Under the pieces are notes generated by a model. The model made no database searches, was not told the DNA's origin, and saw nothing but the letters and a program-made list of their open reading frames with translations. From Candidatus Methanoperedens sp. (GTDB lineage: Archaea; Halobacteriota; Methanosarcinia; Methanosarcinales; Methanoperedenaceae): a stretch of DNA of 32,000 bases. How positions within the stretch are numbered: position 1 is the first letter of the stretch; each line of letters starts with the position of its first letter. Positions 1 through 32,000 of the stretch are shown here, piece by piece. The position numbers and the translations under genes are program-made. Location of the stretch: the NCBI GenBank assembly GCA_027460535.1, contig JAPZAR010000021.1:30001-62000 (forward strand), in the 5' to 3' direction.

Positions 1-534
1 CATGCTTCAGAGAAATATCAGGCAGAGACCGAATATTTCTCGGCTCAAGGGAAAGAATTGAACTTCTGCATCCACTGCGATTACTGTATCCGGGAGAAAA
101 AAGGCTGCATCCACAATGACGACATGGTGGAGGTCTATGAAAAACTGAGATGGGCTGATGCTCTGATAATAGGCACACCGGTTTATCAGGGGACGTTGAG
201 CGGCCAGACAAAGGTCATAATGGACAGGTGCAGGGCAATAGCTGCGCAGGATCTGCATTTTATCCAGAACAAGCCAGGTGCGGCACTGGCTGTCGGGGGA
301 GACCGTATAGGAGGCCAGGAACCATCGATCCAGGCAATACTCAACTTTTATGTTATAAATGAGGCCATCCCTGTGGGAGGAGGCTCGTTCGGTGCAAACT
401 TGGGTGGAGCCTTCTGGTCAAGAGACCTCGGTGCAGAGGGGGCAAGGGATGATGAGGAAGGTTTAAAAAGCATGCGCAAGACTGTTAATAGATTGATGAA
501 CCTGGCTTCAATGCTGAGAGAAAATAGATTATGA
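1..534 (+). CDS. Iron-sulfur flavoprotein / NADPH-dependent FMN reductase family protein; 5' end lies outside the window
   Basis: Frame 1 is open from nt 1, so the listed M at 58 is internal. A Cys cluster CIHCDYC...GC is followed by the flavodoxin-like core ADALIIGTPVYQGTLSGQTKVIMDR, which is typical of Isf-type proteins. Confidence 0.7.
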   Translation, partial: HASEKYQAETEYFSAQGKELNFCIHCDYCIREKKGCIHNDDMVEVYEKLRWADALIIGTPVYQGTLSGQTKVIMDRCRAIAAQDLHFIQNKPGAALAVGGDRIGGQEPSIQAILNFYVINEAIPVGGGSFGANLGGAFWSRDLGAEGARDDEEGLKSMRKTVNRLMNLASMLRENRL

Positions 535-553
535 GATAAGAAAAGGTAAAGAT

Positions 554-1111
554 ATGACTTTGAAGATCGCATGGGGAATCACGGGCTGCGGGGACTATCT
601 CAAAGAGAGTATCGAGATAATGGAAGAGCTTACTAAAGAACACAGCCTCGAAGTAAAGGTATTTCTCTCGCAGGCTGGCGAGATGGTGGTGAAATGGTAC
701 AAGTTGTACAATGACCTGAAAACCAGTTTCCCCAAAACCTACACTGAAAAATCGCCAAATGTTCCGTTCCTCGCAGGGGATCTGCAGCTCCATAAATACG
801 ATTTTATGCTGATCATGCCCTCCACATCCAACACTGTCGGGAAAATCGCGGCCGGGATATCCGACACGCTGCTATCCAGTTCAGCAGCGCAGGCCATGAA
901 AGCGAAAGTGCCTGTCTACATTTTCCCTGCCGACCAGAAAAGCGGTGAGATCACCACGGATCTGCCAGGCGGCAAGAAGCTGACTCTGACAATGAGAGAT
1001 GTTGACCTCGATGCTGTTGATAAGCTTCGAAAAATGCCGGGTATCACTGTGCTGGGACACCCGGATGAGATAAGGGATATCATAAAAAGGCATATCGAAA
1101 GCAAAAAATAA
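554..1111 (+). CDS. Flavoprotein of the archaeoflavoprotein (AfpA) / PPC-decarboxylase-like family
   Basis: N-terminal KIAWGITGCGDY and the motif PSTSNTVGKIAAGISDTLL match the Flavoprotein-family signature (PaTaNTvaKiA.GiaDnLl). The gene starts 20 nt after the upstream flavoprotein. Confidence 0.65.
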   Translation: MTLKIAWGITGCGDYLKESIEIMEELTKEHSLEVKVFLSQAGEMVVKWYKLYNDLKTSFPKTYTEKSPNVPFLAGDLQLHKYDFMLIMPSTSNTVGKIAAGISDTLLSSSAAQAMKAKVPVYIFPADQKSGEITTDLPGGKKLTLTMRDVDLDAVDKLRKMPGITVLGHPDEIRDIIKRHIESKK

Positions 1112-1112
1112 A

Positions 1113-1643
1113 TTAGCGCTTCTCGTATTCGAAATAACTGCAGGCATTATCGGTGCATCTGATTATTTTGCCTTTTACAGTATTTTTTATTATTTCAAGC
1201 TCGATAGCGCTTGGTTCCGCTATTCCCGGGACTGTGGCGCTGCCTGGCGAAATGAGAAGAACATCGGTTTTTTCAACAATGGGGTGGTGGAAATGCCCGA
1301 ATATCAGAACGTCAACGTTCATCTCTTTTGCAAGGTACCGGAGCCCGTCAGTACTCTCGGAGGTCAGCTGCCCTTTGTGTATGATGCCGACTCTTACACC
1401 TTCCACTTTTATGACCCTGCGCTCCGGGAGGAAATCCACGAGAAGGGGACTGTCCATGTCTCCATGGACCGCTATAAGTTTCCCCAGACCGCGAAGTTCG
1501 TTGTAGCATTCAAGGGTTTCAAAATCCCCTGCATGGATGATGATGCTTGAGCACCTGATGATAGAGATCAGTTCCCCGGGAAGCTGTGAGAGCAGGGACT
1601 GTCCGGGCTTGATATGCGTATCCGACAGGATGGAGATTTTCAT
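1113..1643 (-). CDS. Metallophosphoesterase, YfcE/MJ0936 family
   Basis: Phosphoesterase motifs are present in order: MKISILSDTH, HAGDF, VHGDMD, GHFHHP, SPGS. I start the gene at the internal ATG (rc of cat at 1641-1643) that gives MKISIL, not at the longest ORF (1694). Confidence 0.8.
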   Translation of the reverse strand: MKISILSDTHIKPGQSLLSQLPGELISIIRCSSIIIHAGDFETLECYNELRGLGKLIAVHGDMDSPLLVDFLPERRVIKVEGVRVGIIHKGQLTSESTDGLRYLAKEMNVDVLIFGHFHHPIVEKTDVLLISPGSATVPGIAEPSAIELEIIKNTVKGKIIRCTDNACSYFEYEKR

Positions 1644-1659
1644 ATTATCATTGGATTGG

Positions 1660-3000
1660 TTATTTTGCAGCAGTTGGAAGCAAACATTTTGCATTCAACC
1701 ACTCGTCGATCACATCTTCCAGCTTAATATCCACTTCCTCGATCATGTACCTGACCCTCACGACAGGCTTATTGAGCTTCAAAAGCCTGCCAAGATCAAT
1801 AGGAGTTCCCGCTATCACAACATCGCAGTCCGCGGCATTAATCGTCGTTTCCAGCTCTTTCATCTGGGTTGGGCTATAACCCATAGCGGGAAGCACAGCG
1901 CCAAGATGTGCGAAATCCTCATAGACCTTATGTATCGAGCCAACGGCATTCCTTCGCGGGTCGATCACTTCCTTAGCTGCGTATTTCTTTGCAGCTATTA
2001 TCCCCGCGCCAAAGGACATTCCGCCGTGGGTGAGGGTGGGGCCGTCCTCAACAACGAGAACCCGCTTTCCCTTTATCAGCTCGGGGCTCTCCACAGTCAC
2101 AGCCGACCTGGCTTTTATTATCAATGCTTTCTTATTTATGGATCTGACATTCTTAATGACAAGCTCCACATCCTCTTTCCTTGCCGAATCCACCTTATTT
2201 ACAATGATCACATCTGCAAGGAGCACATTGACTTCCCCGGGATAATAAGTCAGCTCATGTCCGGGCCTGAGCGGGTCCGCAATCACGATATGGAGATCCG
2301 GCCTGTAAAAAGGGATATCGTTGTTACCGCCGTCCCAGATGATAATGTCCGCTTCCCCCTCCGCTCTTTTCAGGATCTTCCCAAAATCGACACCGCTGTA
2401 GACAACAGTTCCGCAGCAGATGTATGGCTCATATTCCTCTCTCTCCTCGATGGTGCACTCGTTCCGGACGCAGTCTTCCATAGCGGCAAATCTCTGGCAT
2501 TCCTGCTTCAGGAGATCGCCATACGGCATCGGATGGCGTACAACCACAACGTTGAATCCTTTTGCCTTCAATATGTCCACCAGCTTTTGCGATGTAGGGC
2601 TCTTGCCAGAACCCGTTCTCACCGCGCATACGGAGATCACGGGTTTTTTGGACTGAAGCATCGTGCTTTTTGTCCCCATCAGCCTGAAATCGGCTCCTGC
2701 AGCCAGCACCAGGGATGCTTTCTGCATGACCGTCTCGTGCGGGAGGTCGGAATAAGCCAGAACAACCTGGTCTATGCCATGTTCTTTTATGAGATGCGGT
2801 AATTTCTCTTCGGGGTATATGGGGATGTCTTTAGTATACAGGGGACCCGCCATTTTCCTGGGATAAGACCGACCGGCTATTCCAGGAATCTGTGCTGCGG
2901 TGAAAGCCACCACCTCATAGTCCTTATTATCCCGGAAAAAAACATTGAAATTATGAAAATCGCGTCCTGCTGCACCCATTATTATAACTTTTGTCTTCAT
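1660..3000 (-). CDS. P-loop NTPase resembling cyclic 2,3-diphosphoglycerate synthetase (GTPase-like family)
   Basis: The N-terminus VIIMGAAGRDFHNFNVFFRD and the Walker A motif VRTGSGKSPTS match my recollection of this ~440-aa archaeal/bacterial family. The specific activity is not established from the sequence. Confidence 0.55.
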   Translation of the reverse strand: MKTKVIIMGAAGRDFHNFNVFFRDNKDYEVVAFTAAQIPGIAGRSYPRKMAGPLYTKDIPIYPEEKLPHLIKEHGIDQVVLAYSDLPHETVMQKASLVLAAGADFRLMGTKSTMLQSKKPVISVCAVRTGSGKSPTSQKLVDILKAKGFNVVVVRHPMPYGDLLKQECQRFAAMEDCVRNECTIEEREEYEPYICCGTVVYSGVDFGKILKRAEGEADIIIWDGGNNDIPFYRPDLHIVIADPLRPGHELTYYPGEVNVLLADVIIVNKVDSARKEDVELVIKNVRSINKKALIIKARSAVTVESPELIKGKRVLVVEDGPTLTHGGMSFGAGIIAAKKYAAKEVIDPRRNAVGSIHKVYEDFAHLGAVLPAMGYSPTQMKELETTINAADCDVVIAGTPIDLGRLLKLNKPVVRVRYMIEEVDIKLEDVIDEWLNAKCLLPTAAK

Positions 3001-3166
3001 GAACTAACCTCAGTATTTTGATTATTTCCAACAGATTTAATTGTATTGTATATTGAAGAATTGATCGGTCCAGACGATGAGCGAGACCCTTTGCGCCATG
3101 AATTACCTTCGAACAAATATTCACCAAAATGATTATGCTTGCTTTGAACAATTACCACAGCAAGCA

Positions 3167-3664
3167 ATGAATAGTAAGAGCATCAGTAAAATCTCAGGAA
3201 GAGTATGGAAATTCGGGGATAATATAGACACAGATGTTATTATCCCTGGCAAATACCTGCGCACAACAGATATGAGCTTATTTGCAGCCCATGTAATGGA
3301 AGGGATCGATCCCCAGTTCTCGAAAAAGGTGAAAGAATGTGATGTGATCGTGGCAGGAAAGAATTTCGGATGCGGCTCGTCCAGGGAACAGGCGCCACTG
3401 GCCTTAAAGCATGCAGGTATCAGGTGCATTGTGGCAGAGTCGTTCGCGCGGATCTTTTTCAGGAATGCCATCAACGTAGGTCTTCCGATCATAGAAGCCA
3501 AAATAGAATGCGAGGAGGGCGATATTATTGAGATAGACCTTGAAAAAGGGACGGTAAGAAATAAGGAAAAGACCTATCCAGGGACCAGGCTTCCGGATTT
3601 CCTGCGAGATATCCTGGCGGACGGCGGACTTGTGGAACATCGGAAAATGAAGGTGCAGCAATGA
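3167..3664 (+). CDS. leuD: 3-isopropylmalate / homoaconitate dehydratase small subunit
   Basis: [21 protein letters not shown] and [18 protein letters not shown] are aconitase swivel-domain signatures. I start at the internal ATG at 3167 (MNSKSISK), which gives a 165-aa product typical of archaeal small subunits. LeuD versus HacB cannot be decided from the sequence. Confidence 0.85.
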
Positions 3665-4536
3665 TTTTCCCGGCAGATTATAAAAGTGTGGGTGTGACAA
3701 GGACGGATCCGACGGAACGAATTGGATGTCCGATATATTTTTCAACAGAATACCTGATCTCAGACATGCCATCAGGATATTCCATATTTAAGGTTAAGAG
3801 TGATGGGGAAGGATTGTTGAAAAAACTTAACTCACTTGAACTGATAGCAAAAGGTCAACAGATAAAAAAATTTGATGAAAAACTTGATTCTCATGACAGG
3901 ACCAGGCTTATCGAGTCGGCAATTCCGATTTGCAGGGGAAAGATAAACACCGTCATTTTTGAAGGTCTGGACAGGCATATCACTTTTGTGCAGGACCCGA
4001 GCCTTCACGAGGTTATGGAGATTGAGATAATCGACCTATCACCCCCGGAGCCGCCATGGCTTGCTTTTGCCATCCAGAGACTTGTAAAGAGCGGTATTCT
4101 GGGCGAATTGAATATAAGGTTCACCACGAAGCTGATCGACCTTCGAATATTCGAAGGGGAAAAAATGGTCTTCCCATGCCATGCTTCAGAACTCAAGGGA
4201 AAATATCTCGATACAGATATCGATATCGAAAACAATTCCGAGCTTGTGGGATGCGATATCTCAAAACAGATATTTGAACTGCGGTTCCCGAACCTTACTT
4301 ATAAGCACATCAACATGTGCCCGCTGAAGGCAGAGCTGTATATGCCTACCAGGCCATTCATTACACGATGCTGCCAGAGCAAGAAATCCGGGATGGTGAA
4401 CATCAACGGCATAGATGGCGCGGTGGTACACTGGGGGGCATCTGAATACGATATCGTGGATGCGATCAGGATGCTGGTAAAAGTTTTAAGAGGCAATAAG
4501 GAAAACGATAAGATAATTGATCAGATGATAAAATGA
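3661..4536 (+). CDS. Hypothetical protein (291 aa), translationally coupled between leuD and leuB
   Basis: Long ORF whose start overlaps the leuD stop (ATGA at 3661-3664) and whose stop overlaps the leuB start (ATGA at 4533-4536). I recognise no motif. It is Cys-rich in the C-terminal half (FPCHAS, VGCD, NMCP, TRCCQS). Confidence 0.6.
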
Positions 4537-5540
4537 AGATCGCAGTTGTTCCGGGAGATGGCATAGGAAGAGAGGTCGTACCCGCAGCACTGTCCGTGCT
4601 CGATGCATTTGATCTTGATATCGAAAAAATACCGCTTGATATCGGTTATGGAAAATGGGAGCTGACGGGAAGTGCTATCACCGATGAGGATATAGAAATC
4701 CTGAAGGAGTGCGATTGCGTCATATTCGGAGCAATTACTACCCCGCCAGACCCTGGCTATAAGAGTGTATTGGTGCGCATCAGAAAAGAACTTGATCTAT
4801 ACGCCAATATACGCCCATTCACACCGTTGCGAAAAGTGAGGTTACCCTGTGCCAGGAAGTTCGATTTTATTATCGTGCGTGAGAACACTGAAGGCATGTA
4901 TTCAGGCAGGGAAGAATTGCACGAGGATGCTGCATACACTACGCGAGTTATAACCCGCAAAGGGAGTGAAAGGATCGCAGAGCGAGCATGCATCATGGCA
5001 AAACACGGGAAAAAGCATATAACCATAGTGCATAAGGCGAACGTATTGAAATCGGATTCATTTTTCCGCGATATATGCATCGGTGTTGCAAAGAAAAACG
5101 GGATATCATACGGCGAAATGCTGGTGGATGCAATGGCGTATGATCTGATCCTGCATCCGGACAAGTTTGATGTAATAGTGACTACGAATCTATTCGGGGA
5201 TATCCTGAGCGATGAAGCCGCTGCCATGGTCGGAGGGCTTGGTCTTTGCCCGAGCGCCAATATCGGCGACTGCTATGCGCTTTTCGAGCCCATCCACGGC
5301 AGCGCGCCGGATATTGCGGGGAAGGGTATTGCCAATCCGATTGCAGCTATCCTGAGTGTCAGGATGATGCTTGAATGGGCTGGAAAGGCCAGGGAAGCAG
5401 AGTCAATAAACCGGGCTGTGGATGATGTTCTTAAGCGGGGGATAGTAACACCTGACCTTGGGGGTTCTAATTCAACTGCCGATGTATCGAACGCCGTCGC
5501 AGAATCGGTTAGCAGATTTATAGGAGAGCACCAATACTGA
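4533..5540 (+). CDS. leuB: Isopropylmalate / homoisocitrate dehydrogenase family enzyme
   Basis: [15 protein letters not shown], the IVRENTEGMYSG motif, NLFGDILSDEAA and the EPIHGSAPDIAGKGIANP signature identify a beta-decarboxylating dehydrogenase. LeuB versus AksF is unresolved. Confidence 0.85.
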   Translation: MKIAVVPGDGIGREVVPAALSVLDAFDLDIEKIPLDIGYGKWELTGSAITDEDIEILKECDCVIFGAITTPPDPGYKSVLVRIRKELDLYANIRPFTPLRKVRLPCARKFDFIIVRENTEGMYSGREELHEDAAYTTRVITRKGSERIAERACIMAKHGKKHITIVHKANVLKSDSFFRDICIGVAKKNGISYGEMLVDAMAYDLILHPDKFDVIVTTNLFGDILSDEAAAMVGGLGLCPSANIGDCYALFEPIHGSAPDIAGKGIANPIAAILSVRMMLEWAGKAREAESINRAVDDVLKRGIVTPDLGGSNSTADVSNAVAESVSRFIGEHQY

Positions 5541-5724
5541 AAATGATGGTTTGTAGAATTTTGCTACCAACCACGTAAACTATAAGTGTATATTAATCAT
5601 AAAAGGTTTATAAAAACTGCGAAGCGATAAACCCTAGACCAGCAGCTATGAACAAAAAACGGAAGAATTTATCGGCTGTACCAATCGGACCTCGTTATCC
5701 GTGGAATCCGCAGGAGGATAGGGG

Positions 5725-8265
5725 GTGACTGGCGATAGAAGTGCAAAACCATGGTTTCCAGGTTTTGGAGGATTAATAGGAATCAGTATAGGACTTGCAG
5801 CAATTGCCTGGGTTCTGGATTCAATTTTAGATTCTGTTATATTCCATAATGGAACTATTCTTGAGCAAATACTATCCCCAACTATCAATGAAATCGTGGT
5901 CAGGGTTTTATTTGGGTTTGTTATAATCGTGTTCGGTACCTACACACAGTTGAACATGGACAGGCGCAGGCGGGTGGAAGAGGCGCTGCAGCAATCCGAA
6001 GAAAAATACCGGATGCTGGTTGAGAATATCCAGGACGGCGTATTTATTATCCAGGATGCTAAATTTCAATTTGTCAATGAAGCAGTTGCAAGAACGGCTG
6101 GCTACCAGGCGGGGGAACTTATAGGCAGGGAATTCAAGGATTTAGTTGCACCCGAGGATTTGGCAATGGTAGCAGGCCGCTATTCTCGAAGGCAGGCTGG
6201 AGAAAATGTCCCGTCGGAATATGAATTTCACATGATGCGTAAGGACGGGGCAAAAATCGTTGTCAATATGAATGTGGGGCTTGTAGCTTATCACGGCAAG
6301 GTGGCAAGTATGGGGATTTTGAAAGACATCACTGAACGAAAAAAAGTTGAGAAGGAAAAGGAAAAGCTCATTAAAGCAATTAATAGCAGTACCGACGGAA
6401 TCACGATTGCAGATGAAAAAGACCGTTATATCTACGTAAATGCAGCATATGCTAAGACTTTTGGCTATGCCCAGGAGGAGCTTGTTGGAAAGACCTGGCG
6501 GGAAATCACGCCTCCTGAGCTGATACCTCCAACTGAAAAAGGATTGTCCGGCACAATGCACAAAAAGGATATCGGCGTATTCAACGGAGAGGTTCCGGGG
6601 CTTCGGAAAGACGGCACTGAAATCCCCACGGAAGTCAGGGGCACGGCTCTCTGGGATGAGAACGGCAATTATGTAGGACATATTTGCATCGTAAGAGATA
6701 TCACAGAGCGCAAAAAGGTGGAAGAGAAGCTGAAACTATTATCGGAAGCTGTGGATGAAGCCCTGGATGGAGTTATAATAACAGACCTGAATGGTTTCAA
6801 TATCTATTCGAACAAGGCTGTAGAAAATATCTACGGTTTTTCCAGCGATGAATTAAAGAGTAAGCATGTCAGCGAACTGAATTCAGACCCCGAATTTACG
6901 GGGAGGGTGATACTCCAGAATATAATAACGAAAGGAAGATGGGCCGGGGAATTCATGGCAAAGAAAAAGAATGGCCAGGAATTTCCTATCTGGCTGACTG
7001 CATCCATTGTCAAAGATGACAAAGATAAACCGATAGCAATGGTCGGTGTCATCAAGGATATCACCGAACGCAAGCATATAGAAGAGGTTTTGCTCGAAAA
7101 AGAGGAACGGTACCGGAGTCTTTTTGAAGATTCTCCGATTTCACTATGGGAAGAAGATAGTTCTGGTATTAAAAAATACATTGATGCTCTTAAAAGTAAA
7201 GGGATTGAAAATCTGAGAACATATTTTGACAGGCATCCGAAAGAAGTTGCCCTGTGTGCAAGCATGATGAAAGTGCTTGATGTAAATAAAGCATCAATAA
7301 ATTTGTTCAAGGCAAAAAGTAAAATCGACCTTATAGACGGTTTGGAGAATATCTTCACAGATAGGTCATACGAAACTTTTAAAGATGAACTTATTGCGAT
7401 TGCTGAAGGTAAAACCTCCTTTGAAAGCGAAGATATTGTTAAAACATTAACAGGCGATAAGATTCATATCAGCATGAGATGGGTTTTAACTCCCGGCAAT
7501 GAAGAAACATATTCGAAAAGATTGGTCTCTATCGTAGATATCACGGAACGCAAGCGTGCAGAAGAAGAAATAAAGAAATATACAAGAGAACTTGAGGAAT
7601 CAAATCGCATGAAAGAACTTTTTGCAGATATCATGCATCATGACCTTTTGAATCCACTCAATACCGCCAACGGCTTTATTGAACTTCTTAAGGAAAATGA
7701 GACAATATCAAGGAAAAAAGCCTACCTTGAGACCATTGAAAGAAGTCTTGTAAAGGGAATGGAACTCATAGATAGCGCCATGAAATTTTCAAGATTTGAG
7801 AATTTGAAAAGTATTGAACTGGAAGAGCTGGATTTAAAAAATGTTATTGAAGGAGTCATTGAAGCCCTCACCCCGCTTGCGGATAATGCGGGAATTGAAA
7901 TCGTGAACCGCATAACTTTGGATTTGCCTGTGAAGGCCAGTAAAATAATCGAAGAGGTTTTTTCAAACCTCATTTCCAATGCCATAAAATACGCATCATC
8001 TGGTAAGAGAATAATTATAGAAAGCGAGGATAAGGGAGAAAACCTGCAAGTCAGGGTAATAGATTTCGGGGAAGGTATAAAGGAAAGAGATAAGACCGTG
8101 ATTTTCGAACGATTCAGGAGGGGAGGAAAAAAGGGCGTTAAGGGTTCAGGTCTCGGTCTTGCCATTGCGTGGAAGATTATGGAATTACATAACGGGAGGA
8201 TATGGGTTGAAGATAATCCCGAAGGCGGCTCTATTTTTATCGTGGAGATTCCAAATCTAAATTAA
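5725..8265 (+). CDS. Membrane-associated multi-PAS sensor histidine kinase
   Basis: GTG start with an AGGAGG Shine-Dalgarno-like site 7 nt upstream (5712-5717). An N-terminal hydrophobic segment is followed by repeated PAS modules, each ending in (K/R/V)DITERK. The H-box is ADIMHHDLLNPLN, the N-box is NLISNAIKY, and G-boxes are DFGEGI and GSGLGLAI. Confidence 0.9.
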   Translation: MTGDRSAKPWFPGFGGLIGISIGLAAIAWVLDSILDSVIFHNGTILEQILSPTINEIVVRVLFGFVIIVFGTYTQLNMDRRRRVEEALQQSEEKYRMLVENIQDGVFIIQDAKFQFVNEAVARTAGYQAGELIGREFKDLVAPEDLAMVAGRYSRRQAGENVPSEYEFHMMRKDGAKIVVNMNVGLVAYHGKVASMGILKDITERKKVEKEKEKLIKAINSSTDGITIADEKDRYIYVNAAYAKTFGYAQEELVGKTWREITPPELIPPTEKGLSGTMHKKDIGVFNGEVPGLRKDGTEIPTEVRGTALWDENGNYVGHICIVRDITERKKVEEKLKLLSEAVDEALDGVIITDLNGFNIYSNKAVENIYGFSSDELKSKHVSELNSDPEFTGRVILQNIITKGRWAGEFMAKKKNGQEFPIWLTASIVKDDKDKPIAMVGVIKDITERKHIEEVLLEKEERYRSLFEDSPISLWEEDSSGIKKYIDALKSKGIENLRTYFDRHPKEVALCASMMKVLDVNKASINLFKAKSKIDLIDGLENIFTDRSYETFKDELIAIAEGKTSFESEDIVKTLTGDKIHISMRWVLTPGNEETYSKRLVSIVDITERKRAEEEIKKYTRELEESNRMKELFADIMHHDLLNPLNTANGFIELLKENETISRKKAYLETIERSLVKGMELIDSAMKFSRFENLKSIELEELDLKNVIEGVIEALTPLADNAGIEIVNRITLDLPVKASKIIEEVFSNLISNAIKYASSGKRIIIESEDKGENLQVRVIDFGEGIKERDKTVIFERFRRGGKKGVKGSGLGLAIAWKIMELHNGRIWVEDNPEGGSIFIVEIPNLN

Positions 8266-9231
8266 TTTAATCAATGCAAACGCTATAGCACCTGCAAGGA
8301 GCGGGGATATGACCCAGGCAATCAGTATTTTCTTCACAGTATTGCTTTTCATTATATGCATCCCGCTATTGGCGCATCCGATACCAATGATCCCTGAAGC
8401 CACGATCTCGCCAAGTGATACAGGGATCCCAAGGATTGAGGCTGCATGGACAATTATAGCGGATGTGAATTCCACGAACACGGCTCGAATTACACAGAGT
8501 TCGCAGATATCTTTTCCAACGGTATCCAGTACCCTGCCGCCCATGAGAAGAGCGCCAAGGCCGATCGCAAGACCAGCAAAAATCTCACCGTAAGTCACCG
8601 GGATCTGGCCAGCTCCAACAAACGGTCCTACTATGATGCCTGCATGATTGGCCCCTGCAGAAAACGCCACGTAGCAGCCTGATATGGTCAGAAGTACATT
8701 CAAGGATTTGCGTATCGAAGCTTCTGAATCATGATGGTCTGCAAGCCAGACCAAAATGTTAGTGTAAAGATATTTCCCCATAAGGTACGCGAGCAACCAT
8801 GCAACAATGGGCGTAACAACCCACCAGACCATGATCGTTGCAAGAAGCGGAGTATTCAATTTAGATGCTCCGTAGAAAAATCCGATACCAATGACCGACC
8901 CAACAGCAACCTGGCTTGTGGATATTGGGACACGCAGAAGATTTGCCAGAAAAACGGTGGCCGCTGATGCCCCCACAGCAATGATGGCTCCTTTAATCAA
9001 TATTGTGCCGGGAGGGAGAATTCCGCTTCCAAGGGTTTTAATAACTTCTCCACCGCCTAATACAGCCCCAAGAACTGCGAAAACTCCGATTAGTACTACC
9101 GCCTGATATTTTGTGCGGACTTTTGCCCCATAAGCGGCACCCATCGCAGCAGCAGCATTATTGCCGCCGATATTTATTCCCATAAAAAGAGCAACCGCAA
9201 GCGCGGCGAGTAAAGTTATTGTAAATATCAT
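8257..9231 (-). CDS. pitA: Inorganic phosphate transporter, PiT (PHO4) family
   Basis: Polytopic membrane protein with duplicated Gly/Ala-rich PiT-type helices: GINIGGNNAAAAMGAAYG at the N-terminus and a related SAGANHAGIIVG in the second half. Its end overlaps the kinase stop convergently by 9 nt. Confidence 0.75.
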   Translation of the reverse strand: MIFTITLLAALAVALFMGINIGGNNAAAAMGAAYGAKVRTKYQAVVLIGVFAVLGAVLGGGEVIKTLGSGILPPGTILIKGAIIAVGASAATVFLANLLRVPISTSQVAVGSVIGIGFFYGASKLNTPLLATIMVWWVVTPIVAWLLAYLMGKYLYTNILVWLADHHDSEASIRKSLNVLLTISGCYVAFSAGANHAGIIVGPFVGAGQIPVTYGEIFAGLAIGLGALLMGGRVLDTVGKDICELCVIRAVFVEFTSAIIVHAASILGIPVSLGEIVASGIIGIGCANSGMHIMKSNTVKKILIAWVISPLLAGAIAFALIKLI

Positions 9232-9314
9232 AAGAAATGTCCCAAATCGAGCTGACTACTATTCTATAGTTAATATAACGTACCGATACAGGCAAAAATT
9301 GACCCAAAATATAC

Positions 9315-10067
9315 TCAGGCTGTAAGCCTGTCAACCAGTATCCGTCCCTCTTCGGTTTTGAATATGGGGGGATCCCACTCCTGAATTATTTTTGTCCTCT
9401 CTGCTTTTACATCTATTCTTCTAACAGGATCGTATCCGAGTTTTTCATAGACTTCCCTGTATATCAATATTCCACATCTCTGCCACACTGGTGTTTCCGC
9501 AAGGTTGATCCCATGTCGGAACACCAGTTCGTGTACTTCGCTTGCCTTCATGTTCTTGAGCCGCTGCGCAGCTTCATTTTCAGAGAGCCCGGTCTCACGC
9601 AGCGTGTAATACCCGTAGGAACTCACATGGTTCCTCCAGGTCTCGGCCTGTCTCCATAAAAGGTATTTATAAATATCTTCTTTGCCAAGGGGGATAATTC
9701 TTGAATCGAATGCTATCGGATTTTGCAGATTCAACTGGATGGTAAGCGCCGAAGAGATGAAAGCAGGTATTATTGAATCGATCTTCTCGATCCTGTTATT
9801 ATACGGTATTTCATAGAAAAAAAGATTGATCTCATCTGAAAATGTGAATGCAATTAACGGATTTAAGCCGCTGTCCTTAAAGAATACCTCTACACAATTC
9901 GCCATGGCACGCGCGAATCTTTCATCGTATGGTTTCTTAAGAGCCAATAAATCAAGCGCGCGCCTGAACCCGCGCCCATCGATCCTGACTGCAAAAGGAG
10001 GGAAAACCTTAAGATCGGAATATATCTCCCGATCTTTCATTTCTTTTTCTGAGAAACCTTTGCTCAC
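9315..10067 (-). CDS. thg1: tRNA(His) guanylyltransferase, Thg1-like protein
   Basis: FAVRIDGRGFR, FTFSDEINLFF and LLWRQAETWRNHVSSYGY follow the Thg1 family pattern. The size (250 aa) is right for an archaeal Thg1-like protein. Confidence 0.8.
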   Translation of the reverse strand: MSKGFSEKEMKDREIYSDLKVFPPFAVRIDGRGFRRALDLLALKKPYDERFARAMANCVEVFFKDSGLNPLIAFTFSDEINLFFYEIPYNNRIEKIDSIIPAFISSALTIQLNLQNPIAFDSRIIPLGKEDIYKYLLWRQAETWRNHVSSYGYYTLRETGLSENEAAQRLKNMKASEVHELVFRHGINLAETPVWQRCGILIYREVYEKLGYDPVRRIDVKAERTKIIQEWDPPIFKTEEGRILVDRLTA

Positions 10068-10070
10068 GGC

Positions 10071-10364
10071 TTATTGTTCTTCTTCATCGGATATATTATA
10101 ATCTTCAGGGATCTCTTCGGGTTTCTTGAACTGGTCTTTGACATGCCTTATAAGAACAACATCTGCGACGGCAGTAACCCATCTGAAAGGGATGACCACT
10201 CCTTTGCCGGATGCATCGAACATATCAGGATTTAATTTCGTAACAGCAAGACCTGAAACCTTTTTATCATTCAATTCAAGTACAACATCATTTACTTTTC
10301 CGATGTAAACTCCTCTGTCAGTGTAAACATTCAAACCGAATAACGTTGAAACCTCTGCCTGCAT
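10071..10364 (-). CDS. PRC-barrel domain protein
   Basis: VYTDRGVYIGKVNDVVLELNDKKVSGLAV is the classic PRC-barrel core. The gene stops 3 nt upstream of the thg1 start, so the two are probably co-transcribed. Confidence 0.7.
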   Translation of the reverse strand: MQAEVSTLFGLNVYTDRGVYIGKVNDVVLELNDKKVSGLAVTKLNPDMFDASGKGVVIPFRWVTAVADVVLIRHVKDQFKKPEEIPEDYNISDEEEQ

Positions 10365-10461
10365 CGTATCACCTTCATCTGAATATGAATGATAGCAATA
10401 TATACTTTATTGATTTTGGACTGGCGAAGTTTTAATATTGCACTGTGATGATTAAGGCAGG

Positions 10462-12159
10462 ATGCAAACTGATGATATAAAGCTCCTTATTAGGAAATAT
10501 GCCCTGCAGAATGCTGTCAAATATAACAAGACTCCACAGGCCGGAGCAGTCATGGGCAAAGTCATGGCAAATCCTGAACTGCGCTCTCGCGCAAGGGAAA
10601 TCACATCACTTGTGGGAGAAATTCTGAATGAGATCGAAGAGATGAGACCAGGGGCATGGGAAAAAGAACTAAATGAGCTTGCCCCTGAACTTATAGCTGA
10701 ATTAAAAGAAAAGAAAGAGCCTGAAAAAGGTTTGCCATCGCTTGAACTCAATGGACCTCTTGTCATGAGGTTTGCCCCAAATCCCAATGGACCTCCAACT
10801 ATTGGAAGCGCCAGGGGGATAGTGGTGAACTCTGAATACACAAGAAAATACCAAGGAAAGCTCATCATACGTTTCGATGACACCGACCCTGCGACCAAGC
10901 GACCAATGCTTGAGGCGTATGATTGGTATCTTGATGACTGTGAATGGCTCGGGGCAACACCGGATGAGGTCGTAATAGCATCAGACAGGATCCCGCGATA
11001 TTACGAGATTGCAGAACAATTGATAAAAAAAAATGGGGCGTATGTCTGTTTCTGTGAACAGGAAGAGTTCAAGGCGCTCAAGGATGCGAAGAGAGCGTGC
11101 CCTCACAGGGAACAGGGCGCCGAACAAAATCTTGAATTCTGGAAAAAGATGCTTTCTGGCGGGTATAATGAGCAGGAGGCTGTGCTTCGCATCAGGACAG
11201 ATATCGGCCATAAAGACCCCGCTATCAGGGACTGGGTTGCGTTCCGCATTATCAACATCCCGCATCCAAGACCGGAGGTAGGGGATAAATACTGTTCCTG
11301 GCCTCTCCTTGATTTTGAGGGAGCGGTGGAGGACCATCTTCTGGGAACGACTTTGATCATTCGCGGCAAGGACCTCGCGGACAGCGAGACCCGCCAGAAA
11401 TATGTCTATAAATACATGGGCTGGACTTATCCGAAAACATTGCACTGGGGACGGGTGCAGATACACGAGTTCGGGAAATTGAGCACGAGCGGCTTGAAGA
11501 AAGCGATAGCTGAGGGTGTTTACACAGGGTGGGATGACCCGCGTGTGCCCACGATAAGGGCGCTTCGGCGGCGGGGCATCAGACCTGAAGCTTTGAGAAA
11601 ATTCATGATCGATCTGGGACTCGGGGAGACCGATATCAGCCTGAGCCTTGACACCCTTTACGCAGAGAACAGGAAGATAATCGACCCGATAGCGAACAGG
11701 TATTTTTTTGTGTGGAACCCGGTTGAAATGGAGATCGAGGGCGCAGAGCCGAAGATAGCAAAAGCTCCCCTTCATCCGGCGCGGGGAGGATTGAGGGAAA
11801 TTCCAGCGGGAACGACGGTGCTTGTATGCAGGAGTGATGTTGAAATCCTTGGGGTCGGAGAGCGATTGCGCTTAAAGGATCTTTACAATATCCAGATAAC
11901 GAGCATCTCACCGCTGAAAGCAAAGTTCATTGGAACTGATATGGACCTTGTAAAAAAGGAGAAGGCGCGCATCATACACTGGGTGCCTCCCGACGGGCTT
12001 AAAGTCAGGGTGCTGTCGCCGGATGGTGAGTATTCCGGGATCGGGGAGCGCGGTATTGAGAAGGAACTTGACACAGTTGTGCAGTTCGAGAGGTTCGGGT
12101 TCGTAAGGATCGATAGCGTTAGCGGGGATGAGGTCGTGGCGTATTTTACGCACAAGTGA
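10462..12159 (+). CDS. gltX: Archaeal-type glutamyl-tRNA synthetase, with a degenerate HIGH signature
   Basis: RFAPNPNGP...RFDDTDP, the GWDDPRVPTIRALRRRG block, a KLSTS loop, and a length of 565 aa are typical of archaeal/eukaryal-type GluRS. The HIGH position reads TIGS (see findings). Confidence 0.8.
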   Translation: MQTDDIKLLIRKYALQNAVKYNKTPQAGAVMGKVMANPELRSRAREITSLVGEILNEIEEMRPGAWEKELNELAPELIAELKEKKEPEKGLPSLELNGPLVMRFAPNPNGPPTIGSARGIVVNSEYTRKYQGKLIIRFDDTDPATKRPMLEAYDWYLDDCEWLGATPDEVVIASDRIPRYYEIAEQLIKKNGAYVCFCEQEEFKALKDAKRACPHREQGAEQNLEFWKKMLSGGYNEQEAVLRIRTDIGHKDPAIRDWVAFRIINIPHPRPEVGDKYCSWPLLDFEGAVEDHLLGTTLIIRGKDLADSETRQKYVYKYMGWTYPKTLHWGRVQIHEFGKLSTSGLKKAIAEGVYTGWDDPRVPTIRALRRRGIRPEALRKFMIDLGLGETDISLSLDTLYAENRKIIDPIANRYFFVWNPVEMEIEGAEPKIAKAPLHPARGGLREIPAGTTVLVCRSDVEILGVGERLRLKDLYNIQITSISPLKAKFIGTDMDLVKKEKARIIHWVPPDGLKVRVLSPDGEYSGIGERGIEKELDTVVQFERFGFVRIDSVSGDEVVAYFTHK

Positions 12160-12191
12160 AAGATTATATTATTTGTACAGAATAGGTATTT

Positions 12192-12899
12192 ATGGAAAAG
12201 AGAATAGAAGTTGTAGCAGGTACTGCGGGCTGGGTTGTCCAAGATTGTGGGATTGTTTTCAAAAAGGGGGCAGACTTCAATAATCTTCAGTTCGAGGCAA
12301 ACCAACCCATCATATTCGAAAGTAACACCAAGACGAAGATTCTGAAGCAATTTCATCTAAATCGATATCACTTTGTAGGTGAGATAGAGGCCATTATGGT
12401 GGATTTAATAAGTCTCGATGTTGTGAAAGATGCCGAATCTAAATTTCTCAAGGATGATTTTAATTTTGAAGAATATCTGGAGGATTGGAGGAAGAAAGGA
12501 TACGGGCCAAGAACAGTAGTTCAGGAAATAATTGTAGATTGTGGTTTTCCGATCAGGTTTAATTACGGTAATGAAGGAAATATACAATTCTTGAATAACT
12601 GGGGATGGGGGCATAGAATAGACAAACTAAGGCCTGGGCTATTTGTAGCTGGAGAAATGGCTTTACATTTCCTTACCTGCGTCGATGCTGGAATTCTTCG
12701 CAAAACTGTTGACTGTAAAGTCTTGAACATTTATGAAATAATAAAGGATCCGTTAAACCAAAATTTTGGAGAGGTTATTGAGCTTGAAGACTCCGGAAAC
12801 CCTTTCAAACTTGATAAGGATGATTTATTAGTAAGATTAGGAATTAATAATATTGGAAGATTTATTCGTGATCCAAACTGTGAGATATTAACAAAATAA
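12192..12899 (+). CDS. Hypothetical protein (235 aa)
   Basis: Long ORF that starts 32 nt after gltX and fills the gap before the convergent helicase gene. I recognise no motif. Confidence 0.5.
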   Translation: MEKRIEVVAGTAGWVVQDCGIVFKKGADFNNLQFEANQPIIFESNTKTKILKQFHLNRYHFVGEIEAIMVDLISLDVVKDAESKFLKDDFNFEEYLEDWRKKGYGPRTVVQEIIVDCGFPIRFNYGNEGNIQFLNNWGWGHRIDKLRPGLFVAGEMALHFLTCVDAGILRKTVDCKVLNIYEIIKDPLNQNFGEVIELEDSGNPFKLDKDDLLVRLGINNIGRFIRDPNCEILTK

Positions 12900-12971
12900 T
12901 TCTACCATGATTCTCTTGAGAACAGTATAATATTATAACCGACGGGATGGCTATATTATTTAGAATAAACT

Positions 12972-15416
12972 TTAACTTTCCATCCTCTCCCTCAACCCCC
13001 TCGCCTTCTCACCCAGCTCTTTCCGCCCATATATCCCCGCGATCAATTCCACAGCTTCAAGCGCCCTCGCAGCCTGGTCCAGGTAATTCAGAACATCCCC
13101 GGCATACGCATAAATCCCATACTGCTTCGTAAGCTCAGCGATAATGCCATCAGGCGACAATCCTTCAGCGCACAGTTCTATGACCCTCTCCGAGAATTTC
13201 CTCTCAGCGCAACCGCAGTACGGTGCATCCTTGCACCTGCAGGCCATGAACTCACGCGCAAAATCAAGCATGGTGCGACGGAGGTTCTCTTTCAGCTTTG
13301 AAAATTCGGCAGAGGAGAAAACGATATCAAGCCCGGCGCCGAACACGCGGGTCGGGATATCAGTCCCAAGGGCATCCGATAACTGTGAGGCATACTTGAA
13401 ATACACAGCGTCCAGGGTTCCAAGCCCCGTAACAATATCAAGCGGTTCCCGTCCTTCAAGCACGGCGTCCTTGATCAGGAAAGTCTGCTCAACACTTAGG
13501 AAATGAGACGCTACGATTTTTCCAAGTTTTGTGGGAGAATATCCTGAATCCTTTTTTTCTATGAACCCGTATTCTCTCAGTTTCCCGAGCAAATAATCTA
13601 GATCTCCCCTGCCCAGCAGTAAATCATCTAATTTCCTGATATCTGAAAGTTTACGCGCTACCATGATATTGGAAAGGGTCTCTTCAAGCAATTCATCGTC
13701 CCCATACTCCACGCCAAAATGCTCAAGTTCACCGCGCAGGAGCCTGAAAGCTATCTCGTCCTCGGTATCCCCTTTTCCGAACCTCTTTTCGGGGTCTGCG
13801 AGTAGCACCACTATCCCGCGATCATGGTAATCCGGTCTCCCCGCTCGGCCCAGCATCTGCTGGAACTCCCGCACCGTGAGCCACTCTATTCCCATGGCGA
13901 GGGATTCAAAAATTACCTGCGAAGCCGGGAAATCAACACCTGCTGCAAGCGCCGCCGTCGTCACGACCACTGGCAATTCTCCTTTCCCGAATCGCTCTTC
14001 CACTTTCTTCCGCTCATTGTATGAAAGCCCGGCATGGTAAGGCAGCGCTTTTATGCCAAGCCCGTCTGCCAGCATGTGGCAATTGCGGCGTGAATTGGTA
14101 AATACAATGGTCTGACCGAGGAAGCCCTTTGATGATCTCTTGCTATATTCCTGCCTCGCAAGTCGCTCTATCAAGCGCATCTTCTCATATTCCGGCGCGA
14201 AGATGAGGTGCCGGTCGATCGGCACTGGCCGTTCTTCAAATTCGATTAACGCCGCACCCAGTTTTTCGGCCAGCCACCCAGGTTTTCCTACAGTGGCTGA
14301 GAGATAAATGAACTGTGCGTCTGGAGAAGTAAATTTCAAACGTGCAATAAGACCATCAAGCCTGTGCCCTCTTTCTTTGTCCTCGAGCATATGCACCTCG
14401 TCTATTACCACGGTACCGATATTCCCAAGCTGTCCGCCTGACCTGAGGATGTAATCGATCCCTTCATAGGTTCCCACTATTATGTCTGAAGATAGTGAAG
14501 TCCGGACACCTTTTGCACCGCCTGTTATCCTGCTCGTTCCAACGCGAAGAGACGTTGTGGCAACGGAAGAATATCGCCTTGTGAACTGTTCATACTTCTG
14601 GTTCGCAAGCGCCACAAGCGGAACAAGGAACAGCATCTTACCTTTTTTATTCAGGATGTTCTGGAGACCGGCAAGCTCCCCGACAAGCGTTTTTCCGGTA
14701 GCGGTAGCTGAAACGATCAACTGGTTTTTTCTTTCAAGTAATCCTGCCTCGACCGAAAGCGCCTGGACTGGCAGCAGTTCTTCCAGCTGGCGAAGGAGGA
14801 TCTTTTTGAGTTCTTCGTGGACAGGCAGGTCTTTTACTTTGATATGGCGTTCAACCCTGCTTGCCTCTATCGTATCGAATCTCGTCAGGCCGGAATCCAG
14901 TTTTTCCGGGCTGAGCATCGCAAGTACCCTGTCAAGGTCTCTGCCCTGGAGCAATAACTTGATTAGCCTGTCCTGGCCGTGCCTGCCAAGTTTCGCGGTT
15001 TTTGCTTCCCGCATTAGTTCTTTTATTGCGCATTCTTCACACACATGTTCATTGTGAAATCGGATAGGATTGCCGTCTATCGTGGTATATTTGCCGGCAA
15101 GGATACATAGCCGGCATGTGTTCGTATAGCCATAGTCCAGCTGGTATGCTGCCAGCATTTCTTTGAACCCTGCTTCCGATCCCTCATTCCCTTCAGCGAT
15201 AAGGATTTTATCTGCAAGGCGCAGGAGTTCGATGAGTTCCTCTGGCGCCCTGTATTCTTCTTTCTCTCCCTGCCTTATCCTGAATTTACCGACACGTGCT
15301 CCTTTTGGGGTCTTTTTTAATGTGAGGATGCCCTGGAAAACAGGTTCTTTTGCATTGTCTTTAATTGGCAGAACGAGGATTTTTGAATTTTGCGGGTGAA
15401 TGATCACAGAAAGCAT
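12972..15416 (-). CDS. SF2 DEAD/DEAH-box helicase, Ski2-like, with an N-terminal 4-Cys zinc finger (ASH-Ski2-like)
   Basis: Helicase motifs are I ATATGKT, II DEVH, III SAT and VI QMLGRAGRP. The N-terminal region has CRLC...CEEC and the C-terminal region has CRCKDAPYCGC. The N-terminal CxxC...CxxC arrangement matches the archaeal ASH-Ski2 group description. Confidence 0.8.
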   Translation of the reverse strand: MLSVIIHPQNSKILVLPIKDNAKEPVFQGILTLKKTPKGARVGKFRIRQGEKEEYRAPEELIELLRLADKILIAEGNEGSEAGFKEMLAAYQLDYGYTNTCRLCILAGKYTTIDGNPIRFHNEHVCEECAIKELMREAKTAKLGRHGQDRLIKLLLQGRDLDRVLAMLSPEKLDSGLTRFDTIEASRVERHIKVKDLPVHEELKKILLRQLEELLPVQALSVEAGLLERKNQLIVSATATGKTLVGELAGLQNILNKKGKMLFLVPLVALANQKYEQFTRRYSSVATTSLRVGTSRITGGAKGVRTSLSSDIIVGTYEGIDYILRSGGQLGNIGTVVIDEVHMLEDKERGHRLDGLIARLKFTSPDAQFIYLSATVGKPGWLAEKLGAALIEFEERPVPIDRHLIFAPEYEKMRLIERLARQEYSKRSSKGFLGQTIVFTNSRRNCHMLADGLGIKALPYHAGLSYNERKKVEERFGKGELPVVVTTAALAAGVDFPASQVIFESLAMGIEWLTVREFQQMLGRAGRPDYHDRGIVVLLADPEKRFGKGDTEDEIAFRLLRGELEHFGVEYGDDELLEETLSNIMVARKLSDIRKLDDLLLGRGDLDYLLGKLREYGFIEKKDSGYSPTKLGKIVASHFLSVEQTFLIKDAVLEGREPLDIVTGLGTLDAVYFKYASQLSDALGTDIPTRVFGAGLDIVFSSAEFSKLKENLRRTMLDFAREFMACRCKDAPYCGCAERKFSERVIELCAEGLSPDGIIAELTKQYGIYAYAGDVLNYLDQAARALEAVELIAGIYGRKELGEKARGLRERMES

Positions 15417-15480
15417 TTGTAACGCTGAATAGTTGGCTCATGTTATTAATTTTGGGTGTATGGAAATTATTGTGATCCAG

Positions 15481-15504
15481 AAAAAAAGATATAATATAAA
15501 AAAA
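15481..15504 (-). terminator. Two oligo-T tracts (read on the minus strand) just downstream of the giant protease gene
   Basis: The plus strand shows A7 at 15481-15487 and A7 at 15498-15504, which are T7 tracts on the minus strand 40-65 nt past the stop at 15546. Archaeal termination typically occurs at oligo-T. The same AT-rich region probably also holds the helicase promoter. Confidence 0.35.
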
Positions 15505-15545
15505 GATGGAGTTTCAGATATCGCAGTCTGAAGGCCAACATTCGG

Positions 15546-18500
15546 CTAATATTCTACCTTCAAGCTCCCTATATCGGTCATCAACTCCAACAGCACAATG
15601 CCAGATGGTGTCACTTTCTGCTCCTTTTTCCCTTCAATCTTAACACTTATCTCGGTTTGATCTTTTTTCCCGCTAAACTTTGCCTTGGCATCGAAGAGCT
15701 TCTTAACTTCGATCTCTTGCTCCAATTCATTGAGCAAGCCCTTCTCCTCAGTGTATTCCACCTGATCTCTGTTCATTGCTATGTTCGAAACTGTTCCAGC
15801 GTTGTACTGTGTGCTGATGACCTCTATTTCAGCTTCCTTGCCCTCTTTCTTGTGTCTTAAGATGAGTGTGAGCGAGTTGTTTGCAATATCCCTGAGGGCG
15901 TACTGTCTCCGTTCCCAGGCTTTTTCGTTCTGGTCTTTTTGCTCTTTCTTATCTTTATTTTCTTTCTTCGAAGGCAATATTATATAGTTTGTATCATTTC
16001 CAGTCTCGACGTTGTATACCCTGAAATCTTTCAAGGAGATGTCGAATCTTATTGCTGCTTCTGGAGGTGTCTTGTCAATTTTGATCGTTTGGCTCTTAAT
16101 CAATTCTACGTTGCCCGCATTATCTGTTGAGCAATAGTAAATCGTTGATATCCCTTCGCTGCTTATGTTGAACGGGGCAGTATATCGAATCCAGGTTGCA
16201 TTATCCAGGCTATATTCAATCCAGTTCACGCCCGAACCACCTAGATTGTCCGTTGCCGTTAGATTCATCCGGACATCAGAAATGTACCAACCGTTATTGC
16301 CAATGCTTCCAGATAATACAGCAGTTGTTATTGGAGATACGGTATCAGAAGTGGCTATTTGTGGAATAGATGGGCCACCGTCGTCTATGATTATGCCATT
16401 GGCTGTAAGGTCATCGTCTCCTAATCCTCCATCTGTGAGTGTTATTGTTATGGTGTTGCCATTGATGCTGCTGGGAATAGTGTACCAATGAGTATTGTGG
16501 TTTTCTCCATATTTCCAGTAAGTTGTACCATCTGGCAGGTATTCTGGAAATGTCATTGTGAGAGTTATGCTGCCGCCAAGATTTATGCCTGTAATGTTGA
16601 ATCTGAAAAGACCATAATAGAGATTTGCCTCAATTGGAGGTTGTTCAAGTATGGAATTCGGATCCACAGCTATCATATCTTGAATAGTGCCTGCGCTTGA
16701 TTGAAGGAACACGGTGCCTTTTCCGGTGATAGATTCAATATGGAATCCGGATGGTTCTATCACTGATAAACTTACACTTCCACTAACTTCTCCATTTCTT
16801 GCAGTTATTGTTGTTATTCCTGGTGAAAATGTATATGCAAAAAATATACCTTGACCCATATCAAATGTTCCCAAGCTTGAATTGCTGGAACTCCAAGTTA
16901 CTATAGAGGTGATGTCATTCCCATTTTGATCCTTCGCAGTAAAGGAAATTGTATTACCCATAGCAACTGATGGCATAGCTGGTGAAATAGTTATAGTTGT
17001 GATTGATGATGAAACAGTCACATTTACACCTTCTGTTAAACTACCACTTCGTGCTGTTATTATTGCTGTTCCTGTTCCAGTTGCTGTAAACTTTGCTCCT
17101 GAATAAAATGTGTCTGTAATCGGTTCAATTGTGCCCACTGTTGGATCACTGATGATCCACGTTACAGGTAATTCCATGATAACTCCAAATTGATCTTTGG
17201 GCATAGCGAAAAAATCCCAATTATAACCCGCAAAAATCACTCCATAATCTTGAACCTCTTCGGTGGTGGGAGAAAGTGTTAAAGATGTTAATTTTTGTTC
17301 ATACGGCATTTTAAATGATACCAACGGATATCTATCAACATCAGAACCCTCTTGAATATTATAACTTGAATCACATATGTTATTATCGTCTGAATCAATA
17401 CAACCTTCAAAATTTTCATCAAAATTACTATAATGATTACCTATATTCTCGTAATCCCACTGATTCTGACCATTGCTATAAACTAGATCCTTTAAGAAAT
17501 TATTCTGATAAATTACATTGTTATTGCTGGAATCCAAATAGATACCTGCCTCATTTGCCGATAATATATTTTTAAATATCATATTCTCTATTGAATTATA
17601 AAAATAAATACCGTCACCATTTGAAATTACAATATTTTCTGATATAAGGTTATAATCAGAGCCGTCCAAAAAAATACCTTCACGATTATTCGAGTAAACA
17701 TTCCCGTTGATGAGGTTATTTCTTGAAGATTTGAGGTAAACTCCATTTTGGTTTGAAAATATATCATTATTTGTAATCTTGTTATTATTCGAATTTACCT
17801 TAATTCCTGCATAATTGAAATCATAATTAACTTCCGAGTTTGTAACTCCAAATCCTTCAAGTGTTATTCCATTTGAGGATATTGTAATTGGACTACCAAA
17901 CCCCCCAGCATCTACTATTGGCTTCCCACTGCCGGTATCAACTCCTTTTAATATAAGTTCAGGAATATTCACGTCCGCGTTTTCATGATAAGTACCGCTG
18001 TTAACAAGGATTGTATCCCCAGGATATGCTGCATCGAGAGCATCTTGGATTCTGGTATAATCACAATCACTGGGGCAAACTGTGCGCGTAATTGGAGTTG
18101 GTATCACAGGTGTTGTGGGTAATACCAATGAAACCAATGGATACCTATCCACATTATTTGGATCCAAAGGATTGTTTCCGCTTGGAATATTATAGCTTGA
18201 ATCACATATGTTATTGGAATCAGAATCAATACAACCTTCAAAATTTTCATCAAAATTGCTGTAATGATTTCCAATAATTCCATTATCCCAATTATTATTT
18301 GATAACCCATAGTTGTCAATGGCGTTTTCACTGTTACCAAAAAAATTGTTCTGATAGATATTATTGCTATTGCTTAGTAATATTATGCCCCCCATCTGGC
18401 AACATTCCAATCTTCTTAAACCATTTAGATAGACATTATTACCCGTAATGATATTTCCTTCTTGTGAATATGCACCTCCTCCAACAAAAAGTCCCATATT

Positions 18501-21473
18501 ATTTAAATAAATATTATTGTTTGAAATAATATTATTGTTAGGACTTGAATGAGTTAAAATGCCAATACCATTGGAGAAAACATTATTATTTGAAATGTAG
18601 TTATTTGTTGTAGCTATATTTATTCCTGCATTGAAGTCAGCTTCGTATTCACCACCGCTATAAAAAAATAATTCACCACCACTATTGCTTGCATTAAATC
18701 CTTCAAGAGTAATTCCATTAGCAGAAAGTTTGATCGCACTACCAGTGCCACCAGCATCTACAATCGGCATTGTACCATCTGTTTTCTGACCCCGAAGGGT
18801 GAGTTGTTTGTTGATATCCACATTTTCTTGATACGTTCCACTATGCACTAAAATCATATCACCAATGTTCGCTGCATCAATAGCCGCTTGAATTCCGTTG
18901 TAATTGCAATTATTTTGGCAGACAGTAAGTGTCGCAGGATTCGGATTGGGCGACCCTATTACAAGATTTATGTTTGTCGTTTTTGTCTCTCCACCACCTG
19001 TTCCAACAATGACTACTGTATAAGATCCTCGTGGTGTTGTATTTGATGTAGTGATAGTTACTCTAGTAGCTTCATTAAGCATTGCCGGATTCTGAGAAAA
19101 TTTACAGGAAGTTCCTTCCGGTAATCCGGAACAGCTAAGCATAACAGGTGTAACAAAACTTCCTTGACTGATGAGATCAATTAATAGTGACATAAAACCA
19201 CCAATTGCAACAGACTGAGATGGTGATTCATAAAGTGAAAGAGTGAACGTTGGATCGTTGTCCAGAACTTGGTAATATTCCTCGTGCACCTCATTTCCAT
19301 TAGCATCTTTCCATGTCTTAGAAAGATCATAACTATCATAACCCCAACTATACCAGCTACCTGAACCATCATCTGCGGTAACATACATTGGAAATGAACT
19401 TAATCTGTCACTTGGACTGGTTAACTTTTTCGACATCCATGTATATTCTTGTTGGGAATCACAATATGAACTATCTTTATTTGGATCATAAGAGTAATCC
19501 CTTGTGCAGTTATACTTTATACTTGAATCATAATCCCTGCGGTCGCCGATATTTAAAATTTTATGTCCGGGGAGTTCAGGTGTCGCTCCAAATGACCACT
19601 GATAATAAGTTTCTCCGACTAATAAATAATATTCATCATATCCATCGCCGTCATAGTCTTTTATATGCCAGTTATTAGCACAATAAGGGCTATTAACTAC
19701 AGTTTTAAGATAGTAGCCCACATCAGTATTAGAGAGATCTTTCGAAAAATCCACACAATATGAAGGAATGCCCTGAATACTTGATCTTGTACTGAACTGC
19801 CAGCTATATGGTGACTGCAAATTATTATTTGCCAAATCCTTAACATTTGTTCCCACCGAAACAATATACGTTGCGTCATAATCAAGGTCTGAACTTGGAG
19901 TATAAGTCATGGTGTTGCTGTTCCAGTAAAAGCTTCCTGCAGTTGAAGGAGATATTGAAAAAGACGATTCGGCAGATGCATGATCTATTGCTTCACTGAA
20001 GGTGATGGTTATTGATGTATTTGCAGGAATATTGCTACCAGTCGGAGTATTATAAGTGATTGTCGGTGGAGTGGTGTCTGTTGGTGGAGGTTGTCCTAAC
20101 GATGCGCTAAAATCCATATGATCGCTATTATCAGCGGCATCGTTTGCCCAGTCGCTCCAGAAATAACCATTGTAAGCTCTTACATGCCAATGGTAATGCT
20201 TTCCATCAACTAAGCCCCCATTTATATATTCTGCAATTGAAGGTGTAATTTGAGAAGACTCTGGATTCGAAATAGTCTTTTCAAGAACAATCTTGGTGCC
20301 GTCAGTTTTCAAGCCGCTATCCTCCCAAACTCTAATTTGATAAGCTTTGATTTTATTTAAGGATATGTCACTTAAAGGAGGCCACCATCGATACGTGGGT
20401 GTTAAAGTATTGACATGAGAATCCATCTCTGGCTCTTGTAATATTGGTGTTTTTGGTATAAGATTTATCCTTCCTTTCCCATCCAATAGTGTTTCTTTTT
20501 CATCCTCGGTCAGGACGTCGATTGCTGTATCTTTCAGGATAGTTTCTGCTGTTGGTGCATTATTTCCCATCCTCTGTAAAAGTAAAAGTGCTCCAGCAAC
20601 ATGGGGCGCAGCAAAAGAACTTCCAGATATATAATTTTCATAGCCATTTTCCGAAGTATTTAATGTGTATATACTCTTACCTGGTGCTGCAAAATCTGGT
20701 TTCGCATAATCTGGGGGTACGATTTTAGGATTTTGTGGGCTGCCACCCAAAAATAAGTAATCATTAAAATCTTGAATAGAAGAGACACTAATTACCTTTA
20801 CACCAGTTGATGGTGATATAGGATACTTATCATCTTTATTTCCTGCTGCGGCAACGAAACTTGTATCACTGTCTACTTTATCTGATGCATACTGAGCGAT
20901 CTCGTCATAACAGCTACCCTGAAAAGAAGGGCAAATTGAGGTGACAATAACATTTGCACCATTATCTACGGCAAAATTAATTCCAGCTTCATAATCAATA
21001 AGACCCGTAATACCCTCAGCAGGCTTTATAATAATGAATTTTGCTTTTGGTGCAATTTCCCAAATAATCCCTGCAATTCCAGTTCCATGTCCTTCACTAT
21101 CATCAATACCGTAAATTGCATATGGACCACGAGAGGCAATTATATTTATTTTCCAATCAACAGGATTATTTTTACCGTCCATATTCACAATTGGGTGATC
21201 TATATCTATCCCTGAATCAATTATGGCTACAATTTTGCCCTCACCATAATTTCCCCATCCCCTTTCATGCATTTTGTCAAACCCAATATTTTCAATTCCC
21301 CAATTTTCTTTATTCATACAATCCCAATATGATTTTGGGTCGTTGTTTATTAAATCTGTACCGCATCTTATATCAGCAGCACTCGCTCCGCCAGCCAGCA
21401 ATAAGATTGCCAGTATTGTTATCCCAAAAACTATCCTAAGGACACGCTCTTTATTCTTTTTATTCTTAAACAT
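15546..21473 (-). CDS. Giant secreted S8 subtilisin-like protease fused to SbsA-type Ig, two NosD/PbH1 beta-helix modules, Big_2 Ig-like domains and further beta-rich domains
   Basis: I start at the ATG at 21473, which has GGTGG 5 nt upstream; the track's 21482 start is a GTG. The signal peptide is ILLLAGGASA|AD. The catalytic triad contexts are IIDSGIDIDHP, GHGTGIAG and SGSSFAAPHVAG. The beta-helix repeat regions are Asn-rich (NNN.I..N). Big_2-like segment: ITISPAMPSVAMGNTISFTAKDQNGNDIT. No C-terminal membrane anchor is visible. Confidence 0.9.
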   Translation of the reverse strand: MFKNKKNKERVLRIVFGITILAILLLAGGASAADIRCGTDLINNDPKSYWDCMNKENWGIENIGFDKMHERGWGNYGEGKIVAIIDSGIDIDHPIVNMDGKNNPVDWKINIIASRGPYAIYGIDDSEGHGTGIAGIIWEIAPKAKFIIIKPAEGITGLIDYEAGINFAVDNGANVIVTSICPSFQGSCYDEIAQYASDKVDSDTSFVAAAGNKDDKYPISPSTGVKVISVSSIQDFNDYLFLGGSPQNPKIVPPDYAKPDFAAPGKSIYTLNTSENGYENYISGSSFAAPHVAGALLLLQRMGNNAPTAETILKDTAIDVLTEDEKETLLDGKGRINLIPKTPILQEPEMDSHVNTLTPTYRWWPPLSDISLNKIKAYQIRVWEDSGLKTDGTKIVLEKTISNPESSQITPSIAEYINGGLVDGKHYHWHVRAYNGYFWSDWANDAADNSDHMDFSASLGQPPPTDTTPPTITYNTPTGSNIPANTSITITFSEAIDHASAESSFSISPSTAGSFYWNSNTMTYTPSSDLDYDATYIVSVGTNVKDLANNNLQSPYSWQFSTRSSIQGIPSYCVDFSKDLSNTDVGYYLKTVVNSPYCANNWHIKDYDGDGYDEYYLLVGETYYQWSFGATPELPGHKILNIGDRRDYDSSIKYNCTRDYSYDPNKDSSYCDSQQEYTWMSKKLTSPSDRLSSFPMYVTADDGSGSWYSWGYDSYDLSKTWKDANGNEVHEEYYQVLDNDPTFTLSLYESPSQSVAIGGFMSLLIDLISQGSFVTPVMLSCSGLPEGTSCKFSQNPAMLNEATRVTITTSNTTPRGSYTVVIVGTGGGETKTTNINLVIGSPNPNPATLTVCQNNCNYNGIQAAIDAANIGDMILVHSGTYQENVDINKQLTLRGQKTDGTMPIVDAGGTGSAIKLSANGITLEGFNASNSGGELFFYSGGEYEADFNAGINIATTNNYISNNNVFSNGIGILTHSSPNNNIISNNNIYLNNMGLFVGGGAYSQEGNIITGNNVYLNGLRRLECCQMGGIILLSNSNNIYQNNFFGNSENAIDNYGLSNNNWDNGIIGNHYSNFDENFEGCIDSDSNNICDSSYNIPSGNNPLDPNNVDRYPLVSLVLPTTPVIPTPITRTVCPSDCDYTRIQDALDAAYPGDTILVNSGTYHENADVNIPELILKGVDTGSGKPIVDAGGFGSPITISSNGITLEGFGVTNSEVNYDFNYAGIKVNSNNNKITNNDIFSNQNGVYLKSSRNNLINGNVYSNNREGIFLDGSDYNLISENIVISNGDGIYFYNSIENMIFKNILSANEAGIYLDSSNNNVIYQNNFLKDLVYSNGQNQWDYENIGNHYSNFDENFEGCIDSDDNNICDSSYNIQEGSDVDRYPLVSFKMPYEQKLTSLTLSPTTEEVQDYGVIFAGYNWDFFAMPKDQFGVIMELPVTWIISDPTVGTIEPITDTFYSGAKFTATGTGTAIITARSGSLTEGVNVTVSSSITTITISPAMPSVAMGNTISFTAKDQNGNDITSIVTWSSSNSSLGTFDMGQGIFFAYTFSPGITTITARNGEVSGSVSLSVIEPSGFHIESITGKGTVFLQSSAGTIQDMIAVDPNSILEQPPIEANLYYGLFRFNITGINLGGSITLTMTFPEYLPDGTTYWKYGENHNTHWYTIPSSINGNTITITLTDGGLGDDDLTANGIIIDDGGPSIPQIATSDTVSPITTAVLSGSIGNNGWYISDVRMNLTATDNLGGSGVNWIEYSLDNATWIRYTAPFNISSEGISTIYYCSTDNAGNVELIKSQTIKIDKTPPEAAIRFDISLKDFRVYNVETGNDTNYIILPSKKENKDKKEQKDQNEKAWERRQYALRDIANNSLTLILRHKKEGKEAEIEVISTQYNAGTVSNIAMNRDQVEYTEEKGLLNELEQEIEVKKLFDAKAKFSGKKDQTEISVKIEGKKEQKVTPSGIVLLELMTDIGSLKVEY
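17316..18092 (-). repeat. Intragenic tandem module 2 (NosD-like beta-helix module, ~259 aa)
   Basis: Runs from ITRTVCPSDCDYTRIQDALDAA...PIVDAGGFGSPITISSNGITLEGF to NHYSNFDENFEGCIDSDDNNICDSSYNI...VDRYPLVS. It is collinear with module 1. Confidence 0.85.
18120..18938 (-). repeat. Intragenic tandem module 1 (NosD-like beta-helix module, ~273 aa)
   Basis: Runs from ATLTVCQNNCNYNGIQAAIDAA...PIVDAGGTGSAIKLSANGITLEGF to NHYSNFDENFEGCIDSDSNNICDSSYNI...VDRYPLVS. An ~88-nt block (18182-18269) is roughly 90% identical by eye to 17352-17439. Confidence 0.85.
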
Positions 21474-21846
21474 CTTTCCCACCTATCCATTGATGCATGA
21501 TTACTTCTCTTTGAGCAAGTCACTCATCTTATGTTACCCGTGTAAATCGTAATTCTATAAATAAATTGTGAAATTAATGGCTCTTCTATATTTCAACCCT
21601 AATATCTCGTTCTATAGCAACAAAGAGATTGATTTTTGACGATGTCTGTATCAGAATATACTTTTGCTCACGGAAGTCGTTATTATAGCTGTTATCTGTA
21701 TAGCCAGCATCATCGCCTAATTTCATCATCGAGATTTCCATTTTTCCATTTCTCTCAGTATGATAGAGTTAATAGAAAATGAAAAAGATTATCATTTCAG
21801 ACGAAGTGTAAGATATACGAACCAAGTTCGGACATAGATGGGTTGA

Positions 21847-23418
21847 ATGGCAAAAACAAACGGAAATGGTGAGAAAGTAAAATCCATGGAAAGCTGGATC
21901 TGGGATGCAGCTTGCAGTATAAGAGGTGCAGCTGATGCGGCTAAGTTCAAAGATTACATTCTTCCATTAATATTTATAAAACGATTGTGTGATGTGTTTG
22001 ACGATGAGATTGACCGCATTGCAGAAAAAGTAAAAAGCAGAACCAAAGCCCTGCACTTAGTGGAACGGGATAAATCAATAGTGCGTTTTTACATACCCAT
22101 TAAGCCCAAAGACCCTGAAAAGGAAAGAACATGGGATGTGATTAGAAAGCTGTCTGATAAAATTGGACAGCAACTCACCGATATTCTTCGTGAGGTAGCT
22201 AAAGAGAACAAAGACCTGCAAGGAATCATTGACCGTGTTGACTTCAACGCCACCACGCACGGGCAGCGTGATATTGATGATGACCGATTGAGCAAACTAA
22301 TTGAAAAAGTTTCTGAAAAGCGATTGGGATTGAAAGATGTAGAGCCGGATATAATCGGGCGCAGTTACGAGTACCTGATACGAAAGTTCGCCGAAGGAAG
22401 CGGACAGAGCGCCGGGGAGTTCTACACGCCAACAGAAGTGGGTTTCATCATAGCGAAGATCATGGATGCTGAGCCCGGCATGGAAATTTATGACCCATGC
22501 TGCGGAAGCGGCGGTCTGCTTATTAAATGCGAGATGGTAATGGAAGAAAAGATGGCGCTGCGCTCTAAAGAGAAGTATGCGCCGCTTCAATTACATGGAC
22601 AGGAATTTATTGCATCTACGTGGGCAATGAGTAAAATGAACATGGTAATACATGACATGGAGGGCGAAATTGAAATCGGCGACACTCTAAAAAATCCCAT
22701 CTTCAAAACCGCTGGCAAACTAAGAAAGTTTGACCGTGTTGTTGCCAATCCCATGTGGAACCAGGGCAAAGACAGCTTATCCTATATAAATGATGATTTT
22801 TTTATCAATGATGAAATGGAACGCTTCCCCGCAGGTCCTTGCGGAGGCAAGATTGACTGGGGCTGGGTGCAGCATATATACAGCAGCCTGAACGATAAAG
22901 GTAGAGGAGGCGTTGTACTTGATACTGGAGCCGCCAGCCGGGGCAGCGGCAACCAGGGGAGCAATAAAGAAAAGGAGTGCCGCAAATGGTTTGTTGAGCA
23001 TGACCTGATTGAAGGGGTTATCTACCTGCCTGAAAATCTGTTTTACAATACCTCTGCGCCAGGAATTATCATTTTCCTGAACAAAGCCAAAAAGCACAAG
23101 AACAAAATTTTCCTTTTACATGCAGGCAAGGAGTTTGAAAAGGGCGATCCCAAGAACTATATCACAAAGGAAGGGATCGAGCGCATTTCTGAGACCTATA
23201 AAGCCTTTAAAGAAGTTGAAAAATTTTCCCGGCTGGTGGGTAAAGATGAAATTGTTAAGAATGATTACAATATTTCGCCCAGCCGCTACATACAGGTTAA
23301 TGATGCCTACGCCTACCGTCCCATTGAAGAGATTGTGGAGGAACTTCGCGAACAGGAAAATGAGTATGTCACCATTGATGTCGAAGTGAAAAGCATTTTA
23401 GCAAAATTGGGGATATGA
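21847..23418 (+). CDS. hsdM: Type I restriction-modification system, N6-adenine DNA methyltransferase subunit
   Basis: HsdM_N-type N-terminus WIWDAACSIRGAADAAKFKDYILPLIFIKRL, then EFYTPTEV, the AdoMet motif I DPCCGSGGLL and motif IV ANPMWN. Confidence 0.9.
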   Translation: MAKTNGNGEKVKSMESWIWDAACSIRGAADAAKFKDYILPLIFIKRLCDVFDDEIDRIAEKVKSRTKALHLVERDKSIVRFYIPIKPKDPEKERTWDVIRKLSDKIGQQLTDILREVAKENKDLQGIIDRVDFNATTHGQRDIDDDRLSKLIEKVSEKRLGLKDVEPDIIGRSYEYLIRKFAEGSGQSAGEFYTPTEVGFIIAKIMDAEPGMEIYDPCCGSGGLLIKCEMVMEEKMALRSKEKYAPLQLHGQEFIASTWAMSKMNMVIHDMEGEIEIGDTLKNPIFKTAGKLRKFDRVVANPMWNQGKDSLSYINDDFFINDEMERFPAGPCGGKIDWGWVQHIYSSLNDKGRGGVVLDTGAASRGSGNQGSNKEKECRKWFVEHDLIEGVIYLPENLFYNTSAPGIIIFLNKAKKHKNKIFLLHAGKEFEKGDPKNYITKEGIERISETYKAFKEVEKFSRLVGKDEIVKNDYNISPSRYIQVNDAYAYRPIEEIVEELREQENEYVTIDVEVKSILAKLGI

Positions 23419-24605
23419 TGGAAGGCTGGAAAGAAACTGAGGTCGATAAAAATCCAGTAAATTGGGAAATGGTGCTTTTCCCTAAGTTTGTTATTCTTCA
23501 AAGAGGCAAGGATTTAACAAAGGTTAATTTTAAAACTGGAAATGTTCCGGTTGCTGGATCAAGTGGAATAATTGGATACCACGATACAAGTTTTGTGAAA
23601 GCACCAGGAGTAACAGTTGGGAGAAGTGGTTCCTGTGGTCAAGTTTGTTATTACGAAACTGATTTTTGGGCTCACAATACTTCACTATATGTTAAAGACT
23701 TCAATGGAAATGATGAGCTATTCTCATACTTTTATTTAAGTTATCTTGATATTGGAAGGTATAAAACAGGGGTTTCTGTTCCTACTTTAGATAGAAATTC
23801 ATTAAATAATATCAAAATCCCTCTTCCTCCCCTCCCCGAACAACGCAAAATCGCCCATGTATTAAGCACGGTGCAAAAAGCCATTGAGCAGCAGGACAAT
23901 CTCATATGCACCACCAACGAGCTAAAAAAAGCTCTCATGCAAAAACTTTTTACCGAAGGCACCAGAGGCGAACCCCAAAGAAAAACCGAAATCGGGTTGG
24001 TGCCGGAGAGTTGGGAGGTTGTGAGGATTGGGGATATGTATGAGTTTACTTCAAAACCGAGAGGGTTAGACATTGGAAGCCCTGTTCCTTTTATCCCAAT
24101 GGACTTGGTGCCGTTCAATGAATTGGAGATTAATAAATATGTGCTTCGGGATAAGGTTTCAAGCGGAACATATGTAGAGAATGGAGATTTACTTCTTGCC
24201 AAGATAACTCCTTCATTTGAAAATGGCAAGCAAGGTTTTGTTTCCATTGATAAACCATTTGCCTATGCAACTACTGAAGTTATTCCAATAAAGGAAAAAC
24301 AAGGTTTAAGCGATAAATTCTACCTATATTATTTCCTTCTAAAAGATGATATCAGGTCACAGTTAACGGGTAAAATGGAAGGTTCCACAGGCAGGCAAAG
24401 ATTGAGTAAAACAGTTTTGGAAGAAACACTTATCCCAAAACCTTCATTATCTGAGCAGATTGAAATTGCAAAAATGTATATTTCATTCGATAAGAAAATA
24501 TCTTTTTGTAACAGCAAAAAACAAACCCTCACCGCCCTATTCAAAACCCTCCTCCACGAGCTGATGACCGGGCAGCGCAGGGTGCATGAGATGGAGTTCA
24601 AGTAA
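23415..24605 (+). CDS. hsdS: Type I restriction-modification system, specificity subunit
   Basis: The start overlaps the hsdM stop (ATGATG/TGA). Two target-recognition halves are separated by the conserved spacer LPPLPEQRKIAHVLSTVQKAIEQQ, and the C-terminal conserved helix is LFKTLLHELMTGQRRV. Confidence 0.9.
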   Translation: MMEGWKETEVDKNPVNWEMVLFPKFVILQRGKDLTKVNFKTGNVPVAGSSGIIGYHDTSFVKAPGVTVGRSGSCGQVCYYETDFWAHNTSLYVKDFNGNDELFSYFYLSYLDIGRYKTGVSVPTLDRNSLNNIKIPLPPLPEQRKIAHVLSTVQKAIEQQDNLICTTNELKKALMQKLFTEGTRGEPQRKTEIGLVPESWEVVRIGDMYEFTSKPRGLDIGSPVPFIPMDLVPFNELEINKYVLRDKVSSGTYVENGDLLLAKITPSFENGKQGFVSIDKPFAYATTEVIPIKEKQGLSDKFYLYYFLLKDDIRSQLTGKMEGSTGRQRLSKTVLEETLIPKPSLSEQIEIAKMYISFDKKISFCNSKKQTLTALFKTLLHELMTGQRRVHEMEFK

Positions 24606-24688
24606 TAGCGGATTTCCAGTTCTTTTATAAAAGACAATCAATGGTCTTTATATGACTAAAGAGATAATAATAGATAAGGTGGAAAACT

Positions 24689-24937
24689 ATGAAAGCGGAA
24701 AAATTGCTTGAACGCATAACTCTTAACCCAGATGTTATGACAGGAAAACCTGTAATCAAGGGGACAAGACTTACGGTGCAGTTTATCGTGGGATTATTAG
24801 CGCATGGCGCTTCTGTGGAGGAAATCCTTGAAGAATACAAAGGATTAACCAGGGAAGATATAAGAGCATGTTTGCTTTTTGCAACAGAATCCCTTGAAAA
24901 CATTACATTTATGCCTTTGACAGCAGAGGCTTGTTAG
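24689..24937 (+). CDS. DUF433 domain protein (antitoxin-like HTH), embedded between hsdS and hsdR
   Basis: ITLNPDVMTGKPVIKGTRLTVQFIVGLLAHGASVEEILEEYKGLTREDIRACLLFA is a full-length match to the DUF433 pattern as I remember it. Confidence 0.8.
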   Translation: MKAEKLLERITLNPDVMTGKPVIKGTRLTVQFIVGLLAHGASVEEILEEYKGLTREDIRACLLFATESLENITFMPLTAEAC

Positions 24938-24959
24938 ATGCGGTTTTTTGAAAAAGAAA

Positions 24960-27890
24960 ATGACAGCGCCCAAACCAACAGAACATAAAAGCGTCCAAGC
25001 TCGTATACTAAAATATGCACAGGAAATCGGCTGGAGGTATGTCTCGCAAAGCGAAGCCGAGCAGCGCAGAGGTTTTGATCCATCCGGCGCTTCTCCGAGA
25101 GAGAAAGCCAAAAACGCTTCCCGCTTTTTTACCGATACTTTATTTGAAAAGGTAAAAGACTTTAATCCAAAGTTCAAAGACAGCAAAGAAGAACTCCTTC
25201 GCAAACTCAATTTGCCTTTGCCAACCATCGCGGGCAACCGGGATTTTTTACAGCATCTTCAGGGAGAAAAAACGTTCTTCAGCAAAGAGGAAAACCGTGA
25301 ATTTAACCTTGTGCTGATAAACTATGGCGAGCCAGACAAAAATGTGTATGAAGTAACCGAAGAATATTATCTTTTCAATGGGCAGTATGCCAATCGGGAG
25401 GATGTTGCATTTCTCATCAATGGCATTCCGGTTCTTGTAATCGAATGTAAAAACGCCACCAAAGACGAAGCCATTGCAATAGGTATAGACCAGATCAGAC
25501 GCTATCACCGTGAGACGCCGGAGTTTTTTTGTCCAGAGCAGATTTTCACAGCCACTGAAAGCATTGGTTTTTCGTATGGCGTAACATGGAACCTCATCAG
25601 AAGAAATATTTTTAACTGGAAAGAAGAAGAAATCGGCAATCTGGAAGTAAAAATTAAATCCTTCTGCGGCAGGCAGAATATTCTTGATTACTTGAAAAAA
25701 TTCATTATTTTTGCAGAGCAAAATGAAGAGCTGAATAAATACATTTTAGCTCAACACCAGAAAACAGCAGTAACAAAAGTATTAGAACGGGCAATCGACC
25801 CGAAAAAGACAAGAGGTTTAGTATGGCATACGCAGGGAAGCGGCAAAACCTTTACTATGATAAAAATAGCTGAACTGCTGTTTAAAGCCCCCGAAGCCGA
25901 AAAACCCACCATTCTCTTGTTGATCGACCGCAATGAACTGGAAGACCAGATGGCCAGAAATCTTGAATCGTTGGGTGTAAAAAATGTAGTACAGGCAGAG
26001 CATATAAGAGACTTGCAAAAATTGCTGAAAAATGATTATAGAGGAATAATAGTCAGTATGATGCATAAATTCCAGGATATGCCTGCTGATGTCAATCTTC
26101 GCAAAAACATTTATGTGCTGATTGATGAAGCGCACCGAACCACAGGAGGAGATTTAGGAACATATCTGATGGCTGCCGTCCCGAATGCTACTTTAATAGG
26201 ATTTACAGGCACGCCGGTTGATAAAACAGTTCATGGTAAAGGAACATTCAAGACCTTTGGCCTTGAAGACGAATCTGGTTATCTGCATAAATATTCCATT
26301 GCAGAAAGCATTGAAGATTATACAACATTGCCCCTGTTTTATGGGATGGCTCCAAATGAGCTTTTAGTCCCCAGGGATATTTTGGAAAAAGAGTTTTTGA
26401 ACCTGGCGGAAGCTTATGGGGTAAGCGACATCGAAGAATTGAATAAAATCCTGGAACGTGCTGTTAATACCCGCAACTTTTTGAAAGGAAAGGAACGGGT
26501 AGAAAAGGTGGCTGAATACGTGGCAAGTCATTACAAAGAAAATGTCGAGCCAATGGGCTATAAGGCATTTTTAGTTGGAGTTGACCGTCCAGCATGTGCC
26601 ATGTATAAAAAGGCGTTAGATAAGTTTCTGCCCACGGAATATTCGGAAGTAGTTTACACCGGCAACAACAACGACACAGAAGACCTAAAGAAATATCACA
26701 TTGACACTAAAAAAGAAAAGGAAATTAGAAAGAAGTTCACCAAAATCGGAGAACTGCCCAAGATCCTGATCGTTACGGAAAAACTTTTGACAGGTTTTGA
26801 TGCACCGATTTTGTACGCCATGTATCTGGACAAACCAATGCGTGACCATACCCTTCTTCAAGCCATTGCAAGGGTAAACAGACCATATGAGAACGAAGAA
26901 AAGGATATGAAAAAGCCTCATGGTTTTGTCCTGGACTTTGTAGGCATATTTGACAAACTTGAAAAAGCACTCGCATTTGATAGCAAAGAAATCAATTCGA
27001 TAATAAAGGATATTCAACTGCTGAAACACCTGTTCAAGGCAAAGATGGAAGAAAAAGTTCCTCCTTACTTACAACTGATTAAATTTGGTTTTAACGACAA
27101 AGACACAGATAATCTCATTGCATACTTTAGAGATAAATCCAAAAGAAAAGAATTTTTCAAATTATACAAAGAGGTGGAAATGCTATATGAAATCATTTCA
27201 CCTGATAAATTCTTAAGACCATACATTGACAATTACACTACGCTTTCTGCTATTTACCAAATCGTAAGAAATGCCTATGCAAAAAGAGTCCAGGTTGACA
27301 GGGAGTTCCAGAGAAAAACAAATGAATTGATCCAGAATAAAATAGGCATGAGCAATTTGCAGCAGGTTAATGAATTCTTTGAGATTAACGAAGAAACGAT
27401 TAAAAAAATACAAGATACTCAGAAAAATGACAATACACGGGTAATCAACTTAGTAAAGAGTATTGAAAGAATTGCTGAAGAAGAATCTGATGACCCATTT
27501 CTAATTGGTTTGCAGGAAAGAGCTGCCCAAGTAGAAGAAAGCTATGAGGACAGGCAAATTACCACGCAGGAAGCATTAGAAGAAATCAGAAAGATTTATG
27601 AAGATGACATAAAACGGAAAAAAGAACAGGTAGAGAAGGGCTTTGATGGCCTAACTTTCTTCATTTACAGAACACTGCTCGACAAAGATTTCAAAAAGGC
27701 GGATGAAATAACCAAGCAAATTAAAGCAGAGTTTGTTAATAATCCGAACTGGAAATCAAGCGAAAAGGAATTGAGAGATCTGAGAAAAGGAACATATTAC
27801 GCTGTGCTTAGCGAAGAAGAGAATATTGACAGAGCTGCTGCAATTGTAGAAGATTTATTTAATCAGTTATTCAAAGCCTACAACTTATGA
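24960..27890 (+). CDS. hsdR: Type I restriction-modification system, restriction (helicase/endonuclease) subunit
   Basis: Motif I is VWHTQGSGKTFTM, motif II is LIDEAHRTTGG, followed by GFTGTP and QAIARVNRP. I prefer the ATG at 24960 (MTAPKP) to the TTG at 24948 used by the ORF track. Confidence 0.9.
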   Translation: MTAPKPTEHKSVQARILKYAQEIGWRYVSQSEAEQRRGFDPSGASPREKAKNASRFFTDTLFEKVKDFNPKFKDSKEELLRKLNLPLPTIAGNRDFLQHLQGEKTFFSKEENREFNLVLINYGEPDKNVYEVTEEYYLFNGQYANREDVAFLINGIPVLVIECKNATKDEAIAIGIDQIRRYHRETPEFFCPEQIFTATESIGFSYGVTWNLIRRNIFNWKEEEIGNLEVKIKSFCGRQNILDYLKKFIIFAEQNEELNKYILAQHQKTAVTKVLERAIDPKKTRGLVWHTQGSGKTFTMIKIAELLFKAPEAEKPTILLLIDRNELEDQMARNLESLGVKNVVQAEHIRDLQKLLKNDYRGIIVSMMHKFQDMPADVNLRKNIYVLIDEAHRTTGGDLGTYLMAAVPNATLIGFTGTPVDKTVHGKGTFKTFGLEDESGYLHKYSIAESIEDYTTLPLFYGMAPNELLVPRDILEKEFLNLAEAYGVSDIEELNKILERAVNTRNFLKGKERVEKVAEYVASHYKENVEPMGYKAFLVGVDRPACAMYKKALDKFLPTEYSEVVYTGNNNDTEDLKKYHIDTKKEKEIRKKFTKIGELPKILIVTEKLLTGFDAPILYAMYLDKPMRDHTLLQAIARVNRPYENEEKDMKKPHGFVLDFVGIFDKLEKALAFDSKEINSIIKDIQLLKHLFKAKMEEKVPPYLQLIKFGFNDKDTDNLIAYFRDKSKRKEFFKLYKEVEMLYEIISPDKFLRPYIDNYTTLSAIYQIVRNAYAKRVQVDREFQRKTNELIQNKIGMSNLQQVNEFFEINEETIKKIQDTQKNDNTRVINLVKSIERIAEEESDDPFLIGLQERAAQVEESYEDRQITTQEALEEIRKIYEDDIKRKKEQVEKGFDGLTFFIYRTLLDKDFKKADEITKQIKAEFVNNPNWKSSEKELRDLRKGTYYAVLSEEENIDRAAAIVEDLFNQLFKAYNL

Positions 27891-28213
27891 TTATGAGTAA
27901 ATGGAACGATAAATCTGAATTCAAGGCAAGAGTAAAAGAGTTTGCCGGAAAAATGGATATTGAAGTAAAAGCACTTGCTATCAGACCTATGACAAACAAA
28001 TGGGCTTCATGTTCTACAGATGGTAATTTGAATTTCAATAAAGAACTTCTGGACATGGACAAAGAAATTGGTGACTACGTAATTGTGCATGAATTGTTGC
28101 ATTTCAAGGTTCCCAATCATAGTAAACTTTGGAAAAGCTTAATGACTGCTTACCTGGGCGACTATGAGAAGTTAGAAAAGAAATTGAATAAAATAAAAAT
28201 TGGAGAAAAATAG
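27887..28213 (+). CDS. DUF45 / COG1451-type (M48-like, YgjP-like) zinc metallopeptidase, short form
   Basis: WASCSTDGNLNFNKELL...DYVIVHELLHFKVPNHSKLW contains the HExxH motif in the DUF45 context. The start overlaps the hsdR stop (ATGA). Confidence 0.75.
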   Translation: MIMSKWNDKSEFKARVKEFAGKMDIEVKALAIRPMTNKWASCSTDGNLNFNKELLDMDKEIGDYVIVHELLHFKVPNHSKLWKSLMTAYLGDYEKLEKKLNKIKIGEK

Positions 28214-28216
28214 AAA

Positions 28217-28290
28217 CTGCCGCCCCCATCTTGTGCCAACCAGAGCCGGACAGGTGGGGAGAAGATATCGCAAACAGTGAATCGCATAAC
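28217..28290 (+). repeat. GC-rich boundary repeat, copy R1 (short variant lacking the central core)
   Basis: It shares CCGCCCCCATCTTG with R2 and GAGCCGGACAGGTGGGGAGAAGATATCGCAAA with the right arms of R2-R4. It begins 4 nt after the DUF45 stop. Confidence 0.6.
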
Positions 28291-28520
28291 GGTATAATTT
28301 CTTGATAATATGTTCTTTCAAGATACATAAAAATAAATACTTTAGACAATATATAGATATAATAGATAAACAGAACTCATTGGAGTTCATAAACCTCAAG
28401 GGCTAAATTGACAGGAATTGAGAACGATATCTTATTAAGGAAGATGTTGCATTTCGTAGAAAAACACATAGACGATTTACCAGTAGCTACAAAGGATGTT
28501 AAGAAATTGAGGATTTAAAA

Positions 28521-29180
28521 ATGAAGAGATTATTATATATTCCAAATGAATCTTTGCCAAAAATTTCAAAATTTTTATCATTAGAAAAAAAATCTATTGA
28601 AACTTTTATCAATATTTTAATTGATTCCGAGAAAAAAAGTATTGTTGATTTATATCTTTCTATCATGAATGAAATGAATGTTTCAGATGATGATGCAGCA
28701 GCAATCTTTTCCACCTATAAATATTTGTTATTTGTTTTGGAAGAAAACAATTTAAAATTTTCCGACCTTATTCCAGAAACAAAATATATTTTGGAAACTT
28801 CCAAGATTCCAGATTATAACAAAATAAGCAAGAATGTAGATGTTAATTCAGAACATTTTAATAATTTATTTTCTGCTGGAAGCATTGAAGAGAAATTTGC
28901 AAAAAAAGAATTTTTATCTTCCGAAACATTCAACTCAGTGGTGGATATCCATTCTATTTGTGATATACGACCTTTTTTTAATGAAGAAAGAAATGAAATT
29001 TTGGACTTTCTAAATAGTATATATATCGAATTTACGGTTCAGGATTATGCGGATAATATTAAAATAATTCCACTGTCTTTTGACGATGAAGCTTTTGAAG
29101 ACCTAATCAAAGAAATTGATAATATTAAAAAGAAAAAAGAGGTTATCAATAAGAAAATATCCAAATGGAGAAAGATTTGA
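28521..29180 (+). CDS. Hypothetical protein A of the orphan operon (219 aa; acidic, predicted helical, Lys-rich C-terminal tail)
   Basis: GAGG lies 8 nt upstream of the ATG. The ORF is uninterrupted in very AT-rich DNA, where random ORFs this long are unlikely. Its stop abuts the next start (TGAATG). I recognise no motif. Confidence 0.7.
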   Translation: MKRLLYIPNESLPKISKFLSLEKKSIETFINILIDSEKKSIVDLYLSIMNEMNVSDDDAAAIFSTYKYLLFVLEENNLKFSDLIPETKYILETSKIPDYNKISKNVDVNSEHFNNLFSAGSIEEKFAKKEFLSSETFNSVVDIHSICDIRPFFNEERNEILDFLNSIYIEFTVQDYADNIKIIPLSFDDEAFEDLIKEIDNIKKKKEVINKKISKWRKI

Positions 29181-29687
29181 ATGTTTAATACCCAAATTAT
29201 TAATAGAAAGTTTTCAATCATCCGTGATATAAATTCATATCGGGCATCTCCAGCAAAATACAAACAAATGATACATTCAGGGAAATCTCACTTGGATAAT
29301 GTTTATGATCCTTTAAATCCTGTAATAAGAATTGATAGAGGTAAAATTCGTTCTGGACGACATGCTGAAATTCATAATCGAAGGGCTCGACCTATTGATT
29401 TCAAGAAAAAAAAGTTAAGAGTCAGGGTTTGCCCGGATATTAATAACTTAACCATTGGTGATTCCTTCAATGATTTTTATTCTCCAGTCAATTTTAATAT
29501 AAAAAAATATATAACAAAATTAGAAACAAAACATTCAGTTGATGATATAACCACTTTGGGCAGTACAACCCATGAAGAAAATTTAGAATATGATGTTTTT
29601 ATTCAGATGCCTCCCATAAAAAAATGGACCGCACGGGTAAAAATAAAAAGTATAGAAAACGCAAAAATGAATATAGTGGAACCATAA
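29181..29687 (+). CDS. Hypothetical protein B of the orphan operon (168 aa; strongly basic central patch)
   Basis: The start is immediately adjacent to the stop of A. It contains an Arg/Lys-rich stretch, RIDRGKIRSGRHAEIHNRRARPIDFKKKKLRVRV. I recognise no motif. Confidence 0.65.
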   Translation: MFNTQIINRKFSIIRDINSYRASPAKYKQMIHSGKSHLDNVYDPLNPVIRIDRGKIRSGRHAEIHNRRARPIDFKKKKLRVRVCPDINNLTIGDSFNDFYSPVNFNIKKYITKLETKHSVDDITTLGSTTHEENLEYDVFIQMPPIKKWTARVKIKSIENAKMNIVEP

Positions 29688-29693
29688 TGATAT

Positions 29694-30224
29694 ATGGCGA
29701 TTGAATATCCTTGGTACGAGGTTGTAAATTGTGATGCTGATTTAATGCAAGGTGACTTTATAAAAGGTTGTCCTATAATTATTCCCCCTTCAGAGATACA
29801 AGAGGAAGAAGAATTTGAAGCTCGTATTCTTAAATATAATGTAATCATTTTGAGCCAATCCTGCGATATTGCAAATAAGAAAATCGATCTGGTTCTTCTT
29901 TGTCCATTCTGGCCCCTTGAAGATTTAGAGAAACAAAGTACTTTTTTTAAAAGTAGCGATGGGAAAGAAGAATTAAGACGTGGAAATGTTACAGGATATC
30001 ATTTATTAAATAAATGTGGGCTAAAAGGGTTCAAAATGGCTTATCAGGTCGTTGATTTTCGTAATATTTATAGTGTTTCTTTAGAATTTCTTTCTGATCT
30101 GACTATAAAGAAAGGTGAAAGATTGCGTTTATTACCCCCTTATAGAGAGCATCTATCTCAAAGCTTTGCAAGATTCTTTATGAGAGTAGGCCTCCCTGTA
30201 GATATACCTGCATTTAAAAAATAA
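29694..30224 (+). CDS. Hypothetical protein C of the orphan operon (176 aa; QGD...SQSCD...RVGLP pattern)
   Basis: It starts 6 nt after the stop of B. Conserved-looking blocks are LMQGDFIKGCPIII, NVIILSQSCDIA and LLPPYREHLSQSFARFFMRVGLP. The resemblance to MazF/PemK-like barrels is only an impression. Confidence 0.65.
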   Translation: MAIEYPWYEVVNCDADLMQGDFIKGCPIIIPPSEIQEEEEFEARILKYNVIILSQSCDIANKKIDLVLLCPFWPLEDLEKQSTFFKSSDGKEELRRGNVTGYHLLNKCGLKGFKMAYQVVDFRNIYSVSLEFLSDLTIKKGERLRLLPPYREHLSQSFARFFMRVGLPVDIPAFKK

Positions 30225-30228
30225 GAAA

Positions 30229-30255
30229 CAACATGCTTTTGTTGTACGCATGTTG
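30229..30255 (+). terminator. Perfect 8-bp stem hairpin directly after the orphan operon
   Basis: CAACATGC (30229-30236) and GCATGTTG (30248-30255) are exact inverted repeats around a T-rich loop (ttttgttgtac). The hairpin starts 5 nt after the stop codon of protein C. Confidence 0.35.
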
Positions 30256-30327
30256 AACAAAATTGTAACCTGTCCCAGGAAGATAGTAGCCAGATCGATT
30301 CTTTTTCGCAATTATTCTTTACGAGCA

Positions 30328-30472
30328 GGTTGCTCCGCCCTCATCACCCCGCCCCCCATCTTGCTCCCTACTCCCTCCCTGCTTGCAGACCCGGTGCCTG
30401 CGGCATGCGCGGAGCCCGGAAAGGTGCGGAGAACACGATCAAATGCGGTGCGCCCAACATGAAATGGTTGCC
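30328..30472 (+). repeat. GC-rich boundary repeat, copy R2 (longest copy)
   Basis: It contains CCGGTGCCTGCGGCATGCG, which has 1 mismatch to the R3/R4 19-mer. It also contains AGGTGCGGAGAACACGATCAAA (1 mismatch to R4) and ends AAATGCGGTGCGCCCAAC plus the mini-hairpin CAACATGAAATGGTTG. G+C is 42/60 in the line starting at 30361. Confidence 0.8.
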
Positions 30473-30494
30473 TTTCGTGAGACGTTAGCTATTC

Positions 30495-30761
30495 TTATTT
30501 ATAAACATCTCCTCTAAGATCAACCCTATGGATCAGGATAACCTTTTGTTCCCAGATAACTTCGTAAACAATTCTGAACTTCCCTTTACGGATACGATAC
30601 TTATTCTTTTCACCTCTTAGTTTGGTGATATCAAGGGATTTTATGGGAACCGGGTCTTCTTTCAGGACAAGCATTGCCTCTTTGAGGCGCGCCCTGTCAT
30701 GTTTCTGCAGGGAAGAAATAAATTTCAAAGATTTGGCTTTGATATTTATTTCAAATGTCAT
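30495..30761 (-). CDS. relE: RelE/ParE-family type II toxin
   Basis: 88 aa. KYRIRKGKFRIVYEVIWEQKVILIHRVDLRGDVYK is the RelE/ParE C-terminal signature. The gene overlaps the upstream antitoxin gene by 4 nt. Confidence 0.8.
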   Translation of the reverse strand: MTFEINIKAKSLKFISSLQKHDRARLKEAMLVLKEDPVPIKSLDITKLRGEKNKYRIRKGKFRIVYEVIWEQKVILIHRVDLRGDVYK

Positions 30762-30946
30762 GCATTCAATACCTTTAGTAATTCGGCTTCCGAAGCTATT
30801 CTATCCTTGCTCCTTATCGCCCTAAGGTCTTCGGCTTCAGGTTCTTCTTCCGGGATCAGCCTATCAACAAGTTTTGAATATAAATTTGTGAGCATATCAA
30901 GGTCGGCGCGAATCTTTCTCAATTCAACCACTGTTTCGGTTACCAT
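30758..30946 (-). CDS. Cognate small antitoxin (62 aa, acidic)
   Basis: The call rests on position (immediately upstream, ATGA overlap with the toxin), size and acidic composition. No family is assigned. Confidence 0.6.
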   Translation of the reverse strand: MVTETVVELRKIRADLDMLTNLYSKLVDRLIPEEEPEAEDLRAIRSKDRIASEAELLKVLNA

Positions 30947-30969
30947 GCAATATCAGTTAATATTTTAAA

Positions 30970-30993
30970 CCTTATAAGGATTTTCCATGGAAA
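30970..30993. promoter_or_regulatory. Two adjacent perfect palindromes upstream of TA pair 1 (candidate operator/promoter)
   Basis: CCTTATAAGG (30970-30979) and TTTCCATGGAAA (30982-30993) lie 24-47 nt upstream of the antitoxin ATG at 30946 on the minus strand. The first one is itself TATA-like. Confidence 0.4.
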
Positions 30994-31017
30994 GTATAAA
31001 CTGAAGCAATTCATCAG

Positions 31018-31136
31018 ATGCGCCTCACCCCGCCCCCTCCCCGTTTGCTGATCCGGTGCGTGCGGCATGCGGGGAGCCAGGACAGGTGGAGAACATATCT
31101 CGACCAAATGCGGGCGCCCAACTTTGAAAGGTTACA
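31018..31136 (+). repeat. GC-rich boundary repeat, copy R3
   Basis: It contains CCGGTGCGTGCGGCATGCG (31053-31071), identical to R4. It ends AAATGCGGGCGCCCAAC plus the mini-hairpin CAACTTTGAAAGGTTA. Confidence 0.8.
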
Positions 31137-31192
31137 TTTTAAGGAGGGAATAGCGCATAGCCAACAACTTACAAACGTTGTCTACGCAGTCC

Positions 31193-31480
31193 TTACTTAT
31201 ATGCATCTCCTCTATGCTGGACTGAAGTTATCCTGACTTTCCTTGGATCATTATCCACAGAATAAAGAACCCTGTACTTGCCAATCCTTAATCTGTAGGT
31301 ATTATCCGGGTATCCTTCCATCGGCTTAACATCAAAACCTGATCTTGGTTGAACAGGATTCTTCTCAAATTCATCAAGTAATTTTAGAAATTTCTCAACA
31401 ACGTATTTTGGGACTTTTTCTAAATCTTTCTCAACCCGTTCATCGATAAGAACTTCGTATGGAGTTGTGTTTCTGCTCAC
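31193..31480 (-). CDS. RelE/ParE-family type II toxin (second, divergent copy)
   Basis: 95 aa. [34 protein letters not shown] is the RelE/ParE C-terminal signature. Confidence 0.8.
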
Positions 31481-31485
31481 TCATA

Positions 31486-31716
31486 TCAACTTCCACTTGA
31501 AACTCTTTTCCTCATTCGAGATTTAAAATCTTCTTTTGATATCCCTTTAAAATCAGCAAGGCGGCGATAATGTTCTTGGATATGTTCCGCGCTTATATCT
31601 TCGATTGATACCTTATTCATGAGCATATTCAGGACATCATCAAAAGTCAAGTCACCAAACTTATAATCCGATAGCCTTTCTTTAGTTTTCTCATTTATTG
31701 TAATAGTCGTTGGCAT
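31486..31716 (-). CDS. Cognate antitoxin (76 aa) with a VapB/DUF217-like N-terminus
   Basis: It stops 5 nt upstream of the toxin start. The N-terminus PTTITINEKTKERLSDYK resembles the archaeal TITI..e.y..L antitoxin motif. Confidence 0.6.
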   Translation of the reverse strand: MPTTITINEKTKERLSDYKFGDLTFDDVLNMLMNKVSIEDISAEHIQEHYRRLADFKGISKEDFKSRMRKRVSSGS

Positions 31717-31815
31717 AATTGAAATAATTGTTTTAATTGATATTAAAGTTATTTATGTTTCAAAGCATTTCATTACCCTGACAGATTCGTTTTCACACCT
31801 GGTCTGTTTGGGATA

Positions 31816-31927
31816 GTGTTGCGCCCACCTCCCCGCTGGCAGACCCGGTGCGTGCGGCATGCGTGGGAACAGGTGCGGGGAACACGATCAAAATGTGAAC
31901 TTTAATATATGTTTAAACATATGTTTA
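31816..31927 (+). repeat. GC-rich boundary repeat, copy R4
   Basis: GTGTTGCGCCCACCTCCCCGC...CCGGTGCGTGCGGCATGCG (31845-31863)...AGGTGCGGGGAACACGATCAAA. Its right end is replaced or extended by an AT-rich palindrome. Confidence 0.75.
31907..31922. promoter_or_regulatory. Perfect 16-nt palindrome immediately upstream of the VapB-like gene (candidate operator)
   Basis: ATATGTTTAAACATAT is its own reverse complement. ATATGTTTA recurs directly at 31919-31927. The palindrome ends 9 nt before the ATG at 31931. Confidence 0.4.
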
Positions 31928-31930
31928 CTT

Positions 31931-32000
31931 ATGACAGCCAAGACGATAACCATCCGCGAAGATATTTACAAAATGCTCCTCTCGATAAAGGGAGCAAACG
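31931..32000 (+). CDS. VapB/DUF217-like antitoxin, 3' end outside the window
   Basis: MTAKTITIREDIYKMLLSIKGAN matches the archaeal putative-antitoxin N-terminal pattern (KTITI.edvY..L...K). Only 23 codons are visible. Confidence 0.5.
   Translation, partial: MTAKTITIREDIYKMLLSIKGAN

Follow-up and report, generated by a model that had tools for sequence, protein, structure and literature searches.

Co-oriented copies of a repeat family separate small gene modules on the chromosome of Candidatus Methanoperedens

The window, i.e. the whole 32-kb (32,000-nt) stretch that was analyzed, is Candidatus Methanoperedens chromosome. Near its right end, a YgjP-like gene forms the left chromosomal boundary of an array in which four copies of a repeat (R1–R4) alternate with small gene modules:

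27887–28213, + strand: YgjP-like gene (PF01863, E = 3e-28), the last gene of a type I R-M operon
28217–28290, + strand: R1, a degenerate, internally deleted repeat copy (nhmmer match 28243–28290 to profile positions 87–135, E = 6e-5)
28291–30296, + strand: module 1, an orphan three-gene operon with ORFs of 219, 168, and 176 aa
30297–30475, + strand: R2, a full copy (nhmmer match 30304–30470, E = 9e-30, and alignment)
30476–31000, − strand: module 2, a ParE/RelE-family toxin (30495–30761) and a 62-aa partner ORF (30758–30946)
31001–31139, + strand: R3 (nhmmer match 31001–31135, E = 1e-26; exact 19-mer at 31053)
31140–31783, − strand: module 3, a ParE/RelE-family toxin (31193–31480) and a 76-aa partner ORF (31486–31716)
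31784–31897, + strand: R4 (nhmmer match 31791–31916, E = 1.5e-24; exact 19-mer at 31845)
31898–32000, + strand: start of module 4, a promoter/operator region and a VapB antitoxin gene (ATG at 31931) that runs off the window

Pfam searches support the gene content that a preliminary description had read from the sequence, i.e. the YgjP-like end of a type I R-M operon, two ParE/RelE pairs, and VapB. The toxins of modules 2 and 3 both match PF05016 (E = 8e-12 for module 3), and the ORFs upstream of them are taken as antitoxins; the 62-aa ORF has no Pfam match, and the 76-aa ORF gives only weak, subthreshold matches to VapB/DUF7557. VapB was identified from a full-length copy (L056:102-350; PF02697, E = 1e-14), and the promoter/operator region of module 4 is palindromic (ATATGTTTAAACATAT). 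The three ORFs of module 1 have no match in Pfam or PADLOC. The two toxins share 36% identity over 58 aa, compared with 82% over 61 nt for R2 and R3, and the repeats are indeed better conserved than the genes that they separate.

All four nhmmer matches, obtained with a profile made from copies of the repeat family, lie on the + strand, in line with the earlier claim of four direct copies; R2, R3, and R4 are strong matches, and R1 is real. The 19-mer CCGGTGCGTGCGGCATGCG that had been noticed in R3 and R4, and with one mismatch in R2 (at 30391), is absent from the rest of the 32 kb, where 0 matches are expected (100 shuffles). The sequence likewise bears out the segments AGGTGCGG(A/G)GAACACGATCAAA, common to R2 and R4, and AAATGCGG(T)GCGCCCAAC, common to R2 and R3. 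R2 consists of a leader (30297–30327), a TTGC box (30328–30339), a C-tract (30340–30380), a core (30381–30440), and a class-A tail (30441–30475). R3 has a divergent or absent leader, a core at 31043–31101, and a class-A tail at 31102–31139, and R4 has a leader at 31784–31813, a GTGTTGCGCC box at 31816–31825, and a core at 31835–31889 with a 5-nt deletion compared with the consensus. The extents first proposed needed correction, in that the 5' leader had been missed (the repeat begins at 30297 in R2 and 31784 in R4) and R4 had been carried to 31927. We place its right edge at ~31897 because the homologous VapB module in locus L077 begins at ~31898; positions 31898–31927 are part of the VapB module.

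R1 is a real but partial copy, because its match covers profile positions 87–135 only, as fits its description as a shorter variant without the central core. It also lacks the leader. What it retains is the CTGCCGCC box, a C-tract with CCCCATCTTG, and, from the core, only the 3' third (GCCGGACAGGTGGGGAGAAGATATCGCAAAC). In L064, where a repeat lies directly 3' of the same YgjP-like gene, the first copy (L064:1103-1245) is orthologous to R1 and has the central core.

Across the family, the unit is GC-rich and ~110–180 nt long, and comprises, in 5' to 3' order, an AT-rich leader, the TTGC box, a C-tract whose length varies, a conserved core of 61 nt (GCGCGCAGACCCGGTGCGTGCGGCATGCGCGGAGCCCGGACAGGTGCGGAGAACATATCGC), and one of several alternative 3' tails. 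The leader is semi-conserved (consensus TTCACAATTATTCTAT-N14-TTGCnCCG) and is divergent or missing in several copies, including R1 and R3. About one quarter of copies carry the GCGCCCAAC tail, and several tails have T-runs. Sequence conservation of the core has sharp edges, with frequent small indels inside it in the alignment. The only dyad seen in the alignment is a 4+4 palindrome, CTGC-NN-GCAG, with a variable center, and the conserved triplets of the repeat run in the order GTT...AAC.

A total of 47 distinct copies are present at 19 nonredundant loci, all of them Methanoperedens MAGs or metagenome contigs (MAG or metagenome contigs being the data throughout). Within the searches made, the family is found only in this methane-oxidizing archaeon, and the viral contigs and plasmids searched hold no copies. 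Copies are co-oriented within each of the 19 loci (asserted by script for every locus) and are seen only in arrays or at contig ends. Each array has 2–5 co-oriented copies spaced 0.2–2.1 kb apart; the largest arrays have 5 copies, and spacing in L011 and L071 is ~0.2–1.2 kb. The window array is assembled identically in five other datasets (L056–L060), and identical arrays also occur in independent assemblies elsewhere (L011 = L074, L013 = L073).

Arrays sit between housekeeping genes, and their content varies between genomes at the same anchor, e.g. asd (L017, L064, and L084) or a carboxynorspermidine-decarboxylase-like gene (L050, L066, and L061). The modules are almost all type II toxin–antitoxin (TA) pairs (PIN/VapC, MazE/AbrB, DUF433+DUF5615, ParE, HicAB, HEPN+MNT, and VapB), with genes on either strand relative to the repeat. 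The notion that the repeat delimits modules holds beyond the window, with co-oriented copies between small, self-contained modules in the 19 related loci. "Empty" intervals of 135–174 nt separate two copies in L061, L064, and L065, and some modules occur without a flanking repeat, e.g. the VapB module (module 4) in L077, which is preceded by nonrepeat sequence. Core identity within loci (0.80) equals that between loci (0.80), as expected if copies move freely among arrays. With a mean identity of 0.88 to the consensus and 0.80 between pairs, the family is star-like and shows no local homogenization. Orthologous copies have diverged at about the rate of the flanking DNA, and selection on each copy is therefore not evident.

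The preliminary description had proposed comparing strains for modules at the repeats, and we find that recurrent modules have different neighbors across genomes and are always joined via the repeat; modules are therefore exchanged at the repeat. For example, the 5 occurrences of upstream class U1 involve 4 different downstream partners, and the 7 occurrences of downstream class D0 involve 6 different upstream partners. As for the window, the 3' part of module 1 also occurs in L013/L073, beside a different downstream module; module 2 is 95–96% identical to modules in L071 and L050 that have other neighbors; and module 3 is found again in L077 and L062, where another module follows it. Leader variants follow the upstream module and tail variants the downstream module, which places the exchange somewhere inside the core. 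Junctions between array and chromosome fall at different repeat positions in different genomes, i.e. the leader alone remains beside asd in L084, and the repeat extends to GGTGCGG in L017 and L064. This variability is easier to reconcile with homologous or illegitimate recombination than with a fixed cleavage site.

Claims that the repeat is structured, with an internal or terminal stem and inverted termini, are not supported by the analysis. Single copies folded as DNA do not outperform shuffled sequences (z between −1.9 and +1.4), and RNAalifold returns no consensus structure for the + strand and only a 6-bp hairpin for the − strand. The terminal stem pairs in 66.3% of cells compared with 66.1% in shuffles, its covariation score shows no excess (0.113 vs. 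0.114), and arm co-evolution is not supported by an alignment-free test (P = 0.92). The proposed inverted termini GTTGCGCCC and GGGCGCCCAAC lie in different copies. In the consensus, the TTGC box and the GGAGAAC end form a weak, imperfect inverted repeat, with pairing in 66% of cells, compared with 36–60% when the partners are slid. A search of the whole window against Rfam 15 gives nothing at gathering score, and at E ≤ 1 the region 28000–32000 gives only two chance snoRNA matches, both outside the repeats.

Our search confirmed that the window holds no recombinase gene; in L084, which has a complete array with 10 kb of flank on each side, there is also none, and none is linked to the array in L066 or L050. 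For IntI in particular, both the window and the L084 array with its 10-kb flanks were negative. A tyrosine recombinase does lie nearby in the relative L055, as part of an unrelated inserted element; with the integron-integrase model TIGR02249 it reaches 38 bits, where the cut-off is 265, and its homologues have no repeats nearby.

The layout had been likened to that of integrons, and this part of the comparison stands, given the cassette-like arrays and their shuffled modules, whereas kinship with attC does not. Could the arrays still be true CALINs, i.e. clusters of attC sites without an integrase (Ghaly et al. 2022; PMC9668308), with the repeats as attC sites and IntI encoded elsewhere? The layout and TA content do resemble sedentary chromosomal integrons, and where a CALIN is defined by at least 2 co-oriented sites <4 kb apart that separate cassettes, the arrays have 2–5 copies at 0.2–2.1 kb. 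IntegronFinder attC clusters are, moreover, reported in one Methanoperedens MAG (GCA_007280025.1; Ghaly et al. 2022). However, the archaeal attCs printed in that study (Data S9) are canonical hairpins of different sequence, and the attC layout RYYYAAC-N40-135-GTTRRRY (R''/R' boxes; regex, both strands) is absent from all 45 copies scanned and from the 32-kb window as a whole. The GTT...AAC order of the repeat is the reverse of that in attC, these archaeal attCs included, neither a hairpin signal nor covariation is present, and the only nearby tyrosine recombinase is the L055 enzyme. The repeat was thus rejected as an attC site, and a true integron cassette array, which we hold to be very improbable, is largely refuted.

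A small nonautonomous mobile element (MITE/REP-like), sitting in the gaps of preexisting TA-rich islands and shuffled as a by-product of homologous recombination, would fit the star-like family, the neutral-like decay of orthologous copies, the weak TTGC box/GGAGAAC inverted repeat, the "empty" intervals, and the modules that lack a flanking repeat. We nevertheless consider it unlikely, as co-orientation is strict at 19 of 19 loci, copies occur only in arrays or at contig ends, and no transposase is associated with them. No repeat-only insertion polymorphism was found either (the difference between L084 and L064 goes beyond a clean indel), and an unsystematic look at junctions revealed no target-site duplication at those inspected. 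MITEs have terminal inverted repeats and target-site duplications, with copies dispersed in both orientations, and REP/BIME units are stable palindromes of ~35 nt that often alternate in orientation. The Methanoperedens repeat resembles both as a short, noncoding, intergenic, lineage-specific, and star-like family that often lies just 3' of genes, but it is uniformly oriented in arrays and tied to module boundaries. Assignment to MITEs was rejected on the uniform orientation in 19 loci and a terminal inverted repeat that is only weak and shows no covariation, and assignment to REP/BIME on the lack of a stable conserved hairpin and the direct orientation of all copies.

Less probable again is an expression element, i.e. 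a small GC-rich RNA gene or an insulator/terminator between convergent and divergent TA operons, with recombination as an incidental effect. A TTATTCTAT within the leader is conserved ~14 nt upstream of the TTGC box, a spacing that would suit an archaeal TATA box with a putative start at the box, and the sharp edges of the core and the T-runs in several tails agree with this idea; against it stand the indels within the core, the copies with a missing or divergent leader, the absence of Rfam matches, both at gathering and at relaxed thresholds, and the lack of conserved secondary structure and covariation. The hypothesis that the repeats are the shared UTR of one tandemly duplicated TA operon, or an artifact of repeat assembly, seems scarcely credible and is already contradicted. 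R2 and R3 do each precede a ParE-family pair and have a class-A tail in common. Yet the modules belong to unrelated TA families in both orientations, which is why we share the view of the preliminary description that leftover duplication and a shared UTR can both be dismissed, and the repeats are far more alike than the toxins. Copies also differ by ~20%, which should make junction-spanning 141-mers unique, and the same arrays emerge from independent datasets.

Two further systems were compared. The pdif modules of Acinetobacter plasmids are flanked by XerC/XerD sites of 28 bp, with two arms, a 6-bp spacer, and alternating orientation; Xer/dif-type sites more generally are ~28 bp long, with two inverted 11-bp arms and a spacer of 6–8 bp. 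They share with our arrays discrete modules, including TA pairs, that are bounded by recombination-site copies in varied contexts, with no dedicated recombinase adjoining. By contrast, the Methanoperedens unit exceeds 100 nt, all copies are direct, and CTGC-NN-GCAG is its only palindrome in place of a dif-like dyad, on which grounds a Xer/dif-type boundary was rejected. CRISPR arrays have near-identical repeats of ~25–40 nt and regular spacers of ~30–40 nt, and were rejected given units of 110–180 nt that are ~80% identical and spaced 0.2–2.1 kb apart, with genes in the intervals.

The reading that we favor, with moderate confidence, is that, in Methanoperedens, copies of the repeat family delimit the modules of a chromosomal gene-cassette array, and that these modules are exchanged in the core of a site that is not attC. 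It builds on the family membership, strict co-orientation, module-boundary position, and combinatorial changes of neighbors that we observe, and the repeat is best read as a new, non-attC element in which the crossovers of an integron-like cassette array take place. Modules, which probably carry their own promoters, would be swapped, lost, and acquired through recombination inside the conserved core. Two direct copies may recombine to release a circle with one repeat and one module, and this circle could recombine with any other copy and insert in the same orientation, which would explain the co-orientation of every array. The exchange might be catalyzed by a recombinase that recognizes the double-stranded core and whose gene lies elsewhere in the genome, or host homologous recombination might act on the ~60–75 bp of similarity. 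The array would thereby act like a sedentary integron or CALIN, i.e. as a bank of TA/defense-type modules, and this would represent integron-like behavior with a site that is neither attC nor a hairpin.

The repeats of the Vibrio cholerae superintegron exemplify sedentary chromosomal integron arrays. Like sedentary integrons and CALINs, the Methanoperedens loci have long arrays of co-oriented ~120-nt repeats that are alike within the host lineage and that separate small modules, many of them TA pairs and often inverted relative to the site, with content that, at a fixed chromosomal position, is extremely variable from strain to strain; the lack of an adjacent integrase is shared with CALINs. 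They differ from integrons in occupying two or more chromosomal places, with no IntI found in the window or near the L084 array. Unlike attC, the repeat has no RYYYAAC...GTTRRRY boxes, imperfect hairpin, or covariation, and its center is the most conserved part, whereas the center of attC is variable.

The repeat reported for the window is real: exact copies of the 19-mer CCGGTGCGTGCGGCATGCG lie at 31053 and 31845, with a one-mismatch copy at 30391 and no further site in the 32-kb window, where none is expected by chance. A repeat finder on its own puts 30366-30426, 31028-31088, and 31820-31880 into one direct family, and the profile of that family matches 30304-30470, 31001-31135, and 31791-31916 with E-values of 1e-24 to 1e-30. 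R1, which had been viewed as a degenerate copy, is a genuine one that matches the profile at 28243-28290 (E 6e-5) in the 3' third of the model only; it is internally deleted and carries no leader. The profile matches of R1-R4 are all on the plus strand (4/4). As had also been proposed, the repeats are better conserved than the toxins they separate—i.e. R2 and R3 are 82% identical over 61 nt, vs 36% identity over 58 residues for the toxins. Repeats and modules are arranged as follows:

27887-28213 (+), YgjP-like gene, last gene of the type I R-M operon, before R1
28217-28290 (+), repeat copy R1
28521-30224 (+), orphan three-gene operon (219, 168, and 176 aa), a single module between repeats, next after the type I R-M operon
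30297-30475 (+), repeat copy R2
31001-31139 (+), repeat copy R3
31784-31897 (+), repeat copy R4
Modules 2 and 3, between R2 and R4, a ParE/RelE-family toxin in each, plus a small ORF upstream as the presumed antitoxin
Directly after R4, VapB gene

The gene content is as previously described, with the two small upstream ORFs called antitoxins by position only: the 62-aa partner has no Pfam match, and the 76-aa partner has sub-threshold Pfam matches only. Pfam and PADLOC searches return no match for the orphan operon, the 3' part of which is found again in related loci (L013/L073), and we regard it as a candidate unknown defence or addiction system. The YgjP-like gene shares 4 nt with the end of hsdR and encodes a 108-aa protein that matches only the C-terminal half of the Pfam model (positions 113-206 of 207); the gene may be truncated or split. 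Just upstream of the VapB start codon lies a perfect palindrome, ATATGTTTAAACATAT (window 31905-31922, +), which is kept in another locus (L077) and is likely an operator for antitoxin autoregulation.

Alignment of the repeat copies (alignment A2) resolves the full unit into five parts:

Leader, semi-conserved and AT-rich, GATTCATTTTCACAATTATTCTAT...
TTGC box, with variants GTTGCGCC, GTTAGGC, and GTGCGCCG
C-tract, very variable in length
Core, 61 nt, GCGCGCAGACCCGGTGCGTGCGGCATGCGCGGAGCCCGGACAGGTGCGGAGAACATATCGC, with a mean identity to consensus of 0.88
Tail, one of several alternatives

The sequence GCGCCCAAC, formerly read as an inverted terminus, is one alternative tail and is present in about a quarter of the copies. 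Another tail, CAAACAACTATTTAAACCC, precedes same-strand TA operons and appears to resemble an archaeal promoter. The core is built of two similar units of ~30 nt each and includes the palindrome CTGC-NN-GCAG (30381-30390, 31043-31052, and 31835-31844 in the window). The centre of this palindrome varies more than any other site in the conserved region (GC, TT, TG, CG, AT, GT, AC, GG, and others) and may represent a GCGC/CpG mutation hotspot or a crossover spacer. A minus-strand reading, MFSAPVRAPRMPHAPG, recurs among copies, but core indels of 2, 4, 5, and 7 nt break the frame, and a coding repeat was rejected.

The comparative data extend the confirmed observation well beyond the window. Scanning one genome per species with the 19-mer returns 54 places, of which six form a coherent group, all on Candidatus Methanoperedens MAG contigs and some with 2-3 copies within 3 kb; the other 48, in high-GC bacteria, are single chance matches to the short search pattern. 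A look-up of the second toxin gave contigs identical to the window array from five other datasets, as well as a relative (L055) that diverges just before R4. Metagenomes scanned with a longer pattern added 13 further true loci and four matches that we discarded as chance matches to a short pattern (L067, L069, L070, and L075). The search among relatives suggested in the preliminary description shows co-oriented copies at module boundaries in Methanoperedens loci. In total, we collected 47 distinct copies from 19 non-redundant loci, and found no copy in the viral contigs and plasmids searched. Copies differ by about 20%. The family is star-like, and identity within a locus equals identity between loci, a pattern compatible either with copies exchanged freely among arrays or with a MITE-like origin.

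Inter-repeat segments span 135-1083 nt, and their genes lie on either strand relative to the repeat. Scanned against Pfam, 59 ORFs from these segments include PIN (4) and PIN_10 (3), MazE/AbrB (4), DUF433 (3) with DUF5615 (3), and ParE (3), together with HicA/HicB, HEPN with nucleotidyltransferase, and VapB. As such, the modules are almost all type II toxin-antitoxin pairs.

When the 200 nt up- and downstream of every copy are classed by sequence similarity, nearly all recurrent flank classes have several partners. For example, one upstream class (U1) was sighted five times with four different downstream classes, and one downstream class (D0) seven times with six different upstream classes. 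The first ParE module of the window is 95-96% identical to modules in two other loci (L050 and L071), where the neighbours differ. Comparing modules across genomes, as had been suggested, confirms that neighbours change at the repeats. Content also differs between genomes at the same chromosomal anchor, as seen beside asd in three related loci:

L064: ygjP, repeat, repeat, DUF433/DUF5615-type module, repeat, asd
L017, closing with: HEPN-MNT, repeat, asd
L084, contig of 45.6 kb flanked on either side by housekeeping genes: repeat, 227-aa module, repeat, 73 aa plus PIN, leader remnant, asd

Downstream of asd, the repeat is absent from two other Methanoperedens species. Arrays are also anchored at a second place, the 3' end of a carboxynorspermidine-decarboxylase-like gene, in L050, L066, and L061. 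Contigs often end at or near arrays, which suggests that the repeats break short-read assemblies. Chimeric assembly is unlikely to explain the exchanged neighbours, because the ~20% difference between copies makes long junction-spanning k-mers unique and because three arrays are identical in independent datasets.

Copies with a shared upstream module share the leader and TTGC box; a common downstream module goes with a common tail and, in one case, with the last 40 nt of the core as well. The switch therefore takes place inside the core, which is too uniform for mosaic copies to pin the crossover point. Array-to-chromosome junctions have no single fixed position: nothing but the leader is left beside asd in L084, the repeat reaches GGTGCGG in L017 and L064, and after ygjP the unit starts at the CTGC box with the leader missing. 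Our data show that a lineage-specific direct repeat marks the module boundaries, and that modules recombine there in all combinations. This is the behaviour of a cassette array, and the earlier "cassette-like array" reading was right in function.

L017 (4755-4775) and, in imperfect form, L064 (~2330-2350) carry an inverted repeat, CAGGAATATC-TGATATTCCTG, in the interval from the truncated last repeat to the stop codon of asd; it is absent from L084 and may be a terminator or a binding site. We also considered an attB origin from the 3' end of asd, the similarity of which to CCCCATCTT in R1 and R2 is too short for support.

Motif order and lack of fold rule out that the repeat is a canonical attC, the cassette recombination site of integrons. 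The pattern RYYYAAC-N40-135-GTTRRRY is present in 0 of 45 copies on either strand, and the conserved triplets run in the order opposite to attC. DNA folds of the four window copies have energies within the shuffle range on both strands, and RNAalifold on 45 copies gives no consensus structure for the plus strand and no more than a 6-bp hairpin for the minus strand. The best candidate stem, which joins the TTGC box to GGAGAAC, is paired in 66.3% of cells vs 66.1% in shuffles, and covariation is not in excess. Sliding this stem lowers the pairing, so that a weak inverted repeat exists at the consensus level only. An alignment-free test for preferential pairing between the two arms of a copy, over pairing with arms taken from other copies, is negative (p = 0.92), and an apparent compensatory change in R3 (CTCCCCG/CGGGGAG) is not general, the 5' arm varying freely and the 3' arm being fixed. 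The attC and hairpin details first put forward are thus wrong. An RNA gene, as a rival reading of the repeat, would produce a discrete transcript of ~100 nt starting ~25 nt downstream of TTATTCTAT; no Rfam family matches the repeat.

The archaeal attCs printed by Ghaly et al. (2022; PMC9668308, Data S9) are canonical hairpins. Their study includes one Methanoperedens MAG with four IntegronFinder attCs (contig QYPO01000187.1), where one cassette encodes a GyrI-like protein (Ghaly et al., PMC9668308). This is probably a different element from the Methanoperedens repeat, because IntegronFinder requires the attC model.

The window contains no recombinase gene, as originally noted, and none is present in the surroundings of the complete L084 array or in L066, L050, and L040. 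In L055 (GCA_027460495.1), positions 1-2320, which correspond to the region past about window 31753, hold, in place of R4 and VapB, the truncated fragment of a LigB-type dioxygenase and a tyrosine recombinase of 368 aa. We rejected this enzyme as the array integrase: it is generic (85 bits vs a XerA cut-off of 220, and 38 vs 265 for the integron integrase IntI), the sequence parts from that of the window 38 nt ahead of the repeat leader, the gene adjoins the truncated LigB fragment, as an integrated element would, and six loci with its homologues contain no repeat. The stretch is probably the edge of an unrelated integrated element. On other Methanoperedens contigs, too, homologues of the recombinase adjoin truncated genes (NosD fragment, L079/L080). 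A tRNA-derived att site was rejected as well, the window containing no tRNA.

How the modules move can be read in two ways. The sharply conserved core and strict polarity favour a recognised site. An undescribed Methanoperedens gene-capture system parallel to integrons, which we hold to be unlikely, would go further: a recombinase encoded elsewhere in the genome would recognise a double-stranded, non-hairpin core of ~60-75 bp, cutting out circles made of a repeat and its TA/defence genes and inserting them into arrays at several places on the chromosome. Host homologous recombination, working on a repeat with some other means of spread, is favoured by the scatter of the terminal junctions, by the apparently neutral decay of orthologous copies, and by the lack of an enzyme linked to the arrays. 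The closest analogues are sedentary integrons and CALINs (attC clusters without integrase), with pdif modules a looser parallel. The repeat itself was rejected as a member of the integron family because it fails the defining features of the site.

The textbook case of prokaryotes storing and rearranging small accessory modules is the integron. Reports from archaea have been of canonical attC arrays only (PMC9668308), and the arrays found here are the cassette-array theme in an archaeon, in a new form. In a methane oxidiser of environmental importance, they form a chromosomal store of TA modules and orphan ones, the latter possibly for defence, which are exchanged among genomes at a non-attC repeat. 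If the gene-capture reading were true, archaea would have invented the cassette-array principle independently, and a dedicated enzyme, if one exists, would make this a recombination system of its own, with a site of a new type. Should host homologous recombination do the work, the repeat still explains the hypervariability of these regions. The literature searched contains no description of the repeat, and nothing linking Methanoperedens to it or to TA cassette arrays; the 61-nt core offers a handle for finding and comparing such arrays.

The remaining window is ordinary chromosome (class I aminoacyl-tRNA synthetase, isopropylmalate dehydrogenase, Thg1, DUF5814 helicase, and histidine kinase). 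Within the type I R-M operon, a DUF433 gene (24689-24937, +) sits with hsdS on one side and hsdR on the other; in arrays elsewhere, DUF433 is the small partner of a DUF5615 PIN-like protein in TA-type modules. In the precomputed annotation of L055/L056, a giant ORF (15546-21482, -; 1978 aa) is assigned peptidase S8, NosD/beta-helix, and Big domains; its internal DNA repeats have a period of ~830-846 nt (families D1, D3, and D6). This ORF is missing beside the same helicase in L040, and therefore belongs to a variable island.

Follow-up and report, generated by a model that had tools for sequence, protein, structure and literature searches.

The stretch of DNA analyzed here, referred to as the window, comprises 32,000 nt of a Candidatus Methanoperedens contig and encodes on its plus strand a tightly packed trio of genes, termed A, B and C (Table 1). 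The three open reading frames of 219, 168 and 176 amino acids lie head to tail exactly as described in an earlier sequence-only reading, and the same holds for the A/B junction TGAATG, in which the stop codon of A abuts the start codon of B, for the gap of 6 nt between B and C and for the GAGG motif 8 nt ahead of A. The perfect 8-bp hairpin reported 5 nt after C is also present, but it begins 4 nt past the stop codon. For an archaeon, the rules established for bacterial terminators may not apply to such a hairpin. The base composition had been called foreign, and the counts given for this, 14 of 60 G+C in the line at 28741 and 37 of 60 in the line at 13801, were both exact. The G+C content amounts to 25.5% for A, 30.6% for B, 33.7% for C and 29.5% for the trio, compared to 41.9% for the window and 38.9% for hsdR. 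Rfam and tRNA scans of the window gave no matches. All three genes are real and under purifying selection, since comparison with a copy of the trio at another genomic site (locus L009) resulted in dN/dS values of 0.08 for A, 0.51 for B and 0.24 for C. The whole unit together with its 330-nt upstream region recurs with 91–96% nucleotide identity at a different site in other Methanoperedens, and the trio is mobile as one unit. The label "orphan" does not fit these genes, as C has thousands of homologues and A and B have small families.

Table 1. Features of the three-gene module and its borders, with positions counted from the first letter of the window.
Feature	Position	Strand	Remarks
R1 repeat, partial copy	28205-28285	+	Upstream bound of the module; lacks ~20 central nt (alignment with R2-R4)
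Gene L remnant (earlier "leader ORF")	28408-28518	+	C-terminal half kept (IENDILLRKMLHFVEKHIDD)
GAGG, Shine-Dalgarno-like motif	28509-28512	+	8 nt 5' of the ATG of A; read from the sequence
Gene A, COMMD-like	28521-29180	+	219 aa; helical HN-like N-terminal domain (residues 1-122), COMM-like C-terminal part
Gene B	29181-29687	+	168 aa
B, N-terminal part (residues 1-133)	29181-29579	+	Basic, fast-evolving; dN/dS 0.48
B, C-terminal tail (residues 134-168, NLEYDVFIQMPPIKKWTARVKIKSIENAKMNIVEP) and stop codon	29580-29687	+	Effector-specific; putatively C-binding
Gene C, MazF/PemK-fold effector, probable toxin	29694-30224	+	176 aa; AlphaFold2 pLDDT 85, pTM 0.80
Perfect 8-bp hairpin	30229-30255	+	Arms 30229-30236 (CAACATGC) and 30248-30255 (GCATGTTG); 11-nt loop
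R2 repeat, full copy	30330-30470	+	Downstream bound of the module

Ahead of A, a 24-codon leader ORF had been suggested. An open reading frame does exist at 28444-28518, or at 28408-28518 if it is read from a TTG start, but it is the remnant of a truncated fourth gene, L, and not a leader. Its homologues are genes of 68–119 amino acids that overlap the start of A in related loci (L112-L115, L119 and L120), and it corresponds to their C-terminal half; in the window an in-frame TAA at 28390-28392 removes the N-terminal half. L was also considered as an RHH regulator, an assignment by eye only that was backed neither by Pfam nor by a profile search of the PDB.

The location of the trio between a Type I restriction-modification (R-M) operon and a toxin-antitoxin (TA) array was correctly recognized from the sequence. 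Upstream lie hsdM, hsdS, a DUF433 gene, hsdR and a YgjP-like gene; downstream follow TA pairs of the ParE/RelE type, one with a ParE_toxin and another small one, and a tyrosine recombinase is encoded ~3 kb further along the parent contig. Neighbors found here and in relatives include Type I, Eco57I/MmeI and CfrBI R-M systems, HepT/MNT, HicAB, ParE, AbiEii, an OLD-like AAA_15 ATPase and transposases, in a sample of about ten loci that is not a measure of statistical enrichment. One relative resides on a contig crowded with small ORFs that lack annotation, together with DUF3987, which has the look of a mobile element. Successive cassettes of the array are separated by a G+C-rich interspersed repeat of ~120–140 nt. 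Both repeats proposed to bound the module, R1 and R2, are present, but R1 is a partial copy; at its position upstream of the trio the loci at the other genomic site (L009-L011) have a full copy, and a further relative (L012) has a copy ~100 nt downstream of its C homologue. Repeat-separated cassettes with a tyrosine recombinase downstream might represent an integron cassette array, in which attC sites folding as structured single strands lie next to an IntI integrase. However, the repeats do not fold better as single-stranded DNA than shuffled sequences (z +1.2 to -1.1), and the orientations of the cassettes are mixed.

The AlphaFold2 model of C has the SH3-like barrel fold of MazF/Kid/CcdB. 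In a Foldseek search of the PDB, 47 of the 50 top matches were MazF/Kid/PemK-type toxins (E 5e-4 to 0.09, probability ~1, TM-score normalized to the target 0.51–0.66), and in BFVD the two best and altogether 7 of the 20 top matches are named PemK-like. The earlier impression of a MazF/PemK/CcdB-type barrel is borne out at the level of the fold, but not as membership in MazF at the level of the sequence: an alignment of 60 C sequences compared with four approximate MazF/Kid sequences gave an hhalign probability of 0.9%. C of the window has no match in Pfam, 60 diverse members of its family do not match PF02452 at E≤1, and a search of the PDB sequences with the C profile did not return MazF. The catalytic residues of E. 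coli MazF are R29 and T52. In the non-significant hhalign stretch of 29 columns (MazF 31-54) the region of Thr52 stands opposite C residues that are not conserved, and Arg29 lies outside of it. The C family has its own invariant residues Q19, G20, C57, P149 and E152, next to the near-invariant W7, Y8, D21, Q55, D58, C70, G97, R143, R145, Y150, Q156 and R164.

The C family is large, with more than 3,300 clusters at 90% identity and 2,218 at 50% in archaea and bacteria, and C is conserved with a mean identity of 61% across phyla and up to 88%. It reaches from DPANN and Asgard archaea to CPR bacteria and Planctomycetota in a patchy, horizontally mobile distribution, and at least 565 genome loci contain a relative of C. 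Neither Pfam nor NCBIfam has a model for it; in PHROGs it is weakly linked to phrog_4575 (function unknown; E 4.5e-8). No more than 13 relatives were found on 2.9 million viral contigs, and the plasmids of PLSDB contain relatives neither of C nor of the solved COMMD-like protein described below. Long members of the C family revealed no fusion of B to C and no other informative domain fusion. C is most likely toxic when free; cleavage of nucleic acids would be a first guess, by a chemistry that may not be that of canonical MazF.

It had been stated that A cannot be placed in any family. Profile comparisons place A among the COMMD-like proteins. The profile A7 of the wider A family (24 sequences, half of them from the window's own sub-family) matches the solved bacterial COMMD-like ring protein 9q6a_A with an E-value of 3.7e-10 and 42.9 bits, covering profile positions 20-227 and residues 24-234 of 240 of the chain. 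The narrow A profile, A2, gave no PDB match by hmmsearch at E≤10 and aligned to the 9q6a sequence in hhalign collinearly over 187 columns with E 0.034, so that the COMMD link of the window's A runs via its distant relatives. These match the A2 HMM at 21–49 bits and have the invariant CDIRPxF motif, located at residues 147-153 in the COMM-like C-terminal part of A. The Pfam COMM_domain (PF07258) is matched by 5 of 17 A-family members below threshold (13.7–16.7 bits, cutoff 22.4), always with residues 166-202 at profile positions 28-64 of 64, and the window's A itself has no match to it; A7 compared with human COMMD1, for which an approximate sequence was used, gave no significant result. A COMM domain consists of three strands and a long helix. 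In the AlphaFold2 model of A, residues 1-122 are helical and confidently predicted and residues 123-176 have a pLDDT <50, followed by two strands and a 30-residue helix. The top Foldseek matches are COMMD chains with weak E-values of 0.05–0.4. COMM domains are obligate intertwined dimers (PMC13392464), which may explain the poor monomer model of A.

PADLOC-DB v2 gave a weak match of A to PDC-M45C (E 0.014). A was also considered as a divergent TIGR04255 protein and this was rejected, as there is no NCBIfam match and the family-to-family hhalign probability is 0.14%. The distant relatives with the CDIRPxF motif are the first genes of other operons, likewise of three genes, in which the partners are unrelated and belong to no Pfam family except for one sub-threshold zf-CGNR match.

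Dozens of phyla share the architecture of the operon, and a comparison of the loci points to an exchange of parts. A small gene lies within 30 nt upstream of C in 72 of 76 non-redundant loci, overlapping or abutting it in 26, and many loci consist of just a short B (70–96 aa) and C, which is the classical antitoxin-toxin layout. Of 77 non-redundant loci, 39 have a TIGR04255-family protein (E 1e-40) in the place of A, ahead of the same B tail and C; for L001 and L004, the first gene scores ~138 bits against NCBIfam TIGR04255. A search of the PDB with the TIGR04255 profile returned no solved relative, and TIGR04255 is not mentioned in the literature searched.

B is built from two parts, and by sequence comparison one end of the protein tracks the upstream partner and the other end tracks the effector. 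The N-terminal part is 33% identical to residues 1-151 of B' of locus L114 (E 1e-11), a similarity that ends at "THEE", and B' precedes an HNH effector, which scores 25.5 bits on PF01844 (cutoff 21.4). This N-terminal part is specific to loci headed by a COMMD-like A; in TIGR04255-type loci, B begins with an unrelated sequence. The tail of B is 56% identical to the tail of B of L004, the N-terminus of which is unrelated, and the tail HMM is positive in 60 of the 76 non-redundant C loci; in loci with an HNH effector the tail of B is different and helical. At the level of sequence, the effector is swapped from MazF-fold to HNH and the first gene from COMMD-like to TIGR04255. The co-variation of the tail with the type of effector suggests that it binds and neutralizes C. 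Pfam assigns no domain to B or its relatives, and neither AbrB, RHH nor any other DNA-binding domain was found in B. A very basic patch in B had been taken as a hint for nucleic-acid binding; the N-terminal part is indeed basic, but the patch is located in the fast-evolving, A-linked part, and the conserved and informative part of B is the C-terminal tail.

A, B and C can be treated as one module because the genes abut or are 6 nt apart, are under purifying selection and recur as a unit. On balance, we consider it somewhat probable that this horizontally mobile, presumably co-transcribed module is a conflict system of modular build, with toxin, adaptor and scaffold, that serves defense or addiction. 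C would be the effector, a MazF/PemK-type barrel that is freed to act as a toxin, and B an adaptor or antitoxin that binds C with its C-terminal ~35 residues and holds it inactive, while its N-terminal ~130 residues would dock B to A. By homology to the solved bacterial COMMD-like protein, A is expected to form a ring of 8–10 subunits, which might serve as scaffold or sensor deciding whether B keeps C neutralized. C would then be released by a trigger, for instance when a virus infects the cell, when the element is lost or when B is degraded. The interactions between A, B and C, any toxic action of C, what triggers it and its biological role, including the defense or abortive-infection role suggested earlier, are all deduced here from sequences and models. 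Several findings speak against a conflict module: C has no sequence link to MazF and is unusually conserved for a toxin, B has no DNA-binding domain, and the candidate regulator L is truncated in the window. Besides, MazF-like folds also occur as binding modules that are no nucleases, and relatives are few on viral contigs and lacking in PLSDB.

In a wider reading, prokaryotic COMMD-like rings would be the regulatory hub of a family of modular conflict systems, with B docking by its N-terminus and carrying an exchangeable toxin (MazF-fold, HNH or others) on its C-terminal peptide. We put this forward tentatively, as possible rather than probable. It would echo the Commander complex, in which CCDC22 and CCDC93 bind to the COMMD ring. 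If true, the threading of a COMMD ring by an extended linker would be older than the eukaryotes, and the ancestral task of COMMD proteins would have been the control of toxic effectors.

The same molecular layout is also compatible with a plain addiction module for post-segregational killing, which differs from the conflict system in the biological role only. B and C would be a type II TA pair that stabilizes the repeat-bounded cassette array. A, or the TIGR04255 protein in other loci, would assist or regulate the antitoxin as an accessory factor, comparable to the SecB-like chaperones of tripartite toxin-antitoxin-chaperone (TAC) systems. We regard this as rather unlikely. Loci with only the two genes B and C do exist, the module moves as a unit and lies within an array of TA cassettes parted by the same repeat with the tyrosine recombinase nearby, and one relative is found on the mobile-element-like contig mentioned above. 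However, the swapping of effectors behind a conserved partner is more typical for defense systems, no SecB-like protein is present, and sequenced plasmids contain no relatives and viral contigs only few.

Still less probable, in our view, is that C is no toxin at all but a conserved enzyme or binding protein on a MazF-like barrel, e.g., a hydrolase or transferase that depends on Cys, or a factor in RNA processing or regulation, in a process unrelated to conflict. In this case C would have B as a substrate, partner or regulator, with A or the TIGR04255 protein as an assembly platform. The extreme conservation of C would fit an enzyme, the polar invariants Q19, D21, Q55, C57, D58, R143, R145, E152 and R164 resemble an active site unlike that of MazF, and a MazF signal at the profile level is missing. 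Moreover, MazF-like folds also act as non-nuclease binding modules, with CalpT as an example. Against this stand the patchy, horizontally mobile distribution of C and neighbors of the kind found in defense islands, and a dedicated housekeeping enzyme would hardly be expected to give way to an HNH nuclease while A and the N-terminal part of B stay the same, as is seen for C. The low G+C content, the lack of matches to curated families and the truncated L next to A could finally indicate that A, B and C are accidental or decayed reading frames which lie in foreign AT-rich DNA and serve no function at present. This explanation is highly improbable and effectively refuted by the thousands of full-length C homologues, the operon architecture kept across phyla and the dN/dS values of all three genes; the confident model of C also speaks against it.

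The claim that the module is undescribed was upheld as far as searched: Pfam and NCBIfam have no model for A, B or C, PADLOC-DB v2 has none for B, C, the TIGR04255 protein or other relatives, and no paper in the literature searched ties the parts of the module together. The operon would provide a first functional context for prokaryotic COMMD-like proteins, and with a COMMD-like protein as the conserved first gene of toxin-type operons the question of their function becomes directly testable. Furthermore, C represents a large family without a model that combines a predicted MazF-like fold with non-MazF invariants and an unusually high conservation, and the modular ends of B predict interaction interfaces that can be used for the design of swaps. 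The module adds a candidate conflict system to the archaea, in which few have been characterized.

Among known systems, the module can be compared with MazEF, Kid-Kis and PemIK, with which it shares the predicted MazF/PemK barrel of C and the position of C directly after a small partner gene with an overlap or a short gap. MazE binds MazF by its C-terminal tail, and a conserved C-terminal peptide is likewise present on B. C differs from MazF (~110 aa) in its length of ~175 aa, in its lack of a PF02452 match and of a traceable catalytic Arg/Thr and in its own invariants including Cys57, and it is conserved across phyla far above what is usual for MazF toxins. Unlike a MazEF-type antitoxin, B has no recognizable DNA-binding domain, and most loci have a further gene ahead of the pair, which is either COMMD-like or of the TIGR04255 family. 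With type II TA systems in general, the module shares the arrangement of small neighboring genes in the same orientation, the putative antitoxin first, separated here by the short B-C gap.

With TAC systems and other TA modules of three genes the module shares the number of three genes and a modular antitoxin with a dedicated extension on which the third protein acts in TAC. Here, by contrast, the gene order differs, the third protein is COMMD-like or TIGR04255 and not a SecB-like chaperone, and the extension linked to the third protein is N-terminal instead of C-terminal. The TIGR04255 operons carry the C family and the same B tail behind the TIGR04255 protein, whereas A of the window is no TIGR04255 protein. 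CBASS, retrons, Avs/NLR-like systems and type III CRISPR accessory effectors differ by their signaling enzyme, reverse transcriptase, STAND ATPase or CARF/SAVED sensor, none of which is found here; shared with them are a conserved upstream part with swappable nuclease-type effectors, here MazF-fold or HNH, and the location beside R-M and TA genes.

Prokaryotic COMMD-like proteins have been solved (PDB 9q6a/9q6c/9q6d; Liu et al., Nat Commun 2026, PMC13392464), among them MBK5214510, and the wider family of A is homologous to the solved protein over nearly the full length. The model of A suggests a similar layout, with a helical N-terminal domain followed by a C-terminal part of β-strands and a long helix. 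[quoted passage not shown] In the operons described here, by contrast, the COMMD-like gene heads compact operons with toxin-like effectors.

Re-reading of the open reading frames reproduced the head-to-tail arrangement of the trio (genes A, B and C) on the + strand with the coordinates and protein lengths that the sequence-only reading had given, as well as the TGAATG junction of A and B, the 6 nt between B and C and the GAGG located 8 nt upstream of the ATG of A. The perfect 8-bp hairpin following C is present, but it begins 4 nt past the stop codon of C and not 5. The foreign composition was borne out, both G+C counts (14/60 and 37/60) being exact, and the G+C content amounts to 29.5% in the trio, 41.9% in the window and 38.9% in the adjoining hsdR.

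Coordinates (window numbering) of the trio, the interspersed repeat and further features of the window
Feature	Position	Strand or location	Description
Gene A	28521-29180	+	219 aa, ORF read from sequence
Gene B	29181-29687	+	168 aa, ORF read from sequence
Gene C	29694-30224	+	176 aa, ORF read from sequence
Perfect 8-bp hairpin	30229-30236 / 30248-30255	3' of C	from sequence
G+C-rich interspersed repeat	28205-28285, 30330-30470, 31000-31125, 31790-31905		~120-140 nt
YgjP-like short gene	27887-28213	overlaps hsdR stop	108 aa; C-terminal half of YgjP-like metallopeptidase profile only (positions 113-206 of 207), a short form with the HExxH part
DUF433 gene	24689-24937	within Type I R-M operon, between hsdS and hsdR	82 aa; coordinates converted from the relative locus L005
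1,978-aa ORF	15546-21482	-	Peptidase_S8, Big_5, NosD/beta-helix and Big_2 matches; contains direct repeats of ~830 nt (17354-18296); the probable product is a giant surface protein

A small ORF in front of A (28408/28444-28518), which had been taken for a possible leader, does exist and corresponds by homology to the C-terminal half of a fourth gene, L, of which it is a truncated remnant. L encodes 68-119 aa in relatives (L112-L115, L119, L120), where it runs into the start of A. Its N-terminal half is lost in the window and at the loci L009-L011 through an in-frame stop (28390-28392). A ribbon-helix-helix likeness of L noted by eye was unsupported by Pfam and PDB searches. The complete four-gene form, L (68 aa), A, B and C, is found at L112 1-14663 (ENA ERZ25039513 contig_1580), a contig with many small unannotated ORFs and a DUF3987 protein. 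This contig probably represents an extrachromosomal element, such as a virus or plasmid, whose host is of the Methanoperedens type.

The description of the operon as orphan does not hold for C, for which clustering at 90% gave 3,311 relatives and clustering at 50% identity 2,218 clusters, all of ~172 aa and none with a Pfam domain. These occur in archaea (Methanoperedens, Syntrophoarchaeum, Methanothrix, Asgard archaea including Promethearchaeum syntrophicum MK-D1, and DPANN) and in bacteria (CPR bacteria, Chloroflexota, Planctomycetota, Chlorobium, Nitrospirota and others). C itself gave no match in Pfam, NCBIfam or PADLOC and zero matches in PDB sequence searches. Its AlphaFold2 model is confident (pLDDT 85, pTM 0.80), and 47 of the top 50 PDB Foldseek matches are MazF, Kid, PemK, YdcE or MoxT toxins (E from 5e-4, probability ~1, TM to target 0.51-0.66); the best BFVD matches carry PemK-like protein names. 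The suggested MazF/PemK-type barrel is thus upheld at the level of the fold but not of the sequence, as profile-profile comparison of C with MazF/Kid sequences yielded a probability of 0.9%. The canonical catalytic Arg/Thr of MazF could not be traced in C. Among 60 diverse members Q19, G20, C57, P149 and E152 are invariant and W7, Y8, D21, Q55, D58, C70, G97, R143, R145, Y150, Q156 and R164 nearly so, and the C-terminal helix motif RxRLLPPYREHLSQAFARFFMRVGLP is near-unchanged from DPANN archaea to Planctomycetota. Such conservation is far above what is usual for toxins.

For B only six full-length relatives were found, each in Methanoperedens. Its last ~35 residues (NLEYDVFIQMPPIKKWTARVKIKSIENAKMNIVEP) share 56% identity with the tail encoded by the gene that precedes C in unrelated organisms, the N-terminal parts of these proteins being unrelated to that of B. 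Across 77 non-redundant C loci, with upstream genes and tails counted over 76, an upstream gene lies <=30 nt from C at 72/76 and an HMM detects the B-type tail at 60/76, with degenerate versions in the remainder; many loci (Methanothrix, Planctomycetota, Chlorobium) consist of a short B (70-124 aa) and C alone. At L111 and L114/L115 an A that is 64-77% identical to that of the window is followed by an altered B and, in place of C, by an HNH endonuclease gene scoring over the PF01844 cutoff. The first ~150 residues of this B align to residues 1-133 of the window protein (33% identity, E 1e-11), the similarity ends exactly at 'THEE', and the differing, helical tail beyond is 56% identical between L111 and L114. 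Shared tails and HNH swaps together argue that the N-terminal part of B tracks gene 1 and its tail the effector.

For A, which had been placed in no family, a combined-family profile matches the solved bacterial COMMD-like protein MBK5214510 (PDB 9q6a/9q6c/9q6d) over nearly its full length with E 3.7e-10, identifying A as a COMMD-like protein. This link goes via distant relatives from a metagenome scan (23-31% identity, invariant (I/V)CDIRPxF(D/N) motif) and not from the window protein alone: the narrow A profile found no match in the PDB by hmmsearch, and hhalign aligned it to 9q6a collinearly over 187 columns with a weak E of 0.034. Only 16 clusters make up the close family of A. The Pfam COMM_domain appears below threshold in 5/17 A-family members, each time at residues 166-202. 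In the AlphaFold model residues 1-122 are helical and confident, after which come a segment of poor model quality, two strands and a long helix; top Foldseek matches are COMMD chains including one bacterial COMMD-like protein, but weak (E 0.05-0.4). MBK5214510 assembles as octameric and decameric rings (Liu et al., 2026; PMC13392464). That paper assigns no function to the prokaryotic COMMD-like proteins, and a 2026 preprint concurs.

The first gene before B is exchangeable too. COMMD-like A takes this place in Methanoperedens and in two MAGs, L023 (Methanosarcinales) and L037 (Pacearchaeota), and at 39/77 non-redundant C loci B is instead preceded by the gene of a 257-aa TIGR04255-family protein (E 1e-40), for which neither a solved relative nor a mention in the literature search was found. 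A itself was excluded as a TIGR04255 relative, the NCBIfam match being absent and the family comparison negative. At three TIGR04255-type loci (L004 6730-7995, L092 8735-9922, L093 7371-8540) an AAA_15/AAA_21 (DUF2813, OLD-like) ATPase gene directly follows C; it may be a defence gene in its own right or a partner that recurs. Distant COMMD-like genes also stand first in other three-gene operons whose partners have no Pfam family. Those sharing CDIRPxF form at least three further operon types at metagenome loci (L129, L132, L133; L130, L135; L124, L126, L127), with the partners X (~270-285 aa) and Y (~190-204 aa), X2 (~292-349 aa) and Y2 (~217-222 aa, with an SCAGFV motif NlpC/P60-like by eye), or a ~190-aa protein that is GNAT-like by eye.

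The claimed position between an R-M operon and TA genes was confirmed by the called genes of an identical locus in the Candidatus Methanoperedens assembly GCA_027460495.1, with hsdM, hsdS, DUF433, hsdR and the YgjP-like gene upstream and two small TA-like pairs downstream, one with a Pfam ParE_toxin match; a tyrosine recombinase follows these pairs ~3 kb past the window end on the parent contig. This identity places the module in an archaeal host. In other Methanoperedens contigs (L009-L011) a second trio copy with ~330 nt of upstream sequence (91-96% nucleotide identity) occupies another genomic site, beside Trm112, DUF8150 and HD genes and without an R-M system; the trio moves as a unit. The dN/dS values between both copies (A 0.08, B 0.51, C 0.24) show that all three genes are protein-coding under selection, B evolving fastest. 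The interspersed repeat, with the core CCCCTCCCCGnTTGCAGACCCGGTGCGTGCGGCATGCGnGGAGCCnGGACAGGTGGGGAGAACA, occupies each gap between the cassettes (R-M operon, A-B-C, TA pair, ParE pair), and elsewhere in Methanoperedens (contigs L009-L012) copies of it border the trio as well. This layout looks integron-like, although single-strand folds of the repeat were no better than those of shuffles, and cassette orientations are mixed. Neighbours of C-family and A-type loci include R-M systems (Type I, Eco57I/MmeI, CfrBI), TA genes (HepT/MNT, HicAB, ParE), AbiEii, HEPN, nSTAND3, OLD-like AAA_15 ATPase and transposases, in a sample of ~10 loci that is not an enrichment test and includes ordinary neighbourhoods. 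Relatives are rare on IMG/VR viral contigs (13 loci), and none were found among PLSDB plasmids.

The simplest model fitting this anatomy would be a toxin-adaptor-scaffold module. C would be the toxic effector, and its replacement by an HNH nuclease argues for a destructive role. The C-terminal tail of MazE binds and silences MazF, and the C-terminal peptide of B may likewise bind and silence C, while its N-terminal part would dock on a ring of the COMMD-like A or, in other lineages, on the TIGR04255 protein. A trigger removing or remodelling B would then free C, and the module might defend against viruses or keep the cassette array in place by addiction. However, C bears no sequence signature of MazF catalysis and is unusually conserved, with a mean pairwise identity across phyla of 61% compared to 26-37% for B at the same loci. 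MazF-like folds can also serve as non-catalytic binding modules, a further doubt about this model.

PADLOC, Pfam, NCBIfam and the literature search gave no description of the module and no report tying COMM domains to toxin-type operons, which supports the claim that it is undescribed as far as these searches reach. Among known systems we file it as a TA or defence-type module, the COMMD-like protein being its notable new component.
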